Below are positions 1 to 64,000 of a DNA stretch of 64,000 nt, piece by piece. Under the pieces are notes generated by a model. That model had not been told where the DNA came from. It saw only the letters and a list, made by a program, of their open reading frames with translations, and searched no databases. The stretch's first letter is position 1. Each line of letters begins with the position of its first letter. Origin of the DNA: Salisapilia sapeloensis CBS 127946 (taxonomy: Eukaryota; Protista; Oomycota); contig JAADVB010000069.1 in the NCBI GenBank assembly GCA_023334545.1, forward strand, positions 10,599 through 74,598. The letters are read 5' to 3'. A program made the translations under genes and the position numbers.

Positions 1-185
1 ATCTCGTGCGTTGGATCGAAAGGGTGCACTTCTTCCACCGTAAACTGCTGCTCCCCGTCCGACTCGGGCGTCACGACATGAAGCTTCTCACCGTCATCTT
101 CGACGACAGTTCCCAATTGCCATACGTGCTTCGTATCAGGACACCAGACCTTCTCGCCTTCTCGTCGAGGTACGCGAGTAGCCAT
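1..185 (-). CDS. Myosin heavy chain, N-terminal SH3-like segment (partial, runs off the window start)
   Basis: Not in the ORF track. Manual translation from ATG 185: MATRVPRREGEKVWCPDTKHVWQLGTVVEDDGEKLHV...EVHPFDPTHE. The VWxPD..VW and HPFDPxH pattern is typical of the segment just before the motor domain in oomycete myosins. Confidence 0.72.
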   Translation of the reverse strand, partial: MATRVPRREGEKVWCPDTKHVWQLGTVVEDDGEKLHVVTPESDGEQQFTVEEVHPFDPTHE

Positions 186-313
186 GCTTCACGAAGGAGA
201 TACAGGAATGAGGATGGAGGCTGTCCGAGAGGCTCGAATGATACGAAGCTAGGTGTGCGATGGGTTCACTCTTGTACCCAATCACACGAGTGAAAGACAA
301 TTTTGACAGTATC

Positions 314-326
314 CGATTGGTAGAAA
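314..326 (+). promoter_or_regulatory. CCAAT-box-like element (CGATTGGTAGAAA) in the myosin/TTL divergent promoter
   Basis: GATTGGnnGAA motif between two divergent ATGs (185 and 363); the same motif recurs at 21733 and 49128. Confidence 0.45.
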
Positions 327-362
327 TTGTACTGGACAACAAAAATCGGACACGAATTAACA

Positions 363-1736
363 ATGAGCTCCAAGGGTATCTCGGACCGACTTGTTGGACC
401 TTTTTCATGGGAAGATGATGAGCGTGCAACGGATTTAAAGTACAGGATGCTATTGGCAAAAACAGAGAATGTATACACGTCGAATTTGGTTGCAAAAGTC
501 AATGTACCGAGCCGGTATGTAGCTCCATTGGTCCGCAAGGCATTTGCATCTCATCCAGCGTTCTATGAAACTATCGGTCGGAAAGACAAGACCACCAAAT
601 ATAACCTAGTGGTACGTATATGATCTAATGATGCTTTTATTCAAGTCAATGTATCTCTAAACTTTATCAAATAGTGGGATGAGTACGAGAATCTCGACTG
701 GCAGGCAGTGCTCAATGGTTCTGTCATAGCCAACTCCTACTGTGTACGTAAAGGTCTTTCTCGAAAGGCTCAGCTAGCGCTATACCTCAGCAAGCACATG
801 CAGAAGAAACCTGCTTCCATCTTGACCAAGTCGTTTCCTAAGACGCTTATAATCGACACGTGGGAAGCATACGATTCTTCTCTCGCAGCGCTAGGCATCC
901 CGTTCCGGCAGAGACTAGACTCATGCTTGTGGGAAGCCAAGGAGAAAATCGAAACTGATCCGACTCAAATGTGGATTCTCAAGCCTAGCGCTACAAACAA
1001 GGGCGCCGAAGTATGCGTGTTGAATACATTCAAGGAGCTTCGATCATTTATCCATGAATGGACGGACATTCGAGAATGGGTTCTTCAAGCATACATCTCC
1101 AAGCCACTACTACTGCAAAATAAGCGCAAGTTCCATCTGCGTGTTTACGTACTTGCTGTTGGCTGTCTTAAAGTATACATCAGCACCAACGTGCTCATGC
1201 TGAGCGCGTTGGAAGCCTATGATACGGAAAATTATGCCAACAAGTTTGCTCACGTATCCAACACTTTCCAACAGCAAAGCCATCCGGACTTTGTAGAGGA
1301 AGAGTGCGTACTTCTACTCGATGACCTCAATGAGACGCTACGTGAGTGTGGCCACGACCCTTCCACCGCCAAGGCGAAGATCTTGGACGACATTGGCCTC
1401 ATCGTTCATGACTCGTTCGAGGCACTCAAGGGAGAGTTCTCGGTCTTCCAGCCTCTTCCAAACTGCTTTGAGGTGTATGGAGTGGATTTTATGATCGACG
1501 AAGACATCAACACGTGGCTTCTGGAGTTCAATCCAGGCCCGGACTTTAAGCAGACTGGTGGGAGACTCCAGGGCGTGATCGAGTGCTTGATGAAAGACAC
1601 GCTGAGTATCGTCACCGATCACTTCTTCCGACAGGATGGGCAGCAAGTAGAGAGCGCAGGTGCTTATCGTAAAGTGTACGACGAGCAGTGGGGTGCTCAA
1701 GCGAAAGAAGGCGCTTCAATGAAGTTGCTAGATTAA
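363..1736 (+). CDS. Tubulin-tyrosine ligase family ATP-grasp protein (TTL/Pby1-like)
   Basis: Two exons joined by intron 612-674 (GTACGT...ATAG), giving KYNLV-WDEYENLDW. Motifs WILKPSATNKG, RKFHLRVYVL and FEVYGVDFMID...WLLEFNPGPDF. Confidence 0.85.
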
Positions 1737-1773
1737 CTTCAAATACAGTTTTGACGATTGAAAGAGACTTGTA

Positions 1774-4700
1774 TTAAAAGAACTGAGCAGCTTTTTCATC
1801 TGCTTCTCGAAGATACGAAGTCGTTGCGGACGATAGGAACGAGACTCCTTTAACGGCAGATGAAAGTAGACTGGACCCAGCTCCAGAGATGAGTGATCCA
1901 CGCTCATCAGCTCTTCCGTCTCGATCACTTTCTTCAAATAGTGAAAAGTCATTGCCGGAGGAACCTTGTGCAAAGTAGTTGCTCGTCACGTCGTTCGAAG
2001 AGGAACGTCGTTTCTTGAGCTGTCGCTGTCTTTGTGGCACTGGAAGCAATGAAAACCGAGGAACAGGCTCTGCAATTGTTACTCCCGTCACGTCATTCCG
2101 CGATGAAATTACAATCGGCTCTCCTTCTACACTAGCAGTCAGTAGGCGTGTATAAAAGCATAAGGAGGTAGGTACCTATCTCGCTAATGTCGTTCGCTTC
2201 AGACAAGGATGAAAAGAGCAATCGACTGCGTCGGAACTGAGTCACGACGTTCTTTACGACTTGTGGACCATAAATCTCCCAGTCGACTGGATCGACAAAG
2301 TCTCCAACGCGGTCAAAAAGTCTTTTGAGGCTTTTTAAACTATCACTTACATCATCCTCATCAATTTCGTCGCCCCAGCCGAACCGGACAAAGTCAGAGT
2401 ATCCTAATGTCGCTCGAACAAAGTACAAGTCAAAGAGGAACTGGAGACCACATCTCTCTCCAAAGTTGAGACCAAGAGATCTCACTTGAGCCTCCTTGGC
2501 GGACTCTAATCGATCCACAGCAGCGTGGTACGTCTCTGCACTTTGGAGAGTCATTTGTTCCAACAGTGTTTCTCGTACTAGTCGCTCCATAAAGACGAGC
2601 TGCGTGTCATCTACAGACGATCGCCGTAGTTGGTAGTATGCTTCATCCAGAGCAAAGCAACAGAAGAAGAGGAAGGACGAGACGTTTGGCGTCTCTCGAT
2701 ATGGCAGCCATACTTTTTCTTCTTGAGATGGTCCATCCGATGCTGTACCCTCATCCAAGTCCGACAGTTCATTCTCTTCATCTTGTGCATCGTCTAGTGA
2801 AGCAATAGTGAATTCATCCCATCCTTCATGCAAGTTCACCCATTCCTACGTGACAAGAAGTAGTTATGAGTTTTTCATAAGAGTGATAGAAGTATAGTGC
2901 CTACCTCATTGGATAACGAGTACTCTTCGAGCTGAAGCAGTGCATGCAACGGCTGAATTTTCGAATGTACAAGTTCTTTGGACCATTCCTGACAATACGC
3001 TTTTGCTAGCGATTCAAATGTATGGATGAACACATCTGGATAGACATGCTTGTCCACAATTTGCGTTACGAAGAAGAAGGAGTGAAAGCCAAAGGACTGT
3101 TTCTCTCGAATCTCTTCTTCCAAGAAAGCTGGTAGACTGCTTTCTCCATTCGCCTGCATCCCTTCCATTGCCTTTCGTAGCTCTTTTCTTTGCAATCTTC
3201 CATTAACACTCTTTTCAATCGACTCAAAATGACGTTCAGAATGGTCCAAACCGCTCTTTTTTCCTCCTTCTGCTGCCGCTGGAAACAGTAACTTCCTTCG
3301 CTCTGACGTAAGTCCACTAGCAACTGCTCCAATGGCATTCGTAGCTCTCAAGTACGTCATCCTACTTCCGTTTGCGCTCGATAGAAGTTTCTCTTCGAGA
3401 AAGATAACAAGCCGAAACACTGCTCGCATCAACTCTTCCGTCATCACACTCTGCACTTCACTTGATTGAAGAGCTTCAGCACTTTGATAGATAGATGTGA
3501 ACGTATCGTAGAATCCCGTGCGAGTAAAATCTTTCCGGACAGTCGAGTGGAACAAAAGCTCTTCAAACTCTGTCTCGAGTGTCGATACAGCGTCACTGAA
3601 CGTACTGCGCACGAGCGTTCGAGCTCGCTGCCGAAAACACTGTGCAAGTAGAATGGAAAAGAAAGGGGAAGAAGCTTTGCGGTAGGGAGACGACGGTGGT
3701 GTCAGCTGGAGGAAGAGTTGTCTAGATGGAGATGAAGCGGGCGGCTCTTGAACTTCCAGCTTAGTTTGACAGGATGCAAGTGTTGCGATGGAATCGATAC
3801 GAGTCAGTATCACCTGCGCCTTATCTTCGATCTAGTATTCGTGTTAAGCAAAGGCATAAAAGGGGTTGGAGAAGGGCATACCATAGACTGTTGACTTGTA
3901 AGCCATTCCTTCATGGCATCAACCAGTTGATGATTTGTAAGTCTTTCATAGGAAGCTTCTTTCATGTCGGAATATAAAAGAGCTTGGTGTCCATCCTTTG
4001 TCTTATAAAAGATCTCCACGACGTCGTAGAAAGTAGAGATGACGGACCGAACGAGTAAGTTTAACGCAGACAAAACACTTGGCTTTTTGCCTGTAGTACT
4101 ATCTTCCTTTCGTCCAAACCATTTTGCACGGGACTGAAGAAAGAGGTCTAATAAGGATTGCGTCGAAAGATAAGTCGTCGGCTCCAGATGAGCCACAGCT
4201 ACTAGACATCCACTGTAAAAAGCACTCGGCTGTCCTCGTACTTCCAAATACGCTTTCGATCGTGTCACTAGGGTCTATCATTTAACGTTAATACAAGTGT
4301 AGCTACTTTCAACTACGAGCATACCTCTTTCAAGCGTTGTAATGAAGACCACTCGGTCTCTAGGAAAGGCGAAGTATCTCCATGATGCACCTTGGCATAC
4401 ACTGCTTGAGCTTGTTGGAACGTCGTCATAGCTTTAAGCATTTCTCCTCTTTCTATGAAATCCCATATCTCTTCACTAGCATTGACAAGGAGCTGGATAC
4501 TGCTGTGCCTGTCATTATGCTGCAAATCGTTGTTTGAAGGACTTGCTGTTGGCGTCGGAACAGAGATCGGAGTGGTTAAAGCTGAGTGAAGTGTAGATTG
4601 CACTTGTTCCCATCGAGATGGCATTTCTTGTAAGGACTGCTGCAGCTTCATAGCAGAAGAGTGCATGGATACGATTTGGTCCGCAGACTCGATCAGATCA

Positions 4701-5010
4701 CGATACCGCACTCCGATCATCGTCTGCATTTCCTTCGTTTTGTTCTTCTTTTCACGTCTATTGATGAATACAGCGTTAATAGATATATCATATAGCACTA
4801 AAGCATAGAAATTGCTTAATGGTAGCAAAAGCATTGATTATTAAAGAGATACACTCCCTTATGGGCGATTAAGAGTCCCATGGACAAGCTCAATCTTTAT
4901 TTAGCTTTCAAATTGTAGGCATAACATTACCTCGTTCGTTCCAGCAATACCTTTGCATCAGCAACGGACATTTGCTGTAGATAATCATCCTCAACAATGA
5001 CGTTCTCCAT
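1774..5010 (-). CDS. COG1: Conserved oligomeric Golgi complex subunit 1 (multi-exon)
   Basis: Exons at 4313-4834, 3810-4268, 2875-3813, 2132-2839 and 1774-2091. N-terminal EMQTMIGVRYRDLIESAD is the Vps51/COG1 signature; GLQFLFDLYF and DPVDWEIY occur near the C-terminus. ATG at 5010 (MENVIVEDD). Confidence 0.8.
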
Positions 5011-5136
5011 CCTCGGTCTCGCCCACGCTTCGGACGTGTTTTGCGTGTTATGCAAAATAGTCAAGCGGGTATATTATACACTCTTTGTACAATTTTGGTA
5101 TAGAATAAATATAGTGAAGGATATAAATAGCGGGAC

Positions 5137-6740
5137 ATGAATCACGACATGAAAAACTCGTTTGGAAAAATGGAGGAGCCATCGAGTGAACCGCCGTTAT
5201 TCGAGAGTTTACGGAGTCCAACGGCTAGTACAAATGTACTGGCTGGTACCAACAAACGATCGGTTTGTTTATATCTATACTATACGAATGAAAATGCACT
5301 TACTGACCTAATTATCGAAATTTTCCCTATATTGTCCACTTGGAAATGGTCAACGATGCAAATCACATATAGTCAATTTCCACAGAAAGCAGCGAAGGTT
5401 CTATGGGAGATGAACCTGCCACGAAAAAACCTCGGATCGTCTCGGCATCCGATTACTGGACCAAAGACCATTCGCAGCAAATTGAAGATAGTACATGCTT
5501 GTCTATGCTGCTCTGAGATAAACTGTACTCACCAAATATAATTCAGTTAAACTTCAGGAAATGCTGCGGTATCTGCGAGCCTCTAGAGCGTTCTACGATC
5601 TCCAGTACCAGATGAAGCGACCATCAGCAATTCTCAAGCTCAAGCCCAATCCAGTGGGTGTCATCCACAAGATCGTACTTTTCTTACTTTTAACCATACA
5701 ACTAGTTTGGCTTTCGACCCAATTCAACATTCGACGCACTGGCAGCACTCACATCTCCCCTTCGATCAAGACAAGTGCTTGGTATTATCTATATGTGCCC
5801 CCTAGTTGCTGAAAACTTGACGTTGGTACAGACGACTGGACGCCATTGGAAATCGGGACATTTGAAGAAGCCTTTGATCGTTTCGGCAAAAACTTTCATG
5901 CAATTGCGGGCCATGTAAATTTTACTGTATATATTGTATCTTGTATAGCGATACTCAGATGAAAATTAGTTGAAGAACAAAACTGCACACGAAGCTATCG
6001 AGTTTTACTACATTTGGAAAAAGTATCGACGCACAGGCAGCGAAAGTGATGATCTACCACTAGATGATGATTTCTTACCCGAGCCGGATCCAGGGATGAG
6101 CTCGGAAGTCTACGCTTTCTACGTCAACCTCACCCGTATGACCTGCCCACATCTATCATTTATGTCATTCTCATAAAGGAACAGGGCGACAAGCGTGTAT
6201 ACGAGAGTATTTCGATGCAGCGAGGAAGCTGAGCGGCCCTGTCCCTCCACGCCACCCGCATCGCATCGTATCATCTTCCTCCGTCGTATCTGCGCTTGGT
6301 CTCCGTCCTCCTCCTGGACTCCGACCGACAATTCAAAAGAACTCTCTATTACGCCAGTCTACTGTCCTTGGTACGCGTTTCTCCTATACACTTCATACCT
6401 CTTTATTTACTTGTTTGAAGACAACTGGACACCCTTTGAAATTCGTATCTTCGAAGCTGCCATCGAATGCTTTGGCAAACAATTTCACCTCATTGCACAG
6501 CAGGTAGTATACTTGTATCAGCGTGTAAAGAAACCTAGGTTGATTCGTACATGATAGATCGAAACGAAAAATTGTGCCCAAGTTGTCGCTTTCTACTATG
6601 TGTGGAAGAAAGATCCACAGTATCGGATCGTCAAGAACCGATGGGATAAAAGCGACAGTCGGAAGAATTCGCCTGATGCAACAGCTTTGGATGAAGCGAC
6701 ATCGACAGTCGTTCCGGATAAGACAGACGCATCTATATAG
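5137..6740 (+). CDS. Protein with two SANT/Myb-like repeats (ELM2-SANT corepressor type), multi-exon
   Basis: Spliced repeats DWTPLEIGTFEEAFDRFGKNFHAIA...KTAHEAIEFYYIWKK and NWTPFEIRIFEAAIECFGKQFHLIA...KNCAQVVAFYYVWKK; stop TAG 6738-6740. The 5' exon structure is approximate. Confidence 0.7.
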
Positions 6741-6759
6741 ATGTTTCGATTCATTTTCT

Positions 6760-8379
6760 TTAACTCTCATCCTTTTCATCCCTCCTTCCATCTGCACCGT
6801 GTCCAAAATTCTTGCCAAAGAACATTTCCTTGTCAAAGTCACTCCCGATGAATTGTGCTTTATCCACTTTGCGTGCCTTGTCGATCAATTCTTGTGCTTC
6901 TAATCGATGCGCCTTTTGCTTGGCACTACTCTCGTCTCCACCACATCCATACACTTCCATACTGTTGATCGTAAAGCGTTTCTTTTTCGACAAGGGACCA
7001 GAGACAAAGGTAAAGCCTTTGGAAGAGGCATAGCAGTCTTCATCCAGGTCTTCACCAAGAAATAAACGAAAGTTATCAATGGTACCACCCATACCGAGAC
7101 CATTCGGCAGCTTGACACCTTTTGTGTGAATGTACATACTACCGGAGCTAGCGGATGCAATGGGGTAGATGGAAAGTGACTGGTGTAGTTGGAAGAGGAA
7201 GCAGCCACTGCCGCCGAAGAAAGTGGTTGAGGTCTTCCACTCTTCATCACAAAACATTCCAAAGACAGCTATACAGAACAATTTAGCTTTAAAGGGACTA
7301 GGAGGTTATGGAAGCTTACCTCCATCGGTGTCTTGGATAATGAAGAGGGTGGGACCAGAGTAACCGAGGATGTGGTAGCAAAGGCGATTGAAAGAGAGTC
7401 CGTCTTTGGATGTTGTATAGATGCGATCGATAGGACGCTGCAATGCTGTTGTCACACTTGATAATGCTAGCAACTGGGGTCTACATATACTAATTAGCAC
7501 CAGAAGTGAAAAGGTGGTTGGGTGGTAAATGTACCTCGTTAGCACTTCTGAAGACGCGTCAGATTCAGGACAAGTATACTTTGGATTGCTTTGCTCCAAA
7601 CATTTACTTGTAACGCACTGTGCAACAACAGAGTAGAAGAGTGGGAACTGTCGATCACAGTACTTGACAAAAGCGTCTTCTTGGATCTCATTTTCGTTCC
7701 CGTTGATGCTGTTTAACTGAGCAGACTGGATCGCAGCGTGACTCATTTGGTGGGCAACTTGCTCCCACTCTTTGGACTGTGAGTCGATAGGAGCACTTTG
7801 GTTGGCAGCAAGAAGCCAGAAGAAGAATAGAGACGGGAGGGTAGATGAAGATAGTACGTCCTTATCACCGGAGAATAGGTGGAAGAAAGCTCTTGTCACG
7901 GCTTGAGACGACGCTCGGGTGAGTTGAGACACTCCTTTAACAAAGTCGTCTCTATCCATACTTTTGCTATTGTTGTCAGGGTCTTCCAATAACTTTTGTC
8001 GTTGGCAGTGCTGGAAGAAATTATTGCCCATCGACTGAATCGATTGTGCTATGTCAGAAGGCGTATCTGACGGCAAGGGTAGCTCAAGCCATTTCTGCAA
8101 CTATTCGTTAGTACCTACAATGCAATCTTCTCATGGATGTAAGGTTTTGAACCTGTAACTGCGCTTGGATGGCGTCTACCTTTGGAACCGAGCAGATTTG
8201 ATCGTATTTGGCAGCAATTTCATCATATTCCTACTCATAAAATAAAGGATAGTGCGTCAACTCACGCTCATACAATTTGCAGTTCATAGGTTACAATCTC
8301 AACGTACATGATCGCTAAACGGTCCCTTCCAAGCCTTGCTCTTGGCCGGAGAAGCTCCATGACTCGCCATATTCCCCAT
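6760..8379 (-). CDS. TLDc domain protein (MEAK7/TLDC1-like) with an N-terminal MG myristoylation-type start
   Basis: Starts MGNMASHG at 8379. TLDc motifs IYTTSKDGLSFNRLCYHILGYSGPTL, FGMFCDEEWK, FFGGSGCFLF and MEVYGCGG; C-terminal KARKVDKAQF...DKEMFF tail. Confidence 0.8.
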
Positions 8380-8535
8380 TTTTCGTCTTTGTTGCAATTG
8401 TACCATCTACGTACCGTTCAAGAAATAAAAGAAAAAGAGAACGTAAGATTTCGATGCTCGATGGCAACTCAACTCTAAGTACTACTCTTTGTAGCCTCTG
8501 TATTTGTAAGTGACAGTGCATTGCAAGCCTCCTAC

Positions 8536-9630
8536 TTATAGGGTCATAAACCAGTCTCGAGTTTCGGCAATCCCGCGAGCAAAGTCATACTCGGCGTCGA
8601 AGCCGAGCTTGGTACTCGACTTCACCTTGCTGCAAACGCTTTCTTTCACGTCACCTTGACGATAGGCAACGTGAGTGATCTCAGCGGACGAGCCGAACTT
8701 TTCCTTGACTTTCTGTGCCACCTCATTAATCGAAGTCTTGACTCCGGTGCACACGTTAAAGACGTCAAACTCCTTGTCTGGCAGCAGCATGGCCGTTCGA
8801 ATGGCACGAGCAACGTCCTTGACGAAGACGAAGTCACGGTATTGCTCGCCATCTCCCGTCACCTTGATCGTTCCGTTCGTCTTGGCCTGGTCCATGAACC
8901 ACGAGACGACACCAGAGTAGTCCGAGTTCGGGTCTTGACGAGGTCCGTAGACATTAAAGAAGCGGAGAGCAGTCGATGGTAGTCCAAATCGTCGGTTGTA
9001 CTCGGCCATGAGCTTTTCCATATCGAATTTCGTCGTCGCGTAGGCACAGATACCGCCCTTGGCAGAGTCCTCTTGGAGTGGAATGTCCTCTGGCTCTGGG
9101 ATACCATACGTGGCACCGGAAGAAGCGGCGACGACACGCTTGACACCGTTCTGGAGTGCCCAGTCGAGGACTTTGCGACTGCCACCGACGTTGATCCGCT
9201 CGTACTTTTCCGGCAAGCGCGTGCTCTCTTCGACAGAGATGGCAGCTGCCAAGTGGACAATGTAGTCGATCTTGTGCACGACAAAGTTGTAGTCGTCCAC
9301 CTCGGTAATGTCTTTCACGAGGATGGCAGCCGTGTCGCGATTAAAGTTGCGACCATTGCTCATGTCGTCGTAGATGACGACGTGGAAGCCATTGTCAACC
9401 AGGTCCTCCACGACATGACTGCCGATAAAGCCCAGGCCTCCTGTAACCAATACCGTCGGCTTGGTCACGACTGCTTGGTACGAGTTCGTGTGTAGCCCAG
9501 AAAAATCATATCCACGACCTAGGATGGATCCTAGTAAAAAGAGGAAGATGGCTCCTAGGAAGACGTATCCTCGCGGGAGTAGCATCCATCCATTCGCATC
9601 TGCAATTTGCTTTTTATTTGAACTCGACAT
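8536..9630 (-). CDS. NAD-dependent nucleotide-sugar epimerase/dehydratase (extended SDR) with N-terminal signal anchor; intronless
   Basis: GxxGxxG (VTGGLGFIGSH), HLAA, SSGATYG, YxxxK (YATTK), LRFFNVYGPRQDP and GDGEQYRDF; hydrophobic stretch GYVFLGAIFLFLLGSILG near the N-terminus. Confidence 0.88.
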   Translation of the reverse strand: MSSSNKKQIADANGWMLLPRGYVFLGAIFLFLLGSILGRGYDFSGLHTNSYQAVVTKPTVLVTGGLGFIGSHVVEDLVDNGFHVVIYDDMSNGRNFNRDTAAILVKDITEVDDYNFVVHKIDYIVHLAAAISVEESTRLPEKYERINVGGSRKVLDWALQNGVKRVVAASSGATYGIPEPEDIPLQEDSAKGGICAYATTKFDMEKLMAEYNRRFGLPSTALRFFNVYGPRQDPNSDYSGVVSWFMDQAKTNGTIKVTGDGEQYRDFVFVKDVARAIRTAMLLPDKEFDVFNVCTGVKTSINEVAQKVKEKFGSSAEITHVAYRQGDVKESVCSKVKSSTKLGFDAEYDFARGIAETRDWFMTL

Positions 9631-10242
9631 GCTCCTTATCTGCCACCTCGAGTGCCTAGTTTGAAATGACCTCGGATAGAAGACTCCCCACTTTGCATGC
9701 ACATGACTGACGTCTATTTAATTGGGCTACATGATAGATACGTTTCACTTACGGGTGCTTGGCTGCTGCTTCAGAAATACGGTCGTCGAGTTAGATGTTT
9801 CTACACCGATATGAACCGAATCTCAGGAGCTACTTGCATGCACGTAAACGTTAGAAAAGGATCGGTTGGTCGGTCGCAACCGGTAGCAAGGGCAAGTGAC
9901 CTATTGCAATCCTAGGTCAACTGATAATGCCGGAGCACATGCCTTGAAGTTGAGTGCAGGTTCAACAACTGGAGCCTGCGGCATCCACTCGAGTGTGATG
10001 ACAGCACATCCTTTGCTCCACCAGAGGATGCCTGCCCTGCTCATCGAATGTTCCTCCACGTCTGTTATATGGCACCCATCTCACCTACGTCGGAGAAAGA
10101 TAACGAAAAAGTAAAGAAAGCAAATTTGCAATCTCTTTGTTTTATGCCTCTGAGAGGTAGCATGTCGAGGTCGCGCTAGATCGCGCCTTTCATATCCTTC
10201 TACCTCCAACAAAAACTTCTTCTACGCCCAAAACAATGCGAC

Positions 10243-12546
10243 TTACTGCTGCGGCGCCACAGGAGCAGCAATGTCCTCACGAGAAGGCACCTTGCTGTCC
10301 GTCGGAACGTTCAGCAGACCGCGGCCGTGGTTGATGCTCATAAAGAAGTCACCGAAGACTAGCGAGATGATCGCCATGAGCTTCATCAAGATGTTGAGCG
10401 CTGGGCCGGACGTGTCCTTCAACGGGTCACCGACCGTGTCACCAATGACAGCGGCCTTGTGGATCTGGCTGCCCTTGCCTTGGACAATGAGCTTGCCCTC
10501 CTTGTCCTCGACGGACACGCAGCCCTTCTCAACGTACTTCTTGGCGTTGTCCCACGCGCCACCAGTGTTCGACTGGGAGATAGCGAGCTGGACACCAGAC
10601 GTCAGGGCACCGACGAGGAGACCAGACACGGCGTGGACACCGAGGAGCGCACCAGTGAGGATCGGGGACAGCATCACGAGCAGACCAGGCGGGATCATCT
10701 CACGCAGAGAAGCGTCCGTCGAGATCTTGATGCAGCGAGCGTGATCCGGCGGGCCGTGACCGGGGAGACCTTCAAGGAGACCCGGGATCGTGGCAAACTG
10801 GTGCTTGACCTCCTTGACCATCTCCATGGCGGCAATACCGACCGACTTCATCGTCAACGCCGTGAACCAGTACGGAAGCATGGCGCCCATGAAGAGACCA
10901 GCAAAGGTGATCGGAGACAAGATGTTGATCTGCGTCTCCTCAATACGGGTGACAAAGCCACCGAAGAGAGCAAGAGACACTAGAGCAGCGGAACCGATGG
11001 CGAAACCCTTACCAATAGCAGCAGTGGTGTTACCAGCAGCGTCGAGGGCATCCGTTTTGTCACGCACTTCAGCCGGGAGCTCAGCCATCTCGGCGATACC
11101 ACCAGCGTTGTCACAGATAGGACCGTAGACATCGATCGACAGGCACGTCGCGAGCGTACCGAGGAAGCCGAGAGCAGCAAGGGCGACACCGTACATGCCA
11201 CCGATCGAGAAGCCGACGTAGACGGCAATCGAGATGACCGAGATCGGGATGATAGCGGACTTGTAACCGAGGGCGAGACCGTAGATGATGTTCGTGGCAG
11301 CACCAGTCTCACAGGACTGAGCGACCTCACGCACCGGCTGGTAGCTGTGCGACGTGTAGTACTCGGTTACAAAGCCGACGATGCAGCCACCCCAGAGACC
11401 AACGGCAATGCAGACCACAGCCTTGATCGGCGTGCAGTGGTAGACACCAGCGATGATGAACTCAGACGGGAGCATCCAGAGCGCAACCGGGAACATGGCA
11501 GCGGTCATCACGGCCGTGGACACGAAGATCTGGACCTTGAGAACAGTCTCAACGTTCTTCTCTTCCTTGACAGGCCAGATGTGGGTCGCAAGGAAGCTCG
11601 TGATCGCCGACGAGAAGATACCACTCGCCGTAATGGCGAGCGGGAAGAGCACACTCGGCCATCCGCCAGCAATAATCTCTTCACTCTGGGTGGAGATCAC
11701 AAGGGCAGCGCACGTGGACTCAGCCAACGAACCGAAGAGGTCCGATCCCATACCAGCAACATCACCGACGTTATCACCGACATTGTCAGCAATGGTAGCA
11801 GGGTTACGCGGGTCATCTTCCGGGATGTTCTCAACGACCTTACCGCTCAAGTCGGCACCGACGTCGGCAGCCTTGGTATAAATACCACCACCAACACGTC
11901 CGAACATGGCGATGGACGATCCACCTAACCCGTATCCGGCAATGGCTTCAAAGAGGTCCTTGGAGTTCGTGTCGAGCGAGTATTGCTTCTCGAAGAGGAC
12001 GATGAGCAAGTAAAGCACGAGGAGGGCAATGGACGAGAGACCGTAGCCCATGACACCTCCGGCACGGAAGGCCGTGTTGAACGACTCCTTCCATCCCTTC
12101 GAGCCTTCGTGCATAGCTTCAACGGTCGTACGGGCGTTAGCGTAGACGGCGACCATCATACCGAGGTATCCCGAGGCCATGGAGGTGAGACCGCCGACAG
12201 CAAAGGCCGTGGCGTTGAGGGCACCGAACATCCAGTCAAAGGTCTTGTCCTCCTTGTTCACAAAGGCCGTGAGGACAAGGACGATTCCACCAAAGACGAT
12301 GATGAAAGCAAAGCAAAGCGTGTATTCAGCCAAGAGGAAGGCACGCGCACCTTCTTGGATGGCCGTAAAGATCTCATAGAGACGCTCAGCAGTTTGTGCG
12401 CGCGTGTCGGACGAGAGAAGCGAGTAGTTTTCACCGCGCTTGGTCACCTTGACGCGGGACACTTCAAAGAAGAGGTAGCCGGCGAAGGCGAGACCGAAGA
12501 CACCGGCCGTAACAATGTAGATAAAGGCACCAAAGTCGGCCGCCAT
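10243..12546 (-). CDS. Membrane H+-translocating inorganic pyrophosphatase (vacuolar type), intronless
   Basis: GGIYTKAADVGADL, DNVGDNVGD, EYYT, DVYGPICDNAGGIAEM, GNTTAAIGKGF and DTVGDPLKDTSGP motifs plus many TM helices. The first ATG is at 12546 (the ORF track starts at an upstream GTG). Confidence 0.96.
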   Translation of the reverse strand: MAADFGAFIYIVTAGVFGLAFAGYLFFEVSRVKVTKRGENYSLLSSDTRAQTAERLYEIFTAIQEGARAFLLAEYTLCFAFIIVFGGIVLVLTAFVNKEDKTFDWMFGALNATAFAVGGLTSMASGYLGMMVAVYANARTTVEAMHEGSKGWKESFNTAFRAGGVMGYGLSSIALLVLYLLIVLFEKQYSLDTNSKDLFEAIAGYGLGGSSIAMFGRVGGGIYTKAADVGADLSGKVVENIPEDDPRNPATIADNVGDNVGDVAGMGSDLFGSLAESTCAALVISTQSEEIIAGGWPSVLFPLAITASGIFSSAITSFLATHIWPVKEEKNVETVLKVQIFVSTAVMTAAMFPVALWMLPSEFIIAGVYHCTPIKAVVCIAVGLWGGCIVGFVTEYYTSHSYQPVREVAQSCETGAATNIIYGLALGYKSAIIPISVISIAVYVGFSIGGMYGVALAALGFLGTLATCLSIDVYGPICDNAGGIAEMAELPAEVRDKTDALDAAGNTTAAIGKGFAIGSAALVSLALFGGFVTRIEETQINILSPITFAGLFMGAMLPYWFTALTMKSVGIAAMEMVKEVKHQFATIPGLLEGLPGHGPPDHARCIKISTDASLREMIPPGLLVMLSPILTGALLGVHAVSGLLVGALTSGVQLAISQSNTGGAWDNAKKYVEKGCVSVEDKEGKLIVQGKGSQIHKAAVIGDTVGDPLKDTSGPALNILMKLMAIISLVFGDFFMSINHGRGLLNVPTDSKVPSREDIAAPVAPQQ

Positions 12547-12603
12547 GATGCTCACTCGAGAAGGCGCTTAGCAAGGAGATCTAAAAGATCTGAGTCGAAG
12601 GCG

Positions 12604-12620
12604 GCAAATCGGAGAATGAA
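12604..12620 (-). promoter_or_regulatory. Oomycete-type INR+FPR core promoter (TTCATTCTCCGATTTGC)
   Basis: Matches TCAYTYBNNNWTTY and lies about 60 nt upstream of the H+-PPase ATG on the same strand. Confidence 0.7.
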
Positions 12621-12916
12621 GAGAGCGTGGGGCTCCAAGCGCACTTGAGAAGACGGAAGATATGTGGCAATGTAGGATGAAATCCATGCGCTTGTTTCGA
12701 TTTTGATCGACGAAAAGCTACGAAATTTAAAGCGCGCAGTTGACCTCAACGGACTTTACCTCGAGACGAGGGATCAGAGCGTGCGTCTGATAATCGCCGT
12801 CCCAGCTGTTGATCGCTTGACTCCGTTTTTCTATGTGTACGGTTCGATATCCTGAAAAGGCGTGCACGTACTTGATCGAATTGTGCTTGTCAACCAACCA
12901 GATCGAAGTTGACAAC

Positions 12917-13939
12917 ATGTCCGTCCGCCGTAATGTCCGCCTGCGTCGAGAGTACTTGTACCGCAAGTCGCTAGAAGGCAAGGAACGAGCGCAGTATGAG
13001 CGTAAAGTTCAGCTGAAAGATGCCATTCGAGGTAAAGTGCTTGGAACAGAAGCTTGGTATGTAGTGAGCTGACACGCAATAGAGGGCAAGCCGATTCCGA
13101 CGGAATTGCGAGGCCAAGAGCATCAGCTGAAGAACGAGATCGACTATGAAGATATGGCGCATGAGAAACCCACCTCCCATATCGATGACGAGTACAGGTC
13201 TGCTGGACTCGTAGATCCGAAAATCGCTGTCACAACATCGCGCGACCCGAGCTCCCGGCTGAAGCAATTCGCACAGGAGCTTCGTCTCATCTTTCCCAAC
13301 GCCATTCGTCTCAACCGAGGCGCACACACAGTCTCTGACGTACGTACCGTATCCTCCTACGGCATTTTAAGTATGTATCTGAGAATCTGAATATAGTTGG
13401 TGGAGAGTGCTCGGACACATGAGTTCACCGACCTCGTCATTGTCACCGAGACACGAGGCGAGCCAGGTACTTTTATATACTCATAACACACCAAGCAAGT
13501 GTCTAAGAAAAGTATAGATGGACTAGTCGTCTGCCATCTACCGTACGGCCCGACGGCCTACTTTAGTCTTCGCAACGCTGTATTGCGTCATGACATTGAA
13601 GACCGAGCGACCATCTCAGAGGCGTATCCGCACCTCATTTTTCACCAGTTCGAAACGCAGCTCGGAACTCGAGTGAGCAACATCCTCAAGCACCTCTTCC
13701 CAGTCCCGAAATCGGATTCGAAGCGTGTGATCACGTTCGCGAATGACAATGACTACATTTCGTTCCGTCATCACGTGTACAAGAAGAGTGGGAAGGAAGT
13801 GGATTTACAGGAGTGTGGGCCTCGCTTTGAACTGCAGCTATATCAGTTGAAACTCGGCACGTGCGACCAGAAGGAGGCCGAGAACGAATGGGTCCTGCGA
13901 CCGTACATGAACTCGTCCAAGAAGCGCCGTGTCCTCTAG
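12917..13939 (+). CDS. IMP4: U3 snoRNP protein IMP4 (Brix domain), 3 introns
   Basis: VRRNVRLRREYLYRKS start, DDEYRSAG..DPKIAVTTSRDPSSRLKQF, HLPYGPTAYF, NDNDYISFRHH, ECGPRFELQLY and EWVLRPYMNSSKK. Confidence 0.95.
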
Positions 13940-13969
13940 GCAATAGACTTTCCAAAGAACTTTTCTATT

Positions 13970-15385
13970 TCAATTGTAGTACAAGAGTTTTCCTGCCGGA
14001 CTGCAAGGTAAAAAGTCGACTACTTCTAGCTCTAGACCTTGCGATGTACCCACCACACGTTCGCATTGTCTCTTCAGTGCCTCTGTCATCTCTCCATCCT
14101 CTGTGACGACTTTCACACGGACGATCGAGTCCTCTCTCTGCGTCATCACTAAAGCATCTGTGATAGTATCAATCTCCTTTAACTCTTGCTCCAACGCGTT
14201 TGGATCGATTGTCACACTTGCGTTCAATGTAATTCGAGGTCGAATGCGCTGCTTTAGGCGTACCAACGTCCCGTTCGTACTCGATTCGACCACAACCAAG
14301 TCTGCAGTGGCATGCACGCCACCTTGATGCAGCTCCAACTCTTGGTTTCGAACGTACCCGAGGCTCTGCCAAGGTGTCTTGATCATCGCTTCTCCGTCTC
14401 TCATCTCATGGTACACGCCTGGCCATAGACTACCTACATACAGCTCACCCGGTTGGGACCTGCGATCAGCATCGAGCTCTTCTTCGATAGATCGGTCGCG
14501 GATTCCCCATGCAGCAATATTTCCAGTCTCGCTTGAGCCATAGTTCTGGAAGATGTGGATGCCATACTTGGACTGCGTGGACTGGAACAAGGCAGGACTC
14601 AGCTTACTGCCAGCACTGAACGGTATGTCAACGTGGAAAGGAACACTAGGATAAGTATTGGACTGTAGCTGTGTGTACGTCGCAGGTGTCGCGAATAGGA
14701 CCCGTTTAAAAGACGTTGACTCGGACAGTAACGAGTGCAGTTGGTCTGTCGAAGGGAAGACGAGTTCACTTTGAGCATCGTGCGGAGAGGTGAGTAGAGA
14801 AAATAGAGCATTGATGCTGTACGCGTGAGATATGGAGGTGCAGCAGACGAGTTGAGCGGGGGTAGATGGAAATAAAGACTTTTGTGTACTGTGACCTTGG
14901 CAGAGCATCGCGTCCCACGTATTCATGACTACTTTTGCTTGGGAAATACTGCCAGAGGTGAGCATTCCTAGTCCTCCATTACCCTTTAAAGCTGCATGAC
15001 CCGACCAGGATGACGATGGAGAAGCACCATCCTCCACATGTATGGATTGGGTAGACGAGTCTGGCGTGACAACCGTCGAGATACCTGTCTGCTGTTTGGC
15101 GTGTTCAAGCAAATGCAAACGAGATCGACTGAGCATAATACAAACACAGTCTAGTTGGTGTGCTGCTAAGATGCATGATACGCTAGTGGCATCATTGTCT
15201 ACGATAAGGATGAAACGACTATGTCTCTCAAGCTTCGCATCCGCCAGCAAGGATAGACCCATGGGAAGATATTTGGCTCGAAGACCACCTTGTAATACTT
15301 GCATAGGCTCTTGCTTCATTCCATTTGTTCTATCCGCTGAAAGTAGTGTAAGAGCACCATTCCGAACGCCTAGGCGAGGCGCCAT
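13970..15385 (-). CDS. Adenylate-forming (ANL/AMP-binding) enzyme, divergent, intronless; start codon uncertain (15385, 15319 or nearby)
   Basis: Core motifs: A3-like LTSGSISQAK, A4-like SHAYS, A5 QNYGSSET, A7-like ATADL and A10 LPCSPAGKLL with the catalytic Lys. Confidence 0.7.
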   Translation of the reverse strand: MAPRLGVRNGALTLLSADRTNGMKQEPMQVLQGGLRAKYLPMGLSLLADAKLERHSRFILIVDNDATSVSCILAAHQLDCVCIMLSRSRLHLLEHAKQQTGISTVVTPDSSTQSIHVEDGASPSSSWSGHAALKGNGGLGMLTSGSISQAKVVMNTWDAMLCQGHSTQKSLFPSTPAQLVCCTSISHAYSINALFSLLTSPHDAQSELVFPSTDQLHSLLSESTSFKRVLFATPATYTQLQSNTYPSVPFHVDIPFSAGSKLSPALFQSTQSKYGIHIFQNYGSSETGNIAAWGIRDRSIEEELDADRRSQPGELYVGSLWPGVYHEMRDGEAMIKTPWQSLGYVRNQELELHQGGVHATADLVVVESSTNGTLVRLKQRIRPRITLNASVTIDPNALEQELKEIDTITDALVMTQREDSIVRVKVVTEDGEMTEALKRQCERVVGTSQGLELEVVDFLPCSPAGKLLYYN

Positions 15386-15518
15386 CCTGCATGCACTACG
15401 TCCGAGTATCGTGTCTGCCAATTTGTGGCCACATTGGACGTGATGACGCGCTCTTGGTAAATTATCCGGATGATGACTAAAACCTTGGTTTTAGTTAAAT
15501 GCGCACTTGGACACTAAA

Positions 15519-18024
15519 ATGACAACGAAGAGCTCGATGACGTCTTCCGGTCGCTTTTGCTTCGATGAGGCTGCATTTGCGGCAGATGAGTTCGATATAA
15601 ATGCATTTCTGGAAGACATGCGTACAGACCATCCAATGGAAACGATTCATCACGACCTGCAGCAATTTCAAACGTCGCTGGAGAACCAGGTAACAAGACA
15701 AGAAGATCGATAGAGATACAAAGACGTTTATTGTTATTGTAGCTCGTAGCGATCATCAATCGAGACTATGCAGAGTTTCTCCAGCTATCATCCAAGCTGC
15801 GAGGTGTGGATGAAGCGGTCTCAAATGTCCGTTCTCCCATCTTAGCCATCCTCGAGCGTGTCGAACAAGTCCAATCGGCCATGGTTTATATCTACGAATA
15901 ACATGCTATTTAATACATTCGAGTGACTCGAAGCTGTAGACCAAATTGCGTTCGAGAATTCAAGAAAAGGAAACATCCTTTGTCGATCTGGACAAGCAGG
16001 AGAGTGACCTAAACTTTCGTCTGCAGTATGTCTTTCCACCATGCAATATCTACCGAGTGATGCCTAATTGAATGCAAAATAGCATTTCAGATACAATCTT
16101 TAAGCTTGAAAATCTACTTGAGCTGAACTCGGATGTTGACGATGACATTCAAAACGACGATGGTACTGGAAGCGAACAGGATGAAGCGTTTGACAATTTT
16201 GACCAGATCAAGAAGCAGCTACGAGAGACGAGTGCAGAAGAAAATTGCGCTGCTTTAGAACATGCTGCTCGTGGTATCGTCCATCTAGAGCATGAATTAA
16301 GTACCTCTCCCCAGCACCTGCACCTTCAAGTACGTCTATTGCTTTTATCATTCTAGTAGCATCACTCATGTGCTTGTAGCGTGAAGAAAAGCAGCTACAG
16401 TTCTTGGAAGATGCACTGCTAAGTCGCTTAGAAGCGGAATTGTCCACCGAAATTGTTCCGGACTCGTTCTATCGTCGTGAGCATCAGCTAAACGCAAAAG
16501 CAATTAGCTCTCTCTTGCATGCCTATGTACTACTCGACCAGTCGAAACTTCCGGAAGAAATGATTGCTCGACTGATCGTCATCCCATTTGCCGAAACAAG
16601 TCTCACTCGAAGTAAATTGGACGACAAGGTCCGAAACTCTTGCCAGGGGCTACCTCAAGTATACGCTTCTATCCTAGACTTTATCTCTTCCAAATTTGGA
16701 CAAATGCTACAGGATCCTATCACTCAAGGTTTCTCCAAGAAAGAGAGTGTAGATTTGCTTGGTAACTGTATCTGGGGCACTTTGTCCACGTATCTGAGCG
16801 ATAAATTCGGCTCGAGTCTCTTTCGAACGGCAGATCCAGACCAGTTTCATCGCACGTACAAGACGTCTTGTGTTTTTCTAGACGATATGACAGATAGATT
16901 CTGTGCTGACACAAGTATGAAGGAACGATTTAAAGCACATGAAAGTGTGACCTTGTTCTTGGAAAAGTGGAACATGGACGTGTACTTTCAACTGCGTTTC
17001 ACCCAGATCTCGACTGTCCTAGAGACGTCGTATGAAGGAACAGCACAGCTAGAGGAAAATGACACGTCGTATCACTTCCAAAGCTCCAATGCTTTAATCC
17101 AAGCTATGAGAAGCTGCTATGACGAAACGATTTTTCTACTCCCAGTACTACCAAAGCTTGTCAAGTTAAACGTTCAGCTTTTCGAAAGTTTTGTGCTAGT
17201 GTGGAAAGAAGAGGTGGCAAAAGGACGAGAGAGCAAGTGGTTAGAGAAGGAGGAGGATGTAATGAAAGCTGGGAGCGACTTTAGTCAGCTGAAACAAGAG
17301 GTGGAAGAGGTTATTGTGCCGATCGTACAGCAGCATGTGAAGGAGTTCACGGATGATGCAGAGACGTTCGTGATACAGCTTTTCCAAGCGTCAATTAGTG
17401 CTTTAAAGGAGATGGAGACGAGATGCTGGGAAGTGGCAGTCACTAGTATCACGGAAGAATGTAAGAAGGTGGTGCCAGCCTTGCGTACGGTCAAGGGACA
17501 GTATCAGATGACGAAGAAACCTCCGCCGACAACTGCATCCACCTATGTCGTGAACATTGTCAGGTACATCAAAGCAACACTGCTGCACTATTAACAGCTA
17601 ATGGTATGGAAATGATAGACCTATGGAGCGATTTTTAAACGATTGGGGACAGCACTTTAGTGACGACCAGCACCATCACTTCTTATCTTCAGTCTGTGAA
17701 AGTATCTGCGAAGCCTTTGGATCTGTCTCGAAAGACCTATTGAAAGCAGCAGTGGAACTGGAAGAGTCGCTAAAGTCACGCAAAAGACATTCAGGTAAAA
17801 CGTTCTCGTCGGAAGCGGCATCGAGTGACATGTCCGACGCAACAAAGATGAAGCTACAGCTCCAACTGGATTTCCAGGACCTCCATCGGTACTCTACTTC
17901 ATCAAGTCTTGATATGAATAGTAGATGTCTCATCTCGACTTGTAGACGCATTCAAGAGCTTGGATTTAACCTGGAAGAGTGCTCGTCCTACGCCATGACG
18001 GCCAGCGTACTTGAAGATGAGTAG
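15519..18024 (+). CDS. COG2: Conserved oligomeric Golgi complex subunit 2 (multi-exon)
   Basis: N-terminal FDINAFLEDMR...HHDLQQFQTSLENQ-LVAIINRDYAEFLQLSSKLRGVD; C-terminal KWNMDVYFQLRF, ALRTVKGQYQMTKKPPPT and MSDATKMKLQLQLD. Confidence 0.88.
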
Positions 18025-18081
18025 AATCTGATAATGAATGGCACATGAGTGGTACAATGACACAATCGTTGACAATTTGAT

Positions 18082-19557
18082 ATGAAAGGGGCGGACGGTC
18101 CTTATTGGTTCTGGACGTTGTCTGTAGCGGCAGCTACATTGTCTCTATGGAAGCTGCTACAGCTCGCTGGTGCCCATCTCTGTAATAGAAAGTCACTACA
18201 GGTTCGAGATGGCTCTGGTTTTGCTGGACTCGTTGGAGCTACGCCATTGATAGAGCTCAAGACCCTGTCGAAAGCTACTGGCTGCACTATTCTCGTACGG
18301 ACTGAAGACATTACAAGTGTCATGCTTGATATTGACTATTTTTGTTATCATAGGCAAAAGCAGAGTTTATGAATCCAGGTGGAAGTTCGAAAGACCGAGT
18401 GGCGAAAGGGATAGTTGAAGAGGCTGAGCGGCAAGGACTGTTACGTGCTGGTGGAACTATCATCGAAGGCACATCTGGGAGTACTGGGATTAGTCTCTCA
18501 CTCATGGCGAGATCTCGAGGGTATAAGTGTATCATCGTCATGCCGGATGATCAAGCACGTGAAAAGTCCGAATTACTGGAACAGTTTGGCGCCAACGTAA
18601 AGCTAGTCAAGCCAGCTTCGATCGTCAACGCTGGCCACTACGTCAATGAAGCCAAACGTCTAGCTCAAAAAGCTGATGGTTCGTCTTTTGGATGTTATAT
18701 GCTGGTTGACACGAGTACTGATGCTTCTTGCAGGAGGCTTTTACGCCAACCAGTTCGAGAACCTTGCTAATTTGAAAGTCCATTACAATACGACTGGTCC
18801 TGAAATATGGGCGCAGACAGACGGACATTTAGATGCTTTCGTCATGTCTGCAGGTATATATCTAAAGATAAATCTACATATATTGCATATATTGACCTCA
18901 TTGTGCGTCCGTCGTAGGCACTGGAGGCACCATTGCTGGCGTATCAAAATATTTGAAAGAGATGTGTGAATCCGTCAAAGTTGTACTAGCAGATCCACCA
19001 GGATCTAGTCTCTACAATAAGGTTCGTCTATGCATCAATTCTCATGGCTCTTTACATATTTGACAATCTCCATATTTACTTCTTTGCATAGGTTCGAAGC
19101 AACGTTTGCTACGCTCCTCAACAGTCTGAGAAGCGGATTAAAAAGCATCGGTACGTACTGCAAAATAAAACAAGGGGACATTTTTGACAGGGTTGTGGAT
19201 AGGTACGACACAATCGCTGAAGGCATCGGTATCGATCGCCTCACAGCCAACTTCATGGAAGCCAAGGTCGATGATGCGTACCGCGTGATGGACCAGGAGG
19301 CTGTAGATATGTCTCGGTACTTGCTGTCGCAAGAAGGCCTGTTCCTTGGTAGCTCTAGCGCAGTTAACTGCGTTGCTGCCATACGAACTGCGAGGCAGAT
19401 GGGTCCAGGTCATACGATCGTTACCGTGCTTTGTGACTCTGGCCAGCGACACTTAACCAAGTTTTGGAACAATGCATACTTGAAAGAGCAATGGGGGCTA
19501 GAGGCCACGGACGTCACTAGTCTCGACTTCCTTAACCACAGTGACGGTCAGCCTTGA
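18082..19557 (+). CDS. PLP-dependent cysteine synthase family protein with N-terminal membrane anchor (multi-exon)
   Basis: GLVGATPLIEL, MNPGGSSKDR, IEGTSGSTGISL, NQFENLAN, HYNTTGPEIW, EGIGIDRLT and EGLFLGSSSAVN. Confidence 0.88.
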
Positions 19558-19622
19558 GAATACAAACGAGAACATGCTGGCTATTCGGTACGACTGTCTT
19601 TTTTTCTCTTGTCACTGGATAT

Positions 19623-21770
<2,148 letters not shown>

Positions 21771-21808
21771 TTATATTTATCCAACCAAAGTAGCTCTAAA
21801 TCTGACTA

Positions 21809-24763
21809 TTACTTCAACATAGGTGAACCAGACGCCGAGGTCACGTTCGCGACGGAGTTGTTAAAAACAGCTCCAGGCGCAACGGTGTCCATACCGTATT
21901 TGTCGAAAATAGCCCTTTGGATGCGGGGATCTTCATTAGGGTCAGTCATTGCGCTTTCAAGCAGGTTCGTGTAGAAGTCCTGCAAAACACGATCTTGAAG
22001 GGTATCGCCCATAAACACCGCTTCCTCCACTTCACTCAGCAACTCGCTTGGAGTTATCGGACTCAGACTGCCTAGTCTTACAACTCGTTCCAATCCGGGG
22101 CTGAGAGCAGATAGAATTGCTTGTTCCCGAATATTCAGTATCAGTTTGTCAATGTCTACGTTCTCTCGGCCCAGGCATTCATACATCATGTTTGGTTCGT
22201 CACAATCCCACACAGGATCAAAGCTCATGATTTGCAAGTACGACGCGTACGTTTCAGGGTCTGGAAAGATGCCCTCGTCAGCTCGTATCACACGCTTAAT
22301 TACTTTTAGAGCACGTAGTTGGTCTTCTTTCGATACCAACTCCGCTTCGTATCTATCATCACCTTGCTTTTTATGTGCGTGAGTATTGTAGACACCTCCA
22401 AACATCGGTTCCACGTTATCAAGTGCTCCTCTAACCAGTTTTAATATTCCTCGCTCGCGTCGCCAAAGTTGAGTCCATGATGCGTCCACAGCTAAAGTTT
22501 TCATTGCATTTGCTCTCCATATCGGCGCAAAGTTGAGACGATCGTCAGCAAAGTTTACGGTATCATTAGACAAATCGAATTCTTGAGCGAGCGGATTTGT
22601 TTGCAGCACAACATCTTCGTCTGTTAAGAAGAGAGGCGCCGTTGAAGCGATTCTTGTTAGTTCTGGGTGCTTGTAACCTGGATTCTCATCTTCAATACGC
22701 GAGTATCCGTATGCAATTGCAGCTTTGTCGTAAGCACCAACTTTTGTCATGTAAAAGATGTGCTCGTTACTGAGGATCTGTTCCGCAGTCAAATCTGAGA
22801 AGATGTTTACTGGGATGTAGTCCATCACAGTGGAAGATAGCCCATGGTCTTGTAGATACTCCGTGTTGCCCAGTTGTTCTCGAGAAATTCCACTCGAGCC
22901 ACCAAAGTTATGCCGAAGGCCCAGCGTATGTCCGACTTCATGCATGACGATATGCATAAAATACCGAGCAACGACCCAGTCTGGAAGAATAGTACTGTTC
23001 TTATCACCTTCCTGCATCATTGCACGTTCCCACTCCATACCCAACAGAAGTCGGTCTTCTTGCGACTGCTTAGCAGATCCGAGACCACACTTCCTATGCT
23101 TTCCATGTGGATCAATTTGCAAATGAGCACCTTGTGCATCAAACTTTGTTTGCTTATTTTGTGCTTCTTTCCATGTCCTTTTCGTTAATGGCGAATCTTG
23201 CAGGTCTGCGACCGAATCAACGACTGGAGACCTCAAAGCAAAATCACTGACGACGTCATTGAAAAACCCATACTCAAATCGGATCATGCTATGCAGAATC
23301 TCACCACTTCTTGGGTCAGAGACGGAAGTACCAATAGCATAAACTGTGTCCGACAACATGACTGAGATGGAATTGTATCGGATGTCACCAAGCTTATAGT
23401 CCGTTGGCCAGTCATCATCTCCGGGTAAGATGGCTTTGACAGCATTATCTAAGCCAATCTCTTTGAAGGCCACATTCCAAGCTTCCACACCGTCTGCAAA
23501 ACTCCTTCTCCATCGCTCTGGAACAGACGGGTCGATATAGTAGCGAATTGGTTCAGTAACCTCACCGGACTGTTCATCGACACCAATGCGAGCACGCTGA
23601 ATATAAGTCATCTTCTTGTCCATCGTGCTCAATGCATTTTCTCCAACAGTTCGATTCTTGTCATGTGGGTAGGCAGCGTACCGGGCATAACGTGTCGAAA
23701 AGTATCCAATACGATCATCGGCAATACGCTGAGGCATGACTTCTTCGGGCAGTAAAGCAATGCCATATGCAACGATGGCAGAACCAGTTTCGAGCTCATA
23801 TGCTAATTCCAAGTATGTGTTCCTGTTGTAGTACGCGCTGTTTTGCTCATCTACGGTGTAGGAAGAGCTAAAGAGTAGCGTGGACACCATGAATCCATTG
23901 GAAAGTAGTGGCTGCGCGTCGATGTAGTATGAGTTCTCGTCTTCCTGTAGTACGCTCAAGTAAAGCGAACGACCGGGCCACATGTTGTTATCAAAAGCTT
24001 CCTTTAAGTCATCGTCTTCCGAGTCGAGTCTGGATGTATAGATGTCACGTACGAGCGCCATGGTATAGCCATTATCAATCAGCTCGAAGTGAAAGGCGTA
24101 TTCGTACGTTTCGAGCAGGTCAGCTCCAGCTTCCAATCCAGCTTGAGGAGGCGCAGAATGCTTTACTATGGTTGGAGCTACGATGAAAGCACTTTGGTAC
24201 AAAGATTTGTTCAGGACAAAAGATTCGACGCCAAGATCCCAGCTATATGTGATGAATGGAAGTGGAGCTTTGGAAAGTGAGACGGTGTCGATAACCTCCG
24301 TATCGTAGTTAGAAATGTCATCAGAGTTTGTGTCGCTTGCTGTGTTGTAGCCGTTTTCACTGCTGTTGTTTGACTCGTTTTGCGGCGACATGTAATGCGA
24401 AACGAGTCCTACTGCTGCGAAAATGCCAGTAAGCATGGTAAACGTAGTGATCAGAAACAATGCTCGCTTTGGTGGAGCTCGAAATTGGCGAAAAGAGGAG
24501 CCCAAGTCCGAGCGAGAGTCATCATCGTCTCGGTCGCGTACTACTGACGGATGTAAAAACGGTATTGCTGGGACAACATGCGCATTTTTCATCGTTGGAA
24601 GCATTACTGGGGTAGCATTAACCGCATTATACTCCTCAGGCCCATTATCTTTACTCTCCTCCTCTTCTTGCGGATCGACATATTCCAGATCAATGCGATA
24701 ATTGTCGTCTTGGTCATCCGCATCCTCGGATTCCATGCGATGATGTCTCATCGGCGACATCAT
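21809..24763 (-). CDS. Type II membrane zinc metalloprotease of the DUF5117/EcxA (Met-zincin) family, 984 aa, intronless
   Basis: HEVGHTLGLRH (HExxHxxGxxH), Met-turn STVMDY, RIADDRIGYFS, PIRYYIDPSVPERWR...GVEAWNVAF and DPRSGEIL; one TM helix near aa 101-125. Confidence 0.85.
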   Translation of the reverse strand: MMSPMRHHRMESEDADDQDDNYRIDLEYVDPQEEEESKDNGPEEYNAVNATPVMLPTMKNAHVVPAIPFLHPSVVRDRDDDDSRSDLGSSFRQFRAPPKRALFLITTFTMLTGIFAAVGLVSHYMSPQNESNNSSENGYNTASDTNSDDISNYDTEVIDTVSLSKAPLPFITYSWDLGVESFVLNKSLYQSAFIVAPTIVKHSAPPQAGLEAGADLLETYEYAFHFELIDNGYTMALVRDIYTSRLDSEDDDLKEAFDNNMWPGRSLYLSVLQEDENSYYIDAQPLLSNGFMVSTLLFSSSYTVDEQNSAYYNRNTYLELAYELETGSAIVAYGIALLPEEVMPQRIADDRIGYFSTRYARYAAYPHDKNRTVGENALSTMDKKMTYIQRARIGVDEQSGEVTEPIRYYIDPSVPERWRRSFADGVEAWNVAFKEIGLDNAVKAILPGDDDWPTDYKLGDIRYNSISVMLSDTVYAIGTSVSDPRSGEILHSMIRFEYGFFNDVVSDFALRSPVVDSVADLQDSPLTKRTWKEAQNKQTKFDAQGAHLQIDPHGKHRKCGLGSAKQSQEDRLLLGMEWERAMMQEGDKNSTILPDWVVARYFMHIVMHEVGHTLGLRHNFGGSSGISREQLGNTEYLQDHGLSSTVMDYIPVNIFSDLTAEQILSNEHIFYMTKVGAYDKAAIAYGYSRIEDENPGYKHPELTRIASTAPLFLTDEDVVLQTNPLAQEFDLSNDTVNFADDRLNFAPIWRANAMKTLAVDASWTQLWRRERGILKLVRGALDNVEPMFGGVYNTHAHKKQGDDRYEAELVSKEDQLRALKVIKRVIRADEGIFPDPETYASYLQIMSFDPVWDCDEPNMMYECLGRENVDIDKLILNIREQAILSALSPGLERVVRLGSLSPITPSELLSEVEEAVFMGDTLQDRVLQDFYTNLLESAMTDPNEDPRIQRAIFDKYGMDTVAPGAVFNNSVANVTSASGSPMLK

Positions 24764-25151
24764 GACTACAAAGACTATTGGCGTGCTTTGTCCTCAATCG
24801 AAGTAGCTTATACTAAAGCGATTGGAGATGGGATGGTCAAGCTGCGAATTGCTGAATGGTTGAGGAGTTATCAATGCAAACAAGAACAGCTACTATGAGA
24901 TGCTGCATTGGTCGAATGAAGATGACAGAATACGAAACGGACAGTAAATGCCATTCTTACTTGAACTCTCTATCTCTTAACTGCGATTGTGCTTTTGAGC
25001 ATGGATTAGCTTCCAAGTTGAAACGATCGTATCGAATTTCTATCACGTCATAATTTGAATGTACCTGAAATTATGTGCTCAATCCACATCTACACATGGC
25101 ATTCGGATAAATTGTACAAACCAAAGAACACAAACACAATAAGCATCAAGG

Positions 25152-25373
25152 ATGATTGAGGTAGTACTCAACGATCGTTTGGGCAAGAAGATTCGCGTCA
25201 AATGCAACGAAGATGACACTGTCGGGGATCTAAAGAAGCTCGTCGCCGCGCAAGTCGGTACAAGACCGGAGAAGATCCGTATCCAGAAATGGTACACCAT
25301 CTACAAGGACCACATTACGCTGGAAGACTACGAAATCCACGACGGTATGGGACTAGAGCTTTACTACACTTAA
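25152..25373 (+). CDS. UBL5: Ubiquitin-like protein 5 (Hub1)
   Basis: 73-aa [18 protein letters not shown]...[15 protein letters not shown] with the C-terminal di-tyrosine. Confidence 0.97.
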
Positions 25374-25473
25374 GCAATGATCATGAACCAATTTTCATGA
25401 CGATGTGTACTGTTGAGAACGTTGTAATGTTTTATTGTTATTTTATTCACACCAAGCCATCGTCACCATCGTA

Positions 25474-28400
25474 CTAGCTTCTCTCCGTTCCTTTCGGCGG
25501 GCCATAATGATAGCCACCTTGGAACGTCGGCGGTAGCTCCGTGCTTTCGCCCAATGCTTTTAAAATCTTTTCAAGTCGTTGGACAATCTCGTCAAACCCA
25601 GGTCGATCCGACGGTTCTGATCGCCAGCATGACGTCAGCAAGTCGACGTACTCTGCATCGGCGTCGGACGGGACTGGAGGACGGACGTTCTGGCTTATCG
25701 TTTGCTTGTAAAACTTCACCGGGGCCATCCCCAAGAACGGATTTGACGTCCCACCAGCAATCATTTCCCACATCACAATTGCAAAGCTACACACGTACAA
25801 CATTAGACATAGGCATAAATGATAAAAGCCAAGTCGTAGGTACCTCCAGTTGTCTGCTTTGAACGTATATCCGAGGTCTTCATCGACTAGTACCTCCGGA
25901 GCAACCCTACAAAGACACAAGTCAGAGGTATATAATAGGTACACTAAAGGTATATCTTACCATCCAGTAGTACCGCACTGCGTGAATGCAGTCGAGTCTT
26001 GGTCCAGGACTTTGCTAATGCCAAAGTCGGCAACCTTGACACGCCAGTCGTCATCGACCAAAAAGTTGTGTGACTTAATATCTCGATGGATGATCCGTTT
26101 CGAGTGCAGGTACTGGATGCCTCGTGCAGCATCCAGCATCATCCGGACCTTGTACTTCCACGGTATCGTTTCAAAGTTGTTGCTATGAATCACTTCATAC
26201 AGACTCTTGCGAGAACAGTACTCTGTCAGGATAATCAGCTTCGGCTTGGTACATGCACCAATGAACAAGACGATATTCGGGTGCTTAAGCTTCCGGAGCA
26301 AAGCCACTTCCTGTGTGTAGTCCGTCAAGATCTTGTCTGTCAGTCGAACGTATCGGAAGAGTTTCACAGCGACTTCGGCCGTGCCACTGCTACTCATCCA
26401 GAAGCCTCGATACACCGTCGCTGCCTTGCCACACCCGAGCTCATTCGCTCGTCCGCCTAAGATGCGGATACTCTCGTACGGGATTTCGAGGTACTTGTTC
26501 TGAATCTCCAATACGCGTGCTTGTTCCTGTAAGCTCGACACGTCCTGTCCGAGGTCTTGTTCCGACAGATCGGTGGGAGCACCGACACTCGCCGTCCGTC
26601 GTCTGGAATTCTCTGTCGATGCATTCGACGCAGGCCCTGCATCTGCCCAATTCTGTTCTGGAGCTTTCTCTTCTTCTAGTTTCGAAGAGAGCGAGTGGGA
26701 GAGTGAAGGTGCAGGAGCAATGCGTCGACTCGATGGCTGGGAGACAGGTGCTGGTGGTGGAAATCGAGGTGACGTCGGTCCTTCTGACAAGGCAGATGGG
26801 GATCGAACCAACTCTTTATGTGTCTTTCGTCGAATGAGGAACTGTGTGACGGACAGAATCTTCTTCAGCTCTGCTTCTCGAGCCTTGACGCCTCGTTGGA
26901 CTTCATGCCGTCGTTCAGCCGAGAGTGACATGACGTTCGCGCCAATTTTGACTTGCTTCACGAGGTTCACAAGCACAGAGTCATCCCCGTTGGCTGTGTC
27001 GTCGATATGGATCTTGTCTCCGTGACTGAGACCGACGTCTTGCCGTAGCTCTGCTTCATCGTCATCCAACCACGTCGCTTTGGATCCTTGCTGGAAGACA
27101 CCGTTTTCAAATTCTTCGATCTGTCGAATCCAAACGATACGTTGACGCTCTTCCGGCACACCAATGTGCAACGCAATCTCCTTTCGTAAGTTTGCAACCG
27201 TCGCATCGTACGATACTTCGATACAGACTGCTGGCTGGACGTCACCAGACGCTTGGATGCACACAGCTCGAACGAGCATGCAGTCGCTATCGACAGCTCG
27301 ACGAACGCGATCTCGTACCGCTTCTTCCGTGATTTCAGACAAGGAGGAAGCAAAGAAATGAACGTGATGGGGAAAAACGCGGTAGATCTCACTACCATGA
27401 ATGTGCGTCGTGATGGCTCGTTGGACTTTCGAGCTTGAATTTGATCCGAAGGAGTCTCGGAAGGATTTAGGAGTGGAGCTACCGTCGTTCGATCGACAGG
27501 ACGGCGGTCCGTTCCAAAAGTCAATGTCGTCGTCGGACATGTAGTCGTTCGACTCGTCGCCATTGCCCTGCCATGTCACAAGAACGTACTTGGATACGAT
27601 CTGTCCAGTCCTTCGATGCAACGGAACGTCGACGCGGAGGTAGACATACATGGTGCATCCGTCCTGCAGTATCCGTATGATACCTCCTAAACCTTTTAGA
27701 GCATACAGTCCCGTCATCCCTTTATCTAAGACGATAAGCAACTGACTACGGTCTTGATTAGCCGTGTCGTAGCCACAGACGACCCAGTTAAACGGCGAAT
27801 CATCCGATCGAATCTCCTGTATCGCAGACTCGACGCCCGGAGCGAACTCTACTTCAGACGTAATGAAGCGACGCGACCAGGAGCGAGGTCTGTGTGGCAT
27901 TTGCTCCAACAAATGGTTATCCCTATATATACATTAGAACGAGGAGAGGAGAATAGAATAGAGGTAGGTACATGATGTCATCTGGCTTCTGGACATTGAC
28001 GTGAGATGCTGCACCCAAGTGTTTCTATCCTTTTGTCAGTACATGACACTTTATAGATATGACAGGACAACGTACTCGGATGGTGTGGTTAAATTCCGTG
28101 TACTTAGTTCGTAGGAAAATGGGCAAGTTACGTCCTTTCCAGCAAAACGAAACGTACGTGGGTGGGATACCTTCGACGTCAAAATCGAATCGACAGAGTC
28201 CATAGCAGAGTCCGGTGGAGGAAAAGAGCTCGGACGGCCATTTCGATTTGTCTGACAAGGATCCTTTGCCGTATGCTGCGACTTTCATCGTGTTCCTCCC
28301 TTCACCTCGTCCCTATTCAATGCATCAGAAAGATACTCTAGACATGGAGACAGCAAGATACGAACCGCAAAGGTGAGTATGACCCACGACGGATTGCCCT

Positions 28401-28500
28401 TTGTCCGCATATCTCGTAGCGTAGAGTCGACGTGACGGAAAGACACGTCCTGAGGCTTGACAGTCCTCACGAACGTCATGGGGATCCTCTGAACGTCCAT
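25474..28500 (-). CDS. TKL-family Ser/Thr kinase with two N-terminal ADF-H domains and a ubiquitin-like domain (6 exons)
   Basis: Introns 28313-28365, 28025-28075 and 27923-27971 (all GT-AG) join the 28285-28500 and 28025-28288 ORFs in frame to the 25957-27912 ORF. Kinase motifs VAVK, HPNIV, HRDIKSHN and DFG; TGWVAPE is formed after splicing. Confidence 0.82.
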
Positions 28501-29262
28501 CGCTCTTGCTTGACGACGATCAAGGGTTTTACTTTTTACTAGAGGTTACTGGTACACGAGCCTAGGCTGGTACAAGCTGTCGGATGGGATAGAGGGAGAG
28601 ACTGAAGCAAACGCCAAGTGCCGTTTCGATACCGGTGCGTAGTAAAAGGACAAGCTAAAGTCGTGAATTCTCTCTACCGTCCTGCTTTCACTTGGAGATA
28701 ACAGAGAGTGGTAGGACGGAACGCTTAGAAAGATTTTCTGCCACCTTTCGATTCGATCGAAGGAAGCTTTTTTCTCCGTCGAAAGGAACCGCTCGTGTGT
28801 AAATTCGCTTGCAATCGTGCGTCGGTAAGTAAAGCGCTGGTCTAAAGGCGTTTACGGACTCGTGGGCATACAAAAGAGTGCAAAGTGCGGGCACACGAAC
28901 GCACCTTCAGTCCAGGTAGGTGATCACTTCACACTGTGTAGTTCGAGCTCTCTATCCGCGCATACAATTCCCAAGATAAAACGTGGGTGCACTGGGTGGC
29001 ACATATAAGGTACATCCTTGACAACACTACAAAGCAATCTGTATCTTGGCGACGTCAATCGGTCACACCTTGGTCTGCATGTTGAAACCTCGTGTTCGTG
29101 TGCATTTGTGTCGTAAGCTAAGAAATCCACCTCGTCTTTACGCGTTTCTTTGCTCCATGAAAAGTTCATATGCCTGCATTGACGCAGTATCCTACATGTG
29201 AGAGAGGAAGTCGTAGCTGTAGACACTTTGATGAGCAATGTACAATGGGCGTTGTATTTTTT

Positions 29263-32200
29263 TTAAAAATCAGGCAGTTCAGTGTCCTCAAAGATGTCTT
29301 GGTACAACTCTGAGCTGCTGAGATGCGGCGACGCTTTCCACTCGTCATCATTCGAGATATCGTCTCCTTGTCTCTCTTCATCTCCTGTCGTTTCCATACC
29401 ATCGACAGTTTCATCCAAATCGCTGCCATTAGGTGCAGCATACTCTGTTTGATCAAACTCTTCCATTCCATTATCCCCGCTTTCATCTTCTTGCCACTCT
29501 CCGTCAACTGGATACGGCCAGCCTTCGGGAGGTGTCCAGGAGCTCTCGCCAGTGGCGTGATTGAACCAGTAAAAGTGCTCCGAACCAGGATCGTATCCCT
29601 TCTCCCAATCACCAAACGTCTCGGCATCATCGTCGTCTTGTTCCTCCTCATCAACTGCCTCATCGCTTATATCAAATTGAGCATCTTGTTCCGCTTCCTC
29701 TTCTTCATTTACTTCGTCAGTATTACCAATGGTAATCTCGGCGGTCGTAACCGTGTTGCCAAGCAGATCATCAATGCCTGCCGTCAAATCTTCGACATCA
29801 CGTAGTAATTCGCTTTCACTTGTAGCATCTTGTGAATCGGCAGGATCGTACATCGTGTTGTCTTGCTCCTTTTCCACGACTTCCTCCTCGCTCATCTCAT
29901 TTTCCGGTGCTTTGTAATTTAGTTCGAGAACACTAGCTTCTGTACCACTCTCGTCGATGTGGGATCCAACATTTTCCTGTTCTTCACACGGACTGTCATC
30001 TAAGGATCCAAAGAATTCCGTCGGGCTAATGTCTGTAATATCCTCTCCACTTTGATGACTGCTAAATTTGGTCATGAAAGGAGTGGATGATGGAATGCTA
30101 CTTTCATCTTGCACAAGATCTGAAAACAATGACGAGTCTTCCTTTAAGAAGTCCATATCGTCAAAGTTGTCCGAGGGAGTGGTTGTCGAATCAACAAATC
30201 CAGCTTCATCATGGATTGCGCTACTTGTCGTCCCCGTCGAACTTGCCAATAATTCAAACGTCACGTTATCAGCTTCAAAGTCAATATCAGTGTTCGCTTC
30301 GGCGTGCAGTTGCATCGATTCTTTATCCAGCTCTTCTTTTGCTTCGCTTGAACTTGCGTTCACTTCGGTAGCGGGGCCAAGCTCTTGCAATGTCTGATCG
30401 ACTGTTTCAATGCCGATTAATCCTGGCTCATGTATTTCCATCTCTTCAAAAGACGATTTAAGCTGAGCTTTTGCTTGGAGCAATTGGTCGTATTTGTCTT
30501 TCGAAGCCGATAGTTGGTCATTATCAATGTCTCCAGCTTGGATGTTTTCATACAAGTTTCGACTCTGAATTTCATCTAGTAAGCCCATATTTTCAAGCTT
30601 TCTTCTGTACGCAAGCACCTTGGCATTATCGCATTGATCACTTTCACTCATTGTCGCCAATACCTTCAGAGCTGTACCGATCGTAGATATCTCTTCCTCG
30701 GCGTGATTTATAAAGTCGGACACGGCTAATGCACACAGGAACTTACTACCTTTAGCTTGTACGTCTTCACCGGATACTCTTCGTTGCTGACTTTCACTGA
30801 TCGATTCGGATTGTACTTCTGGTTTCCTGGAAGTAGAAGACACTTTTGGAGTGGCTAGTGGTTCCTCCTGCTGTGCTGCTTTAGATGAAACTCTTGTTGG
30901 CAATGTTCGAGTTGCGCTAGAAGTATCTTTGATGCTTCTCGGTTTTGTTGGAGATCGGTCGTAGCTCCCAACTCTTTCTGCAACAGACATGGAAACTTCG
31001 AATGTCGGTCGTAACTTTGTGCGCTGTCGCTTTTGAACAAGGTTCGTGTCTACAGGAATAAACTTTGGCATACTGAGTCGGTTCACACGATCTATATGTG
31101 CTTGGGACATAGCTTTTCCACTATTAGATTTGCTCTTTTTCTTCAAACTACCATGGTTTGGCGGGAGTGGCGGTCCAAAGCAAAAGAGCGACAATCTCGT
31201 TCTGTTAGGTGATGCCGGTGCTTTTTGTCGAGACCGATATGCAAGAGCCTGACTTCGCGCTTCATCCTTTTGCCGTTGTTCATCTCTTTTAGAAAATCTT
31301 GGTGGTGGATACTCGTCGTTTTCCCAACTGTCAAAGGTATTCGAACCTGCTGCTACTGGGTCCTGCCGAAGCTGAATTAAATCGCAGGCTGTGGTCACCC
31401 ACATCGGACTGGAATCTGCCAACTCCTCTGCATCAAAAAGAGACTTTGATGTACTACCCAAGGAGCCTTCACGCTGTTTCTTTATTGCTTTTAAATGCCT
31501 AGTTGCAGAGTGAAAGCTTCCAACCGTCAACAAGTTAGGTAGAAAGTTTAAAAGATGTGTCAGGTTCTTCCTCTTCTGACCGCCGTGTCCTGATACGACC
31601 GGATTGTTATCCAAATCCAAATGCTCGAGTGCCTGGTTGATGGAAAGCAATCGTAAAGACGGCACACCAACAATTCGGTTACCCGACAAATTCAGCACAT
31701 TTAGTTCCTGCATGTGCTCTATATTTACGACAGACTTCAATTGATTGTTGCTCAGGTTCAATGCTTGAAGATGAAGCAACTTCGTTAGTCCACTAACAGT
31801 TCGCAATCCGTTAGAGGAGAGATCGAGAACTCGCAGCTTTTTAAATGCGTCAAAGCTTTCTTCATGCATCTTAGTCAGCTGGTTGCTAGACAAGTCGAGT
31901 ACTCGCAGTGATGGAAACCGGCACTTTCTAAACATTGACAAACTTGAAAGTCCATTATTCGGTAGTAGCAGTGCAATCAGATTGTGCGCTGGAAGCTCAT
32001 TTGGATAGTCAGAAATCATTTGCCCTTGATGCACATTTGGAAAGTGAACCTTTGCAACATACTGCTCTTTGGTGCCTTTCATGACTTCATAGACGATGGA
32101 CTGATACTTTTCATGATCCTTTACTTCATCGATCATTTTAAGTCCATCCAAAGAGGAATGGATTAAAGGAGAATTAGACAATTTCAACGGTTCTTGTTCA

Positions 32201-33895
32201 GGTTTGACAGCCTCCACCAAGCTATCCATCCTAGAAGTAGTATTCTCTACTATATTTGCAGAAACTGTCAGTGTCGAATCCTTCATCTCTCCGTGTCTTT
32301 CTTTCAAGCTTGTTGGTGCAGTATTTCGATCATACGTGTCTTCTTTTATTTCTGCTTTGTCTACTTCTTCATTAACAGATTCAAACACATTCAGTCTTGA
32401 AAAATCTGACCTAGATGGTCGCTGAGATCGTATCAGTAATCGTTCTTCGTCTATACTACCTGTAAAGGTATTTGCATTGGCAGTAGTGTTCCTGTAGTTG
32501 CTCCGTCCTAGCTCATTAGCTGGGCTGGAAGCTGTGTGGAGCAGCACTGGCTGAGGACCTTTTGTTACAAAGCTTTCACGATGACCACGCCCTGGCGATC
32601 GAGTACTAGTCGGTGGCTCTTCTTGCACAATACCGGTAATTTCGGTAAAAGTATGCACTCGCTCTGCCCCAAATACTTCTTTTGGAGGTGATAGCTCATT
32701 TCCAGATATAGTATTTGTAGGAGATGGCGGTCTTTGTTCTGTTGGCATCGATGCATTTAAAGATGATGGTATTTGACCTTTCTCAGGACAATTAGAAGGT
32801 GTTGTGGTACTGGTCTTTTGAGCGGAATCATTCGCACTTCCACTCCAGCACCTCGCATCGTCGATAGCACTGAGCGACTTCGACTGGCGAGATGGTAACG
32901 CCCTTAACAATGATTTCCTTGGTGACCGAATCAACTGTTCCAGAGAAGGATCCGGTGACACTGTCTCGTCATCATACTCCGGGAAGCACTTGGTCAGCAT
33001 AATCGATTCTAGGTTTCTACATACATCCTGTGGGTTATGAGACGAGGTTTTCCGAGCCATCATCAACTTCATCTCTTTTTTACTAGGCTCTGACCCAGAT
33101 ACAACTTTTGCCAAAGCACGTAAGTCCTCTTCATCGACAGTTCTTACATTGTCATAGTCGAGAAGATGGATCGCCGCCTTGATCTCAAGCCTTCGGTCTT
33201 CAATTTTCAGCAAGGCAGTGTACTGATCAATCTCCTTTAGGATGGAACTTGATACGGCATTTCCCTTAAAATTAACATGTGTCAAGTATTTCGCATACTC
33301 TGGTCTGTGTGTTGGTTCCGCTTCTGTTAAGTCCTTCACCTTCGCTTCCAATTCTCGTTCAGCTTGGGCAGCAACCACTTGACGACGCAGTAGCTCTCCA
33401 ATCGCCATGGCACCCTGCAAATACATTACTGACAAATTCAGGAAAGTTAAACCGTAGATGTACTCACCTCATCCGTAATCTGGTTATGCTTTAAGTCAAT
33501 AGAGGAAAGCATGGGCATTTCCAGTAGAGTTTCTGCAAGAACTGTGACTTGGTCATCCGTAAGTTCTTGGTGTGCGTATTCAGCAGTATGAAACACTTTC
33601 TGACTAGAAATCGCTTTGTATATGCTCTACCCACCATGCTCATGTCAGTCTCAGCTTGCAAAGCGGATAAAATTCCTGTTACCTTTTCGAGGCACGGAGG
33701 CACTGGAACATGTCGCTCAGCAGCAATTTTTCGATATAAATCACGAAACCTGCGGAGAATGTTGATGAGCTATTTGTCGAACTAGACGCGGGCAAGTTCA
33801 CTAGGCACGAGATACCTTTTCATATCATCCAAAGACGGTGTCCGCAACATTTTCGTCTTCTTCTTCTTCGCTTTATGGAAGATGCCACCGAACAT
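29263..33895 (-). CDS. Large LRR (SDS22-like) and WW domain protein; 5' exons approximate
   Basis: LRRs LRVLDLSSNQL, LRVLDLSSNGL, LQALNLSNNQL, LNVLNLSGNRI and LEHLDLDNNPV; WW domain DWEKGYDPGSEHFYWFNHATGESSWTPP. Upstream exons with GT-AG junctions extend to ATG 33895 (MFGGIFHK). Confidence 0.7.
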
Positions 33896-34061
33896 CGTTT
33901 ATTAGTGCTCGGAGTACGTTGTATACTTTTCGTCTAAAGCAATGCTTGCTATATTTGCCAATTGGGCGTGCATTGTTTAGACTGCTTCTAATTTTATCTT
34001 TGGTCATCTAGATATAAATACATCGTACCATGGACACGTTAATAGATTAAAGATAAGCTCA

Positions 34062-36294
34062 ATGGAAAACAAAGGAAATTCAGATACAGCAGAGGATGAC
34101 GGGGAAGAAACCCAAGTCGACATACTGGATGAGGAAGGCGAGCAGACAAGCACGAACATTGATTATATCATGAGGCGAAAAGAGAACGAATGGATGGATC
34201 GACTTCGACTGCTGAAAGAAGAATCTGAGAGCCTTATGACACAGGAACGAAAACGATATGAGGAGTTGGAAGCTAAACATCAGGAGCTAAAACGAAAGCA
34301 TGCTGACGAAGTAGCTGAAATGGAAGCTCATCATGTGAAAACAGTACAGGAAGTCGAAAACCAGTATGAGCAAAAGCTTGCCTACGAGCTTACTAGATAT
34401 GACACACTATCAGAGACATTGGAGAATACAAGACAGAAATGTGCAGCTTTAATTGAAAGTCAGGATACGCATTATCGGAGTCGGCTCCACAATGAGCGTA
34501 GAATGAATGAAGCTCGTTCCAATGAACAAAGTGAAATCCTTAAGCGTCTTCATGACGACATGAAATACAACCATATTAAGTTTGAGGAAGTGCTTGAACA
34601 AGAGGAAAGTGAGTATGAAATGCAACTTCTTAAGCTGCGCGAAGATTACGAAAAACAGTTAGAGATGGAGCGTCAGAATACAGCATTGAAACAAGGTCAG
34701 CTCAGTGCTACAACTACTAAACTGGAGTCCATGAAAAAGAAGGTTCAAGAACTTAAAGCATTTGCACAGACACAAGATGCTTTGCTCGTAAATGAGACTG
34801 CAAAAGTCGAAAAGTTAGAGCAAGCAATCGTTCAGTATGAAAAGCAGAGTGAAGTGTACAAGGAAACGATTGGAAACAGAGACAAAGAAATACATGAACT
34901 AAAGTCCTCGAATCGCATTTTGGAGAAGTTTCGATCGGTCTTGGAACACCGAATTGAGAATCTAGAGATGGAGAAAGCCCCAATGCAAGAACATGTTACA
35001 AGTCTGGAAACAAACATTAAGGAGATGCAAAATGAACTTGCTCAAGGGCTGCGCCAAAAGCAGTTGTCAGATAAAGAAATTGATGTAAAAGAAACCCGAT
35101 TGAAACTTATCACGAATGAAGTGCGTGTACTGCGCCAGAAGTTTACTCAAAAGGATTATGCCATGAGTGAAATGGTGCGGACCATAGGACAGATTTCGCA
35201 GATGACGAATTTAAAAGACATGGAAGTAGCAGTGAAGCATGCATTCAATGGATTCGTAGCAGAATTAAACAAACAAAAGCAAAAGTCGGCTCCACAAAGT
35301 AGCGCACCAGGAACACCAGGAACACCAGGAACTCCATCAGCAAAGACGCAGAAAGCTATGTCTCCGATGGACCCCAAGCTGTCCAAAATACTGAAAAAAG
35401 ATGATACTGTACAGGACCCTTCGACAAGTCTTGATGTTGTTCTTGGCTTTGACTCTAAGCAAGCCGTCGAAGAATCGGAAAAACAAGTTGAATATCAGAA
35501 CAAGACATTAAAAACCCTTCGGTCAGCTTTGGGAAATACACAAGCCAAAGCAGTTCGTGTTCGGCGTGAAGCCATATCGGAAGGAAGTGTGCTCATTGAA
35601 GAATGCAATCACCTGCGAAAAGAAAACAAGGAGCTCCGCATGCAGTTGCGAGAAAAAGATGGTGCTGGTCATGGAAGCAATAATCGAAGGGGAAAAACTA
35701 GCGTCAATACAGAAAGCAAAGGATCAATGACACCGTCCAAGAATCTGCTTGGAAGTGCTTCTTGCCCATCCATTGAATCCATGTCACCACAGGGATCTAT
35801 CCTGTGCAACAGTCCAGTGGTAACAAGTCCATTAAAGCTAAAACCACTACGGTCGCAATCGCCTGGAAATAACAGACGACTAGATCAGTTATCTAGTCCA
35901 GCAGCACTAAGAGGACATTTCGAACGACATCGGCACCAGGCACCACTTGAACGCATGGATGACATGAAAAACATTATTAGCGATCAAGAGAGAGAAATCA
36001 TGCGATTGAAAAGACAAATTCAAATTTTGCTTGAAGAGGACAAAGGTACATTTATTATGTCGTCTTTATATTTTTTATGTTAATGAGATCTTGTGCGTAG
36101 ATGACACTAATCTTGAACTATCATCTTTACAGTCGCATTCGGAAACACAAAATGTGAAGTGGGCGAACACCATACCTTTAGTCAGTCCGCTTGGTTCCCT
36201 TCGGCCGCTCACATCACCAACCGGGCAATCGCTGGACTCTTCGTTTGTACTAGCAACGTCCCAGAGCCCAACACCCGATGCTTCACTTGCGTGA
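34062..36294 (+). CDS. Coiled-coil protein matching the C-terminal half of CFAP57/WDR65 (no WD40 part seen)
   Basis: ETIGNRDKEIHELKSSNRILEKFRSVLEHRI parallels the CFAP57 motif [31 protein letters not shown] also matches. One intron near 36047-36100, stop at 36294. Confidence 0.65.
35307..35333 (+). repeat. 9-bp coding tandem repeat CCAGGAAC(A/T) x3, encoding PGT-PGT-PGT
   Basis: Read directly from the sequence, inside a low-complexity linker of the CFAP57-like gene. Confidence 0.8.
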
Positions 36295-37311
36295 TTGCCT
36301 GCTACTAGGGAAGTACAAACACTAACAGCTCCTTCATTGCAACGTGATGACAGTAAATCAACCGAGTACGCGCCTTTCACTTTCCTTCAAGCTCAGGAAA
36401 CACATGTCATGGATAAGTTCGGGCCTGTCATGATCATGGAACATTCTCTTCTGTATTTGAACCGCTATAGGCGTGGAATATCGTCGATAAGAACACAGTG
36501 CCCTTTCATTTGCATACTTTGACGAACCGTTGTCCAATTCTTTTTGTATGGCAACTGGCTTTGCGTTGATTCGAATGGTAACTTGGATCTGCTTTTTGTT
36601 CGATTGCCATCCTTTCTTCCTGTCTAGGTCTTATCTTTGCGACTAATCGTGCAACTATTCGTGTTCACTGGTCACCTGCAAAAGTATGCGATGTACGACT
36701 GGGCGTAGTATGCATTGGTGAACTTTTGCTTTGCTCTTTGTAGCTATTAAGATCGGATCTAGTAGCTTCGTCTAACTCTTACATTTCTCTGCATTCTGGT
36801 GAAATACCCAAAAGTCTCCCCAACCACCACCAATCGCATTATGTGCTATTTTCTCATCTACTGGACTCTTCCAATTCCGGCATACCCCAATCTGCGGGCT
36901 CAGACTCGATGCAGCCCGAAATAAGCCTGATAGCAGAAAGCTTGACCAGACTGGGATTTTCTACCTTGACATCAGCTTCTAGTCCTGTTCATCTTCGGGT
37001 CAGCACCTCAGGCGAATCCTTCTGGACATATAGCAAACGCAAGAGTACGTCACTACCTAAAGTGACGCACAGTTCCTAGTAGCTCTCCGCCTCCTTCATC
37101 TTCCACCTCCAGGTACACACTTGGTACAGGAGCGTCGACAGTGCTATACAAAAATCAAGTTGTGCGCTGACTACCTAGCTCGGAACCAGCTTGGAAGAAG
37201 CGGTCAAGACGAGCCCGAGGACAGTCCACACAAACGCCATTCTGTGACTTTTCTCTCACTACGTGAATTGCCCCAGCATCGTCATCTACTTCCGACAACT
37301 TTTACCCTAGT

Positions 37312-38157
37312 ATGGATCTCGCTGTTCGAGTAAACGTTCGCTATGCAGCACCTCCTGACTCCCAGCTTAAGGATGTTATGCGCCTATTTAAGAGCGCCCG
37401 TTGGGTCCGCTCCGTTTTACGCCACATACTGCCACAACTGCGTCGATCGACGCCAATCTCGGTAACTGAATTGGAGCGCTTGCGGCAAAGCGCCGAGGTG
37501 ATCACAGACCCGTCTCAGTCTTGCGCTGTCTGTCTCGAATCAGTGGCTGGAGGGCTGTCCATGGAACTCGCGTGCCACCATCGTTTCCATGTTGAATGTA
37601 TCGAGCGATGGCTGCGTGTTCGTAGCACTTGTCCTTGCTGCCGATCGCAATTGCCAACGGAAGAGCATGCCAAATACAGCATATCATCCATCAACACTAC
37701 GATACTATTGCCAAAAGACCAGTCTCAACTACCACCTCACGAGCTGGCCAACTTGTCTACCACAGGTCTAACCATCCGAGCTGTAGTCAATGCAAAAGTT
37801 CGTCGGGATGAACGACAGAGTGAGGACACATCGGTCGGTGAGCATGAGACGATACCATCTCTCCATTCAGGAGATCGGCAACATGACTTGGTCCAGTTGC
37901 AAGCAAGAGCCCCGGAGGTAATGACGACGACAGTGGAGACTGGCGGTAATGCGAGTGAGTCGTCCCCCGTTTGTGTGCAAGTACCTACAGTTCCTCTGTT
38001 TCAACGTCATTTGACGAGACGACGGAATCGTGAGTGCTCTGGAAGTGATGTGGAAAGGGAGAATGAGTCAAACAAGAGAAGACGAGGAAATGCACCCTCA
38101 CAAATGCTACAAGTCAAAGAACAAGACCGGAGTCCGGCAACTGCCACAACTTTATAG
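37312..38157 (+). CDS. RING-H2 finger E3 ligase, intronless
   Basis: CAVCLE...LACHHRFHVECIERWLRVRSTCPCCR (C3H2C3). Confidence 0.85.
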   Translation: MDLAVRVNVRYAAPPDSQLKDVMRLFKSARWVRSVLRHILPQLRRSTPISVTELERLRQSAEVITDPSQSCAVCLESVAGGLSMELACHHRFHVECIERWLRVRSTCPCCRSQLPTEEHAKYSISSINTTILLPKDQSQLPPHELANLSTTGLTIRAVVNAKVRRDERQSEDTSVGEHETIPSLHSGDRQHDLVQLQARAPEVMTTTVETGGNASESSPVCVQVPTVPLFQRHLTRRRNRECSGSDVERENESNKRRRGNAPSQMLQVKEQDRSPATATTL

Positions 38158-39269
38158 AAGTAAAAGATAACAGAGCCAATTGTGTATTGATATCCTGCAA
38201 GTGTGCATACATCCTCTTTTCTTTTCTATCAAGCCGCTTGAAGTCGCAAGATGATAATCGTGAGAACCTTCGTTCGTTTGTATTGGATACAGTGCAGGCT
38301 TCGACTGACAACTACGTTGTGACGATAATCACGCCGGACTTGTCGAAATTGAAGTAAGGATAAGATAGTCTATTGGGGATTTCAAAGTCTCCATGCTGTA
38401 TCTTCATATCTATTTACAAAAGATTCACTACAAGACAAGAAACTGCCACACAGGCAGTTTCTACTCGAAAGACAACCATTCTATTATTAATCGCAGCATG
38501 AAGTTACTACTTTTCACTTCGATCCTGTCTTCCTCATTATAACACCACTGCTCATCTTTAATCGATGAATTACTTTTGAGTAATAAAGCACAGTCTATTG
38601 TATAGTATAATTCGTTAGATCTAGATGAAGGTGAATGTTGATAGCATAAATGTGAGCTTCTGCTGGTAAAACCCGCTCTGGACGGGAAAAAGCAGTGGGC
38701 CAGTTCGCGTTAAGTGATTCGGCTGGGCCTCAAGTATCATACGTACACCCCTGCCGCGTATCATTGGATGAATGGATCACTATGATCGCTAATTCGCCTC
38801 GTATGCGGTGGACAAGTGTCTTGAAACTACGTTGAGTGCCTAGTGGGGAGCTATCGACTGCGTAAGCAAGTGGGGACGATATCGTCCTGACCAGTCCTAA
38901 GATATACCTTCAATAAAGCTATGTATTATGTACCGAACGCGTAGGATCACGAAGCTGAATCTTTCTGAGTAGCAAGTCGCACCGTGGAATGCAATGACTA
39001 CGAAAAGGCGAGCTTTCACTATCTCTGCTTGCTCCCAACCTCAACATATACTCATATATATTGGGATAACATCATGCTAGCACACAAGCCCCATCTAGCT
39101 GGCTTAATGAAAATACTTTTGTGCTTGCTAGGCGGAGTGTGGAAGCCAAGTTTCCACTTGTCAGATAGTTCATCTTTGAGTTGCAGCTTACCAGATGTCA
39201 ATGTTTGTGGTGGTTTTCAATGGGGTATATTCAACCCTACCAGGAACAATCGATCGAATTGACGCGACA

Positions 39270-40386
39270 ATGGTGTACTACTTCACTTCTTCCGGTAGAA
39301 ACTAGCTTCTGACGATTAGATACAAGAATGCACACATGATAGATAAATAACATGTATACACTAGAGGGCCACACGATTTACATGGGCAAGGACAAGCATG
39401 AAAACGAAGAACTCATTCGATATGGCTTCTTGGAGGACATTTGGTAGACTGCGTTCTATGCATATTTACGTACGTAGCTTATTTATCTATGCACTACAGG
39501 TTCCATGTAGATGATCTGTCTTCTGCGCACGTGTACTTGCGACTACCTATTGTACGAGCGATATTAAACTCGGAAGTTAGGACAAATATGTACAAATATT
39601 AACCGGTTAAATGCATCAGGGCAAGTCCAAACTCGACGATATCTCCTCTACTTGTCTGGAAGAGTGTGCTCAGCTAGTAAAAGTACTATATACAACCGTA
39701 TTATGCCATTGGCTCTTTGTCTAACGCTTTCTGCTATCAGGAAAACTCGATTGAAGGCTCGAAAAAGAAATCTGTCGATGTGGTACGCAGTCTTACCAAG
39801 CTAGCTTTATTGCTAGACTAACGTACATCTCAGGTATATACCAAGTGGCGAAATTTACAGAAAACACCGTCGATGGAAGTGGGTCAAGTTGGATTTAACC
39901 ACCCGGAACGGGTAACTATGTACTATATGCCTAGTTGACATAACCACATTAATGTTTCTTTATCAGTTGCGAAAATACGAAGGTGTAGAGAAGAATCGGG
40001 ATATTATCAAAGCTTTAAACAAAACCAAGACTGAGGCGCATCCGAATTTGGAGCGTATGTAAATTTTTATAACGCAATTTGAGAACCTATTGACATATCC
40101 AGACGAACAGAGGAGCGGTGGGAACGTGAGAAATTGTACAAGGCAGAGAGAAAGAAGGAGGCTTTGCGAGTGCAAGAAGAGCAGAAGCGATCAAAAGAAG
40201 AGCGTCGAAAGGAAAAAGAGCTACGGAGCTACACGTATGACATTTTGCGTTCTTCAAGTTTGTTTTCTAAACTAACAAGAGGATAGGAGCTTAATGTCGA
40301 GAGACAATATCGAAAAGTCGGCCAACAAGGTGACCGCGTCTGCTGACCTCAGCAGCGTCAACGAGTTTGAAGAAGATTTTATGTAA
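39270..40386 (+). CDS. CCDC25: CCDC25/Jlp2 (NFACT-R, DUF814) protein, about 8 introns
   Basis: Not in the ORF track. The spliced product reads [51 protein letters not shown]...CAQLVK-ENSIEG...[20 protein letters not shown]...FEEDFM*. Confidence 0.9.
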
Positions 40387-41117
40387 TTTCTTCGCATTAA
40401 TACACCAGCCTTCGTCCAAATGATTCGAAAGCATTCTAGCTAGCTATTTCCATGGCTTCACAAGAGACTCTGCCTTCCACTGCTTCCATCTACTACAGAA
40501 TGGTGCGTGTGTCGAAATAGGCATGAAGGTAGATGGATATTTGTATCGTGCTTGAATAGCCTACCATTATGACTTGCTTACAGACATCCCAACAAGCTAA
40601 AAATGCTTCTGGTCTACGCGACAAGTACACTTTGTAGGCAGGCCGGAATCCATGATCAGGTGGATTCGATACAAAGAAGCCTCATATTATAATAGAAGGA
40701 TGCCGTTGCTGCTTCGATGATCCTTCATATCAAGAACAAAGGGAAGGTACGACACCCAAAGCCAAGATCAGTCAAGATATACAACAGTATGGCATATTTG
40801 TAAACTTGGTGGGTGCCATATCATTCCAAATCTTCTCTCATGGGAACTTAATAGACTCCACATCTTTTTACACTATAAGCTAAGAATATTATTTGCAGAA
40901 GTCTTACCTTAAACTAGCATATAATCAAACAAATATACATACTCAAGTGCAAATGAATTGCGCTCGAGTGAAGCTTTATCTTCCGACGATAAGGAGCGAG
41001 AGCAGCACAAAACATTTATATTTATTTTCCTCTATTTGTACAAATTACTGTTGAAATAGTTAAAATGCTATGTTTTGCTGATGTCTCTCCTCTGATTTTG
41101 TCACTATAAAAAGTACC

Positions 41118-43482
41118 ATGAGTGCGAGCTCCGTGGACCGAGCTCGAGACGACGTTGTTGGCAGCACTAACTCCATGCAAGCCACCAACGACAATGCGAA
41201 TGGAGATGCCATTGACCGGCAAGTAGAGCAATGTCTTCAGATGCTGCGTGGCAACTCGGACGAACACAAGTTTGCTGGATTATTGATGGTCGCCAAGCTG
41301 CCGGACATGACGAACGAACGAGTAGAACAAGTGCATCGAAGTGTCCTGGATACTGTCGGCACAGCGTTCTTCTATCGGCTATTACTGACAAAAGGTAGAT
41401 CCTATCTCTACTCCTCTACCGTCTCTACTGTCGTCGAAATGTGACTGACATGTATATTGCGTTCATAGGACCAAATGAAGAGGAAGAAGACGACATGACA
41501 TTCCTTAAACTCGGACTTAACCTCATCTCTGGGTATGCTTACTACGAACTACATTGCGTCTGGAGTTATTGACAACCTTCCGTAGCTTTTGCCGGAATCA
41601 GAGCATTGCGGGTGAATTCGCTCAAGAGCAGCTTCTACGCTTCCTTCTGGAACAGCTGAATACGAGCAAGCTAAGCGAAATTCATCACGACTGTCTTAGT
41701 ATCCTCGGACACATTGCATCGACACCGAAAGGAGTCGATCTACTCACGCAAGAAACTCTTCTCACACGTATCTTTTCTGCTTTAAAGCAGTCTTCCCGTG
41801 CTGCACACGATCAAGAGACGGAAGAAAACGAGGATGAAGAGCCGACAAAGCAACGATCAAGCTCCACAGATCTTTCGCAGACGGTGGATGGCTTCTGGGC
41901 TCTGTTCGAGCAGCTTTCTGCTTCCTCCACCTACTGGCAAAACCTCCACCACTGTGATTTCTCATTCATTTGTTCCTCTTTCACGCAACTACGTGGTCAT
42001 ACGTCTCGACGTGTCCTCAGTGTCTTCTTAAACTACCTTCCGCTCCTGGAATCGAGCCAGGCGCCTGCCGAACTACTCACTAGCCAATGTCTATCGGACA
42101 TTCGCATCGGCATCTTGCGCTTCTTACGCGCCAAGTGGCCTCATCAAGAACGAGACGACTGTTTACGCCTTCTGAACCTCTTGATGGAGCAAGCTGGTGT
42201 CGCTTGGATGCTCCCAGGCACCACGCTTCGGTCTCAAATTCCACCGGAAGAAGTGTCTGGTGGCAAATTCATCCTTTTTCTCTTTAAACTAGTGTCTATG
42301 GAGATCAAATTGATGCTAGATGAAGTGGAACTAGCTGTCGTTCGTCCGGAGGCAGAAGAAAAGTTTGAACAAGTGGAGGAACAGGAACGACGGGAAAAGG
42401 AAGTGAGTCGTGTCCTACGGATGCTACCAATATGCTACAATATCGTAGAAACAATCATTGGACAGCTTGTGGCGAGTGATAACGACGACCTCGTCTTGCC
42501 GTACGACGTTCTTGTCGAGATGAAAGAAGCTGTGACACAAGCCTTTGCGGTTGTATTAGAATTCCTTACGTTGGCGAGAGGATACATGGACACACATCGT
42601 TTCCAGCAGCTTACAGAAGAGCAAGACGAAAGTGTGTATCAGTTGCATGCTGTCGTCTACGCCAGCATCCGTGTCGTGAGCTCCTGGATCGCAGAAGATG
42701 TAGATGCTTGTCTCTCTCAAATCATCGATCTCGTCCCATTCCTCGTCTGCTACCAGCCGATGCTCAATCGTCTTCCACAAGTAGATTCGGACGATGAAGT
42801 GGATTCAGATGATGAACTCGCAGACCTCTCGACACAGTTCCACCGTTTCAACGCACATGACGTCGATCCTCTCCACTTTTTACTTCCAGGTCTACTACAA
42901 GTGAGTGCTGTACCGGAAGGCGCGGCGGAGATGGCAGAGAACAAGCTTGTGCTGAAGCGAGTGATGCAGTTCTGTTGCTCCATGTGTATCGAAATGTCAG
43001 AAGGAGTGGCCGAGCACGGGAGTATCCCGACACTAACACTGTGTCTTGGTGTCCTGATCAACTTGATCTTGATCCGAGGTAGTGGAGGTGAGACCGTGGA
43101 TTCTACGAATGACTTGCCTAATAGTGAAGAGTGGTTCCGAGCGCTCGGCTTCTTGCTGCCGGTTGCGTGTGCGAGTGGAAAGCAACTGGAGGCAGATGAC
43201 ACGTTGACTGGAGAGGAGAGAGGGGAAGACGATCGATATGTGATGCTACTACATGCTATGTGCGTCGTACTACTGATTGGAAGTCACTTCCAAGAGACAA
43301 AGAAGCGACCCTGCAGGTTACCAGAGGCGGTGGGAGATCTCGTGGATCCGTTCAACGCTTCACTCAAGTGGCTTATGGCCAACCCTCCTGACGTTGCTTC
43401 TGAATCGAGCATGGATTTGTTCCAACTCGTGCAGTCTGTCGCCGCGAGGTGTCAAGTCACGCACCAACTAGTTGCTGTATAA
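41118..43482 (+). CDS. NCDN: Neurochondrin-like ARM-repeat protein (2 introns)
   Basis: QCLQMLRGNSDEHKFAGLLMVAK, DTVGTAFFYRLLLT, VYASIRVVSSWIAED and DPLHFLLPGL match neurochondrin family motifs. Confidence 0.75.
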
Positions 43483-46400
43483 TTCTTGATTGAAATGAAG
43501 ATGGGTATTGATCTACTACTTTGTCGTTTCACGTGCGAATCATGCAAGTACTGGTAGTGATCGAAAAATTCCTTTGCGTGGTAAGCGATTCATTGTACAC
43601 CTTTATCGGAGATCTTACATGTACATGCAGTCTTGTTCCTCTAGACATGGTACTGACAAGAGCTAGTAGAAAGAATTGGAATATTTAGGATCTACTAGTT
43701 ATAGTGATGAGAATCTTGGGTCAAGAACATGCTCTATATGCTTCGATCTAGAGATAAAGAATGCATTTCGGGACGTTTATATTACTGCATCCTCCGAGTG
43801 GAGTATCAATTCACGAGTGGATATTAATACTGGAGCATATTGCTTGCTTTTTTATACTAGTGATCAGCTTGACGACATTTCGGTTTGGAGCATATTTGCC
43901 GGCACAACAATAGTAGAGACGATCTCTACATAAGAAAAAGAGACTGGATTAGAAATTCGTGGAGCTGCTTTGATTTTTGCATTGTCGTGGATTAGAATTT
44001 GATTCTCCATCCTTTCCTTCCGTTGCGTATCTTTTATAGTAGGAATGAAGAAATTATACGCTAAGATTCTTTGTTACTGGATTTATCAAAACAACGTGAG
44101 CCCAGACAACTGACCTTTTATTCATGCTTCTTCATGGTGTTTCCAGTAGGTAACGTAATTAATAGTGTCTGGGCTAAGTATTTATTAAGCATAGCTTTCT
44201 TGAATAGACGAAAAGACAAAGTTGATTTCAAAGTTACCATCTCCTACTCCACAACCAACCTTGCTCTAAGTTTATCCTTCCGACTGAGCGTTCTGCTCAA
44301 CGTAGTTTTCTGTCAGTCTCCTTCCAGCCGATCTTTCCGCACGCACCTTCAGGATATATCACGCTTCAAGTTGACATCGAGTAATCGTCAGATAACTAAA
44401 AACGGTACACATGCCTGCGAGCACCTGACGCTCAAATCCTCGCTCATATCAGCTTATTGCTAAGGTGCACCATAGGCTTCCTCTCCTTTCTTACTTACGA
44501 ATGCTATTGTAGCTAGATAGCCTCTATCTTGTGCATGAGAGCTGGTAGATCCCTCAAAGTTTTCAAAGCATTGCTCGTGGAGAGACTCCCATACATCCGC
44601 AGACCCTGTGTTTTCACAACTTACGAAAGACTCTGGTGTAAAGACGCAAATGACGAAAGCAGGGAATAGAAGTCGATGCGCGAACATTTTCCTGATGCTT
44701 GATTATATACTTGTAAACGTCGTGAGAGTTGGAAGCCTAATGTCGAAATGAGCACTCCACTACTTTTGGATTCATGAGATCCCGAGGATTGCGTGAGAAT
44801 TGGAGGATGTGGTCATGTACGCGAACTTGACTGTCATAGTGTTCATGGTAACTTCGAAGAATTGTTTTCGAAACGTCTTCGGTATAGAGAGCAGGCCATG
44901 GATTGCTTGGCATTTATAGATGATAATTTTTATAGCTTGATTGTTGAGCGTCATAACATACCTCGGTTTGTGTTTCTATCGATTCCATCTTCTTGCGCAT
45001 GAGGAGCACTTGATGTAAAGCATTCTTATTAGAAGATGGAATCTGGTCGCTGCATGAAATAGAAAGTGGCTTGAAGGTCATCCGAGGTTAATCCGAATCC
45101 AGATATAACCTTACACTGAACAAAACTGTGTAGACTTTCGAACTTAATCTACGAGCACTAGCTTTGCACTAAAGAAGTGGGTCAAAGCTGAAAAAAGCAA
45201 TTTGACTACAGAAAATGTTTCTCGTTCCGAAAAACTTAATAATGAGGTTAATGTGATAGGGCTAGCGCAAGAGAAACCACCGTTCTAGCTGAGTGGTTAG
45301 AAGCAAAATATGCTCTCCAATACGATTAATAGGGGGTCAAAGTTAATAAAAATTGGGCTTAAATTGAGGCTTTGTTTTTGCTTACTTCTATGCACGGTTC
45401 TTGCTTATGCTTATTATAAATTCAAGCTACGTATGGAGGTGGCTTAAAATGATTTTAAACAGAAGCGACGCTTCATACGGCAACTTGCTCATTATTTTAA
45501 CTTAATGCACGAAAGTAAGCAAATGGATCTGCTTATTTGTAACTTCAAACGGACTGACAGTTGGTGCCTAAAGCTGCTTAGAGGTAGAGCGATAGGCTGC
45601 GTAATATCAATCGCATAAGTTGTATCTTTGACCTCATAATATGCGCAGGATAAAATCATTCGGGGTATGGAAGTTTGGCCGGAAAGCACAATGTCTTTCA
45701 TCAATACATTTGTTTGAGTTGACTTTTATAGCTATGCTCCTAGTTCATGCCCGTAAGCTATTTCGACATAGCCTATCATGAAGAGTAAATGGTGGAATAT
45801 AAGAGCGTCTCGGAGCGTTGTCTTTTACGCCATGTACATACTGTTGATCCAGGGCGTAATTTGACGACAATGTCCCAAGATGTTCTGCATTGTAAAATTT
45901 TAATGTTATACCCAGTATGCACTCTGGATGGATGACAAGTCCTCTGCAACGCCTTCCGATCAATCTTTTTGCACATCAGATTCTAGTAGAAATTGACCAG
46001 AAAGTCGAGGTTTTGTATTCCTAGGCAAGTGTTATGCAATGGAAACGTAGTCCGCAAATACACTTTATCAAGGACAATGCGACGAAATCGAAGCCTCCAA
46101 GTTTCCACAACCCCTTCACCGTTAGCATGCAATTCTGGGTGTCTATAATCTCTGTTGCAGAGCCTAACTGACGCTTACTCTTTCTGGCTTTCTCTCGAGC
46201 TACTTCCAAATTTGCCGCTGCTAAAGTAGGCATAACATTGGTCGAGCAAGCCTAGCATTTGCAGTGAGAACTATACACCTCCTAGCGATTTACGGTAGCA
46301 GCAGCAGATGACAGAATGTCCACTATCTATTCGTGCTAATGTCGACATAGTGAATCTATTGGGTAATTCAGATCACTAATCTAGTTTAGAGACCCTTGAA

Positions 46401-47085
46401 TGAGTGCGGAACAAAGGCAAGCTACTCCTCTCTGTTACTTTGTTTTGTATTTCCAGGCAGAATTCGATCCGCAGCTGACATGCGTTTTGATCGTGCTACA
46501 AAGATCCATAAATTGTATCAGCGCCATCGATGGAATGTCGGATTTCGAAGCGGCTGAGTAGCATGCTGAAGATTTATTTAGATGGGCATTAAAGTTGGAT
46601 GCATGAGCTCTTCTATCATCTATAAAAGCAAAAGTGAGCTTTATCTCCGTCGATTCTGACCGGATATTTCCTGTAAAAGATATCGTTATTCTGACATCCA
46701 TCAAGGGAAGGTCTCTATACTGATCGATCCTGACACCCAGTCGTTAACTCGTATAAGATTAAAAGCCAACACCCCCCCCAAATAGATTCTTGTTGCCGTT
46801 CATCCATTACCTCTACGCTACTAAAAAAGATGTGGTTCAGTATCACGTCCTCCAACTCGTACGCGTCCAACCCAGGACCAGATCCAAGTTCAACTCGAGC
46901 ATACATTTCTCAAGTCATCCACAATCAGACGACACGTCGCGACAGTAACTGACGTCTGCGTTTATCTCCACAGACGCTGGAATAGAACCAGTCCTCACAC
47001 CTGAATTATCCTCCGACCGTTCACGCCTTCGGATCCAACAGCTCCAAGAAGCTATTAACGTACTTTACGTGTCCAAGGAAGCGTC

Positions 47086-48435
47086 ATGAAAACTTCCTAC
47101 GCCTTCTACCTCACCATTGGGGCGGTCGCGCTCCTGACTGGCGCCACCGTCGCAGACGTCAAGGAACCACCCAAGTATTACTGCGAGTCGGACGCAGACT
47201 GTAAGAAGAACTTCCCAGGTACCGTCTGCATCACGGTCGACAGCTATGGCATCAAGTACAGCAAATGCACGCCCAACACCAAGGAGCGTCCTGCGTGCCG
47301 AGGCGCGCAGCCTGGTATGTGCCCGTCATACCAGAGCCCGGAGAGTGATTATCTGAACGCCCACTGCGTCTTCGTCGCCAAGGACGATGTTGATGTCGAC
47401 GATGAGGATGAAAGCCCCGCTACTTCTGGGGAAGAAAGCGAAGCGGATGAAAGCACGAGTGGATCGGAAGAGGAAGCTTCGGAAGAGAGCTCGAGCGACC
47501 GTCGTCGCTTGGCCAGTGGTTCGGAAGATACCTCTACTAGCGATAAAGCAGCGTCCGACTCTACCTCTACCAAGTCATCTACTAGCTCTAAATCTACAGC
47601 AAAGTCTGCTGCTGCCGAGGAATCTGCTGCCTCGGAAGTTGATGAGAAGTCTGCTGCGTCTGAATCCTCTACCGCAACCGATGAATCGGCCACTGAGGAC
47701 GAATCTGCTGAAGCTGAGCCGATTGATACAGATAAGTACACGACCGTGACGATCAACAAGAAGAAGGTGAGTGGCGAATTTATGTGTGTCGACGTCTCGG
47801 ATTGCGAGAACAAGGCGTACGATCCGTCCTCTTGTGAATCGAAAAATTGCGGATCTCCTGGTAGTAAAGAGATTTGCACCCACCAGGGTACATGCACATA
47901 TGCGACGAAGCAAAAGATGAGCCAACGAAGCTGCATGTGCTACAAGGGCTACGATGGACTCAAGTGTGAACGCGAAGTTTCGGGCGAATGTGATGTTGAC
48001 TGTGGCTACGGTGGTGACTGTGTCGACGGCGAGTGTGTGTGCAAGGCAGGATACGATGGCAAGAAGGTTGATGGCAAGCAGGGAAAGCCAAACCGCCGTT
48101 GCTCTCGCTGCACGAACGATCTCGCTTGCCAGAACGACAACAAGTGTGAACTTGAGACTGGCACGTGCAGCTGCAGCCCTGGCTTTAAGGGCCCGACGTG
48201 CGGTGCTACGGAAGACTCTTGCACGACCAAGGACTGTGGCGAGAAGGGTAGCTGTCAGGTCTTTGGCAACGGTACGTCTGCCTGCTGGTGCACTTTCATG
48301 AACCCGGACAAGGTCCTGTGCGACGGTACGGACTGCAGCGACTGTGAGGTGGACGGCGCAAACGTCTACTTCCCGAGTGGACTGGTGCTTGGCGTTACTA
48401 GTGTTGTCATTGCGTTGGCACAAGTCGTTTTCTAA
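47086..48435 (+). CDS. Secreted, probably GPI-anchored surface protein with a Cys-rich N-domain, Ser/Glu/Ala mucin-like linker and EGF-like repeats
   Basis: Signal peptide MKTSYAFYLTIGAVALLTGATVA; EGF-type CMCYKGYDGLKC, CVCKAGYDG and CSCSPGFKGPTC; hydrophobic C-terminus ending at the stop codon. Confidence 0.8.
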   Translation: MKTSYAFYLTIGAVALLTGATVADVKEPPKYYCESDADCKKNFPGTVCITVDSYGIKYSKCTPNTKERPACRGAQPGMCPSYQSPESDYLNAHCVFVAKDDVDVDDEDESPATSGEESEADESTSGSEEEASEESSSDRRRLASGSEDTSTSDKAASDSTSTKSSTSSKSTAKSAAAEESAASEVDEKSAASESSTATDESATEDESAEAEPIDTDKYTTVTINKKKVSGEFMCVDVSDCENKAYDPSSCESKNCGSPGSKEICTHQGTCTYATKQKMSQRSCMCYKGYDGLKCEREVSGECDVDCGYGGDCVDGECVCKAGYDGKKVDGKQGKPNRRCSRCTNDLACQNDNKCELETGTCSCSPGFKGPTCGATEDSCTTKDCGEKGSCQVFGNGTSACWCTFMNPDKVLCDGTDCSDCEVDGANVYFPSGLVLGVTSVVIALAQVVF

Positions 48436-48508
48436 GTCTCTTTGTCCTCTTTGCAAGGATTACAATACCACTCTACTTTTACATACCTCTGGAAACGAAA
48501 TGATTTGT

Positions 48509-48838
48509 TTATTGGGCTTGATCGACACTCATCATGAGCGTGATCGTGTCGCCTTTTAGAAGGATACGACCGATGGGCGTACGTGTGAGCTTCTTCACGT
48601 CTAGTTCCTGCGCGTCGTCTAGCACGAGGTTCATGTATTCGTCGAAACCCATGATACGGCCTTCAATACGCGTGCTCGTGTTCTCATACAGCCAGACTTG
48701 TACCCTCGATTTCTATAAGGTGAATATTAGATGGATTTGATGATGCAGGTAGAGAAAATAGGTATGATGTACGTTCTGGAGGAACCGGAACATGAGGTTG
48801 ATCGGCTGGGTCATGGGTTTCTGGACCTTGGTGCTCAT
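48509..48838 (-). CDS. SNRPE: Small nuclear ribonucleoprotein E (SmE), 1 intron
   Basis: [20 protein letters not shown]...[30 protein letters not shown]...[13 protein letters not shown]. Confidence 0.95.
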
Positions 48839-49127
48839 GATGCTTGCTTGTGATTAAAATTCAGTCGATCGACGTGTCTAAAAAGTGGGTCTGTATGTTC
48901 ACAGAAGACGAGAGAGCGGGCGAAAGGAGTACATCATCGGATTCCAAATTGACAAAAGTGTTAGATTAACTGTAAAGACTTGAGGAATACGCAGCATGCG
49001 GAGAGCGTACCTGTGCCAAAGAGATGCTGTCGAATGGATTCCCCGGCAGCGCTCTTGCGTTTGAGTCGAGCAGTATTGATCATATTTTTAACCAATTAAG
49101 CATAAGTCAAAGAAAATAGCGTTTATA

Positions 49128-49140
49128 TGATTGGATGAAA
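49128..49140 (+). promoter_or_regulatory. CCAAT-box-like element (TGATTGGATGAAA) in the SmE/carnitine acyltransferase divergent promoter
   Basis: GATTGGnnGAA motif, with a second CCAAT at about 49092. Confidence 0.5.
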
Positions 49141-49367
49141 TGAAAATACGCTGGAGTACCTTACTGAGACGGACCGTAGAGCTTGTATATGAAGCGTCCG
49201 ATCTACTTGCCACATTTTCTACTCTTTTCATCTTTTCTCATATCCTCTCCTTTCACAAATGATAACGAGACATAGCTTTATTATCATTTCGTGTTGCGTA
49301 TACAAATGTCATCTCCTAACACGCAAACTTGAAGTTATCACGTTTGCATCGTTTTTTCCACCAACGA

Positions 49368-49383
49368 GCTCACTTCAGAATTC
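49368..49383 (+). promoter_or_regulatory. Oomycete-type INR+FPR core promoter (GCTCACTTCAGAATTC)
   Basis: Exact fit to GCTCAYTYBNNNWTTY, ending 10 nt before the ATG at 49394. Confidence 0.7.
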
Positions 49384-49393
49384 CATCTAGAGC

Positions 49394-51262
49394 ATGCGAG
49401 TCACAGCCGCGAAGCGAGGGGCATCCATGCTGCTCAAGCGCTCTTTTGCCAGCTACGGTGCGCCCATCCAGCCTGGATGGTTCAAACGCTTGACCGAGAC
49501 GAACCACTATGATCTCCCTCGATTGCCCATCCCTCGTCTCGAAGACACGATCCAGCGATATCTGAACACGATTCAGCCTCTCGTCTCGGAAGAAGAGTGG
49601 CAGGAGCACGCCAACTTGGCTCAGCAGTTCATGGACCAAGAGGGACGTAAGCTGCAGGATGAACTTTTGAAGCGAGAGTTAAACCAGGTCATGGGCAAGG
49701 CCTATCCATTCAGTTACATTGAGCAAGATTGGGATCAAATGTACCTCGGTGGTCGATACGAAGCTCCAATCAATGTCAACCCTGCGTATGGACTTGCAGA
49801 CGAAACAGAGGCTCACTTGAAAGACTCTGTCCCTCGCACAGCAGCCTTTGTTCGATCTCTTGTCAAGTGGTGGGACAAAGTGAAGAGCGGCGACTTGGAG
49901 CAAGATCCGAAGCAGTGCATGTCTGCTTTCGCCAAGCAGCTAGGTAGTGCAAAGATTCCGCGCCAAGGCATGGATCAGCTCATGTGCTCTCCTCGATCGA
50001 GCCACATCGCTGTCCTGCACAACGGCCAGTACTTCCAACTCCACGTCCTCAGTCCCGATGGCAAGCAGCTCATTTCACAAAAGGATTTAGAGGAACAGCT
50101 TGAGGCTATCTGGAACTCGAATGAAGCGGATGGTAGGGATCAGGACGTTGATATCTCTGCCTTGACCGCAACCGAACGAGACGAGTGGGCACAGCTCCGA
50201 GAGAGATTGATTCAGGACGACGTCAACAAGGCGTCACTTGAAACCATCGACTCGGCGCTCTTTGTCCTTGTCCTAGACGAACAAGACGCCAACTCGGTTA
50301 AAGAAAGAATGGACTTGGCGCTGCATGGCAACGGTCGACACCGGTGGTTTGACAAGCTTCAGATCGGAGCACAGAAAGATGGCCACTTGACAATCAACTT
50401 TGAGCACTCTCACTCCGACGGAACGGTCTGGAACAGGTGGCTCCACGAAGTATGGCACGATATGCGTCAATCGGACTCTGGTTATTCCCCACTAAAGAAC
50501 CTTCCGGACATGTCCAAGGCCCCAGCACCAGAAATCTTGCGTTGGAACCTATCCAACGACCTCGTAGACAGCGTCAAGAAAGCTGAAAGTGACTTTATGA
50601 ACTTCCGACAGACGCTCAACTCGGACTTTTTGCAGTACACGAATGTCACAAAGAAGCACTGCAAAGAATGGAAGCTCTCTCCCGATGGTGTCGCGCAAAT
50701 GGCCTTCCAGCTTGCTTTCTACCGATTGCATGGACATGTACCTCCGACATACGAATCGTGCTCGACGAGAGGCTACCTGCATGGTCGCACGGAGACCATT
50801 CGGTCTGCCACGCCGGACGCTGCGGCATTTGTTAAAGCAGTGGAAGGTGGTGCAGCATTAGAAACGCAGCAAGACCTGATGAACGTTGCTATTGACAACC
50901 ACGTTCAAATGGCAAAGGCTGCCCAGAAGGGAAACGGAGTCGACCGCCACTTGATGGCGTTGGCGAACATTGCCAAGGAAAGTGGCGTGCCAAGTGAGTT
51001 CCTGGCGAGTCCCGTACGGGCCAAGAGCTCTGCGTTCCAGATCTCTTCGAGCAACGTCACGACACCGTTGCTGAACTACTTCCTCTTCGGTGCCGTCGTG
51101 CCGGATGGGTACGGTCTTGGCTACTTGATGCTGAACGACAGTGTGAACCTGTCGTTGACGAATTTCAACACGAGTGACGTAACGGACTTGCCCAAGTTCA
51201 AGACAGGCGTCGCAGAGGCATTCGATACGATTAAGGCGTTAGCAGACTCGTCCAAGATGTAA
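49394..51262 (+). CDS. Carnitine O-acyltransferase (CPT2/CrAT-like), mitochondrial presequence, intronless
   Basis: LPRLPIPRLEDTIQRYL, NPAY, RWFDK, catalytic FEHSHSDG, SPDGVAQMAFQLA, YESCSTR..HGRTETIRS and GVDRHL. Confidence 0.93.
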   Translation: MRVTAAKRGASMLLKRSFASYGAPIQPGWFKRLTETNHYDLPRLPIPRLEDTIQRYLNTIQPLVSEEEWQEHANLAQQFMDQEGRKLQDELLKRELNQVMGKAYPFSYIEQDWDQMYLGGRYEAPINVNPAYGLADETEAHLKDSVPRTAAFVRSLVKWWDKVKSGDLEQDPKQCMSAFAKQLGSAKIPRQGMDQLMCSPRSSHIAVLHNGQYFQLHVLSPDGKQLISQKDLEEQLEAIWNSNEADGRDQDVDISALTATERDEWAQLRERLIQDDVNKASLETIDSALFVLVLDEQDANSVKERMDLALHGNGRHRWFDKLQIGAQKDGHLTINFEHSHSDGTVWNRWLHEVWHDMRQSDSGYSPLKNLPDMSKAPAPEILRWNLSNDLVDSVKKAESDFMNFRQTLNSDFLQYTNVTKKHCKEWKLSPDGVAQMAFQLAFYRLHGHVPPTYESCSTRGYLHGRTETIRSATPDAAAFVKAVEGGAALETQQDLMNVAIDNHVQMAKAAQKGNGVDRHLMALANIAKESGVPSEFLASPVRAKSSAFQISSSNVTTPLLNYFLFGAVVPDGYGLGYLMLNDSVNLSLTNFNTSDVTDLPKFKTGVAEAFDTIKALADSSKM

Positions 51263-51361
51263 GTCAAAGAGATCGTAGTGTCTTTCAACACGTTTAACAA
51301 AATAGTCGTTTCTACCCCGTCTTACAACGTCTGTCTTTTATTACCACTTACGCTTCGATCA

Positions 51362-54300
51362 TTACTCGTCTTGTGCTTGGAAGGCACGATCAAAGTACTC
51401 TAATAACTCTTTTCCATCAAAATCGACACCTGCCGTCCTTCCAAAGCTCTCGACAAACGCTTTCACGTCCTTCATGACTCTACATTTCCATCAGTATCAT
51501 CCACATACACGAGAATAATAAGCTGTGCATACCTTTCTCGACCTTCTGGTGTCTTTGGCTGGACATTTCGGAAGCAAGGAGGTAGTTTCTGCGTGAACAT
51601 TTCAAAGACTCTCGACATGACGTCCTTCATCTCTGTAGGTGGCAAGATTGGATTCAGTACTGAATGGAGCTTGAGCGTGCTATGCGTAATCCCTTTCATC
51701 GCAGCCGTCGGGATTTCCAACGAAGCGTCATCGTAGTCCACTTCCGACACGTTCTCCAAATACCTTCGCATAATCTGGTCTTCCACGATACTCGTGAACT
51801 TGCTAAAGATCTTTTCGTTATGTCCAGCAACTTCTCGCATCACTCGATCCAGTTCCTCCAAAAGGCCTTTCTGACGATCACCAAGATGACTAGATAAAGC
51901 TGCTTTCACATGCGGGACAAGCTCTGCTGTGAGCTCTAGCGACTGAGATGCTAGTCCTAAGTGTCTTGCTGATATACTCTTTAGTCTTGCCACCTGCATC
52001 GCTCCGGCACCAAGGACCAAGTGCGCTGTCTGGTTATTAAAGAGCCGTAGGATCTCGACACTACGCTGCAAGACGTCCGTCGCTAGGACGGAAAAGTTAC
52101 TGACGCAAGATAAATAATTCATGACAATCTCGAGCGTCAAGAGCGCCGACCAGACGACACGGAACGACTTCCCGCCAATATCTACCGTTCGATGCGGCGG
52201 AGTCGTTTCATTTGGAGCGTCTCGATCTTCACTTCGTGTCATTGCAACTCCTCGACCGAGAGACAAGTCTACAAGAGCTTCATGTCGAGCATCAGAGACC
52301 TCACAACTCTTCCATAACTCGTGGTTTAAGGTAGACGTTAGACGATCGGTCTGTGCGACGTGGTACTTTTCAAAGAAGAGCTTTAGTTGGGAGAAGAGAG
52401 CGCCTCGGAGAGTGTAGTCTGTCTTGTGCGTCAGCTCTTCTGTGCTGACTACGAACGACATGGTCGCGTCATGGAGTTTACGTAACTTTGGTAGAGAATA
52501 CGATGCCTGCACTTCCTTTCGGACACCAAAGAGATTGGCAACACTACGTTGTGCAAACTCACACGTCTTTCGGACTACTTCCTCCATCCCTTTTACTACT
52601 TTTTCACCCTGTGTCTTTCCTTTTGATTCATCCACAGTCTCGAATGTGTTCATCTTGCCCTGCATGTTCGACTGGACGATCGACTGGACTAACAATGCTC
52701 TACGTAACAGCAAAAGCAAGTGCTCGAAGATCATTTGCACGCACTGCAAGAATTCATCTGCTTTCAGTGCCTTGAGTTGGACAGATACTTTCGAGTCATT
52801 AGGAGGAGAGACAGCGCTGTCACTTGTGAAGGACGGTGTGCCATCCACATGTGCAGACATGGCGATAGTTTCATTCACCACCGTCTTCACCACGACTTTA
52901 ATCTCCTCCATGAGCTTTTCTCTGTACTTTATCACGACGCCATCTAGTGCTTCCAGTCGGAAGAGCACGTCTGTGAGATTATTCAGCTCTTGTACTTGCT
53001 CATTGTTCTCTACACTAGGAGTTATAGTACGATCTTCCGTCGTGCCGTTTATATCCTCCAACATCCATTCCGAGGATGTAGCAGAGGATAAGAAACGCTG
53101 TGATATTTGCGTCGAAATGAAGACGCGGTAGTTGTGCAGCTTGTCACCTACTGGCTGCAACGCATGGATGGTACTCAGTTCCTCCTTTAGTGTCGACTGA
53201 GCGTCTTCGATCAGATCTAAGGCGCCGATGTAGTCGGCACACTGGACAAGCGCTTCGACGGAAGATTCTGCATTAATGACACTGTCCATCATTGCTGCAA
53301 TGTCGCTGAGCTCTTCTAACCGCTGCTGCTTCCGGTGGAGGCTGACAATATCAAGAGACTTGTTTGCTAGACCATTACGCAAGCGATCCATCGTGGCGCT
53401 AAGCATGCTTTAGGAATGATAATTGATCTCAATAGAGAAAGAAAAGTACCGGAGTGTGGCTACTTGGTTGCAAGCGCCTCCAATGGATGTTTTCATGACT
53501 TCCTGGTCTGCAGAGGCTTCGAAAAATCTGTCGGATCGGGAGGAAACTTGTCGGAGTAGTGTGATTTCAACTTTATCCAGATAAGTTGATAGCTATAGCA
53601 TATCGCCATGAGAATCGAAGCAGATAATAAAAGAAGCTGATTGGAAAAAGATACCTCGTCTTGGAGAGAAGACGACTTGGACTGCATGGCCAGCACTTGC
53701 TCGAAGGTTTCTGGATCTGTAAGATCGAAATCCGGGTCAAAAAATAAAGATGGCACTTCGTCAACACACTTTTTCATATCCTCTACGATCAAGCATATAT
53801 CCTTAGCGTACTTTCACTAGAAATTAAATGATAAACAAATATTTTATACCATCTGCAGCTTCAATAGACGGCACTCGACTAGATGAAAGCTGCTCATGAA
53901 TAGGCCTGACGTGGTTCCGCTCATACTTTGCAGCCAAGTCGCCATGCTTTCGTAAATAGGGCTGGAAATCCACCTCGGCGTCATCCTGCGTCTCTGGAAT
54001 AGCAGGAAAGTCACTGTCTGCTGGAGCGTAGAGCGCATCCATGATAGCGCTACTCCATGTTGCTGCCTGTGGCTGACTTAATACTGCGTGCAAGTTGTGA
54101 CTAAAGGCTGATAAATAGGCATCCTCCTCTGCTGTCGGTTCTACTTGATCTTCCGATCGTGTCGATCTACCTGGTCGAGCAGCTTGGGAGAACCTGTAGT
54201 AGCTGTCTGTACGATCCAAGCTATTGTAACGTCGACCTGTGGGAGTCGGAGGGAAAAATGCGGTTGAAGCATCCTTTGATACGGCTGACGACGTGGAACG

Positions 54301-54450
54301 ATGGGAAAAGAGACTTGGGTAGTCTCGTGGACTCGGTAGAGCTCGAGAAAGAAACGACCTGGGAGTATTGGCAATAGAGGAGGATGAAGAAGTGCGCGAA
54401 CGTGCCGAGAGAGTACGGTCGTATTGGCCAGTCCAGCCTGAGCTACTCAT
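51362..54450 (-). CDS. VPS54: GARP complex subunit VPS54 (multi-exon)
   Basis: VPSLFFDPDFDLTDPETF, LQDE-LSTYLDKVEITLLRQVSSRSDRFF, DYIGALDLI, LNHELWK and SISARHLGLASQSL; last exon ends QAQDE*. Confidence 0.88.
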
Positions 54451-54990
54451 CCTTTGCTATGGCACTTCGTGTCCAAATTTGGTGTTTTTCCACAGAATGA
54501 GTGTACAATTCCAAAGACTTTTGTGTATATCCGTTTTACATGCTGCCTGCTCTTCCGACGCGCGATGATACGTGCGAGTAGCGATCGTGATTGCACATGT
54601 CGTCCGTCTGTGTGTGGTAGTCCGGCTACGACAATATCCGCTTTTGCTGGTAATGGCGCTTAACGATTTTAGCAAAAAGATGGTACAAGCACGTAGTTCT
54701 ACACCAGGTAAGTCGTACTGGATAATCCGTATACTCGACATTCGAATTTCTGGTACGCTCATCCACTTCCGCCCAAGATCAACTGGTGTCGCCGTCGAGA
54801 TCTACTGGTGTCGTCGCTGACAAGATCAGAGGAAGAGAATCAGAAATGTACCCGTCTGCTAGTTTATTTCCCAGAAAACAAGCGAAATACCCACTTATAT
54901 ATTCTATCCGGAGCGCATGTACTAATACGAGACGATGACGCACTCGCCATTTTTTCCATTTTTGATCGATCTCCTTGCGTGTATCCAACG

Positions 54991-57630
54991 ATGCCTCACG
55001 CCAGTTCGCGTTTGTCGTCTGCGAAAGACAAAGTTAAAAGTAAAATTGACCACCATCGGCAAGAGCACTCGGACGGCATGTTTAGCTACTTTTCAAGCAT
55101 CTTTTCCGGACGAGAGGCTCGCCAGCCAGATTCGGCCGAAGCTGTCGATGCGTACTTTAGCAAGACGCCACCACAGGACGAATGGGATCTGTCAAATGTC
55201 CAGAAGGAACTTCAGTCGTTTCTGCAGCATCAACACGTCGTGAATGACCGGCATGTCGCGCTCGTCACGAGTGGAGCGACACTTGTACCGTTAGATGCTG
55301 CCTGTGCGAGCTTTGTCGATCTATCGACGCACTTACATGGTTACCAAGGTCCAGCCTGCGCCGAGTATCTCCTGTCACTCGGATATGCTGTCATCTTCCT
55401 CCATCGCCAAGACTCTCTCCAACCATTTTCTCGTCACTTTCAAAAGTACATCCAGCACGGTGCCTTCTTAAACATGTTTCGAGAGAATGAGCAAGGCGAG
55501 ATGGTTCTCGATGGCTTGGACTTGACGCAGAGAATGAATTTGCAAAGAGTCTTGCATCAATACCACAACACCAGTGACAGGTTATTGAATCTATCATTCA
55601 CATCCGTACAGCACTACCTACATCTACTAAAGCTCTCGTCCCAAGCGGTGGATATCGCAGGACCTCGATGCATGTTGGTACTAGCAGCCACTGTCATGCA
55701 CTACGGCGCACCTGGGACAGAAAAGAACGCTTTGCCACCGTCGTCTGGAAGACGCAAGTCTGGACTGGACTTCTCCGTCCAGTTCCAACCGGTACCGAAT
55801 CTCATCGGACAGATTCGACACAAGTGGTGTCCACGAGCTTTTCTCGTGACGCTCAAGAACCCACTCAAGAGTGCGCACTACGTCAATACAGGTGAGCGGC
55901 TCGAAGCAGCTTACGACGATCTAGAGCGGTGGGGTGTCCACGTCGTCGCTGGGTCGTACCAGCGAGACACACCAGATGAACTACTTCTGGTCAGTGAACA
56001 TGAAGAGACGATCGTTAGTTGTCCGGAAGGAGAAGACATCAACGACGCCTTTGCAGCATCCGTCGCTAAGCTCCATCGAGAGTTCCGACGTACGACCAAA
56101 GTGCTAGCGAAGAGCAAAGGCCTCCTCCTTCTTTCTGCCAAGTTTTCTATGCTAAGAGAAGATGATGTCGTGGAGGATGCAGATGGGAACAAGGGTGCAA
56201 AGTTCGGTCCTGGCGTCAAGATCCGAGCGGATCGTCGAGCAGGCGAGAGTGCACCAGTCTACGAGCTCAAGCATATATTTAAGAACCGATCTCACTGCGC
56301 TCGTGTCCACGTGTGGGAAGCGAATGTAGAGAAAGAGGACGGGTCGATCGTGAAAGATGTTGTCGTCGCATGTAGTCCTGCTGGTACACCGAATACTATT
56401 CGGGATATGTGGGGTGACTTTTGGTCTGGCTGGGCGGAAGACGAGATCGATGAGTTTAAGCAGCAGCTAAGCAGCGTCTCGTTTTCGAATGCACTAGATG
56501 TCGTTGCTCTGTCGATTGCAGGAGACTATACGTCTGCTTCGAATCTACTAGTGTACATGTTCAGTAAGATGCGACTGGCGTGGAGCAAAGGAGAGCAGAC
56601 GCGTATTCGACAGAGTCTGCAGAACATGATATCCGTCTCCTTTGATCGCGGGTTGATCGAACCCTCTGGTATCTCATCGCTAGAAGAACTGACGACACGA
56701 CCTCGCATTCAACGCTTTGAGTCATTGCAACTCGAACCGGAGGATGCTGTCGTTCATCCCAAGTCACGTCCTCGACGCGATAGTGACGAAATGAGTGACT
56801 CAGAGCCAGTGCGCATGAACCGAGCGAAGAAAGTGCGTGTCCATCGAGCTGTGAATACGTACTTGGAGGACATGATAAAGGACGGTTTAATCGATGCTAT
56901 CATGCCGTACGTGGAAGAGGAAGCTTCCATCCACGTGACGGGATACAGTATGGGAGGTATGCTCGGGCAGCTGATCATGATGCACCTCGGAGACCGTGCT
57001 CGTATGCAAGGGCTGGATACATCTCGGCTGAACCTGATTGGCTTCGGTACGCCTCGTGTCGGCGACATGGGCTTTGCCTCTAGGCTCCGACTCATGTTCG
57101 ATCCAGAGCAGTTGCTCATTGTCATGCATCCGTCGGATGTTGTCCATGCCTTCCCACCGACGTCGGAAGGGTATGTGGATGCGTGTCACAAGATCTTTTT
57201 GCATGAAGACGGACTCGGACTAGGTCGACGCACAGCCTCGACGTTCTCTCTCTTGCCAGTAGCCAAGAGCATCGATAAAATGTTCCAAGAATCGTCTCGC
57301 AAATCCCAGGCAGAGAACACCGACTGTAATCTTTGTGGTAGCAAGACTCATCCGACAGCCCAGCATCGATGCCGCTACTGCACGGAAAGAGGTACGCATC
57401 GTGGCAGTGACTGTCCGAATCGAGATCAACCCTGTATGCTATGTGGACACTCGAACCACTGCACGGGCGAACACAAGTGCAAGGTGTGTCAGCAGCACGG
57501 ACATCGTGGACGAGAGTGCCATGCACAGCGTGATGTGGGTGTGTCGGAGCTCCTGACGTTCTTCCGATATCACCACTTTTTATATTACAATTCGAATTTG
57601 AAGACGGCGGTCGAGTTCACGGCGGAGTAA
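54991..57630 (+). CDS. Fusion protein: PPCS (CoaB/DFP)-like domain + class-3 lipase + tandem zinc knuckles; 879 aa, intronless
   Basis: PPCS-like VALVTSGATLVPLD, AEYLLSLGYAVIFLHR and VPNLIGQIRHKWCPRAFLV. Lipase-like VTGYSMGG, FGTPRVGD and HPSDVVHAFPP. Four CxxC-x4/5-H-x4-H/C units. Confidence 0.8.
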   Translation: MPHASSRLSSAKDKVKSKIDHHRQEHSDGMFSYFSSIFSGREARQPDSAEAVDAYFSKTPPQDEWDLSNVQKELQSFLQHQHVVNDRHVALVTSGATLVPLDAACASFVDLSTHLHGYQGPACAEYLLSLGYAVIFLHRQDSLQPFSRHFQKYIQHGAFLNMFRENEQGEMVLDGLDLTQRMNLQRVLHQYHNTSDRLLNLSFTSVQHYLHLLKLSSQAVDIAGPRCMLVLAATVMHYGAPGTEKNALPPSSGRRKSGLDFSVQFQPVPNLIGQIRHKWCPRAFLVTLKNPLKSAHYVNTGERLEAAYDDLERWGVHVVAGSYQRDTPDELLLVSEHEETIVSCPEGEDINDAFAASVAKLHREFRRTTKVLAKSKGLLLLSAKFSMLREDDVVEDADGNKGAKFGPGVKIRADRRAGESAPVYELKHIFKNRSHCARVHVWEANVEKEDGSIVKDVVVACSPAGTPNTIRDMWGDFWSGWAEDEIDEFKQQLSSVSFSNALDVVALSIAGDYTSASNLLVYMFSKMRLAWSKGEQTRIRQSLQNMISVSFDRGLIEPSGISSLEELTTRPRIQRFESLQLEPEDAVVHPKSRPRRDSDEMSDSEPVRMNRAKKVRVHRAVNTYLEDMIKDGLIDAIMPYVEEEASIHVTGYSMGGMLGQLIMMHLGDRARMQGLDTSRLNLIGFGTPRVGDMGFASRLRLMFDPEQLLIVMHPSDVVHAFPPTSEGYVDACHKIFLHEDGLGLGRRTASTFSLLPVAKSIDKMFQESSRKSQAENTDCNLCGSKTHPTAQHRCRYCTERGTHRGSDCPNRDQPCMLCGHSNHCTGEHKCKVCQQHGHRGRECHAQRDVGVSELLTFFRYHHFLYYNSNLKTAVEFTAE

Positions 57631-57682
57631 CGTTGCTAGATAAGTACAAATGGCAAATGCGTATGTCTTTTCACATGAAGCT

Positions 57683-58927
57683 CTAGTTGATTTGGAGGCT
57701 TTGGAGAGAGGTGGAATGGTCCGGAGGAAAGAGCGACCAGAGGGCTAGTTTATGGTCTTTGGACGCTGAGGCAAGGAGAGAACTGTCCTTGCTAAAGTCG
57801 AGAGCATAGACACTTTCCTGGTGATGTCGGAGGATTGCTAGTGGCTTCAGAGTACGAAGGTGGAAGATACGGACCCTATGCATGGGTGAGGTGGATAAAC
57901 GGCTCTGGAAAGGATGAAGCTACGTACCGATGGTCCCATCCAGCACTAGCAAAGATGCGCTGGTCTGGACGTATACGAACGTCACTCGTTCCTTCGTGGT
58001 TGAGATTGCCAAACGATTTGGACGTTAGTGTAAGAGATGATTCGTCAAAAGCTATGCGATGAAGGGAGGTGTCCGCAGAGCCGCAGAAGATAGATTTGCC
58101 ATCCTGAGCAGCATCCAATGCAAGCACTAGCATATAGAGTTAGTGGAATTTACAATAAGATAAGAAAAACGCATACAAGGTTTGTTATCGCTGGTGGCAT
58201 TTACTTCTGTGAGAAGCTTTCCATTGTTACGAATGTCTAGGACAGATAGACACCCGCTTTCGAATCCAGTAGCCAAGTACGTCGCATTGGTTGTCTGGAA
58301 GAGACGTAGCGCCATACACATGCCTATAGATTTTCAATTACTATATAGTATCTCGTGAGTATGATTAGGAAGGTCTTCACCTCTGCCAATCTGATTATCA
58401 GGGAGATGAATGACCGACTGAGGGACGCTGGATGCAGCTCTCCGGTCGTAGACAAAAAGCTACAGCAGATGCACGTTAGATAATAATAAATTTTAGTGCA
58501 GACAGAATCGAGCAAGACTAACTTGGCTATTTTCACTGCTAGGACAGACGATAATGTTTCTAGCATTGGAATTCGCATCTTGCATCGTTGCTGCTTTGGC
58601 AAAGCCAAAGCTACCACTATAGTATTCCTGCAGTGGCTTTGCAGACTGTCCAAAGCTTTCCACATCCCACACTTTTATAAATCCGTCTCTTCCATGCGTG
58701 AGAAGCTCTTTTTGCTCTGCATGCATGCGAGCGACTTGCAGTACTCCAGCAGCCGAATGAGCTTGATCCTGTATCACGCTCGGACGACGCGTCTTTAAGC
58801 TCCATATCTTCACTGATCCATCTGCAGCACCAGAGCAAAGTGTAGTATCATTTAAGAAAGCTACAGCATTCACGGGTGCATTGTGACCACGCAAGACAGC
58901 GATCGGACCCGGCGTCTTGGTACTCAT
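57683..58927 (-). CDS. GNB1L: WD40 protein GNB1L/ASA1-like (multi-exon)
   Basis: PIAVLRGHNAPVNAVAF, THGRDGFIKVW, LATGFESG, FASAGWDHRVRIF and LAILRHHQESVYALDF...ASASKDHKLALWSLFP. Confidence 0.8.
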
Positions 58928-59149
58928 TTCGACATTTGCGACGTTCGTGTCTTGTCCGTAACTGACATCATTTCCGTTAAGCATAGAAATAACAACTTCG
59001 ACGTCCATGTTGAAGATGGACATTATGAACGTTGAGACTGGTTTTTCCTGGAGAAGAGGCTAGAGTACGTTTTATTTATCATCCATTTGGAAAAAGCACA
59101 AGCACCTGCGAGGAAAAGCTGAGACAGAAATCGATTTTGCAAAGTGAGC

Positions 59150-60362
59150 ATGCTGGCTTTCTTTCAGTCACTATTATATGGTGAGAACGGACTTCGAGAT
59201 GTTCACATGTACCTCGTACAGGAAGGAGATACCGTAGCTGGGATTGCTGCTCGGTACGCATCTTTGTAGTAGGCTGTAGACGAAAAAAATATGGTGGATG
59301 TTTAAAATCGTCGATAGTCATGGTATGACGGAAGAGGAGCTCAAGGCTTTGAACGAGTTGGCGACAGATGAGGTGCTTCCAGACCAGGAATTAAAGGTCT
59401 ATCGACGTGTACGCAGCCAAAGTTTACCAATCCTCCGTCATGAGGAGAATGAGCGGAGCATCGGTGGCTACGAAGCTGAGGTCATGCCCATTCGGGAAGA
59501 GTATGAGCCAACCGAAACAGAGCCAGACATGTAACGATCTACTGTTTGATATCCCTCGTACTCGTCCATGACATACATGTAGGTTCGACGTCAATCTGAA
59601 AGCCAAAGTACCAACGCAAATGACGCAGCAGTCCTCTCATTGCAAGCAGCGCTCGCGCTCGGAGCGTGTGCTACCTCAATACGAACGAGAGGACGAAGCC
59701 AACAAGACGGAACCTCCCTTTCCAAATCTCCTTGGCACAGTTGATAACCAGGAGATCTTGGCCGATACCAACTTGTCACAGACACTTGTGCCTAAGCTCG
59801 AGTTCATGCTGCCATATCGGTACCATGGGTATGACTGGGAAGTGCTCTATAGTCTCCGTCAGCATGGCTGTAGTCTACAATCACTCATGCGTAAAGTCCG
59901 TGGACGGTCCCCGACACTCGTGATCATCGAAACGACACAAAAGGATGTCTTTGGTGGCTTTGTCGTTGGTCCGTGGCATTCCTCTGGTGCATACTATGGC
60001 AATGGCGAGTGCTTTGTCTTCACTTGTAAACCTCGCTTCGAGTGCTTCACTTGGAAACAGACAAACACCATGTGCATGCTCAGCAATAAGAAGTGCATTG
60101 CCATGGGTGGTGGGTAAGATAATCCTCTATTACAGCTCGAAGTGCATACCTGATAAGAGTATCTAGTGGTGGCTTTGCATGGATTCTTAATAGCGACCTA
60201 TCTCGTGGCTCTACCTCCAAATCAACAACATTTGGCAACCGGTACCTTATTCGTGTATACTAGAATGATGTCATCATCTCATCTCGTTATAGTCCATTGG
60301 CACAAGCGGAAGACTTTGATGTGCTTAGTGTGGAAGTCTGGGGCTTTGTCATGAAAGACTGA
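59150..60362 (+). CDS. LysM + TLDc protein (OXR1/NCOA7-like), multi-exon
   Basis: LysM YLVQEGDTVAGIAAR-HGMTEEELKALN; TLDc LYSLRQHGCSL, VFGGF, YYGNGECFVF and MGGG; ends VEVWGFVMKD*. Confidence 0.85.
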
Positions 60363-60487
60363 CCTGCATCAACGGACTGACCATTACATCATTAATTGGA
60401 TACGTACGAAAACAAGAACTAGCGATCATTTGAACGACAAAGTGTCATGCTTCTGTCCTGATTTGTTAAACAAGGTCTTGTTGCATC

Positions 60488-62112
60488 CTACAGCATGGCT
60501 AACAAGTTCTCTACGAACTCTGCTGCATCCACTTTCTGCTCCGGATCCAATTCATTATTCTCTGCCCAATCGACCAAAATATCTCGTACGACGCTTTCTA
60601 CTTGTGCTGTACGGAAGGTGTCTTGACAAGCTGGTAGTTGCCGCTGCATCACATCCATCAGCTCTAGAGCATGGCTTGGACTCACACTCTTTCCCTATTC
60701 ATACACGTTAGATAATATGCATTCGCTTCTACTTGCGCCCACGTACATGAGAGACGAAGAAAGTCGCGATACGCTGACACCATTCAGTCGACTGCAAGGT
60801 CTGTCGTAAGCTGTCATGAGACTCTATTTGCTCTTGCTCTCCATTCTGCTCCAGCTCCATCAGCAAGTCATGGACTAACAAGGCAGCTTTGAGCTGGACA
60901 TTAGACGGGTGCGTATCGTCCATTAGCTGGCTGATAGCCTGTGGTCCGTCGTGAAGAGTGAAGAGCTTCTGGCCTATTGGATTAAATCGCACCAAAGAAG
61001 ACAAAGCGTACAACGCCTTGCGTTTCACATCCAATACTTCTTCCTGCTCTTGTCCATCCCCTTGTTGCGTATAAGGTAGTCGTACCGACTCAACTAGTTT
61101 TGGGATAATTCCAATTGCGATGGCCGAGTCCTGTGCTTCCCTAAAGTTTTTCACGGCTGTACCAATGACCCATGCAGCATTCGCTCGGATAGGCAAGTTG
61201 GACGAATTCAAGAGATCCATAATGAAATCGAAACCACCCACAAATGAAAAGACACGCGTCTTGTCAACGTCCTGAACTTCCCACTCCATCACTTCCAGAA
61301 GATTCAACTGGTCTTGCGTGCTCTGATTCTGTTCCGCTTCACGGAATTGATTGATGAGTTTCTCCATGTAGTGAGAGTCATCCTGCATCGCATCAATGGC
61401 GGCTTGGAGGTCTGCTTGACGCTGCTTCCACAGACGGATGATCTCTAGGCGGAACTCTTGTGGCGATAGCTTTTCATACGCTTCATACAGATCCATGCCT
61501 TCCACCTTTGGAGGCTCAGGAAGAGCCTGAAGTGTCTCATAAATCTTTTCATGATTTAAACTATCGTCTGGATTTTTGAGCTCTTCGCTTGTAGTATCAG
61601 TGGTGTCATCAGAAGCGTGGTCATCCTCTTCTTCTTGGCTGTTTGAGCCCGGCTCGACCACGTCTGTATTGCCTTCGACGTCCGTGACAACCGTGATGCT
61701 CTTGTCATTAATAGATGCTTCTTGCGATGGCTCTTCAGCAGTAGACGTGACTTCATCGTCATCGTTCGGGTCAAGCAGCTTTGCTTCCTTCTTCCCAGTC
61801 TCCAAATTCATGCGTACATGTAGCCCCTATGTTATTAAAGCCAACGAAATTTATTAAATAATCGCACAATGGGAAACAGCTAATAGTTTGACAGCATACA
61901 ATTGGAATGCCTTGTCCTGGTAATACTTCTTTCCATTCATTCGTCGCAACAAACTCTGGAATGGGTTCGTTTGCATGCTCTTGTTCATTGTACACGCTGT
62001 CCTGAGCTTCGAGATCCACATTGCCATGCTCAGTTGATACTACTGGTGAGCATGCAACAAGAAAGATAGCTGCAATGCAGCCTAGCACTAGAAATCGGTG
62101 GCGAATGGCCAT
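60488..62112 (-). CDS. SIL1: ER nucleotide exchange factor SIL1 (3 exons)
   Basis: Signal peptide; [35 protein letters not shown] signature; ARM region DVDKTRVFSFVGG, AAWVIGTAVKN and KRKALYALSSLVR. Confidence 0.88.
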
Positions 62113-62600
62113 CTTCCACTTGGAATCTGCTTTGTTGTTCGCTTTGTGATCGATAGTGCGTTAGTGCGACTTTGGCGCCACATTCTGCACAAGGCACATT
62201 CGAGAAACTCGTCGGCGAAGGCCACGTGGATAGCCCGATCTAAGAATACATGGATTCTTTCAATCAAAGATACCCGATTATCTAGAGTACACTAACGAAG
62301 AGCAAAGTGTAGTACTGAGGCAGAAGCTCCGTATTAAGTATATGGCAGTAGTTTTGACATGAGTTTCTACTTTGTGGTTTAGAAACCTTTATCCAAAGTC
62401 ATCTACCCGACCTACTACTAGCATCATGGCAACAATCGACATCCATGTCACGAATCTGTATGCGGTAAGGTGCATCCATGCACATCAAGCAGTCTACCTT
62501 CGTACTTGGCCTACAAGCTGATCCATATTAATAGCGACGCATATACTTCAACTAGTGCAAATAAATCGAGCAATTGACAACGAAACATTTTCAAGTCGAA

Positions 62601-63751
62601 ATGCTACCGCATCTAGCCACAGCGAGCGGTCTGCCGGAGGCTACCAATGTCTCTGAAGCTCACAGCAATGCTCAGATTCCCTATAGCTCATTGCCAGATC
62701 CATATGCTGGACTTCGAGTCAATAAACTTGATGCGAGCATCCTAGATACGGAAATTCTATCCCTATTGCAGGAACCAGCAAAGTCCATGTTTTCCATGTT
62801 TCCCCCAGGCACAGCAGATCGAGTTCAACCAGAGCTTCAAGCTGCTCTATCAGCTCTCTTCTTCTACTTCACTACTGGAAGACGAAAAGTATGTTTCTAC
62901 AGCTATCGTATCTAGCGATCTCTTCTAAAGGTTTTGTGATAGCCGACGCCTGGCATGCGGTTAGAAAACATTCAATACGTTTCAACGTCACTTACGAAAG
63001 AGAAACTCACTTCTCTATTTCTATTGAGCATTGCCTTGCCTTACGTTTGGAAACGGACGATGCGGTATCTGTCCACAACTTATCAGACAGCCGAGTCTTC
63101 CACGTCGTCTCGTTGGGAAGTGATACGCCCAACACTTTTAAAGTCGATGAATCGACTAGAGACATTCACCACTGCTTGTCGGCTACTAAACCTGCTCTTA
63201 TTTCTGAAAAATGGGGGCTTCCGATCCCTCTCGGAACGTCTTCTCAACATACCAATGGTACTCGATTTCTTGCTGACGTTTATAAGATGGGCTGACGATA
63301 AGCTATTAGACCAACTTGTCTGTGTCGACGAAACCTCGAGCTATTAACTTTGAGTACATGACGCGACACCTTTTATGGGCTGGACTATTAGAATTGGGCA
63401 ACTGTGTTGTCCCACTACTTGCGTGGGGTGGATCCAGAGTCCAAAAGACATTCGCCATCGGCTCAGAGCAAGCACCGAATGTCGGCCAATGTGCTTTGTG
63501 TGGCCTCTCTCCTCCAAACGTAATATTATTGTATACACTAAAACATGCATGAGCTAATGAACACATACAGACTCCGTACATTACGTCGTGCAAGCACGTC
63601 TACTGCTACTACTGCCTACAGACCGCAGTCGCAACCGACGACAGCTTTAAGTACGTCTAATTCCTTTGTCCATTTAACCACTACTAACTGTCCTTGTAGA
63701 TGTGTCGTCTGCAACGTTCAGTTCGATACATCCCACCCTCTGCGAACATGA
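62601..63751 (+). CDS. PEX2: Peroxin-2 RING peroxin (multi-exon)
   Basis: LRVNKLDASILDTE, QPELQAAL, TPGMRLENIQY, FRSLSERLL and NFEYMTRHLLW; the spliced RING reads CALCG...CKHVYCYYCL...CVVC. Confidence 0.9.
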
Positions 63752-63855
63752 ATATACAAGCATTTCAATACACTTCAACGCATTTACTCACATACTTTGC
63801 TCGCATTAACAGTACACCAAAATAAATCGTACGATTTTTCTTATCTACGGAGTAC

Positions 63856-64000
<145 letters not shown>

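Follow-up and report, generated by a model that had tools for sequence, protein, structure and literature searches.

A pairing of a DFP (PPCS-like) domain with a class 3 lipase was catalogued in 2009 as a novel fusion in Phytophthora sojae and Phytophthora ramorum (Morris et al., supplementary table, PLoS One 4:e6133; PMC2705460). The domain order of that fusion (Ps129974 type) is identical to the order in the Salisapilia sapeloensis protein analysed here, and the list makes no mention of the zinc-knuckle cassette or of missing catalytic residues in the PPCS part (PMC2705460). For PPCS itself, residue roles are set out in section 7 of PMC12985681: Asn59 is the strictly conserved catalytic residue, Asp183 coordinates the metal, Arg55 binds phosphopantothenate and Pro211-Lys212 constitute the eukaryotic nucleotide motif II, with Lys231 treated in the same section. 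For the lipase half, the closest described structures are those of secreted fungal class-3 enzymes, namely Rhizomucor miehei lipase, Thermomyces lanuginosus lipase and Aspergillus niger FaeA.

The locus lies in a window of 64,000 nucleotides from S. sapeloensis CBS 127946 (contig JAADVB010000069.1), of which it had been called the best candidate for a new system. It holds a single conserved gene, present in oomycetes and a eustigmatophyte alga, which is an ordinary orthologue of the fusion catalogued in 2009 and not a new system. Judged from its sequence and predicted folds, the product is probably a cytosolic serine acyl-hydrolase whose PPCS-fold domain serves as a non-catalytic scaffold or as a remodelled binding domain (sensor). 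Under this explanation, the protein would be a soluble, intracellular hydrolase of class-3 fold belonging to a single-gene family of oomycetes and eustigmatophyte algae. Its N-terminal module would be a paralogue of eukaryotic PPCS unable to make phosphopantothenoylcysteine, which the separate canonical PPCS of the genome would supply. The dead module would most likely act as a structural scaffold, or alternatively as a remodelled domain that binds a ligand or a partner.

One gene in oomycetes and eustigmatophyte algae

On the forward strand, an open frame of 940 codons extends between 54808 and 57630, with in-frame ATGs at 54991, giving 879 aa, and at 55078, the latter matching the N-terminus of the orthologues (MALWGTL...). 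The PPCS-fold, the lipase and the zinc knuckles are parts of one polypeptide (Table 1). The original prediction of a three-part fusion in a single uninterrupted reading frame is borne out by the open frame, by a conserved junction and by collinearity, free of frame breaks, with 40 full-length homologues; its positions for the PPCS-like region, GYSMGG, FGTPRVGD, Asp716, His861/His862 and the knuckles hold as well.

Table 1. Features of the fusion gene in window coordinates
Feature	Position	Strand	Remarks
Whole coding sequence	54991..57630	+	879 aa + stop; intron not required
PPCS-fold domain, eukaryotic type, probably catalytically dead	55138..56085	+	aa ~50-365
Junction	56038..56145	+	one long predicted helix, aa 350-385, pLDDT 74-87
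Lipase N-terminal beta-strands	56146..56388	+	pLDDT ~90; aligns to FaeA/RML from model residue 1
Helical insertion, ~140 aa, at putative lid position	56389..56820	+	helices modelled, part with low pLDDT
Lipase core	56821..57201	+	GYSMGG, FGTPRVGD, HPSDVVHAFPP
GYSMGG	56941-56958	+
Ser653	56947-56949	+	in GYSMGG
Asp716	57136-57138	+	in HPSDVVHAFPP
Two double zinc-knuckle cassettes	57325..57519	+	aa 779-843; between catalytic Asp and His
His861, candidate catalytic His in FRYHHFLYY	57571..57573	+	His in 39/41
His861/His862	57571-57576	+

The junction helix begins where the PPCS fold ends and continues into LLLLSAKF, a conserved motif belonging to the lipase half, and His362, Leu372, Leu378, Ala383, Lys384 and Phe385 are invariant across it in the 41-sequence alignment. 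The region that had been described as a linker between the two domains (aa 371-610) consists of the N-terminal strands of the lipase followed by some 140 aa of inserted helices, which are conserved. That two neighbouring genes, one PPCS-like and one for a lipase, merely share a frame here is hardly credible. Some orthologues have split or truncated database models (P0042, P0046, P0047 and P0132), but 2.6 kb pass without any stop codon, the junction ranks with the best-conserved stretches and is predicted as a single helix, and the lipase fold starts right after this helix, leaving no room for a separate start. Order and frame are, moreover, the same in the 40 aligned homologues and in the eustigmatophyte, and two adjacent genes are rejected on the continuous frame, the conserved junction helix and the collinear homologues.

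The 40 full-length collinear homologues are 40-61% identical to the query, and all those that carry taxon names are oomycetes. The best 26 of the 40 reach 53-61% identity across 92-97% of the query. Identity amounts to 57% in Phytophthora, 61% in Lagenidium, 45% in Saprolegnia and 33-42% in Nannochloropsis salina, whose protein TFJ87570.1 (NSK_000921) has the same three parts in collinear arrangement (E 9e-81 and 2e-69). A distribution confined to oomycetes is rejected by these Nannochloropsis/Microchloropsis proteins. Among the two dozen of the 40 homologues that carry no taxon name, two are clearly more divergent.

Database orthologues, including Phytophthora infestans PITG_05669 and Saprolegnia parasitica SPRG_12558, are annotated variously as "hypothetical", "triacylglycerol lipase" or "phosphopantothenate-cysteine ligase". 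We infer from the identical domain pair that Ps129974 is an orthologue of the S. sapeloensis protein. The architecture is thus already described as a domain pair, in the 2009 catalogue. The combination had also been presented as uncharacterised, and here the assessment stands, as the family has been catalogued and automatically annotated, and a literature search by topic and by orthologue accession (PITG_05669, EWM30506, W7UCM0, NSK_000921, TFJ87570, SPRG_12558 and A0A4D9D828) found no functional study of the fusion.

Among 1.84 billion representative proteins, no further identified relative with the family-specific lipase features was found beyond one amoebozoan lipase-only protein, which makes the fusion a lineage-restricted putative lipid enzyme. 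That relative, transcript EP01103_P001614 (P0058) of Thecamoeba quadrilineata, shares LLLSAKF, FSPAG, GYSMG, the Asp motif and H..YY with the family, whereas it carries neither the PPCS-like domain nor the zinc cassette. As a lipase lacking either module, it suggests that the lipase core is the older part and that stramenopiles added the PPCS domain and the cassette to it. That oomycetes and eustigmatophytes share the PPCS duplication is our sole guide to its timing.

The PPCS-fold domain and its pocket

A phmmer search of the PDB relates the N-terminal domain to human PPCS (7edz/1p9o; E 3e-21 over aa 85-308) and to yeast Cab2 (6ai8; E 4e-18), and Foldseek matches it to 7edz with E 8e-19 and a TM of 0.71 on the target. 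The domain has the fold, Pro211, Lys231 and an extra helical region in common with both enzymes. With the Pfam DFP profile (PF04127), 36 of 41 sequences in the family give a match (E ≤ 0.01), and the S. sapeloensis copy gives none, even at E ≤ 10.

Residue counts refer to 41 sequences, the S. sapeloensis copy and the 40 full-length homologues, with human PPCS numbering for reference. Unlike human PPCS and yeast Cab2, the fusion family is without equivalents of Asn59 and Arg55, has Gly44 replaced and carries its domain joined to a lipase. The counterpart of Asn59 is Leu111, and asparagine occurs at this position in none of the 41 sequences, the occupants being Val, Leu, Ala or others, with one of these three small hydrophobic residues in 31. 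Arg55 corresponds to Ser107 (Arg in 0/41), Asp183 to His237 in the S. sapeloensis copy (Asp in 31/41) and Lys212 to Asn270 (Asn in 38/41). Pro211 is kept as Pro269 and Lys231 as Lys289, motif I reads SGAT or SGST instead of SGGT through the replacement of Gly44, and the NFSSG loop has a two-residue insertion. In the N. salina protein TFJ87570.1, Asn59, Arg55, Asp183 and Lys212 are likewise lost.

An intact canonical PPCS is encoded elsewhere in the same genome (G000:C2), with the motifs SGGT, VRFLDNFSTGSRG, AAAVSDF, EHKIQS and VPKLL; its two short introns were read through by tblastn, and the fusion domain is 31% identical to it. Because the catalytic residues are lost and this canonical enzyme is present, we reject the possibility that the fusion carries an active PPCS. 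On these residue comparisons, the module looks like a pseudoenzyme, a reading that is new relative to the earlier catalogue of the fusion and would clearly illustrate how a domain of an enzyme can become a pseudoenzyme.

About half of the features of the PPCS nucleotide pocket are nevertheless retained, namely Gly43, Thr45 (mostly), Gly66, Glu71, Pro211 and Lys231, and some of the replacements are themselves conserved, as with Asn270 and Thr/Ser234. Since these features survive in part, the pocket may have kept the ability to bind a ligand, and a role as scaffold only would then be wrong. The nucleotide and the phosphopantothenoyl group that PPCS binds jointly correspond to the two halves of CoA. 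The remodelled pocket could hold a nucleotide or a molecule that contains pantetheine (CoA, dephospho-CoA, acyl-CoA or phosphopantetheine, for example) and either control the lipase allosterically or present an acyl-thioester to its Ser-Asp-His residues, as in an acyl-CoA or acyl-carrier thioesterase. Such a metabolite-gated lipase, unlikely in our estimation, is consistent with a pocket that has changed and yet remains constrained, in that Asp110 is kept in 40 of the 41 sequences, Asn270 and Lys289 in 38 each, and Gly95, Gly120, Glu125 and Pro269 in all. The exchange of the catalytic Asn for small hydrophobic residues and the rigid conserved helix between the two domains are in keeping with it as well. 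The changes to motif I and to the NFSSG loop argue against it, however, and binding of the original PPCS ligands is doubtful because the domain has lost the equivalents of Arg55, Asn59 and, in this copy, Asp183 and has another residue in place of Lys212 in nucleotide motif II. For the same reason, the original proposal that a CoA-pathway metabolite gates the lipase finds no support, and the remodelled pocket may bind something other than those ligands.

PPCS is an obligate dimer, so that the dead module may, by analogy, dimerise the lipase. It could also heterodimerise with the canonical PPCS or dock on the partners of that enzyme, which would bring the lipase close to CoA synthesis, so that the release of fatty acids would be tied to the supply of CoA. 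A precedent for pairing between paralogues comes from Plasmodium falciparum, which likewise keeps a second paralogue and in which PPCS1 and PPCS2 assemble as a heteromeric complex through the PPCS dimer interface (PMC12985681). The S. sapeloensis genome contains the canonical PPCS as well as the fusion paralogue, and the PPCS core of the latter is retained, including the eukaryote-specific region. Both Plasmodium paralogues keep the full catalytic set, whereas the fusion paralogue has lost it and become joined to another enzyme. The low identity to the canonical PPCS speaks against such a tether. The loop that in PPCS reaches into the active site of the partner subunit (aa ~240-265) tells against dimerisation of either kind, being variable in length, poorly modelled and, in Phytophthora, extended by insertions of some 40 aa. 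All in all, we regard the tether as improbable.

A broader proposal, which we consider rather unlikely, is that the fusion represents a stramenopile-specific design in which the dead PPCS acts as a sensor of CoA, pantetheine or nucleotide, or as a tether to CoA synthesis, and thereby controls a lipase or thioesterase. If true, this design would couple fatty-acid release directly to CoA availability, with the double zinc-knuckle cassettes as a second input or a localisation module. Lipolysis would then be linked to the supply of a cofactor in a way that is new, and there would be a lineage-specific handle on lipid turnover in the organisms that carry the family: oomycetes, which include major pathogens of crops and fish, and Nannochloropsis, which serves as a model for oil production by algae.

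The lipase half and the zinc knuckles

The class-3 lipase region spans aa ~371-879. Pfam Lipase_3 (PF01764) matches aa 609-724 with 42.9 bits against a cut-off of 22 and lies above this cut-off in all 41 family members. The model of the lipase half superposes on FaeA (2ix9) with a VIA-align Z of 21.3 (rmsd 2.2 Å, 202 residues) and on R. miehei lipase (4tgl) with a Z of 20.5 (219 residues). The C-terminal part therefore models as an alpha/beta hydrolase of class-3 fold, at Z ~21. Mean pLDDT is 65 for the full-length model and 72 for the lipase-half model, and the Asp and His loops fall below 60 in both, with values below 50 around His861.

Ser653 and Asp716 are invariant in all 41 sequences. 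The two neighbouring histidines differ, in that His861 is nearly invariant (Table 1), whereas His862 is His in only 31 of the 41, and the Thecamoeba and eustigmatophyte relatives likewise have His at the position of His861. The lipase-3 fold with Ser, Asp and a candidate His, as first read from the sequence, is confirmed by Pfam, structural matches and residue conservation, and catalysis would proceed through a Ser653-Asp716-His861 triad.

The protein shares the fold, the GxSxG elbow, the C-terminal His and the Asp context D-x-V-x-x-x-P-P with R. miehei lipase, T. lanuginosus lipase and A. niger FaeA, at 17-21% identity. Its N-terminal strands end in an (F/C)SPAG motif, with SPAG in 40 of the 41 sequences; at this position, the class-3 lipases of fungi have FRG(S/T), the strand of the oxyanion hole. 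The fungal lid measures about 15 aa; here, by analogy, the helical insertion of about 140 aa would occupy the lid position, and this expanded element probably governs access to the active site. The insertion contains the invariant motif W..GEQTR.RQ...N (Trp531, Glu535, Thr537, Arg538, Arg540, Gln541, Asn545 and Arg553). About 90 extra residues, including the four zinc knuckles, separate Asp from His, again in contrast to the fungal enzymes. While those enzymes are secreted, the fusion protein is read as intracellular, since the N-termini of the orthologues, judged by eye, do not resemble a signal peptide. No typical membrane span was found in the protein, the highest 19-residue Kyte-Doolittle mean being 1.47.

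Plant EDS1 keeps a class-3 triad that is not needed for its signalling, so that a conserved triad does not by itself prove activity. The fusion protein could accordingly resemble EDS1/PAD4 in being a lipase-like scaffold for signalling without catalysis, in which hydrolysis is irrelevant and the zinc knuckles and the PPCS-fold domain bind partners or small molecules. The EDS1 family does appear among the structural matches, at Z 13-15, and the protein has two accessory modules for binding. The matches to fungal lipases and FaeA are far stronger, however, with Z values of 18-21, and the elbow, the Asp motif, the His and SPAG are conserved from Amoebozoa to oomycetes, which is what catalytic constraint would produce. 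We judge a purely signalling role to have little chance of being correct and favour the acyl-hydrolase reading.

The zinc knuckles form two cassettes, CX2CX4HX4H-x-CX2CX5HX4C (aa 779-808) and CX2CX4HX4H-x-CX2CX4HX4C (aa 815-843). Together, they supply 16 ligands and therefore four predicted Zn sites; each ligand is conserved in 38-40 of the 41 sequences, and pLDDT across the cassettes is 63-85 in the lipase-half model. The Cys/His knuckles recognised at the outset are thus present, four in number and with conserved ligands, but their designation as CCHC is exact for one only: the spacing CX2CX4HX4C occurs in one of the four units (aa 830-843), two being CCHH and one having X5. Pfam zf-CCHC (PF00098) matches none of the 41 members and a PDB sequence search with the cassette returned no match, so that canonical knuckles of retroviral type are unsupported by these searches. 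The suggestion that nucleic acid gates the lipase drew solely on the general reputation of CCHC knuckles and is unsupported, given the zf-CCHC result and a cassette that appears portable. The double-knuckle cassette recurs in a metacaspase-like protein of Chromera and in an unrelated oomycete protein, and this recurrence in unrelated proteins points to a portable interaction module, which the two CCHH+CCHC cassettes would form beside the His loop.

The fusion gene and its family

The fusion gene occupies an open reading frame on the + strand (54808-57630) of DNA that is eukaryotic. The elements named in the original prediction, a PPCS-like domain, a class-3 lipase and Cys/His knuckles, were all found where it had placed them, and the feature is real and was correctly described. 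Since the second in-frame ATG lines up with most orthologues, the true start may be either 54991 or 55078. The neighbouring genes for Vps54, a WD40-repeat protein and a TLDc-domain protein are ordinary housekeeping genes without a functional link to the lipase gene.

Coordinates of genes, start codons, zinc knuckles and PPCS key residues (window nucleotides unless marked)
Feature	Position	Strand	Remark
Vps54 (GARP complex) gene	51472-53406	-	neighbour
In-frame ATG 1	54991	+	gives 879 aa
In-frame ATG 2	55078	+	coincides with N-terminus of most orthologues (alignment)
WD40-repeat gene	57876-59023	-	neighbour, intron-split
TLDc-domain gene, first exon	59620-60117	+	neighbour
Zinc knuckle 1	aa 779-792		CCHH
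Zinc knuckle 2	aa 794-808		CCHC, X5 spacing
Zinc knuckle 3	aa 815-828		CCHH
Zinc knuckle 4	aa 830-843		CCHC
Human Gly44	Ala96		Ala/Ser in 39/41
Human Arg55	Ser107		Arg in 0/41
Human Asn59	Leu111		Asn in 0/41; Val 11, Leu 10, Ala 10, others
Human Asp183	His237		Asp in 31/41
Human Pro211	Pro269		invariant across 41
Human Lys212	Asn270		Asn in 38/41
Human Lys231	Lys289		Lys in 38/41
Canonical PPCS gene, contig C2 (L001)	about 1380-2460 of contig	-	
439-aa cassette protein, contig C1333 (L003)	730-2049 of contig	-	

A word-indexed protein search returned 45 proteins, nearly all full-length and collinear. It is very improbable that the fusion is an artefact of two genes. The top matches were all oomycete proteins, and those with a name come from Lagenidium (61% identity), Globisporangium and Pythium (57-60%), Phytophthora and downy mildews (53-57%), and Saprolegnia, Achlya and Aphanomyces (42-45%). 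The exact protein was absent from a 15-billion-protein collection, where its nearest relative is only 61% identical, so the host oomycete lineage has no annotated close relative there. An exhaustive search with the lipase half retrieved only 79 proteins (E <= 1e-3) among 1.84 billion representatives. Relatives outside the oomycete type include Nannochloropsis/Microchloropsis (Eustigmatophyceae) proteins, of which N. salina TFJ87570.1 (1074 aa) carries all three modules collinearly (E 9e-81 and 2e-69) and matches both Pfam DFP and Lipase_3. A Thecamoeba (Amoebozoa) transcript has the family-specific lipase features without the PPCS module or the cassette, and a third group has only the cassette in common with the family (see below). 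Both the cassette and the PPCS-like domain were likely added to an older lipase core prior to the oomycete/eustigmatophyte split.

The gene had been put forward as a candidate new system; it is instead an orthologue of a conserved stramenopile family whose architecture was already catalogued, as a DFP and Lipase class 3 pair in Phytophthora sojae/ramorum, in the supplement of Morris et al. (2009, PLoS One 4:e6133; PMC2705460). Neither accession nor topic searches of the literature turned up a functional study of it, and the family is uncharacterised. Our analysis adds residue-level evidence for the PPCS module as a pseudoenzyme, a separate canonical PPCS within the same genome, a family range widened to eustigmatophytes, an amoebozoan lipase-only relative, and the identification of the double-knuckle cassette as a module common to several proteins.

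A remodelled PPCS module

Sequence similarity to human PPCS (7edz/1p9o, E 3e-21) and yeast Cab2 (E 4e-18) extends over residues 85-308. In Foldseek, an AlphaFold model of the whole protein (mean pLDDT 65; mostly 70-94 within the PPCS part) hits human PPCS with E 8e-19 and a TM of 0.71 on the target. The Pfam DFP match is lost in the fusion protein, one of 5 among 41 family members to lack it.

In PPCS (human numbering), Asn59 is catalytic and strictly conserved, Asp183 coordinates metal, Arg55, Ala179 and Ala180 bind phosphopantothenate, and Lys231 and Ser198' contact the nucleotide; the Pro211-Lys212 pair of nucleotide motif II shows strict conservation among eukaryotes (PMC12985681). These key positions were placed by HMMER alignment onto an alignment of the fusion protein and 40 full-length homologues (table). 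The equivalents of Asn59, Arg55, Asp183 and Lys212 are likewise gone from N. salina TFJ87570.1, and the counterpart of the loop that enters the partner's active site is variable in length and poorly modelled. From these sequence comparisons we conclude that the N-terminal module is a putative PPCS-derived pseudoenzyme. Its pocket is remodelled yet partly constrained, so some ligand may still bind; that it senses or presents CoA-like molecules is unlikely.

The canonical PPCS gene elsewhere in the genome retains every catalytic motif, has two short introns that contain stop codons, and shares 31% identity with the N-terminal domain of the fusion. It is the sole Pfam DFP match in the 22.4-Mb assembly. 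We regard it as distinctly improbable that the fusion's PPCS module tethers the lipase to this enzyme or to the CoA pathway.

The lipase core and its probable lid

Pfam Lipase_3 covers residues 609-724 (42.9 bits; cut-off 22). A genome search gave nine matches, all over the cut-off, with the fusion gene sixth (46.6 bits), which places it among the genome's more divergent class-3 lipases. When residues 371-879 were modelled separately (mean pLDDT 72), the best-fitting structures included feruloyl esterase A of Aspergillus niger (Z 21.3, rmsd 2.2 A over 202 residues) and Rhizomucor miehei lipase (Z 20.5), which places the presumed linker between the domains within the lipase domain. This segment comprises N-terminal strands ending in an (F/C)SPAG motif, then a conserved helical insertion of ~140 aa that appears to occupy the position of the short lid in fungal lipases.

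Ser653 (GYSMGG) and Asp716 (HPSDxVHAFPP) are invariant in the family, and His861, unlike His862, is kept in 39 of 41 members and also by the relatives from eustigmatophytes and Amoebozoa. Model confidence is low for the Asp and His loops despite the strong fold match. EDS1-family structures were matched as well, at Z 13-15, considerably lower than the fungal lipases and esterases. An EDS1-like non-catalytic scaffold is improbable. No hydrophobic segment of membrane-span type was found across the whole sequence. We favour, with moderate confidence, a cytosolic acyl-hydrolase in which Ser-Asp-His would perform catalysis, the PPCS fold would serve as a non-catalytic, possibly dimerising scaffold, the helical insertion would form an expanded lid, and the knuckles would provide a four-zinc interaction module.

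A portable zinc-knuckle cassette

The four knuckles form a CCHH-x-CCHC cassette, present twice, between Asp716 and His861, and all 16 predicted zinc ligands are conserved across the 41-sequence alignment. Pfam zf-CCHC matched none of the 41 members, and a sequence search of solved structures with the cassette gave no match. The cassette alone is shared with a Chromera velia protein containing a caspase (Peptidase_C14) domain and with a Pythium insidiosum protein; this spread over proteins that are otherwise unrelated identifies it as a portable module.

The C. velia protein (Cvel_15389; P0076) bears three cassettes at its C-terminus, making the cassette common to stramenopiles and a chromerid alveolate. 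In the host genome, a 439-aa protein without a Pfam match carries four or five double cassettes (C-x2-C-x5-H-x4-H-x-C-x2-C-x5-H-x4-C); its C-terminal region is conserved, and it looks like the counterpart of P. insidiosum KAJ0400460.1.
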